In this document: one piece after another, positions 1 through 26,704 of the stretch | Position numbering within the stretch: the stretch's first letter is position 1 | Layout: each line of letters starts with the position of its first letter | Virus record (IMG/VR): IMGVR_UViG_3300025840_000207 | Coordinates: 1-26,704 of that record | Reading direction: 5' to 3' (one strand) | From: a virus | Lineage: Duplodnaviria; Caudoviricetes | DNA length: 26,704 nucleotides | Translations under genes and position numbers: made by a program | Notes under the pieces: generated by a model | The model's database searches: none | What the model saw: only the letters and a program-made list of their open reading frames with translations | Told to the model about the DNA's origin: nothing

Positions 1-39
1 ACATTAGCATATATTTGGCTTATGTGATAGGTGAAGTGA

Positions 40-270
40 ATGAGTGAAACAGCTTTTACCTCTAATTTAATCAAGCAATTTCAAAGACGTAGGTACGAGT
101 TAGGACTTACGCAGCCTGAAGTTGACCAGAGGCTTGGCGTTGCGTCAGGCCTTTGTGCTAAATGGGAAATTGGTAATAGGAAGCCAACGCTGTTTAATGC
201 ATATTGTTGGGCTGAAGCCTTAGACCTTGAGATTAAGTTGGAGATTAAAGATGAGAGTGTGTGGGATTGA
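40..270 (+). CDS. XRE/Cro-type helix-turn-helix transcriptional regulator
   Basis: RRYELGLTQPEVDQRLGVASGLCAKWEIGNRKP matches the XRE HTH pattern (LTQxxxxxxLGV...WExGxxxP); 76 aa. Confidence 0.85.
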   Translation: MSETAFTSNLIKQFQRRRYELGLTQPEVDQRLGVASGLCAKWEIGNRKPTLFNAYCWAEALDLEIKLEIKDESVWD

Positions 271-712
271 CCCTGGGCTGACAGGCGGCATTACCTTTAT
301 ACAAGGCGATGAAGTGTCAGCACATAGAACACCTGTCGTTACAGTTAAGAAAAAGAAAATCCTTAATCTTGTAAGGATAGTTGATTATCTCAAACTGTTT
401 GAACCAGATATGGTTTATATTGAGAAGCAACAGTCTATGCCGAGGCAGGGAGTTGCTTCTACGTTCAAGACAGGACTGAACTATGGCCTGTATCTTGGTT
501 TGTTTGTGGCTCTTGATTTAAAATATACAGAAGTCAGAGCCGCAAAGTGGAAGAAAGACTTGAATGTTTCTTCTGATAAGGATTTAGCTAGAGCAAGAGC
601 AAGCTACCTACTACCCCAAGCTTCACACTGCTGGGAGTTGAAGTGCGAAGATGGGGTAGCGGAGTCAGCATTGATAGCTTACTGGGGTTTGAACTGTGGC
701 CAAGAACCGTAA
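251..712 (+). CDS. RuvC-like Holliday junction resolvase
   Basis: N-terminal CGIDPG, central YIEKQ, WKK, C-terminal DGVAESALIA: the acidic RuvC catalytic set. ATG 251 (GGAG upstream) preferred over TTG 227. Confidence 0.85.
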   Translation: MRVCGIDPGLTGGITFIQGDEVSAHRTPVVTVKKKKILNLVRIVDYLKLFEPDMVYIEKQQSMPRQGVASTFKTGLNYGLYLGLFVALDLKYTEVRAAKWKKDLNVSSDKDLARARASYLLPQASHCWELKCEDGVAESALIAYWGLNCGQEP

Positions 713-2295
713 GGGTCAAAGACAGGATTCTTAGCAAGCTCATCCTTGATAGCTTTGACACGATTGGCTCTTGAGTCGTTAGATACTTTGCCAAACAGGA
801 AGTCTTCCATCATTGAAAGCTGATTGGCTTTGTACTTGTTTAGCCATGTTTCGTCTGGCTTGAACCAGTTTGTGTAGGTTTCGGGAGAGCCAATAAACTC
901 TTTGAGGCATTCTGCTTGGACATCGTGCCTCGAAAGACCTGTGAGACAACACGCAACAAATAGCTTGTCAAGCTCTTGAGGGTCGAGAGACATGCAGTAG
1001 CTAAGTGGGCTAGTTCCATCAGCTTCAAAAGCATTATGAGCAGAAGTTTGGTGTTGCTCAATAAGTTTGAGATAATCAGGTTCAGTGTAGCCATCTGGTG
1101 TTTCTCCTCCAGGGAATATTGTTTGATGGTCTGCGTAGATGTTACCGACACGATTTATTGCTGAGTAAGTGTAGCCAAGTTTACGATGGATAAGCAGTGA
1201 TTTCATCAGCTTGCTCATTGTTACATCATCGGCGGCAGACCACATTTTGTTGAGTGCAAAGTCAGCGTAATAAGCATCAAGCAAATCTATCTGTGGGTTG
1301 CTGTAGGTCAGAGGCGTTACTTCTTCTTCTTCTTCCTCAACAGCCTCATCTTGAGCCTCCTGTGCTTCTTTAATGTCCTTCATAACCATTTCTTTGAAGT
1401 CAACGCTGTAACGATACGAGTTGTAGGTAATAACTAGAATCATATCTTGCTTGGCAAAGCCGTGGTCATCACCATATACGCCATCAAGTGTGCGACATTC
1501 AGGTGAGTCCCAATGGTATTGGTCTACAAGATAGATTACATCCATGTATTCTTTTCTGTAGTCCTCAACCATGCGGTAAATATGTGCGGCTTGTAGTTCT
1601 GCAAATGCTTCTCTGTTTGTAACAAACTCTTCCTCACCAAACAGGTCAGCTTCGATGCCAAGTTTTGCACGTTCTTCAGTGCCAATGTCGAAAAAAGCAG
1701 CACTTACAGGAATTTTTTGCTCTGTCATGGCACGTTTGACAGACTCAGCATGGAATGTCTCAAAGTCTTGGTCTAGATATTCATCTTGCTTTTGGTGATT
1801 ACCAAGCGTCAGAGCCTGTGCAACAGCCAAGTTGAAGCGGTAGGCACGGAACATCTCTTTAGCCTTGTCTGATAGCTCAGAGAGGCTTACACGCTGTTCT
1901 ACCCAGCGTTTGGTTTGACCAAAGCGTTTGGCTACAGAGTCAAAGTCCTCTGAACCGTCAGCAACAAGGGCTTGGATGACATCACACTCGTCAAGTGGAT
2001 GCATATCTTCACGCATCATGTTTGCATGAAGGCCAACCTCATTGTCATTGGATTCTAGTACAATGCAGTTGATGGGTGTTTTCTTGTCTTTGTAGACTTT
2101 GTTGAGGGCATCGAGGCGTCTGTTGCCATCGATGACGTTGTAGCCTTTACCATTCTCCACTACGACAAGATTGTGTAGCAAACCTTTGGATTGGATTGAG
2201 GCGGCAAGTTGAGCAATGCTCTCCCTGCTGGATTTTACTTTACGAACATTGTCGGGTGAGTGCTTTAGGTCACTCAGCGGAATCTGCTTCTGCAT
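679..2295 (-). CDS. Long ParB/Spo0J-family protein (plasmid/ICE type)
   Basis: LSDLKHSPDNVRK, LAASIQSKGLLHNLVV, VIDGNRRL (GxRR CTP-binding motif), ANMMREDMHPLDE, then HTH VAKRFGQTKRWVEQRVSL; 538 aa; GGAGG RBS. Confidence 0.85.
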   Translation of the reverse strand: MQKQIPLSDLKHSPDNVRKVKSSRESIAQLAASIQSKGLLHNLVVVENGKGYNVIDGNRRLDALNKVYKDKKTPINCIVLESNDNEVGLHANMMREDMHPLDECDVIQALVADGSEDFDSVAKRFGQTKRWVEQRVSLSELSDKAKEMFRAYRFNLAVAQALTLGNHQKQDEYLDQDFETFHAESVKRAMTEQKIPVSAAFFDIGTEERAKLGIEADLFGEEEFVTNREAFAELQAAHIYRMVEDYRKEYMDVIYLVDQYHWDSPECRTLDGVYGDDHGFAKQDMILVITYNSYRYSVDFKEMVMKDIKEAQEAQDEAVEEEEEEVTPLTYSNPQIDLLDAYYADFALNKMWSAADDVTMSKLMKSLLIHRKLGYTYSAINRVGNIYADHQTIFPGGETPDGYTEPDYLKLIEQHQTSAHNAFEADGTSPLSYCMSLDPQELDKLFVACCLTGLSRHDVQAECLKEFIGSPETYTNWFKPDETWLNKYKANQLSMMEDFLFGKVSNDSRANRVKAIKDELAKNPVFDPYGSWPQFKPQ

Positions 2296-2497
2296 CGGTT
2301 TCCTCCAATAATATAGTTACGTCCTTGGCTTCTATGCCAGTAAAGAACTCAAATGTTTTGCCGTCTGAAGCAGAGGCATAGACAGTCAGTGGACAATCAT
2401 GTTGCCCTTGATAGAACTTGATGGCAACAAAGTTTGGGTCATCAGTATATATGACAACTCTGGTACATTCGATAGTACCACTCATAGATGTGTACAT
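2270..2497 (-). CDS. Hypothetical protein, 75 aa
   Basis: Start shares one base with the upstream stop (TAATG); GGAGG upstream; collinear in the operon. Confidence 0.65.
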   Translation of the reverse strand: MYTSMSGTIECTRVVIYTDDPNFVAIKFYQGQHDCPLTVYASASDGKTFEFFTGIEAKDVTILLEETDAEADSAE

Positions 2498-2703
2498 TAT
2501 TTAGTCCTCCATACACGCCAAGTATCATCATCAATTTTACGCATTGTGCTTTGCCAGCCCTGTCTGCGTATAGCTTGACACATAGATACAGCTTGGCTTT
2601 TGCGTACATCAACGCTATCACCAACGCCCATTTTGAGAGCTACAGCACTGAACTGGCTGTAAGCATTGCGAGGCGGGATTGGTATATCGCTTCTGATTTT
2701 CAT
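2497..2703 (-). CDS. Small basic phage protein, possibly DNA binding
   Basis: MKIRSDIPIP...MGVGDSV...WRVWR pattern recurrent in small phage proteins; GGAGG RBS; abuts the upstream stop. Confidence 0.75.
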   Translation of the reverse strand: MKIRSDIPIPPRNAYSQFSAVALKMGVGDSVDVRKSQAVSMCQAIRRQGWQSTMRKIDDDTWRVWRTK

Positions 2704-2922
2704 TTAGTCCTCCATGATTTTGTCAGTCAGTGTCTTTGAAGCGAACGCTACGCCAATCCACAGGGGCGCACCAATCACTGAAACCAAGAGGGTCGGGTTG
2801 ATTCCCATCGCTATCATCATCAACATAATCGTAAACGATAGTGTTAGGTGAACAGTGACGAACCACCCAATCCAGCTTGCTTTGAGGCTGATTGGCTTTA
2901 TCTTGCGGATGTAATTTAGCAT
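2704..2922 (-). CDS. Small membrane protein (2 predicted TM helices)
   Basis: Two hydrophobic stretches (WIGWFVTVHLTLSFTIMLMMIAMGI; LLVSVIGAPLWIGVAFA); GAGGAG RBS. Confidence 0.75.
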   Translation of the reverse strand: MLNYIRKIKPISLKASWIGWFVTVHLTLSFTIMLMMIAMGINPTLLVSVIGAPLWIGVAFASKTLTDKIMED

Positions 2923-2924
2923 GT

Positions 2925-3089
2925 TTACTCCTCCTCATGCTTTACTTCACCATGACCTTCGCAAGTCTCGCAGTGGCGAAACTCACCGATTAACTCTCCT
3001 CCATACCTAAAGTCTGGGCTTGGCACTTCGTACTCGATAATGCACTCGCCCAGACATTCGGGGCATTCCACCCAAAATATATCAGGCAT
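2925..3089 (-). CDS. DnaJ-type zinc-finger miniprotein, 54 aa (not in ORF track)
   Basis: Hand translation MPDIFWVECPECLGECIIEYEVPSPDFRYGGELIGEFRHCETCEGHGEVKHEEE*; CPECLG and CETCEGHG motifs; fills the gap between neighbours. Confidence 0.75.
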   Translation of the reverse strand: MPDIFWVECPECLGECIIEYEVPSPDFRYGGELIGEFRHCETCEGHGEVKHEEE

Positions 3090-3255
3090 CTAATATTCCC
3101 TCTCTAATCATGTCTTGGATACGCCTGCCGTACCAACCCTGCAATTGCAGATAAAGGTTAGAGTCATAAATGTACTGCCATGCTTGAATAAACTCGTCCT
3201 CACTTCGAGGCGTTTCAATTCCTTCTGCTATCATCACGGCAATAGATGGAGTCAT
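3082..3255 (-). CDS. Conserved small phage protein (AWQ...LQGWYGR family)
   Basis: IAEG...QAWQYIYD...LQGWYGR motif seen in phage hypotheticals; ATG 3255 preferred over 3303 to avoid overlap, start uncertain. Confidence 0.7.
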   Translation of the reverse strand: MTPSIAVMIAEGIETPRSEDEFIQAWQYIYDSNLYLQLQGWYGRRIQDMIREGILDA

Positions 3256-3265
3256 TTGATAATTA

Positions 3266-3688
3266 TCATTTAAAGAACATGGGTCTGTAGTCTTCATAAC
3301 CATTCTCCATTGATATTTTAGCTTTGTTAAACATTATCATAACCTGTAGGTCATGTGTATCACCTATGAATTTTACGTCTTTCTCGAACTGTGTCAAAGA
3401 AGTTTGAGGCGGTACACTGTTACCTTCAGAGTCTGTACCCATGAATAACCCTTTGTTTACAAGGGGTTGTGGGTAATTCTTATGAATCCAGAAGAACCTT
3501 TGGTCTGCATACAAGCCTTCGTCATCGATGTACACACCATCGCCATTGTCATAGAGGCGTACAAATGTGAACATCCTAGCTTCGATAAGGTCTGATATCC
3601 ATTCATAACCAGTAGGGTCAATCTCTGACTTGACCAAAGATACCTTCTGTTCTTTTGGATTAACGATAGTGTCTAGTGATTCAACCAT
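3266..3688 (-). CDS. Hypothetical protein, DUF3846-like
   Basis: DGVYIDDEGL...PLVNKGLFMGTDSEG motif; AAGGAG RBS. Confidence 0.7.
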   Translation of the reverse strand: MVESLDTIVNPKEQKVSLVKSEIDPTGYEWISDLIEARMFTFVRLYDNGDGVYIDDEGLYADQRFFWIHKNYPQPLVNKGLFMGTDSEGNSVPPQTSLTQFEKDVKFIGDTHDLQVMIMFNKAKISMENGYEDYRPMFFK

Positions 3689-3698
3689 TGTGAACTCC

Positions 3699-3743
3699 TT
3701 GTGAATATTTCACAAAACAGGGTGTAAATGTGCATATTGCACA
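3699..3743. promoter_or_regulatory. Two tandem palindromic operator-like sites
   Basis: TTGTGAA-TAT-TTCACAA (3699-3715) and TGTGCA-TAT-TGCACA (3729-3743), 29 bp apart, between the ssb terminator and the next RBS. Confidence 0.6.
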
Positions 3744-3777
3744 AAAAAGGGCGGTGGCAGTCAGGTCGCCACCACCC
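3743..3777 (-). terminator. Rho-independent terminator after ssb
   Basis: - strand GGGTGGTGGCG-ACCTGAC-TGCCACCGCCC then TTTTTT; G.U pairs fit the - strand. Confidence 0.8.
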
Positions 3778-3803
3778 TCCTTCCATTCTAGGGGAACGAC
3801 TTA

Positions 3804-4220
3804 CTAGAATGGAATATCGTCATCCGCACCTGATGGTGAGCCAGTCTGAGGCGCACCTTCGGATGATGTCCCCTTGCTGGCTAGGCGGAATGTTGAGCCT
3901 GCACCAGCTAGTTTGACCTTGAATGAACGTTGCTTCTGGCCTTCCTTCTCATACTCTTCGATGATTGGGAAACCCTGGACAAATACAGTAGTGCCTTTGG
4001 CGGCATACTTCTCAATGACGTTAGACACAAGGCCCTTGCCATTGCTACCGTCCCAAGCTTCTACACGATACCAGTGGGTTTTCTCCACTTTCTCGCCTGA
4101 CTTGTTGGTGTAGCCCTCATTGACGGCAACAGAGAAGTTAGCAACCTTAGTACCGTTTACGTCACGGATTTCTGGTTCACTACCGATGTTACCTGAGATT
4201 GTGATTTGTGCGAAGTTCAT
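3804..4220 (-). CDS. ssb: Single-stranded DNA-binding protein
   Basis: ITISGNIGSEPEIR, VANFSVAVNE, EKTHWYRVEAW, acidic tip DDDIPF; ATG 4220 has an AAGGAG RBS, so the track's TTG 4316 start is rejected. Confidence 0.95.
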   Translation of the reverse strand: MNFAQITISGNIGSEPEIRDVNGTKVANFSVAVNEGYTNKSGEKVEKTHWYRVEAWDGSNGKGLVSNVIEKYAAKGTTVFVQGFPIIEEYEKEGQKQRSFKVKLAGAGSTFRLASKGTSSEGAPQTGSPSGADDDIPF

Positions 4221-4325
4221 GTCGATTTCTCCTTGCGTTGACATGGTTAGGTTTGAGGCATCACGTCTATCCTCTGTCACTGCATTGCGACCCTCCATGG
4301 TGGGTAACAGTGTCAATCTCCATTG

Positions 4326-4496
4326 TTATTTGGTTTTTCTTCTTTGCATTGCTGCTTTGATTGTTGGTGAAGAAACTTGTGTGCCAGTGCCTCGTCTCTG
4401 TTCTGTTCTGTAAGCCCAGAAACGAAACAACTTATCTTTATTGGCTTTCAGATGTTGAGAAAACTCGGTGACTGTCATTTCTGTTGCACGTTTCAT
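4326..4496 (-). CDS. Small basic hypothetical protein, 56 aa (not in ORF track)
   Basis: MKRATEMTVTEFSQHLKANKDKLFRFWAYRTEQRRGTGTQVSSPTIKAAMQRRKTK*; ATGA overlap with the upstream stop. Confidence 0.65.
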   Translation of the reverse strand: MKRATEMTVTEFSQHLKANKDKLFRFWAYRTEQRRGTGTQVSSPTIKAAMQRRKTK

Positions 4497-4777
4497 CGTG
4501 GTCTAATCTCCACCCATTCATAACCAAACTTTTTTCTGATTGGCTTTTTGTAGCCATTGAGCTTCTTCAATGCATAAAGTGTTGCTGAAATTATGCACCC
4601 CCCTATCACTGCCGCCATCATGCCAGCAAATGTGCCAGCAAACATAGCAACGAGCAAGATAGTTGAGGCGATGTCGATAGGGATGTCAAGCCAAAGAACT
4701 TTTTTGAAGTCGAATTTGGCTAACAAAAATAAAATAGCTAGTGCTGAGAATATGCCAGCGATGATATAGAAAACCAT
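4493..4777 (-). CDS. Small membrane protein (about 3 TM helices)
   Basis: Hydrophobic segments with a basic C-terminal tail; AAGGAGG RBS. Confidence 0.8.
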   Translation of the reverse strand: MVFYIIAGIFSALAILFLLAKFDFKKVLWLDIPIDIASTILLVAMFAGTFAGMMAAVIGGCIISATLYALKKLNGYKKPIRKKFGYEWVEIRPR

Positions 4778-4826
4778 AATGTCCTCCTTGTCAGTCTGAG
4801 GCGTTCCACCTCGGTGTTGGTTACAG

Positions 4827-4868
4827 AAAAAAAAGGTGGGAAGCCAGGGCGTGATGCCCCAGCCTCCC
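4827..4868 (-). terminator. Rho-independent terminator
   Basis: - strand GGGAGGCTGGGGC-ATCAC-GCCCTGGCTTCCC-ACC-TTTTTTTT, just after the stop at 4885. Confidence 0.75.
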
Positions 4869-4884
4869 GATGTGTATCGTAGGG

Positions 4885-5517
4885 CTACTGAACCCTACGA
4901 CCATATTTCTCTGTGTAAGCTTGACGCTGTTTGGGTGTCCATGACATGTAGACATCCATGGTGACCTTCTTGCGAAAGTGCGACCACTTCTTAGTCTTGC
5001 GTTCGGTCTCAAGCTGTTGCTTGGACTTGTAAGCATCCATCGTGTAGCCTGTGCGTCTCTCTATCTCAGGACGTACCTTGGTCTTGAGGACGTAGTGCAT
5101 ATTCTTGATGTATGCGTACTGCTCACGCATACGCTCAATGCGGTTGTCAATGTCTGACTGCTGGGTGACGGTAATCTCTGGGTCAGAAATTACATGGTCT
5201 TCGTTCTCGTTCTTGAGACGGTTGGCATAGTTATGAATGTCATCCATGAGATACTCAAGGTTGCGGATGCGAGAATCAATGAGCTTGCAACAGAGTGTCA
5301 AGTCATTGCCATCGCCATGAAACATGATAGCCGCTGTCTCAAGTTGAGCGTAGTGCATCTGCCATGCCTCATCGTATGAACGCTTGGCTTGCTCTGAGAA
5401 TGTGTCAAACTGTAGACGCTTGGCGATGTTGTCGAGATACTCGGTAGTTACATCATCCAGCGTAGGTAGCTTGGTTGGTGTAGGTTCAATGTTAGTTAGG
5501 TCAATATCAAAAGGCAT
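4885..5517 (-). CDS. Hypothetical helical/coiled-coil protein, 210 aa
   Basis: Long ORF; AAGGAG RBS; heptad-like helical segments; basic C-terminus. Confidence 0.8.
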   Translation of the reverse strand: MPFDIDLTNIEPTPTKLPTLDDVTTEYLDNIAKRLQFDTFSEQAKRSYDEAWQMHYAQLETAAIMFHGDGNDLTLCCKLIDSRIRNLEYLMDDIHNYANRLKNENEDHVISDPEITVTQQSDIDNRIERMREQYAYIKNMHYVLKTKVRPEIERRTGYTMDAYKSKQQLETERKTKKWSHFRKKVTMDVYMSWTPKQRQAYTEKYGRRVQ

Positions 5518-5529
5518 GTCTAGTTCTCC

Positions 5530-5772
5530 TTACGCCAAGTGTGGTAGTTCTGGTTGGTCAAAGTAATGCTCACCATGCACTGTATAGTATGCATCGTATG
5601 CTTCGTTTATCTTGTTGTTGTAAAGGTCATCGAGTCTGTCTAGTAGAAGTCCATGTCTACCAGCGTTTGTCTCTGTCGATAACTCTTCCATCAACCGACT
5701 GTATTCTTTCCACAAGAACTGAATCTGTTCTGCTTCTAAGTTTCTGGTCATATCAAAATGTTCTCTAACCAT
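5530..5772 (-). CDS. Hypothetical acidic protein, 80 aa
   Basis: AAGGAG RBS; collinear in the leftward operon. Confidence 0.75.
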   Translation of the reverse strand: MVREHFDMTRNLEAEQIQFLWKEYSRLMEELSTETNAGRHGLLLDRLDDLYNNKINEAYDAYYTVHGEHYFDQPELPHLA

Positions 5773-5794
5773 GTGTCGTTCTCCTTGTCGTAAT

Positions 5795-5819
5795 GGGGTA
5801 GATGCTAATCACCTACCCC
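5795..5819 (-). other. Intergenic RNA hairpin without U-tract
   Basis: - strand GGGGTAGGTG-ATTAG-CATCTACCCC, 10-bp stem with one G.U; possible processing or stability element. Confidence 0.55.
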
Positions 5820-5827
5820 GATTTGGC

Positions 5828-5998
5828 TTATTGGATTGTTATGTCGATGACTGATGCAAGATACATTGCACGTTCGGTGTCACCGTCAGCTAATGCTTGC
5901 TCAAGTTCCGATGTAACTTGATTCTCGTAGTCTTGGTCAATGTTGCCAAGACGCTGTTCTTCTTGCTGGTCTGTTAGTAATGTTTTGTAATAACCCAT
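5828..5998 (-). CDS. First gene of the leftward operon; acidic 56-aa protein (not in ORF track)
   Basis: MGYYKTLLTDQQEEQRLGNIDQDYENQVTSELEQALADGDTERAMYLASVIDITIQ*; GAGGAG RBS. Confidence 0.75.
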   Translation of the reverse strand: MGYYKTLLTDQQEEQRLGNIDQDYENQVTSELEQALADGDTERAMYLASVIDITIQ

Positions 5999-6024
5999 GA
6001 GTTTCTCCTCTACGTTATAGGGCT

Positions 6025-6544
6025 AACACATACACACGATTGTGCATGATATAGACGGGGCGACTATGAGTTGCGAAATGTCAAGGATTTGTTTTGTCGA
6101 GAGACAGGCTCGATTTGTCAGGACGCAGAGCCGCACCACTGTACGGCGACAGGTTATGCACAGACCGACAAAAGAAATACTTTACATAACGTCAGCTTAG
6201 ATGGAAGCAACCTACCGGATTGCTTGCATCTTAGCGCAGTGGTTCGTGTTCGAAGAGTCATCATTCCATGATATCATCACAACTCGTGTGTGTGTGTTGT
6301 CAATCTTCAGCGTGATGACTCGCAAGCAAATCAGCTAAGACACCTTAGATTTGTCCTACAAATCTTAGGATGTCTCTGATGCCGTCTTGCCACGACCGCC
6401 AGAGAGTTAAGGCATGTGCTAACTCACTGTGAGTACCCCTCGATGGGGTACGAAACAGTTGATTTCGACACTCTACTTGAGAGATAAACTGTCGAAATCC
6501 ACCTATAAAAGATATGTAAGACAATGAGATGCAAAAAGTGAGTT
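6025..6544. repeat. Non-coding region of nested imperfect inverted repeats (folded ssDNA element or structured ncRNA)
   Basis: Pairings read directly: 6025-6052/6271-6298; 6078-6099/6166-6187; 6195-6210/6220-6235; 6255-6263/6313-6321; hairpin 6338-6375; hairpin 6433-6451; 6461-6470/6490-6499; 6421-6428/6537-6544. Confidence 0.8.
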
Positions 6545-6573
6545 GACAGCCGTAGATGAAGTATACCTATAAT
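6543..6573 (+). promoter_or_regulatory. Sigma70-like promoter upstream of terS, 19-bp spacer
   Basis: TTGACA (6543-6548)-N19-TATAAT (6568-6573). Confidence 0.6.
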
Positions 6574-6600
6574 ACGTCCGTAGCAAATCGGGTCTTGGAA

Positions 6601-7035
6601 ATGACAACAGCAGATAAACAACAGCAAGAGAAGTATAAAGGCTCTATCGTCCCAATGGATGAGATAGAGAAACATGCACCAGTAGCTCAAGCAGGGAATG
6701 ATAAACTGACTGAGCCGCAAGCTGAATTAGTACACATGATATTGCATAACGGTTGCAACCCAAGTGAAGCAGCTAAAGCATTGGGTAGAAACAAAGCATG
6801 GGCTTACACAACCCTGAAAAAACAACATGTTATAGAGTATAGACAACAGTTGGCTATGATGACTTTGGGATGGGACGCAACACAGGCAATGGCAACGATG
6901 AGAGAACTGCTGAATAGCAAGTCACAGTATGTAAGACTTGAAGCCGCTAGAGACTTGATGGACAGAGCAGGATTAAGACAGGATGCTGTTAGAACGCCTA
7001 GTACTGCGGTGCAGATAAACTTTAACGTGGACTAG
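6601..7035 (+). CDS. terS: Terminase small subunit
   Basis: LTEPQAELV, HTH NPSEAAKALG, ELLNSKSQYVRLEAARDLMDRAG, beta-strand tail VQINFNVD; upstream of TerL. ATG 6601 preferred because ATG 6556 lies inside the promoter. Confidence 0.75.
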   Translation: MTTADKQQQEKYKGSIVPMDEIEKHAPVAQAGNDKLTEPQAELVHMILHNGCNPSEAAKALGRNKAWAYTTLKKQHVIEYRQQLAMMTLGWDATQAMATMRELLNSKSQYVRLEAARDLMDRAGLRQDAVRTPSTAVQINFNVD

Positions 7036-7179
7036 GATAGGGGTCCCAATGCTAATTTGGCTTATATAGAGACCCGCCTTGAAAAACTAGCACTGAACCC
7101 ATAGAAGGTGAATTGCACACGAAATGGACTTCATTAAGTCTGTACTGACAAAAATATTTTTTTAAAGGAGAAGGCGATT

Positions 7180-7590
7180 ATGGGAAGTGAGTCAGGGGGC
7201 GGTTCGACTTACGATGACGCACCGATGCAATATGCACAACAGAAGAAGAAGCGTGAACTAGAAGAACGCCGTGTTCAGATGGCTGAAATGGAAGACCAGA
7301 AAGGTTACTATGCTCGGAGTAAATCAGGTAATATTATCAGGTCATCTAGTGGTTCGGCAGTAACATCGACTGCTGGAAGGCAAGCAGTAGAGAATGTTAG
7401 AGCATTTGCTGAGGGTAGGGCGGCCATGGATATGTCTGGTGAGCAACCTGTAGAAAGAACGGAAGAGGTTACTACCGAAGAAAAACCTCAAGAAACATCT
7501 AAGCCAAAGACAGTTTCCAAACCATCTGTAGCAAGCAGAAGAGCTTTGCTTGGTGCTACAAAGGGTGCGAAGCAAAGACTGTTCTATTGA
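7180..7590 (+). CDS. Hypothetical low-complexity protein (possible virion protein)
   Basis: AAGGAG RBS; charged and probably disordered; RRALLG near the C-terminus. Confidence 0.75.
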   Translation: MGSESGGGSTYDDAPMQYAQQKKKRELEERRVQMAEMEDQKGYYARSKSGNIIRSSSGSAVTSTAGRQAVENVRAFAEGRAAMDMSGEQPVERTEEVTTEEKPQETSKPKTVSKPSVASRRALLGATKGAKQRLFY

Positions 7591-7591
7591 T

Positions 7592-9133
7592 ATGAATCTG
7601 GATTACAAACCTCCTGGGTCTATAGCCAAGGCATTTATGAAGGATAATTCCTTTGTAAGAGGTATTAGAGGTCCTGTTGGCTCTGGTAAATCCGTGACTT
7701 GTTGCATGGAGATAATGCGGAAGGCTGTCAATCAAGCCCCTAATTCTGCTGGGGTACGCAGAACAAGATGGGCAGTCATTCGTAATACCAATCCCCAATT
7801 GAAAACCACGACTATTAAGACGTGGCGGGATTGGTTCGGTGACGAAGTTGGCAAGTTTGTGTGGAGTCCTCCCTACACTCATCTTGTCAACTTCTCACTT
7901 GGAGATAAGACCACTGTTGAGCTGGAAGTCATCTTTTTAGCATTGGACAAGCAAGAGGACGTAAAAAAGCTGTTGTCCTTGGAATTGACAGGCGTTTGGC
8001 TCAATGAAGCTAGAGAGCTTCCAAAATCTATCGTTGATGCGTGTACTATGCGTGTTGGTCGTTTCCCTTCTATGCGTGATGGCGGTCCGAGTTGGTTTGG
8101 CGTTATTATGGACACAAATGCTCCTGATGAGACGCATTGGTGGGGTATTATGGCTGGTGAAGTGCCAGCCCCTGAATATATGGCGGCAGATGAGAAGTTA
8201 TTGCTGGTAAAGCCGGATGATTGGACATTTTTCACTCAAGCCGGTGCTATGAAGGAAAAAAGGGACGAATCAGGCAATCTGACGGGGTATGAGAAGAATA
8301 GCAAGGCTGAAAACCTTAGTAACATACAGCCAGACTATTATGACAAGATTATTTTGGGCAAAACCCCACAATGGGTAAAAGTATATGTATTGAACGAATA
8401 CCAAGCCCTAATGGACGGCAAACCAGTGTATCAGACCTTTAGAAAAGAAACGCATGTCGCCAAGTCCCCTATTGAGCCTATTGATGGTGTAGAGATAATA
8501 GTTGGTATCGATTTTGGCAGAACACCCAGCGCAGTGTTTACTCAGCAAGGTTTTGGTGGAAGGTGGACGGTATTCCATGAGGTTATTGGTCAAGATATGG
8601 GGGCTGGACGATTTGCCGAAGTCCTTAAAAGGGAAATCGCTAAGAACGATTGGGAAAAGCATAGTTTTAAATTTGTGGGTGACCCTGCTGGTAATCAGAT
8701 GGCGCAGACTTCTGAGCAAACACCGTTTATGATACTGAGAGCTGCTGGAATAAATGCACATCCAGCACCAAGTAATGATGCGGTTATGAGGGTAGAAGCC
8801 GTGGAAGGTGTGCTTAATCGTATGTCTGATGGTTATCCTTGCATGCAAATTAGCCCTAATTGCACTGTTTTAATTGCTGGCTTTGAAGGGGGCTATCAAT
8901 ACAAGCGCACATATAATATGGGCAATGAGAGATACGAAGAAAGACCTTCTAAGAACAGATTCTCGCATATACATGACGCTTTGCAATATGCATTCTTAGG
9001 GGGCGGTGAAGGCCGTAGGGTGATATTCGGTGGGAACAAACCCTCATCCCATACCACTGTCGAAAGGTCAGGAAACCCATTTTCGAGACTGAAAGCAAGA
9101 AACCGACTATCCAGAAGGGTCGCAGGGCTGTGA
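7592..9133 (+). CDS. terL: Terminase large subunit
   Basis: Walker A GPVGSGKS, VIRNT, Walker B VWLNEA, coupling motif MDTN, nuclease VGIDFG...GDPAG...SHIHDALQY; ATG 7592. Confidence 0.95.
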   Translation: MNLDYKPPGSIAKAFMKDNSFVRGIRGPVGSGKSVTCCMEIMRKAVNQAPNSAGVRRTRWAVIRNTNPQLKTTTIKTWRDWFGDEVGKFVWSPPYTHLVNFSLGDKTTVELEVIFLALDKQEDVKKLLSLELTGVWLNEARELPKSIVDACTMRVGRFPSMRDGGPSWFGVIMDTNAPDETHWWGIMAGEVPAPEYMAADEKLLLVKPDDWTFFTQAGAMKEKRDESGNLTGYEKNSKAENLSNIQPDYYDKIILGKTPQWVKVYVLNEYQALMDGKPVYQTFRKETHVAKSPIEPIDGVEIIVGIDFGRTPSAVFTQQGFGGRWTVFHEVIGQDMGAGRFAEVLKREIAKNDWEKHSFKFVGDPAGNQMAQTSEQTPFMILRAAGINAHPAPSNDAVMRVEAVEGVLNRMSDGYPCMQISPNCTVLIAGFEGGYQYKRTYNMGNERYEERPSKNRFSHIHDALQYAFLGGGEGRRVIFGGNKPSSHTTVERSGNPFSRLKARNRLSRRVAGL

Positions 9134-9534
9134 AATGGATAATATGCTTTTGCGAAAGCAAGAATATAGGGATGTGGAAACACTTTACCAAGCACAGGGA
9201 AGGTTTTAGCCACGTTTTTGCCATTAAATATGACCCTCAATATGAAATATGGACTAAATATGAGTTTAGCACCCAAGGTTTTAGGTTTGAGAACTATACA
9301 GACGGGGAAGCAGACCTTTTGTGGGCTAATATGATAAACTATTGGACTTGTTTAGAAGTAGAAGTAAAAAACAAGCCAATTTATATGCCAAGGCTTATGT
9401 ATTGTGTTTCTTTTATTAAACACATCGTTGGCTTAAACAAGTTTTGGGTTTTAACACCCTATCAACTCTATTGTGAATTGCTTAATAATGGAGCTGTACT
9501 CATGTTTGATGAAAAAGGAGACACAGATGGGTAG
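9130..9534 (+). CDS. Putative permuted papain-like (NlpC/P60-type) protein
   Basis: GTGA overlap with the terL stop; FSHV (H28) precedes YCV (C92), followed by LTPYQLY. Confidence 0.55.
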   Translation: MKWIICFCESKNIGMWKHFTKHREGFSHVFAIKYDPQYEIWTKYEFSTQGFRFENYTDGEADLLWANMINYWTCLEVEVKNKPIYMPRLMYCVSFIKHIVGLNKFWVLTPYQLYCELLNNGAVLMFDEKGDTDG

Positions 9535-9784
9535 CATATTTAGCAAACCTAAAATGCCCGGAAAAAGCGAAGAGCAACTTGCCGCTGAGAAAGCTGAAAA
9601 AGAGCGTTTAGATAGAGAAGAAGCTGAATCTAAAGCTAGAGCTGAAAGGCAAGATAGGGTAAGAAGACAAAATTTAGCTGGTCAACGTTCACTTCAGGAA
9701 GAGAGCATGACTGGCTTTACAGGTTTTAGAAGAAAGCAAATGGGCGGTACGCCACCACAATCAAGCGGTTCTATTAGGAACTAA
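9527..9784 (+). CDS. Small pre-portal virion protein (T7 gp6.7/7.3-like position)
   Basis: AAGGAG RBS; MGSIFSKPKMP N-terminus then a charged helix; directly before the portal gene. Confidence 0.7.
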   Translation: MGSIFSKPKMPGKSEEQLAAEKAEKERLDREEAESKARAERQDRVRRQNLAGQRSLQEESMTGFTGFRRKQMGGTPPQSSGSIRN

Positions 9785-9793
9785 GGAGCTAAT

Positions 9794-11374
9794 ATGTACG
9801 GTGCAGGACAAGGTGACGGCAATCCAACCGTTTCTGGTGGTGACGCAAAGCAAGAGCTAAAACGTGTCATGGACAGATACAAAAAGGCCAAGGGTCGGTG
9901 GAACTCTTGGACAGATTTGTGGGAGGAAATCTATGATTACGTTATTCCTCATCGTGAGAGCTTCTTTCAGGAAAGTAGTGCAAATCGTAGAACAGAAAAT
10001 ATCTATGACGAAACTGCTGTTGTTGGTCTTCCTAAGTTTGCTAGTCGCCTACAACTTGGTTTTTTTCCTCCTAATGGTCGTGCATTTAGACTCGCCCCCG
10101 GTCCTGAGTTTCCAGACGAACTAAGAAGCAAGTCGTTAGATGAAGAGTTGGATAGGATTACAGACCTTATTCACGAAGGTTTGCGTAATTCTAACTTCAA
10201 TGCAGAGATGCATGAAGGTCTTCAGGATTTAGGTATTGGAACTATGAACCTTCTTGTTGAAGAGGGTCGTTTCCAAGGCGATTTGCATTTTTCATCTGTA
10301 CCCCCAACTAATTTGGCTTTGCTACCCGGTCGAATGGATGGTGTGTCCGATTGGTTCAGATGGAACAACAATATGGATATCACCGAAGTAAAGCATCGAT
10401 ATCCTAAAGCTAAATACTCTGAAAAGATGCTGTCTGAGCAAAAGCGCAATCCTACTCGTAAGACTAAGATTGTCGAAGCTACTATCTATGATGAAACAAA
10501 CAGATTTAAAGACGAATACACATACTATTTGATATCTGAGACAGATAACGAAATCTTGATAAAGGATACATTCAAGGGTCGCGGTTCTATTCCTTGGATT
10601 ACTACACGCTGGTCTAAGTCTGGTTTTGAAGTATGGGGAAGAGGTCCTGTTCTTCAAGCTATGCCAGCAATCAAAACACTAAACTTAACAGTACAGTTGA
10701 TTTTAGAAAATGCTGAAATGGCTATTGCTGGTAGTTATATATATGATGACGATGGTGTATTTAATCCTGACAACATCACGATACAACCCGGAACTTTTAT
10801 TCCTAGAAGTCCTGGGTCAACAATATCACCATTACAGAGTGCTGGTAGATTTGACGTAGCACAGCTTGTTTTGGACGATATGCGTAGAAATGTACGCAAA
10901 GCGTTGTTTATTGATGAGCTAGACACCAGACCTAATGCAAGAACACCACTTTCTGCGACAGAAGTATCCGAGAGACTAGCTGATGTAGCTAGAGATATGG
11001 GTGCTGTAGCTGGTCGTATGCAGAAAGAGTTTTTACAGCCGCTAGTAGAACGTGTTGTCTATATCTACAAGAAGCAGGGGCTGTTAGACATACCGAAGGT
11101 AGATGGCAGGGAATTGCGTATCGTTCCGGTCTCACCCCTCCTCAGAGCGCAAGACCAGCAAGACGTGTCTGATTTTGTACGCTTCCAACAGACAGTCGCT
11201 TCTACCTTCGGACCTGAAATAACTCCAATGCTGTACAATCAAGAATCTGTGATTAAGTATCTAGCCGCTAAGTTCGGTATTCAAGAGGAGCTTTTAGCTG
11301 AAGCAAGCCAAGTACAAGAGAATGTACAAACAATGCAACAGCTAATGCAAGCTCAACAAGGAATACCGCAATGA
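9794..11374 (+). CDS. Portal (head-tail connector), T7 gp8 family
   Basis: 526 aa; WEEIYDY, IYDETA, RWSKSGFEVWGRGP, SATEV, EFLQPLVER, SPLLRAQ, Q-rich tail. Confidence 0.95.
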   Translation: MYGAGQGDGNPTVSGGDAKQELKRVMDRYKKAKGRWNSWTDLWEEIYDYVIPHRESFFQESSANRRTENIYDETAVVGLPKFASRLQLGFFPPNGRAFRLAPGPEFPDELRSKSLDEELDRITDLIHEGLRNSNFNAEMHEGLQDLGIGTMNLLVEEGRFQGDLHFSSVPPTNLALLPGRMDGVSDWFRWNNNMDITEVKHRYPKAKYSEKMLSEQKRNPTRKTKIVEATIYDETNRFKDEYTYYLISETDNEILIKDTFKGRGSIPWITTRWSKSGFEVWGRGPVLQAMPAIKTLNLTVQLILENAEMAIAGSYIYDDDGVFNPDNITIQPGTFIPRSPGSTISPLQSAGRFDVAQLVLDDMRRNVRKALFIDELDTRPNARTPLSATEVSERLADVARDMGAVAGRMQKEFLQPLVERVVYIYKKQGLLDIPKVDGRELRIVPVSPLLRAQDQQDVSDFVRFQQTVASTFGPEITPMLYNQESVIKYLAAKFGIQEELLAEASQVQENVQTMQQLMQAQQGIPQ

Positions 11375-11631
11375 AGGAGAAAATAAATGTTTCAGTCGAT
11401 GGTCGTGGATACAGCAAAGAAGTTGACAAAGACCTTAATAGTAAAGCCTATGGTCTGTTCGGCTCAGGTGTCGGAAAGGATTTTCTACATTACTTGGAGT
11501 CGCTCACAACGAATAACATATATCCTGCAGGGACTGGAATCGAAACTCTAGCCCATGCAGAGGGTGCTAGATGGATTGTTGCTATTATGAAAGCTAGATG
11601 CGAACACGGAAGGAAACAATCTGATGGCTAA
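11371..11631 (+). CDS. Conserved post-portal hypothetical protein
   Basis: ATGA overlap; LFGSGVGKDFLHYL...AHAEGARWIV pattern typical of the gene following podovirus portals. Confidence 0.75.
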   Translation: MKEKINVSVDGRGYSKEVDKDLNSKAYGLFGSGVGKDFLHYLESLTTNNIYPAGTGIETLAHAEGARWIVAIMKARCEHGRKQSDG

Positions 11632-11761
11632 ACCAGCAAACCCAGCGTTATACGCAAGAGCAAAAGCTATTGTTAAAGCAAGGGTCAAGAAATGGCCTTC
11701 TGCTTATGCTTCGGGTCAACTGGTACAGCAGTATAAGAAAATGGGGGGCAAATACAAATGA
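11624..11761 (+). CDS. Basic miniprotein, 45 aa, PSAYA...YKxxGGKY (not in ORF track)
   Basis: MAKPANPALYARAKAIVKARVKKWPSAYASGQLVQQYKKMGGKYK*; AAGGA upstream; overlaps both neighbours. Confidence 0.8.
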   Translation: MAKPANPALYARAKAIVKARVKKWPSAYASGQLVQQYKKMGGKYK

Positions 11762-11988
11762 GCCTCACCAAATGGTTTGATGAGAAATGGGTAGATATAT
11801 CAACGACCAAAGGCGGAAAACATCCTCCTTGTGGGCGTAAAATGGGTGATGGAAGAAAGTATCCAAAATGTGTTCCGCAGTCTAAAGCAAGTTCTATGAC
11901 TAAAGCACAAAAAACTGCGGCAGTAAGACGTAAACGTGCCACTAACCCTAGCGGTGGTGGTAAGAAACCTACTTATGCGAGGACGTAA
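11758..11988 (+). CDS. Basic miniprotein, DUF5872-like
   Basis: LTKWFDEKW...CGR...YPKCVP motif; ATGA overlap. Confidence 0.75.
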   Translation: MSLTKWFDEKWVDISTTKGGKHPPCGRKMGDGRKYPKCVPQSKASSMTKAQKTAAVRRKRATNPSGGGKKPTYART

Positions 11989-12251
11989 TGGCTAAATCAC
12001 CAGCTTGGCAACGTAAAGAGGGCAAAAACCCTGAGGGCGGTCTAAACGCCAAAGGTAGAGCTTCGTATAAAGGCGGTAAGTTAAAACGTCCTGTATCTGC
12101 AAAGGAAGCTAAACGCTCTCCAAAAGCAGCCGCTAGACGCAAGAGTTTTTGTAAGCGAATGATGGGTATGAAAAAGAAGCTTACATCCAAAAAGACGGCT
12201 AATGACCCTAACAGTCGTATCAACAAAGCACTAAGGAAGTGGGATTGTTAA
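11988..12251 (+). CDS. Basic miniprotein, DUF6321-like
   Basis: AWQRKEGKNPEGGLNAKGRASY...RRKSFCKRM...SRINKALRKWDC. Confidence 0.8.
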   Translation: MAKSPAWQRKEGKNPEGGLNAKGRASYKGGKLKRPVSAKEAKRSPKAAARRKSFCKRMMGMKKKLTSKKTANDPNSRINKALRKWDC

Positions 12252-13001
12252 ATGAGTGAAGAAGCAGAAGCACAAGTAGAAACCAACGAGGTTCAGACTG
12301 GAGAGTCGGAGCAACCTCAGGAAACTACTCAAGAAAGACCTGATTGGCTTCCAGAGAAGTTTGACAGGCCAGAAGAGCTTGCGAATAGCTATAGCGAACT
12401 GGAAAGAGCGTTTTACACACGCAAAGAAGAATTAAGAAATCAAATCGTAGAAGAGCTAAACAAGGAAGCTTCAAGCAATGCACCTATCAGCCCTGCTGAC
12501 TATGAATTGCAGTTTGAAGCACCAGAAGGCATTGAGTACAGCGTAGCTGATGATGACCCGATGGTAGATTGGTTTAGAACTACTGCACATAACTACGGTT
12601 TATCTCAGGATGAATTTAATGGCTTGATGAATGAATATATTCAAATCGATGCCATGAGAGGTCCTGATTGGAATCAAGAATCAGAAGCACTTGGCGAATA
12701 TGCTGAAAAGCGTTTAGAGCGTGTAGATGGGTGGGCGCATAATAATCTAAGCCCAGAAGCTTATAACGTATTTGCCAATGTCCCAGCATCTGCTGGTATG
12801 GTTCAATTGTTTGAAGAATTGATGGAACTGAACGGTCAGCCTCAGTTTAACATGACTTCAAACACAGAGTTTCAAGAGCGTATTAGTCGTGAGGACTTAA
12901 TGTCCATGCAAAACGACCCACGCTATTGGAAAGAGAAAGACCCAGCTTTTATCTCAAAAGTAAGAGCAGGGTTTGCTCAACTAGCAAGACAAAATGGATA
13001 A
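12252..13001 (+). CDS. Capsid scaffolding protein
   Basis: Acidic; RPDWLPEKF...LANSYSELE; C-terminal DPRYW; between portal and capsid genes. Confidence 0.85.
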   Translation: MSEEAEAQVETNEVQTGESEQPQETTQERPDWLPEKFDRPEELANSYSELERAFYTRKEELRNQIVEELNKEASSNAPISPADYELQFEAPEGIEYSVADDDPMVDWFRTTAHNYGLSQDEFNGLMNEYIQIDAMRGPDWNQESEALGEYAEKRLERVDGWAHNNLSPEAYNVFANVPASAGMVQLFEELMELNGQPQFNMTSNTEFQERISREDLMSMQNDPRYWKEKDPAFISKVRAGFAQLARQNG

Positions 13002-13142
13002 TGTGAATTTTCTTATTTTGGCTTATATGAAACTGTGATTGTACTAGAAGGCCTTGACGCAAGGGATAATCGGAAACGACCCCAAGTAGATAGATAACCA
13101 GAAAGAACAAAACTTAACTGTAACTTGTAAAAGGAGGGTGTT

Positions 13143-13961
13143 ATGGCAACACCAACAATTGATGTCTCCTTTATCGAGGAGTTTGAATCTGGCGTCCACA
13201 TGGCGTACCAGCGTCAAGGCTCTAAGTTGCGTGGTACTATTCGTACAGCTAACGGTGTAAAGAATAAGACCACCTTCCAAAAAATCGGTAAAGGTTTCGC
13301 TACAACCAAGGCTCGCCATGGTAACGTAGCACCAATGAATCTCGACCACACAAACGTCTCAGTAACCCTTGAGGATTACTTTGCTGGTGAGTGGGTGGAT
13401 GATTTAGACCAACTGCGTATTAACCACGATGAAATGCTTGTCGCACAGCAGTCAGGTGCTTATGCACTAGGCCGTAAGACAGACGAGCTGATTCTGGACG
13501 CAATGGACACAACTACCAATAACCTGAACGAAACAACTAACGGTATTACACTGGCATGGGCATTTAGCCTGATGGAAGCATTCGGTAACAACGATGTTCC
13601 TGATGATGGTCAGCGTTACTGTGTTGTTGGTTGGGAAAACTGGTCACAGTTAATGGACATTGATGAGTTCTCTCGTGCTGAGTACATCGGTACAGAAAAC
13701 TTGCCATTTGCTAATTCAATCACTGCAAAGCAGTGGCTGGGCTTCACATGGTTTCCGTTCTCAGGTCTGACTGACTTGGGCGCAGACCGCAAGTGTTTTG
13801 CTTGGCACTCTTCAGCAGTGGGTCATGCAATTGGCTCAGATGTTTCATCAAACATGCAGTATCACAACGATAAGGATGCATACTTTGTTCTGAATAAGAT
13901 GCAAATGAATGCTACTCTCATCGATGCAGATGCATGTTATGAACTGCAACTGAAGAAATAA
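13143..13961 (+). CDS. Major capsid protein
   Basis: AYQRQGSKLR, ALGRKTDELI, DVPDDGQRY, WLGFTW; strong AGGAGG RBS; follows the scaffold gene. Confidence 0.9.
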   Translation: MATPTIDVSFIEEFESGVHMAYQRQGSKLRGTIRTANGVKNKTTFQKIGKGFATTKARHGNVAPMNLDHTNVSVTLEDYFAGEWVDDLDQLRINHDEMLVAQQSGAYALGRKTDELILDAMDTTTNNLNETTNGITLAWAFSLMEAFGNNDVPDDGQRYCVVGWENWSQLMDIDEFSRAEYIGTENLPFANSITAKQWLGFTWFPFSGLTDLGADRKCFAWHSSAVGHAIGSDVSSNMQYHNDKDAYFVLNKMQMNATLIDADACYELQLKK

Positions 13962-13973
13962 GGAGAGGTTATA

Positions 13974-14234
13974 ATGGCACTCGTAAATGCAGACTTCACC
14001 TTAGTCAACTACTCAGGCAACGGCTTTCATATTTGGCACTACAAATCTACTGCCGATGCTCTGAACACTATTGATGCGGCTGGTTACTTCAATAACAAGT
14101 CCAGCGAAATCAATGTTGGCGATGTAATCTTTATCAATGCCTCAAACGGCTTTGGTATTGCTACTGTTGTTTCAAACTCTGGCGGTGTAGTCGATACAGG
14201 CGACATCGTTAGCATGACAACAGATAGTCGCTAA
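13974..14234 (+). CDS. Putative capsid decoration/minor head protein
   Basis: 86 aa, beta-rich (WHYKSTAD...AGYFN...VGDVIFI); AGGAG RBS; follows the capsid gene. Confidence 0.7.
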   Translation: MALVNADFTLVNYSGNGFHIWHYKSTADALNTIDAAGYFNNKSSEINVGDVIFINASNGFGIATVVSNSGGVVDTGDIVSMTTDSR

Positions 14235-14362
14235 TGGCTAAAGCACCAACAAAGAAGGCGGCAGAGAAATCTGCCCCTTCACCTTCCCCAAAAGAGAAAA
14301 CTGTCCGTGGTGGCAAAGTAACTTTCGGTAAAGGCGTAACTTTAGGAAAGAATGTAAAATGA
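14234..14362 (+). CDS. Basic miniprotein, 42 aa (not in ORF track)
   Basis: MAKAPTKKAAEKSAPSPSPKEKTVRGGKVTFGKGVTLGKNVK*; TAATG and ATGA couplings at its two ends. Confidence 0.6.
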   Translation: MAKAPTKKAAEKSAPSPSPKEKTVRGGKVTFGKGVTLGKNVK

Positions 14363-14472
14363 CCCCATGTAAATCATGTCCATACCCAGGAAAGTGCAGA
14401 GCCGCAGGCAAGTGCTTAAATCCTCCAAAGGGTTCTAAAACTATGGGTAAAAAAGATGCTAAGAAATACTAA
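14359..14472 (+). CDS. Four-cysteine basic miniprotein, 37 aa (not in ORF track)
   Basis: MTPCKSCPYPGKCRAAGKCLNPPKGSKTMGKKDAKKY*; ATGA overlap; AGGA upstream. Confidence 0.6.
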   Translation: MTPCKSCPYPGKCRAAGKCLNPPKGSKTMGKKDAKKY

Positions 14473-14680
14473 AAAACCTAATAAAAAAACTATGGGTTAT
14501 AAAAGAATTAGTAGCACCGAAAATGACGGTAGTGGTTATCATTCTGGCCTTACTGACAATCCCGGTGCATCTACATATCCAATGCAAGATAACCCTTCCT
14601 TTACAATAGAAGAACAAAAGATAATTGACGCAAGAAAAGCAAAGCTTTTAAAGTCTTTTAAAGGCGGAAGGACACGCTAA
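14456..14680 (+). CDS. Hypothetical basic protein
   Basis: Fills the gap before the tail adaptor gene; start uncertain. Confidence 0.5.
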   Translation: MLRNTKKPNKKTMGYKRISSTENDGSGYHSGLTDNPGASTYPMQDNPSFTIEEQKIIDARKAKLLKSFKGGRTR

Positions 14681-14683
14681 GTA

Positions 14684-15298
14684 ATGCCCACTACTCCATC
14701 CACCGATATTGAAGTTGCACAGAAGGCTATGGTCTTAATAGGACTAGAGCCTTTGACTTCATTTACAGATGCTACAGATGAAGCATTGGTTGCTAACACA
14801 ATATACGAGGATGTAGTTACTGACTGTCTTGCCCAGCATAACTGGAACTTTGCAACAGGTCAGAAACAATTGGCTAGACTTACTGCCGCACCATTAGATA
14901 GATGGAGTGCGGCTTATAACTTACCCACAAGCCCAGCAGTTGTTCAGGTACTTACAGTCACTATTGACGATGTACCTCAACCATACGACATTTATGAGCG
15001 TTATGTGTATATCAACGCTGAAGTAGCTGATGATGTTGTACTTAATTATATCTTTAGGCCTGATACTCAGTATTGGCCTCCTGCATTTACTATGTGGGTT
15101 ATCTTTAGACTTGCCTCTGTTTTGGCTTTGTCTGTAACTAGAAAAGGCGATATAGCTAATTCTTATACAAGACTTGCAGAAGAACAGTTTAGAAAAGCTA
15201 AAGCTAGAGACTCACAGCAAGTAACGACACAAGGCATTCGCTTGAACCGTTACAGCCGAGCAAGAGTCGGTGCATACCAGCAAATAGAAGGCACATAA
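14684..15298 (+). CDS. Tail tubular protein A / adaptor (T7 gp11-like)
   Basis: 204 aa; EVAQKAMVLIG...HNWNFA...YNLP; position after the head genes. Confidence 0.85.
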   Translation: MPTTPSTDIEVAQKAMVLIGLEPLTSFTDATDEALVANTIYEDVVTDCLAQHNWNFATGQKQLARLTAAPLDRWSAAYNLPTSPAVVQVLTVTIDDVPQPYDIYERYVYINAEVADDVVLNYIFRPDTQYWPPAFTMWVIFRLASVLALSVTRKGDIANSYTRLAEEQFRKAKARDSQQVTTQGIRLNRYSRARVGAYQQIEGT

Positions 15299-15301
15299 TG
15301 A

Positions 15302-17233
15302 ATGGCTCTTTTACGTCAGTTTTACACCAACTTTACAGCAGGGGAGATTACACCCTTACTGTCTTCAAGGGTTGATTCAAACGCATATAAGAATGGTGTA
15401 AAAAGCCTAAAGAACTTTCGTATTCTATCTCAGGGCGGCATTAGACGTAGAGGTGGTTTGCGGTATCTTCAAGAACTTTCTGACATTCCATATCAAGCAG
15501 AGTCTTATGTTTATGACGAAGATGAAGCATATATTCTGTTATTCTCTAATACTCAGCTAGATGTTGTTGATGTATCTGACCCAACAAACATAGCAGACAC
15601 GATTACATCATGCCCTTGGACAACTAACGAAATAGGTGATTTAAGGGTGGCTCAGTCTGGGGACACAATGATTATTGTGCATCCAGATATGCTTATGCAA
15701 AAGCTTACCAGAACATCAGCTTCTACATTTAGTTTGGTTGACTTTGACTTTACGCATGATGGTGATGCTCATTATGAGCCTTTTTATCGCTTTGTTGACC
15801 CAGCAGTAACAATTACCCCACAAAACTCAAACACAGGTTCTCAAAACTTTACTGCCAGCACTTCTATTTTTTCATCTGCTTGGGTTGGTGAACATCTTGA
15901 ATACACAGACTCTGCTGGGACTGTAGTACACATTGAAATAACTGCTTACGTTTCTGGAACTGTAGTAACAGGAAACTTTAGCAAAGCAATAGCAAACACA
16001 AACGCTAGAGATACTTGGAAAGAGTCTGTATTTTCTGCAAGACATGGATACGCTAGAAGCGTTATGTTCCATGACCAAAGACTAATATTTGGCGGTTCAA
16101 GGGATTTGCCTAATCATTTATTTATGTCAAAAACAGGTGAATATTTTAATTTTGACGTAGGCACTGGGTTAGATGACGAGTCTATTCAAATCCAGATAGC
16201 TGAAAACCAAGTGTCTGAAATTAAGTCTTTATCTTCTTTTAGGCATTTAGCAATATTTACATCTGAGCAAGAACTTTATGTACCTACAACTGAAAACAAA
16301 CCTCTAACACCTACAACAATTGCTGTTAAGAAACAAACTTCATACGGTAGTGGTGAAGTAGTTCCTGTTGAGTTTGATGGTGCTGTTGTTTTTCTAACAA
16401 AATCAAAAGGTGCTGTAAGAGAGTTTGTATTTTCTGATATAAGCCAAGCTTATAATGCTGATGCCCTTACTTTGCTATCACCCCATTTAATTGGTGTTCC
16501 AACAGAAATGGTTGCCCAACGTGAAGCTGGCGACCAAGTAGAAGCTTATCTTTATCTTATAAATGAAGACGGTAAAATGCCTGTCTTTATGTCTATTCGT
16601 AAAGAACAGCTTCAAGGATGGGCTGAATGGTCAACCCAAGGCTCTTTCAAAAATAATGTTGTTGTAAACAGGGTTGTTTATGTAATCTGTGAAAGACAGA
16701 TAGATGGAAATACTTTTACTTCGTTAGAAGTTTTAGACAATCAATACCATACAGACAGCGCAATTAAAGACACTGACTCTACGGCAAAAACAAACTGGAC
16801 TGTAGCGCATCTTCCTAATACTCAGGTTGTTGTTAAATCTGGTAATTATGCAATGGGTACATACACAACAGACGCTAGTGGTAATTTTACACTAACAGCT
16901 GCTGTTGATAATATAGAAGTTGGCTTAGACTTTACGCCAGAATTAGTTACATTACCGCCAGAGTTTCAGCTCCCTGATGGGATATCTTTTGGACAAAAAA
17001 GAAGAGTGGTTCGTGCTGTTATAGATTTGAATGAGACTCTTAATGTAAAAACAAAAGGAACAACCTTATTGATTAGAAGAGTGACAAACAACTTTGCTAA
17101 TCAACCTGACCCTATCACTGGTCGTAAAGAAGTGTATTTACTAGGATGGGGTAATGAAGGTACTGTAACAATAACCCAAGACCAACCATTGCCTATAACG
17201 ATTAACGGTCTGTTGCTAGAGGTAGAAGTGTAA
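15302..17233 (+). CDS. Tail tubular protein B / nozzle (T7 gp12-like)
   Basis: NFTAGEITP, GGIRRRGG, AQSGD, FHDQRLIFGG, SKTGEYFNF; 643 aa. Confidence 0.9.
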   Translation: MALLRQFYTNFTAGEITPLLSSRVDSNAYKNGVKSLKNFRILSQGGIRRRGGLRYLQELSDIPYQAESYVYDEDEAYILLFSNTQLDVVDVSDPTNIADTITSCPWTTNEIGDLRVAQSGDTMIIVHPDMLMQKLTRTSASTFSLVDFDFTHDGDAHYEPFYRFVDPAVTITPQNSNTGSQNFTASTSIFSSAWVGEHLEYTDSAGTVVHIEITAYVSGTVVTGNFSKAIANTNARDTWKESVFSARHGYARSVMFHDQRLIFGGSRDLPNHLFMSKTGEYFNFDVGTGLDDESIQIQIAENQVSEIKSLSSFRHLAIFTSEQELYVPTTENKPLTPTTIAVKKQTSYGSGEVVPVEFDGAVVFLTKSKGAVREFVFSDISQAYNADALTLLSPHLIGVPTEMVAQREAGDQVEAYLYLINEDGKMPVFMSIRKEQLQGWAEWSTQGSFKNNVVVNRVVYVICERQIDGNTFTSLEVLDNQYHTDSAIKDTDSTAKTNWTVAHLPNTQVVVKSGNYAMGTYTTDASGNFTLTAAVDNIEVGLDFTPELVTLPPEFQLPDGISFGQKRRVVRAVIDLNETLNVKTKGTTLLIRRVTNNFANQPDPITGRKEVYLLGWGNEGTVTITQDQPLPITINGLLLEVEV

Positions 17234-17667
17234 TGGGCGTAGAAATGGCTATTGCTGGTGCTTTGATTGGTTTAGCTGGTGCTAGACAACAAAAAGCAGC
17301 CTATGAAATGGAAGCAAAAGCTTACGAAGAGCAAGCTGACATGGCTAAAATACAGGCTCGTCAACAAGAGTCTGAAAGACGTTCTCAGTTGCGTAAGCAA
17401 CTTGCTTCATTAGGGACATCTATGTCTTCTCAAGGAGTTGCCCTTACTCCAAACCAAGGTTCTGTGGGTGCTATTAAAAAAGCTGAGATAGATATAGCAA
17501 AAGCAGATATATCATCAATAAAGCTTATGGGCATGAGCAATAGAAGAAAATATGAAATTAGTGCGGCTGGCTCTAAAGCGGCAGGAAAAGCTACAATGAC
17601 TACTGCAATAGGACGTGCAGCTGGTCAAGGGTATAGTATTAGTCAAGGTGGGTCAGGATTTGCATAA
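17233..17667 (+). CDS. Internal virion (ejection) protein, gp14-like
   Basis: Hydrophobic Ala/Gly N-terminus, helical body, SSQGV; synteny. Confidence 0.7.
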   Translation: MGVEMAIAGALIGLAGARQQKAAYEMEAKAYEEQADMAKIQARQQESERRSQLRKQLASLGTSMSSQGVALTPNQGSVGAIKKAEIDIAKADISSIKLMGMSNRRKYEISAAGSKAAGKATMTTAIGRAAGQGYSISQGGSGFA

Positions 17668-20657
17668 TGGCTTTTAAACCAACAAAAGGAAGACAAGTAT
17701 TTACTCAACCTACAGGTATGCCTAATTTGTCTGGCTTTAAAGAAGCGGCAAGGGCGTACACAGAACTTGGTCAAATGGCGTTTAATATTGGAACTGACAT
17801 AACGAAGTCAGAGTACAATGACGCTATTCGTCAAGCTGAGATTGATGGTAAAACTGCTGGTGTAACATACGACAAAGACAATAACCTTGTTCCTTTGACA
17901 AATTTAAATTATGGCAAGGAAATATCTTTATTTGCAAAAAAAGACCAAGAAGCAGTTGCTAGTAAATACAGGCAGTCTGCCATAACAAGCTATGTTTCTG
18001 CCGCATCAAATGACATTAGAATTTCTGCTGAACAGTCATTAAGTGCTAATCCTAATGACCCTGATAAAATTAGAGCTAATTTAGATGGGTATCTTCAAGA
18101 GCTAAAGACTCTTGAGCCAGAAATTTTTGCTTCATTAGCTCCTAAAGCTGTAGCTGAATATACAATTGCTGAAAACAAAGCACTAGCTCAACAACAAAAA
18201 GAAGCTAAAGAGTATAACGTATCTCAAAATGTGAGTGCATTTAAAGCCAATGCAGTAAAGTTAGGTGTGCATACTGCAAAAGGTCCTGTTGATGAAGACT
18301 ACTTACCAGCAGAAGGCCAAGAGCTTTTAATTCAAGAAATACTTGAAGAACAAGACCAAATTAAACAGTCCCTTGAAGCTGACGGTGTATCTAAAGAGCA
18401 GATTCTACAATTAGAAAACACTCAAAATACAGTTGTCATGTCCAGGACATTTCAAGCGGCTGTAGAGCGTTCTTTTGAAATAAATGGAACTGCCGCAACT
18501 TACGAGTTGATTGCTGACCTAAAGATGAAAGCGGCACAATCACAGGGTATTGATTCTTCCGCAGTAGATAGTTTGCTAAACACCACAATGACTGGTCTTG
18601 TTGCAATATCTACAGCAAAAGAAAAAGAGCAAAAAGACTTTCTTACAAACATTTATCACGGTCTTTACAGAGATATTATCTTAGATAAGTTTAATATTAG
18701 AGATGCTGTAAATAATCCTGAACATCCTTTCCATGAATTAGATGGGACAAGACAGGGAACTTTGTTTACATTAGGCGTTTCCAGTACAAAGCAAATTAGC
18801 TCTGACTTAGAAACAGCTAATACTGCTGTGTACAACAATGCTTTAGCAGACCTTCAGAATCCTGAAGTAAGTGGCTTTGATAATATTCAAAGGTCTATGA
18901 GATTGATTAATAGTCTTGTAGATGAAAATGCATTAGGTGCTGACAGTTATAAACTTGGAGTTGAAGCTAGAGCTGAGTTTGCAAAGGCAGAACAATATTT
19001 CCTAACTCAAGGAGGAATGAAGCAAGGTTCTTTCATTCAAAGTGAGTTAGGTCCTATGTCTAGCTTTACGCATCCTCCAAGTTATTACAATAACGAAACA
19101 TATATTGCTGGTTTAGAAGCGCAAGGCGTTATTGGAGAGGGTGCTTATTTTCCAACTAGAAAACAGTATATAAACTTAGTAGAAGCTTATTCAAAGTTGT
19201 ACGAAACACGTTTTGATAACTTAAGACTTGCTAATAAAGGAACGCAAAAAGCCCTTAACAATATCATGCCAAGTGCCGCAGAAATGACGGCAATGGTAGA
19301 AGCTAATGGTTTTGACAAAGTGATTGTTAATGGTGGATTGGTTGACTTTAACTTACTGTCAGACGATGAAGCTGTTTATACAGCCAGTGTTGATGCTGTA
19401 GCCGCATTTGCAGTTGAAACAGATGGCCTTCTTCACCCAGAAGCAAAAGTTTTATTTGAGAACGCTAAAAATACTCCCGAAAATGCAAATAGAGCTTTGC
19501 AAATAATGGGTCAGGCTATGTCAGCTATTCGTGCAAAGAATGAAGGTGAGCGTGAGGAGTTTGTAGAAGCTAGGTTTTATAGAAACTTAGACATGGACAC
19601 TGTTCAGTTTTTAAGAGCTATTGACCGTGTAGGTGTTGAAAATGCTATGAAAGCATATTCTGTTACACCCAACATGAACAGAAATGCAAGCGGTATTGTA
19701 GCGAATGAAAAATATGGTGGAGAAAACTTTGATACCATATTTGAAAAAGCGTTCAGTGAAGCTGTTGAAGCAGAAGGTTTCCTTAAGTTTTTTCAACCGT
19801 CCATTACTCCAGAAGACAATCAAATGCTTTATCAAATGGCAGGTGAAGCTGGCTCAACAAATATTGAAGATGCTATTATTGCAGACCCTGTTATTGAACG
19901 CACTATAAAAGAAATGTTTAATAACACTATGATGAAACATCCAATGGCTGTGACAAAAGAAGTAGTAAGGGATGTTTTAGGTCAAATTGGTAAAAGAGTT
20001 GGTTTCCAGAAGAATCCTGATACAGGTGAAATAGAGTTAAGAAAAGACCCTATATTGCGTGTTGCACAAGCAACAACTGGTAATACAGGAATTACTTTAA
20101 AGCCCGAAGACATTGACAACGATATTAAAGATAAGATTTTTGCTAACCCTGAGTTGTTCAAAGAAATACCAAGATTAAGAAAAGAGCTTGCTAATGTTGG
20201 TCAAGACATGGTTGCTGGCGGTCGTCCAGGACCGACTCTTCATTATTTAGCAAATGAGACATACGGTGGTGAACCTACTTATGCGGTGGTTTTAAAAGAT
20301 AGCTACGGAAAGGTTCATGAACTGTTTCCTGCATATAGCTTTAACTTTAAAAACACAAAAGCTTTTGGTGACGATTTAAGTCAGTCCGCTTATAGCAAGG
20401 CTCTTTCTTCATTAACATCTGAGCGTTCAAAGCGTGTTTGGTCTGCTATTGGCGTTATGGACCAAACAATGATTAACTCTGTGTTTCGTCAAGTTGAAAG
20501 AAGAAGAAACGATAGGAGTCTAAATGGTTTGATTGGCATATATAATCAAACATTTGGTGGTTATAAAATGAACTACTTAGACGATTCGCCTCTTACAGAA
20601 GTTGAAGTAAAAGAGTTTATGGACATGATTGACTTATGGCGTCAGTTAGGCTGGTAA
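17667..20657 (+). CDS. Internal virion (ejection) protein, gp15-like
   Basis: 996 aa, helical; synteny between the small and large ejection proteins. Confidence 0.65.
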   Translation: MAFKPTKGRQVFTQPTGMPNLSGFKEAARAYTELGQMAFNIGTDITKSEYNDAIRQAEIDGKTAGVTYDKDNNLVPLTNLNYGKEISLFAKKDQEAVASKYRQSAITSYVSAASNDIRISAEQSLSANPNDPDKIRANLDGYLQELKTLEPEIFASLAPKAVAEYTIAENKALAQQQKEAKEYNVSQNVSAFKANAVKLGVHTAKGPVDEDYLPAEGQELLIQEILEEQDQIKQSLEADGVSKEQILQLENTQNTVVMSRTFQAAVERSFEINGTAATYELIADLKMKAAQSQGIDSSAVDSLLNTTMTGLVAISTAKEKEQKDFLTNIYHGLYRDIILDKFNIRDAVNNPEHPFHELDGTRQGTLFTLGVSSTKQISSDLETANTAVYNNALADLQNPEVSGFDNIQRSMRLINSLVDENALGADSYKLGVEARAEFAKAEQYFLTQGGMKQGSFIQSELGPMSSFTHPPSYYNNETYIAGLEAQGVIGEGAYFPTRKQYINLVEAYSKLYETRFDNLRLANKGTQKALNNIMPSAAEMTAMVEANGFDKVIVNGGLVDFNLLSDDEAVYTASVDAVAAFAVETDGLLHPEAKVLFENAKNTPENANRALQIMGQAMSAIRAKNEGEREEFVEARFYRNLDMDTVQFLRAIDRVGVENAMKAYSVTPNMNRNASGIVANEKYGGENFDTIFEKAFSEAVEAEGFLKFFQPSITPEDNQMLYQMAGEAGSTNIEDAIIADPVIERTIKEMFNNTMMKHPMAVTKEVVRDVLGQIGKRVGFQKNPDTGEIELRKDPILRVAQATTGNTGITLKPEDIDNDIKDKIFANPELFKEIPRLRKELANVGQDMVAGGRPGPTLHYLANETYGGEPTYAVVLKDSYGKVHELFPAYSFNFKNTKAFGDDLSQSAYSKALSSLTSERSKRVWSAIGVMDQTMINSVFRQVERRRNDRSLNGLIGIYNQTFGGYKMNYLDDSPLTEVEVKEFMDMIDLWRQLGW

Positions 20658-20658
20658 A

Positions 20659-23600
20659 ATGAACAATATTGACTGGAAATTTATTGAAGAGCGTGAAGGA
20701 AACAAGCTAACTGGCTATGTTCCTAATGCTAAAAACAGTAAATCTGGTGTTACTATTGCCAGTGGTTTTGACCTTGGTGCTAGAAACTTGTCAGATTTAT
20801 CTGGTCTTCCAGAAGATATTATAACTTTGCTAAAACCTTTTCTTGGCTTCAAAGGTGCTGAAGCACAAGAAATGGCAAAGAACCTTAAAGTAAGCCAAAC
20901 TCAAGCTGAGACTATAAATGAGTTTGCACATAAACAAGCCGCAGAAAATCTTGCATCTAAATGGAAAGCAAAAACAGGACAAGACTTTGCGGAGCTACCT
21001 AAAAACAAAGCCACAGTAATTGCATCTGTAGCTTTCCAGTATGGTGATTTAGAGACAAAAACTCCTAACTTCTGGAGACAGGTAACAGAAGATGATTGGG
21101 GTGCGGCTATAAAAAATCTTCGTGATTTTGGTGACGATTACGATACCAGAAGAAACTTAGAAGCTGACTTTGTAGAATCTGGCATGTCTGAGACAGAGCT
21201 TGAATCAAAAAAAAAATTTGAACAAGAGTTAGCTAGAGACAAGCAATACGGCATACAAGAAGCTATGATATCTGGCGAAGAGGGTGGTCTAGGTTCTGCT
21301 CCAACTGCTGATACAGCTCAGCCCCCTCAAGAAGTCATTGAAGATTTAGACATTCCTGCTGAAACAGTAGAAACGCTTCCTGTAACTGAAGAGGTTATGG
21401 AAGAACCTAATATTCAAGAAGTTCCTCAAGATAGCGGTTTGTCTGAAACATTGCCTACTCCCGGTGATATTTACGGTGGATATACACAGCTTTATGGAAA
21501 TGGTGAGCAATACGGTCAAAGAATACCATCTAAGCTAAATGAAGCTGATGAGTATGATTATCGTGTTTTTGATGAAGATGGCTGGGATGTATGGGGTGCT
21601 GCCTTTAGACAGCACAACTTTATTCCATCTCTTGTAAGAATGATTAGTGCTACTGATTCAAAGTATCAACCTGTAGCAGATTATGACCCTTTTCAAGACA
21701 AAGAGTTGATTAGCAAAGTGGGTAGTGACGGTACTTGGAGGTTTAGGAACTCTAAGTCACCAGCAGAATCAATGATGCTGTATGAAAGAATGCAGCAAGA
21801 CGCAGAAGACATGATGCTTTTGAACTCTACACCTTCTGTTAGCAAACAGCTAGTTGCTGGATTAGCAACGCCAACGACATTTGCTCCTATTGCTCCTTTG
21901 AAGGTATTGCAATCAGCAAATAGAACTAGACGTTTTGTTGGTGGTGCGGCATTTACAGCCGCATTAACTGCACCAGAACAGTTGCTTATTGATAGCCAGA
22001 ATACTCAAAGAGACACTAGCCATACAGCTATAATATTAGCAGGGGCTAGTTTGCTTGGTGGTGGTTTATCGGTTGCTTTTGGAAAAGCACCTAAGATTAT
22101 ACCTCAAGAGCAAAAACTATTAACCAATAAAACAACAAGTGATGGCGGTGAAGGATTGTATAGGCCTGCTGGTGCTGGTGTAAGCCCTGAAAAAGCAAGG
22201 GAAGCCGCTTATGCTCAAATGGAAAAAGAAGCCTTAGTGGAAACTGGTATTGGGGTTGAGAAAATAGGTTGGAATCCTGTTACCAGAATGCTGAAAAGTG
22301 AAAACCCATTTGTCAGAAACCTTGCTGTTGGCATGGTTGATGTTGGTGGAATGATGCAGAAAAAGGTTACAGACCTTGGGCTTGAAATGGACCAGTCTGT
22401 AGAAACAACCTTTAGAACTACATATTTCTCAAAGCTATTAGATAGCGTGAGAGCTTCTGATGAAGCTTATCTTGCATATAGAAACATTGCTGTACCAAAG
22501 ACAGATGCTGGTCGTGCTGTAACAATGATGAAAACAAAAGTTACAGATATGGTAAAAGGCGGTGATTCATTAGGAGAAGTACAGTTTAGGCATCGTGTAA
22601 GTATGGCTATGCGTAGAGGTGATGTAGATGAAATGAATGATGCGGCATCACCTTATGTAACAAGAGCCGCAAAAGAATACAGAAAGACTTTTAACTTCAT
22701 AAAGAAGGAAGCTGAATCTGTAAGGTTGTTTGAACGTGAGTTGAAAAAACAAATAGATGAAGCTGTAGAACCGGGTCTAAAAGCCGAACTAACTGAAAAG
22801 CTAAAGAAGCTTAGAGAGCAAGGCGTTACTGCTAATAATGCTGTAAGCTATCTTCCTAGAATATATCGTGTTGATAAGATTATGGATAATCAGCAAGGCT
22901 TTTTATCTATTGTAGAAAATTATGCTAGAAGAAGTTTACGACTAGATGCACAAGCGGCTAAATCTTACGCTAACGATGTATTAGATACTGTTACACACAG
23001 AAGGCCTTATGTAGACCTAGAAGGTGTTAGCGATAATCTTGATTGGATTAAAACACCATCTGGCGCACAAGCTAGAACACTAGATATTCCTGATGATTTG
23101 CTAGAAGAGTTTCTTGAAAATGATGTAGAAACACTTCTTCGTCATCATGTAAAGACTATGGGTATGGATATTGAGCTTACTCGTAAGTATGGTGATGTAA
23201 GTATGTCTGGTGTCCTTGATGATATAACCCAAGAGTACAACAGGCTTATGGGTAAAGTTGCGGAAAAAATAGATAGTATAGTTACTGGTCAAGGCATTTC
23301 CATAAAAGTCCACAGAGGAAGCGGCGGTAAAGGCAAAGTAAGCTTTGAAGAGTCTGCCTTAGGAGACGGTCTTTATTTTGCAACAAATGCAAAAACAGCA
23401 TCTAGGTTTGGTAAACAAGTAGATGAAGTAAATATTACTTTAAAAAACCCATTGAAAATTACATCAGATGATGAGCTTATGGCTTTGTTTAGACAGGCTG
23501 GTTTAAACGCAGACGAACTCCAAGCCGCTAAAAAAGCCTATGATGATTTTATGTCTGCTATGGCAGAAAAAAGAAAAAATCTTGGAACAGGAAAAAGTTT

Positions 23601-25266
23601 ATCTGAAAACAAAAAACTTACTGATGAATGGTTTGCAGAGTTTGACTCTGGATATAATAAAGTTGCCTCAAGTTATTCTGCTTTAAGACAGTCGTATATG
23701 AAACAATTGCGTCAGTGGGCAGAATCTAATGGTCACGATTCTATTTCAATAAATTTTGGCTTAGATGATTTTGACCAAGTAACCAAAGGCAAACTTACTC
23801 CATTAAAAATAATGGATGAATACGCCAATGTTACAGGAAAAGGTGGCAAACACCAAATATTAGAAGAAACCTTTTCTCATGACCAAGTGGTTGTTTTTAA
23901 CAAAAATTTTGATGATTACGGAAAGGTAGGGGCAACAAGGAATCAAGCAGATATTGATAGATTAGAAAAAGCAATGGAAGCAGACCTTCGTGATGTTCGT
24001 GGTCTGCGTGACAGATTGCGTGGTACATACGGTGCATCTAAAGACCCCCATGCTTTGTCTAGCAGATTTGTAAGAAACATGAAATCTATCAATACTCTTG
24101 CTGGAATGGGCAGTGCTGTTGTGTCTTCTGTTCCTGATATTGCTAGACTTGTTATGGTTGAAGGCTTTGAGAATGCTTATGCAAAAGGATTTTCTACATT
24201 ATTTAACAGGCAAGCAAAGCTAGTACGTCAATTAGGCAAAAAAGAATTAGACCAAGCGGCTATTGCCGTAGACGCAACTCTTGGCTTAAGAAGCCATGCT
24301 ATGTCTGATTTGGGTGATTTGTTTGGGTCAAGATATACTATTGAAAGAAAATTAAACCAAGCAACAGGTATGTTCTTTTTATTCAATGGTTTGAATATAT
24401 GGAATCAGGCACTTAAAGAAATGGCTGGTAACATGACAATGTTAAGGATGACTGAGGGTTTAATGAAACCTTGGTCAAAATTAACAAAAGCAGACCAAGA
24501 AAAGTTTTTAAAGAATGGCATTGGTCAGCAAGACCACATGCGTATGCAACAGCAAATACGTCAGTTTGGTAGGCAAGAAGGCAAAGAATGGCTACCTGAA
24601 TCAGAAGCTTGGACTGATGCCACAATGAGATTGAAGTTTAGAAATGCTCTAAATCAGAACGTAGAACGCATAATTATAACGCCTGGGGCTGGTGACAGAG
24701 CCTTATGGACATCTACTGAGTTTGGCTCAATGCTTACTCAGTTTAAGTCTTACGGTCAGGGGGCTATGGTAAGAATGCTTACTGCTGGCTTGCAAGAGAA
24801 AGACGGTGCTTTTTGGCAGGGTGCATTTTTGATTGTAGGTTTAGCTGGGATTATAAATGAAATCAAAAGATTACAGTACGGGATTGAATCCGATGAGGAT
24901 GTTGGAACAAAGCTAATCAATGCTATTGATAGGTCTGGCATAGGTGGATGGTTTACAGACGTTAATAATGCTATTGAAAAGATTAGTGACCATAAATTAG
25001 GTATGCGTCCTTTCTTTACTGACCAGCCACAGTATCAAATGCCTTTTGGAGCAAAGGCTGGTGCAGTTGCAGGACCTACAGCAAGCAATTTAATCAATAT
25101 GGCAGACGTTGCATCTGATGTTATTACATTTAACGCAGATGAGAAAACCTTAAGAAACTCTAGGTTTTTCTTTCCAACAGGCAATTTATTTTACTTAGAC
25201 CCCATATATGATGGAGTTTTTGGGGAAGGTAATGTGAATAGACAGCAAACTGGCAATAGGGAATAG
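20659..25266 (+). CDS. Large internal virion (ejection) protein, gp16-like, with N-terminal pesticin-type lysozyme and internal ART-like domain
   Basis: IDWKFIEEREG...GYVP...SGVTIASGFDLG...SVAFQYG...RRNLEA; SYLPRIY; C-terminal LTQFKSY and hydrophobic segments; internal HRG...GLYFAT...KNPL...GHDSI...QVVVF. Confidence 0.85.
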   Translation: MNNIDWKFIEEREGNKLTGYVPNAKNSKSGVTIASGFDLGARNLSDLSGLPEDIITLLKPFLGFKGAEAQEMAKNLKVSQTQAETINEFAHKQAAENLASKWKAKTGQDFAELPKNKATVIASVAFQYGDLETKTPNFWRQVTEDDWGAAIKNLRDFGDDYDTRRNLEADFVESGMSETELESKKKFEQELARDKQYGIQEAMISGEEGGLGSAPTADTAQPPQEVIEDLDIPAETVETLPVTEEVMEEPNIQEVPQDSGLSETLPTPGDIYGGYTQLYGNGEQYGQRIPSKLNEADEYDYRVFDEDGWDVWGAAFRQHNFIPSLVRMISATDSKYQPVADYDPFQDKELISKVGSDGTWRFRNSKSPAESMMLYERMQQDAEDMMLLNSTPSVSKQLVAGLATPTTFAPIAPLKVLQSANRTRRFVGGAAFTAALTAPEQLLIDSQNTQRDTSHTAIILAGASLLGGGLSVAFGKAPKIIPQEQKLLTNKTTSDGGEGLYRPAGAGVSPEKAREAAYAQMEKEALVETGIGVEKIGWNPVTRMLKSENPFVRNLAVGMVDVGGMMQKKVTDLGLEMDQSVETTFRTTYFSKLLDSVRASDEAYLAYRNIAVPKTDAGRAVTMMKTKVTDMVKGGDSLGEVQFRHRVSMAMRRGDVDEMNDAASPYVTRAAKEYRKTFNFIKKEAESVRLFERELKKQIDEAVEPGLKAELTEKLKKLREQGVTANNAVSYLPRIYRVDKIMDNQQGFLSIVENYARRSLRLDAQAAKSYANDVLDTVTHRRPYVDLEGVSDNLDWIKTPSGAQARTLDIPDDLLEEFLENDVETLLRHHVKTMGMDIELTRKYGDVSMSGVLDDITQEYNRLMGKVAEKIDSIVTGQGISIKVHRGSGGKGKVSFEESALGDGLYFATNAKTASRFGKQVDEVNITLKNPLKITSDDELMALFRQAGLNADELQAAKKAYDDFMSAMAEKRKNLGTGKSLSENKKLTDEWFAEFDSGYNKVASSYSALRQSYMKQLRQWAESNGHDSISINFGLDDFDQVTKGKLTPLKIMDEYANVTGKGGKHQILEETFSHDQVVVFNKNFDDYGKVGATRNQADIDRLEKAMEADLRDVRGLRDRLRGTYGASKDPHALSSRFVRNMKSINTLAGMGSAVVSSVPDIARLVMVEGFENAYAKGFSTLFNRQAKLVRQLGKKELDQAAIAVDATLGLRSHAMSDLGDLFGSRYTIERKLNQATGMFFLFNGLNIWNQALKEMAGNMTMLRMTEGLMKPWSKLTKADQEKFLKNGIGQQDHMRMQQQIRQFGRQEGKEWLPESEAWTDATMRLKFRNALNQNVERIIITPGAGDRALWTSTEFGSMLTQFKSYGQGAMVRMLTAGLQEKDGAFWQGAFLIVGLAGIINEIKRLQYGIESDEDVGTKLINAIDRSGIGGWFTDVNNAIEKISDHKLGMRPFFTDQPQYQMPFGAKAGAVAGPTASNLINMADVASDVITFNADEKTLRNSRFFFPTGNLFYLDPIYDGVFGEGNVNRQQTGNRE

Positions 25267-25273
25267 ATAAAGT

Positions 25274-26704
25274 ATGGCTACTATAGAAATTGCAGATAAT
25301 GACGCTAGAGTCCAATACACACAGGCCGTTGTTGCTAGTACTACGCAATTAACGATTGATTTCCCATTCTTTGACGTTGATGACATCAATGTTATTGTAA
25401 CAACTGCGGCTGGTGTTGATACTACGCTGTCCAGAGGTACAGGTACTGGTACATTTGCTGTTACAGGAACTGCGGTAGATGATGGATTTTCTGGTGGATA
25501 TATTACTCTTGGCGACAATTATAGCGCAGGAACTGATACATTCACTATTTTTAGGGACATACCTGTAGCTAGAACTACAGATTTCCCAACATCAGGACCT
25601 TTTAATATCTCGTCACTCAATACTGAGTTAGACAAGATTATTGCTATTGAGCAAGAGTTAGAGACTAAGGTTAGCCGTACAATGAAGCTGTCAGATTCTG
25701 ACACTGCCGCTTCAATTACACTACCTTCATCAGCAGCTAGAGCGAACAAGTTTCTATCATTTGATGCCAACGGTGCTGTAACGGTAACAACTACTATTGG
25801 TACATATCAGGGAACTGATACAACAACTACCACAACTGGCTATGTAAAAAACGATTTAGTTAAATCTACAACTACAGCACAATTAAATAATGTTTATATC
25901 TGTATTGCAGATAGTCCCAGTGGCACATTGCTTACAAACACAGCTTATTGGGAACTGGTTGTAGATGCTGTATCAGCCGCTACGTCAGCTACCAATGCGG
26001 CTAACAGTGCATCGGCTGCCTCTACAAGCGCAACAAATGCCGCTACAAGCGAAACCAATGCGGCAACTAGCGAGGCTAATGCCGCAACATCGGAAGCAAA
26101 TGCTGCCACCTCTGAGACTAATGCAGCTACTTCTGAGACAAATGCGGCGACATCTGCTACTAATGCCGCTAACAGTGCATCTGCGGCAGAGGCTACATTC
26201 GACCTATTTGATGATGCGTATCTAGGTGCAAAGGCCAGTGACCCAACACTGGACAATGACGGCAACGCATTACAGGATGGTGCGTTGTACTTTGACACAA
26301 CCAACAATGTGATGAAGGTTTACGACCTCGGCACGACAACTTGGCTTCGGCTAACACCTACCGTTGCCAATCAAACAAACATTAACACAGTAGCTGGCAT
26401 AGCCAGTGATGTAACCACTGTTGCAGGGGTAAGCAGTAATGTAACTACTGTTGCCGGAGTTTCTGCTAATGTGACTACGGTTGCTGGGGTATCATCTGAT
26501 GTAACCACAGTAGCAGGTATTTCTTCTAATGTAACTACTGTGGCTGGCAACAGCGCAGATATAACAACAGTAGCTGGGATATCATCTGATGTTAGTGCGG
26601 TAGGTGCTGTAGCGGCTAACGTCACAACCGTTGCAAACAACCTTACAGATATTAATGCTTTTGCTAATACTTACTTTATTGGGGCAACCGCACCATCCTC
26701 GCCT
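25274..26704 (+). CDS. Tail fibre (T7 gp17-like N-terminal anchor), truncated by the window end (not in ORF track)
   Basis: Open from ATG 25274 to the end: MATIEIADNDARVQYT...DFPFFDVDDINV...TIFRDIPVARTTDF...LNTELD; YLGAKASDPTLDNDGNALQDGALYF. Confidence 0.9.
   Translation, partial: MATIEIADNDARVQYTQAVVASTTQLTIDFPFFDVDDINVIVTTAAGVDTTLSRGTGTGTFAVTGTAVDDGFSGGYITLGDNYSAGTDTFTIFRDIPVARTTDFPTSGPFNISSLNTELDKIIAIEQELETKVSRTMKLSDSDTAASITLPSSAARANKFLSFDANGAVTVTTTIGTYQGTDTTTTTTGYVKNDLVKSTTTAQLNNVYICIADSPSGTLLTNTAYWELVVDAVSAATSATNAANSASAASTSATNAATSETNAATSEANAATSEANAATSETNAATSETNAATSATNAANSASAAEATFDLFDDAYLGAKASDPTLDNDGNALQDGALYFDTTNNVMKVYDLGTTTWLRLTPTVANQTNINTVAGIASDVTTVAGVSSNVTTVAGVSANVTTVAGVSSDVTTVAGISSNVTTVAGNSADITTVAGISSDVSAVGAVAANVTTVANNLTDINAFANTYFIGATAPSSP
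25974..26187 (+). repeat. 21-bp coding repeats (NAATSET/A heptads) in the tail fibre
   Basis: About 10 heptads with synonymous divergence; coiled-coil shaft. Confidence 0.85.
26381..26640 (+). repeat. 30-bp coding repeats (VTTVAGxSxx) in the tail fibre
   Basis: About 8-9 decapeptide units, e.g. GTAACCACTGTTGCAGGG / GTAACTACTGTTGCCGGA. Confidence 0.85.

Follow-up and report, generated by a model that had tools for sequence, protein, structure and literature searches.

A conserved, strand-specific fold-back beside terS of a tailed phage as a likely single-stranded DNA promoter

Genomic setting and stability of the fold-back

The window, by which we denote the entire stretch of 26,704 nucleotides that was analysed, contains a fold-back of 275 bases, which is located between the terS, terL, portal and capsid genes on one side and a leftward operon (5998 to 679) on the other and which heads the latter (Table 1). 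Among the products of this operon, the ParB-like protein aligns with YfjB of the F plasmid at 33% over 168 amino acids, a likeness that is confined to its first two, N-terminal, domains, and it matches at least 5000 plasmid records. One of these plasmid relatives resides beside psiB, psiA and ardA, another on pNL1 near ArdC. When compared to the PDB, the model of the protein matched only the N-terminal domains of ParB, Noc and KorB and no hidden initiator was seen. In a recent report, YfjB/HerB is described as a leading-region protein induced on entry (bioRxiv 2026.07.07.736705). The 210-residue protein of the same operon is conserved and predicted to be all-helical; it found no fold match in Pfam, PHROG, Atlas or the PDB, and the copy of a relative found no match on plasmids.

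Table 1. Coordinates of features in the window. Entries within the fold-back that name a function are predictions.
Feature	Positions	Strand	Basis or remark
Leftward operon: small ORFs, 210-aa helical protein, SSB, weakly DUF3846-like protein, ParB-like protein	679–5998	-	gene search
ParB-like protein, 538 aa	679–2295	-	leftward operon
SSB	3804–4316	-	leftward operon
210-aa helical protein	4885–5517	-	leftward operon
Outer helix P1, 5' arm; predicted to form the template strand downstream of the bubble	6025–6051	+	pairing retained in 17 relatives, with one-sided changes to G.T
Template segment of about 10 nt, unpaired in the family-conserved register; predicted template side of pre-melted bubble	6052–6061	+	constrained fold; 10–12 nt at this place in class A
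Spacer duplex P2, template side; overlaps hairpin 6060–6074	6062–6078	+	GACT 6062–6065 with 6256–6259; TTGCG 6071–6075 with 6235–6239
-35 hexamer TTGACA, template-arm copy	6079–6084	-	best hexamer at least 5/6 in 47/55 elements; core pairs lack two-sided change
Variable apex with small hairpin motif common to these phages	6100–6165	+	26 viral stretches contain the pattern, almost all from this phage group
-35 partner TTTACA, non-template copy, C.T mismatch at -33	6181–6186	+	partner counts in 55 elements
Two hairpins inserted in non-template spacer	6195–6255	+	72 nt from TTTACA to CATCAT in linear DNA
-10(a) CATCAT immediately behind P2; hexamer predicted to act as -10 in the fold	6259–6264	+	template spacer of 16–19 in 24/25 class A elements
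P3, a small hairpin of 5 bp with a loop of 3 nt, on the non-template side of the bubble	6260–6272	+	94% of cells paired in 17 relatives
-10(b) of extended type, TG-A-TATCAT, pairs with 6046–6051	6269–6277	+	T, G, T, A, T invariant in 17/17 aligned class A elements
3' arm of P1 with GT run	6278–6298	+	alignment of relatives
Possible ordinary leftward duplex promoter (edge promoter), TTGACA-19 nt-GATGAT with TG	6273–6303	-	-35 at 6303–6298, -10 at 6278–6273
Second structured tract, mosaic of hairpin modules common to relatives	6299–6535	+	z -6.0 (+), -5.9 (-)
Linear terS promoter TTGACA-19 nt-TATAAT, internal control	6543–6573	+	19-nt spacer in 41/41 distinct copies

By capsid and terminase, the closest cultured relative is the Pelagibacter phage Hodr (47% and 57%). 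The first-pass annotation had regarded the phage as a T7-like podophage, which is borne out by its T7-like virion genes, whereas an RNA or DNA polymerase was found neither in the window nor in four near-complete relatives (G001–G004, comprising L263–L271, 35–39 kb). The genomes of these relatives encode a RecE-like exonuclease, a Sak annealing protein, an HTH protein, RuvC and in some cases an S24 repressor-like protein, and they contain a repressor/Cro-like divergent pair. Among their submitted reading frames, which comprise most non-structural ORFs of at least 48 residues and few structural genes, Pfam and PHROG searches, which remote homologues could escape, returned no polymerase, primase, helicase, initiator, integrase or relaxase. 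Exact terminal repeats were not found in the four genomes. The largest protein of the window, an internal virion protein of 1535 residues (20659–25266), has pesticin-like lysozyme and ART-PolyVal ADP-ribosyltransferase-like domains and no match to an RNA polymerase, and the end of a tail-fibre-like gene (25945–26640) contains tandem repeats with units of 21 and 30 nt.

The terS gene has a linear promoter, which combines perfect hexamers with a 19-nt spacer and may require an activator or supercoiling. As this promoter overlaps the called start of the reading frame at 6556, terS probably starts at 6601. In the tract that separates the promoter from the fold-back, the + strand shows the lower folding energy in 46 of 53 cases and no Rfam match was obtained. 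Its modules are shuffled among relatives, at times into the fold-back itself. The tract includes a motif of some 14 nt, which is conserved and located close to where the tract begins, and a hairpin with a conserved loop of six nucleotides on a varying stem, an arrangement that recalls lambdoid boxB. On the other side of the fold-back, a short motif (6003–6016) adjoins the ribosome-binding site that serves the first gene of the leftward operon and is shared by many relatives. When read on the + strand, it looks similar to a -35 box, but its distance to the element varies.

Both stems described in the first-pass annotation are found in the sequence, the outer one (6025–6052 with 6271–6298) with a shift of register in its middle and the inner one (6078–6099 with 6166–6187) with 19 of 22 positions forming Watson-Crick pairs. 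Equally present are the hexamers described with them, TTGACA on the - strand (6084–6079) and its partner TTTACA (6181–6186), and TATCAT on the - strand (6051–6046) and its partner TG-A-TATCAT (6269–6277), with the claimed distance of 27 bp between the hexamers in linear DNA. When both strands were folded with DNA and RNA parameters, the region proved stable beyond chance in all four folds. With DNA parameters, the + strand of 6020–6305 folds with -59.7 kcal/mol (z -6.63) and the - strand with -49.8 kcal/mol (z -4.80), the respective z values with RNA parameters being -5.41 and -4.49, and none of 200 shuffles attained the native stability in any of the folds. The element is the most stable among 189 + strand windows of 280 nt scanned across the contig.

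Conservation of the fold upstream of terS

To follow the fold-back in related phages, we assembled 80 terS-related loci, of which 72, in addition to the window, offered at least 500 nt of upstream sequence. From the 63 distinct regions among these, 57 candidates were extracted and the removal of two truncated cases resulted in 55 elements, whose counts refer to related sequences and not to independent events. The loci left out were duplicates, too short, cut by a contig end (L004, L046) or of another type that lacks the GT run (L017, L025). This third type of fold-back, which is found at the same position upstream of terS in L017, L025 and L374, shows no clear promoter boxes. The 55 elements span about 240 to 470 nt, are located 250–460 nt from terS and occupy a constant position a few tens of bases before the ribosome-binding site, where they point into the operon.

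The fold is conserved and strand-specific, and its stems are real. The DNA fold is lower in energy on the + strand in all 55 elements, with a mean difference of 8 kcal/mol. As proposed from the window, G.T pairs favour this strand, with 241 versus 137 in the folds of the elements, while the ratio in the outer helix (62 G.T to 0 A.C) carries no weight as evidence, since the 3' arm had been selected as a GT run. Covariation is present in related terS-upstream regions. In 17 class A elements that were picked by eye, 88.8% of the cells of a structure of 41 pairs are paired and 19 of these pairs show two-sided changes. None of 500 shuffles scored as high and only 32–50% of cells were paired when the structure was slid along the alignment, which is not to be read as a probability, since the structure was derived from these same, related sequences. 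RNAalifold recovered the structure in part, owing to gaps in the alignment. The outer helix keeps its 3' arm constant, while changes on its 5' arm lead to G.T wobbles that are tolerated only by the + strand.

A sequence profile built from the 17 class A elements matched the element in the window with an E value of 6e-13 and found one copy in each searched phage stretch in which it matched. No match was obtained in the searched stretches of the F leading region, pNL1, Hodr, HTVC010P and MEP301, and a blastn comparison with phage and plasmid records gave no match for the region either. Versions of the element are found at terS identities of 31–37%, where GTCAA is still paired with TTTAC (L294, L199, L200), a pairing also seen in L384 with unrelated arms. 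A scan of bacterial genomes for a host yielded a single 9-kb contig of a metagenome-assembled genome (L083); this contig ends short of the element and its binning may be erroneous. HTVC010P, in whose record the leftward early genes are closely followed by the end of the sequence, has no such fold (z -1.6). In Hodr, a different and nearly symmetric fold-back that is not matched by the profile (L082, 12190–12373; z -7.3 and -6.8) covers the ribosome-binding site of the first early gene of an operon with ArdC and SSB.

The stability of the fold with RNA parameters (z -5.4) raises the question of whether the + strand might act as a structured RNA, for example as a 6S-like decoy that binds the sigma70 holoenzyme via a central bubble. 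The G.U bias would fit RNA equally well, and a census of loops found GNRA tetraloops to be enriched (10 versus 2.6) and GNA triloops not, with no preference for DNA over RNA. The element further resembles 6S RNA as a rod with a central bubble akin to an open promoter and the template on the 5' arm. Conversely, 6S is an RNA without a consensus -35 box, and the exact sequence of the -35 described below suits a reading of B-form DNA. Besides, the length of the elements varies by nearly twofold, neither a + strand promoter upstream nor a terminator downstream is found in the window, and Rfam returned nothing at gathering score, 6S included, whether for the window's element or for those of 19 loci, with two chance matches by E value. 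A tRNA-like Rfam match is located elsewhere, on the - strand within the leftward operon of one relative (L016, 708–780). GNRA loops are also not particular to RNA, since they are found together with GNA-type loops such as GAA in the single-stranded Frpo/ssi DNA sequences listed in supplement 7 of one source (PMC11541004). We thus regard a role as structured RNA as very unlikely. Contigs from RNA runs, which as assemblies convey neither strand nor level, do not extend over 6042–6309 in the window, where two of them end near the 5' arm with loose ends, and they cover the 3' half of the element at terS-like depth in L004.

Promoter-like hexamers and their register

The template-arm -35 (TTGAC) is conserved in sequence. 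Among the 55 elements, its partner reads TTTAC in 29, TTGAC or TTGAT in ten and TCGAC in two, with 14 cases not being assigned; the boxes are degenerate in L006, L010, L024 and L036. Across the 17 class A elements, the five core pairs of the -35 show no two-sided change, in contrast to the apex-proximal helix, where 12 of 13 pairs do. This difference argues for a selection of the boxes on their sequence, unlike that helix. The pair at -33 is unpaired in 15 of the 17 elements, mostly as a C.T mismatch, and it is the template C at this position that is read by sigma region 4.

The geometry suggested for the window was not upheld in its remaining parts. In 52 of 54 elements, the main pairing partner of the 17 template bases that follow the -35 is the 3' arm (in L038 and L039 only marginally), which rules out the hairpin at 6060–6074 as a family feature. 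It exists, and the lowest-energy fold of the window keeps it, with the family register being 8.5 kcal/mol costlier, but a preference for it was found only in the window and in L007. As relatives do not retain the proposed A-rich UP-like tract, it was likewise discarded. In the family register, a second -10-like hexamer besides the proposed TATCAT, CATCAT at 6259–6264 (-10(a)), is found at canonical distance from the -35. In class B, -10(a) reads TAACCT, TACCCT, TATCAT or TACCAT in ten of 20 elements and starts with TA but lacks the T at -7 in the other ten, and the template spacer scatters from 15 to 25 bases when assigned by script and measures 15–16 when assigned by eye. The -10(a) runs into the P3 hairpin, which is followed by the second hexamer, -10(b), which covaries with the 5' arm at its middle bases in the 17 aligned class A elements and whose counts in the spacer scan were set by the search pattern and thus carry no evidential weight. 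As L375 and L380 keep the first hexamer but have lost the T at -7 of the second, -10(a) appears to be the preferred of the two. The 10–12 template bases that face the 13-nt hairpin would correspond to the size of an open-complex bubble. In the window and several relatives, hairpins are inserted in the spacer of the 3' arm and the fold persists. The gap on this arm measures 37–106 nt to the script-chosen -10 in many other elements, and the arm of elements with such insertions is therefore no linear -35/-10 promoter.

These hexamers also bear on a conventional explanation, in which transcription would rely on ordinary duplex promoters, the leftward one at the edge of the element and a rightward one of extended -10 type, with the fold-back being a regulatory by-product such as a leader structure, a cruciform or an operator repeat. 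The edge promoter is found with a spacing of 19–20 nt in 13 of 55 elements, in 21 with any spacing between 16 and 20 nt and looser hexamers, and its -35 alone in 26. It may be a real duplex promoter, because the terS promoter has the same 19-nt spacer in all distinct copies. Moreover, many class A elements of simple build show TTTAC-16 to 20 nt-CATCAT/CACAAT on the 3' arm by itself, a rightward TG-n-TAnnnT is found somewhere in 37 of 55 elements, with the extended -10 of class A being potentially able to act rightwards in duplex DNA, and the -10(b) site is partly palindromic. On the other hand, the edge promoter is missing by the same count in 42 of 55 elements, and it is also absent from L058 and L061. 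The inner -35, kept in 47 of 55, is the more widely conserved of the two without being accompanied by a linear -10: a leftward -10 at 16–19 nt was found in only two elements, both of which were mis-anchored by the script. The right half of the -10(b) palindrome is unconserved, and a leftward leader RNA or a cruciform would require the fold of the - strand, which is worse in every element. We thus consider an explanation by duplex promoters unlikely. The earlier claim that the promoter would work only when single-stranded was too strong in view of the duplex promoter at the edge.

A further explanation would assign the fold-back, independently of RNA polymerase, to packaging, end-processing or recombination beside terS. 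The proximity to terS and the adjoining hairpin-rich mosaic tract would agree with such a function, which in turn does not explain why -35- and -10-like hexamers are conserved at promoter spacing or why the element is oriented towards the ribosome-binding site. As contig ends do not pile up near the element either, we find this assignment highly improbable.

Predicted mode of action and relation to known systems

With moderate confidence, and on grounds of sequence comparison, we favour the assignment of the element as an Frpo-like single-stranded DNA promoter, possibly also a primer site, that is not homologous to Frpo. The + strand of 6025–6298 is predicted to form a branched rod that likely serves as a promoter for the host sigma70 RNA polymerase. 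In its favour, the analysis shows the sequences themselves, a pairing pattern and a strand bias that recur among relatives, conserved -35- and -10-like hexamers and the genes of the operon. Against it stand the duplex promoter at the edge of the present element, the lowest-energy fold of the window with its hairpin at 6060–6074, the class B elements and those with degenerate boxes, and the fact that, among the submitted reading frames of the four near-complete relatives, no relaxase or rolling-circle initiator was found that would supply single-stranded DNA. The first-pass annotation had already proposed a promoter of the leftward operon that is assembled by folding of the + strand, and the comparison of relatives supports this role, though with the altered geometry described above.

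In the folded + strand, the -35 would consist of TGTCAA (6079–6084) paired with TTTACA (6181–6186), followed by a spacer duplex of 16 template bases from which the inserted hairpins would be looped out. CATCAT (6259–6264) would serve as -10, with only its first base paired, and would face about ten unpaired template bases and the small hairpin in an arrangement resembling an open complex. The host sigma70 RNA polymerase would transcribe the leftward operon encoding SSB and the ParB-like protein from a start near 6050, or near 6040 if TATCAT (6272–6277) were used as alternative -10, and the RNA made from this start could also prime synthesis of the missing strand. The most speculative step concerns the origin of the single strand. 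The + strand might be exposed by 5'-to-3' resection of the genome end on the terS side, which would fit the polarity because it frees a 3' tail of this strand. The nuclease could be that of the host or the RecE-like exonuclease of the phage, acting soon after entry or during recombination-driven replication, and single-strandedness would be needed over a few hundred bases only. Where present, the edge promoter could take over once the duplex is restored.

The similarity to Frpo concerns architecture and context. In both cases, the template strand contains a long imperfect fold-back of similar size that directly precedes a ribosome-binding site, and -35 and -10 boxes are assembled by folding, which is clear in class A, weaker in class B and fails in a few elements. 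In both, genes for SSB and a ParB-like protein (yfjB/herB) follow downstream on the same strand, a likeness limited to the N-terminal domains of ParB and a generic SSB. Conversely, there is no sequence homology (best blastn E value 0.23 against Frpo1/2 of F), the element resides in a tailed dsDNA phage beside terS, with no oriT found and no relaxase among the submitted reading frames of the four near-complete relatives, and it carries tandem -10-like hexamers around a small hairpin. In duplex form, the inner -35 of the element lacks a linear -10, but an edge promoter is found here and in 13 of 55 elements. Single-stranded promoters read by host RNA polymerase are known in conjugative plasmids, whose DNA enters the recipient as one strand, and are unexpected in a dsDNA phage, and the open-licence literature that was searched contained no report of a sigma70 fold-back single-stranded DNA promoter in a tailed dsDNA phage.

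Strand-specific folds that are recognised by host RNA polymerase are also found in the sso of rolling-circle plasmids and in the minus-strand origin of M13, and the element shares with them the strand-specific fold and the predicted recognition by this enzyme. They differ in that no rolling-circle initiator was found in Pfam and PHROG searches and that the element points into an operon. Coliphage N4, a podophage with a dsDNA genome, uses short single-stranded hairpins as early promoters for its own virion RNA polymerase; the present element differs by its sigma70-type boxes, a fold of about 275 nt and the lack of any phage RNA polymerase among the genes found here. The relationship to single-strand origins leads to a variant in which the fold-back would mainly act as such an origin, with RNA polymerase making a short primer on a displaced or resected + strand, host polymerase III rebuilding the duplex and the early genes being transcribed from elsewhere. 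The same structural evidence would support this function, as would the single copy per searched stretch and the genomes of the four relatives, in whose reading frames no polymerase, primase, helicase or initiator was found. Frpo-type promoters are described to both transcribe and prime (PMC9849209, PMC11541004, PMC12672017, bioRxiv 2026.01.09.698686), and Skadi is described as relying on host polymerases (PMC10504331). A function mainly as origin would not account for the position of the element, which is always found before the ribosome-binding site pointing into the operon. In addition, no HUH initiator was found and a looser scan detected no other leftward promoter in many elements. We thus judge it quite unlikely.

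If the element indeed acts as a single-stranded DNA promoter, a tailed phage with a dsDNA genome would expose and use single-stranded DNA at a defined step, so that, for example, an attack on its DNA end could serve as trigger of early genes, and phages in which no polymerase, primase or initiator was found would have a way to start replication. The natural variants provide a ready mutational series, and the three predicted start sites (at about 6050 and 6040 in the fold and at about 6266 for the edge promoter) can be distinguished. As a wider and doubtful conjecture, this widespread group of marine podophages, which has no recognisable replication genes, may necessarily expose one genome end as a single strand when it enters the cell, with one fold-back acting as first promoter and primer origin, and may express a gene set like that of plasmid leading regions (SSB and a HerB-like ParB) in the manner of a conjugating plasmid.
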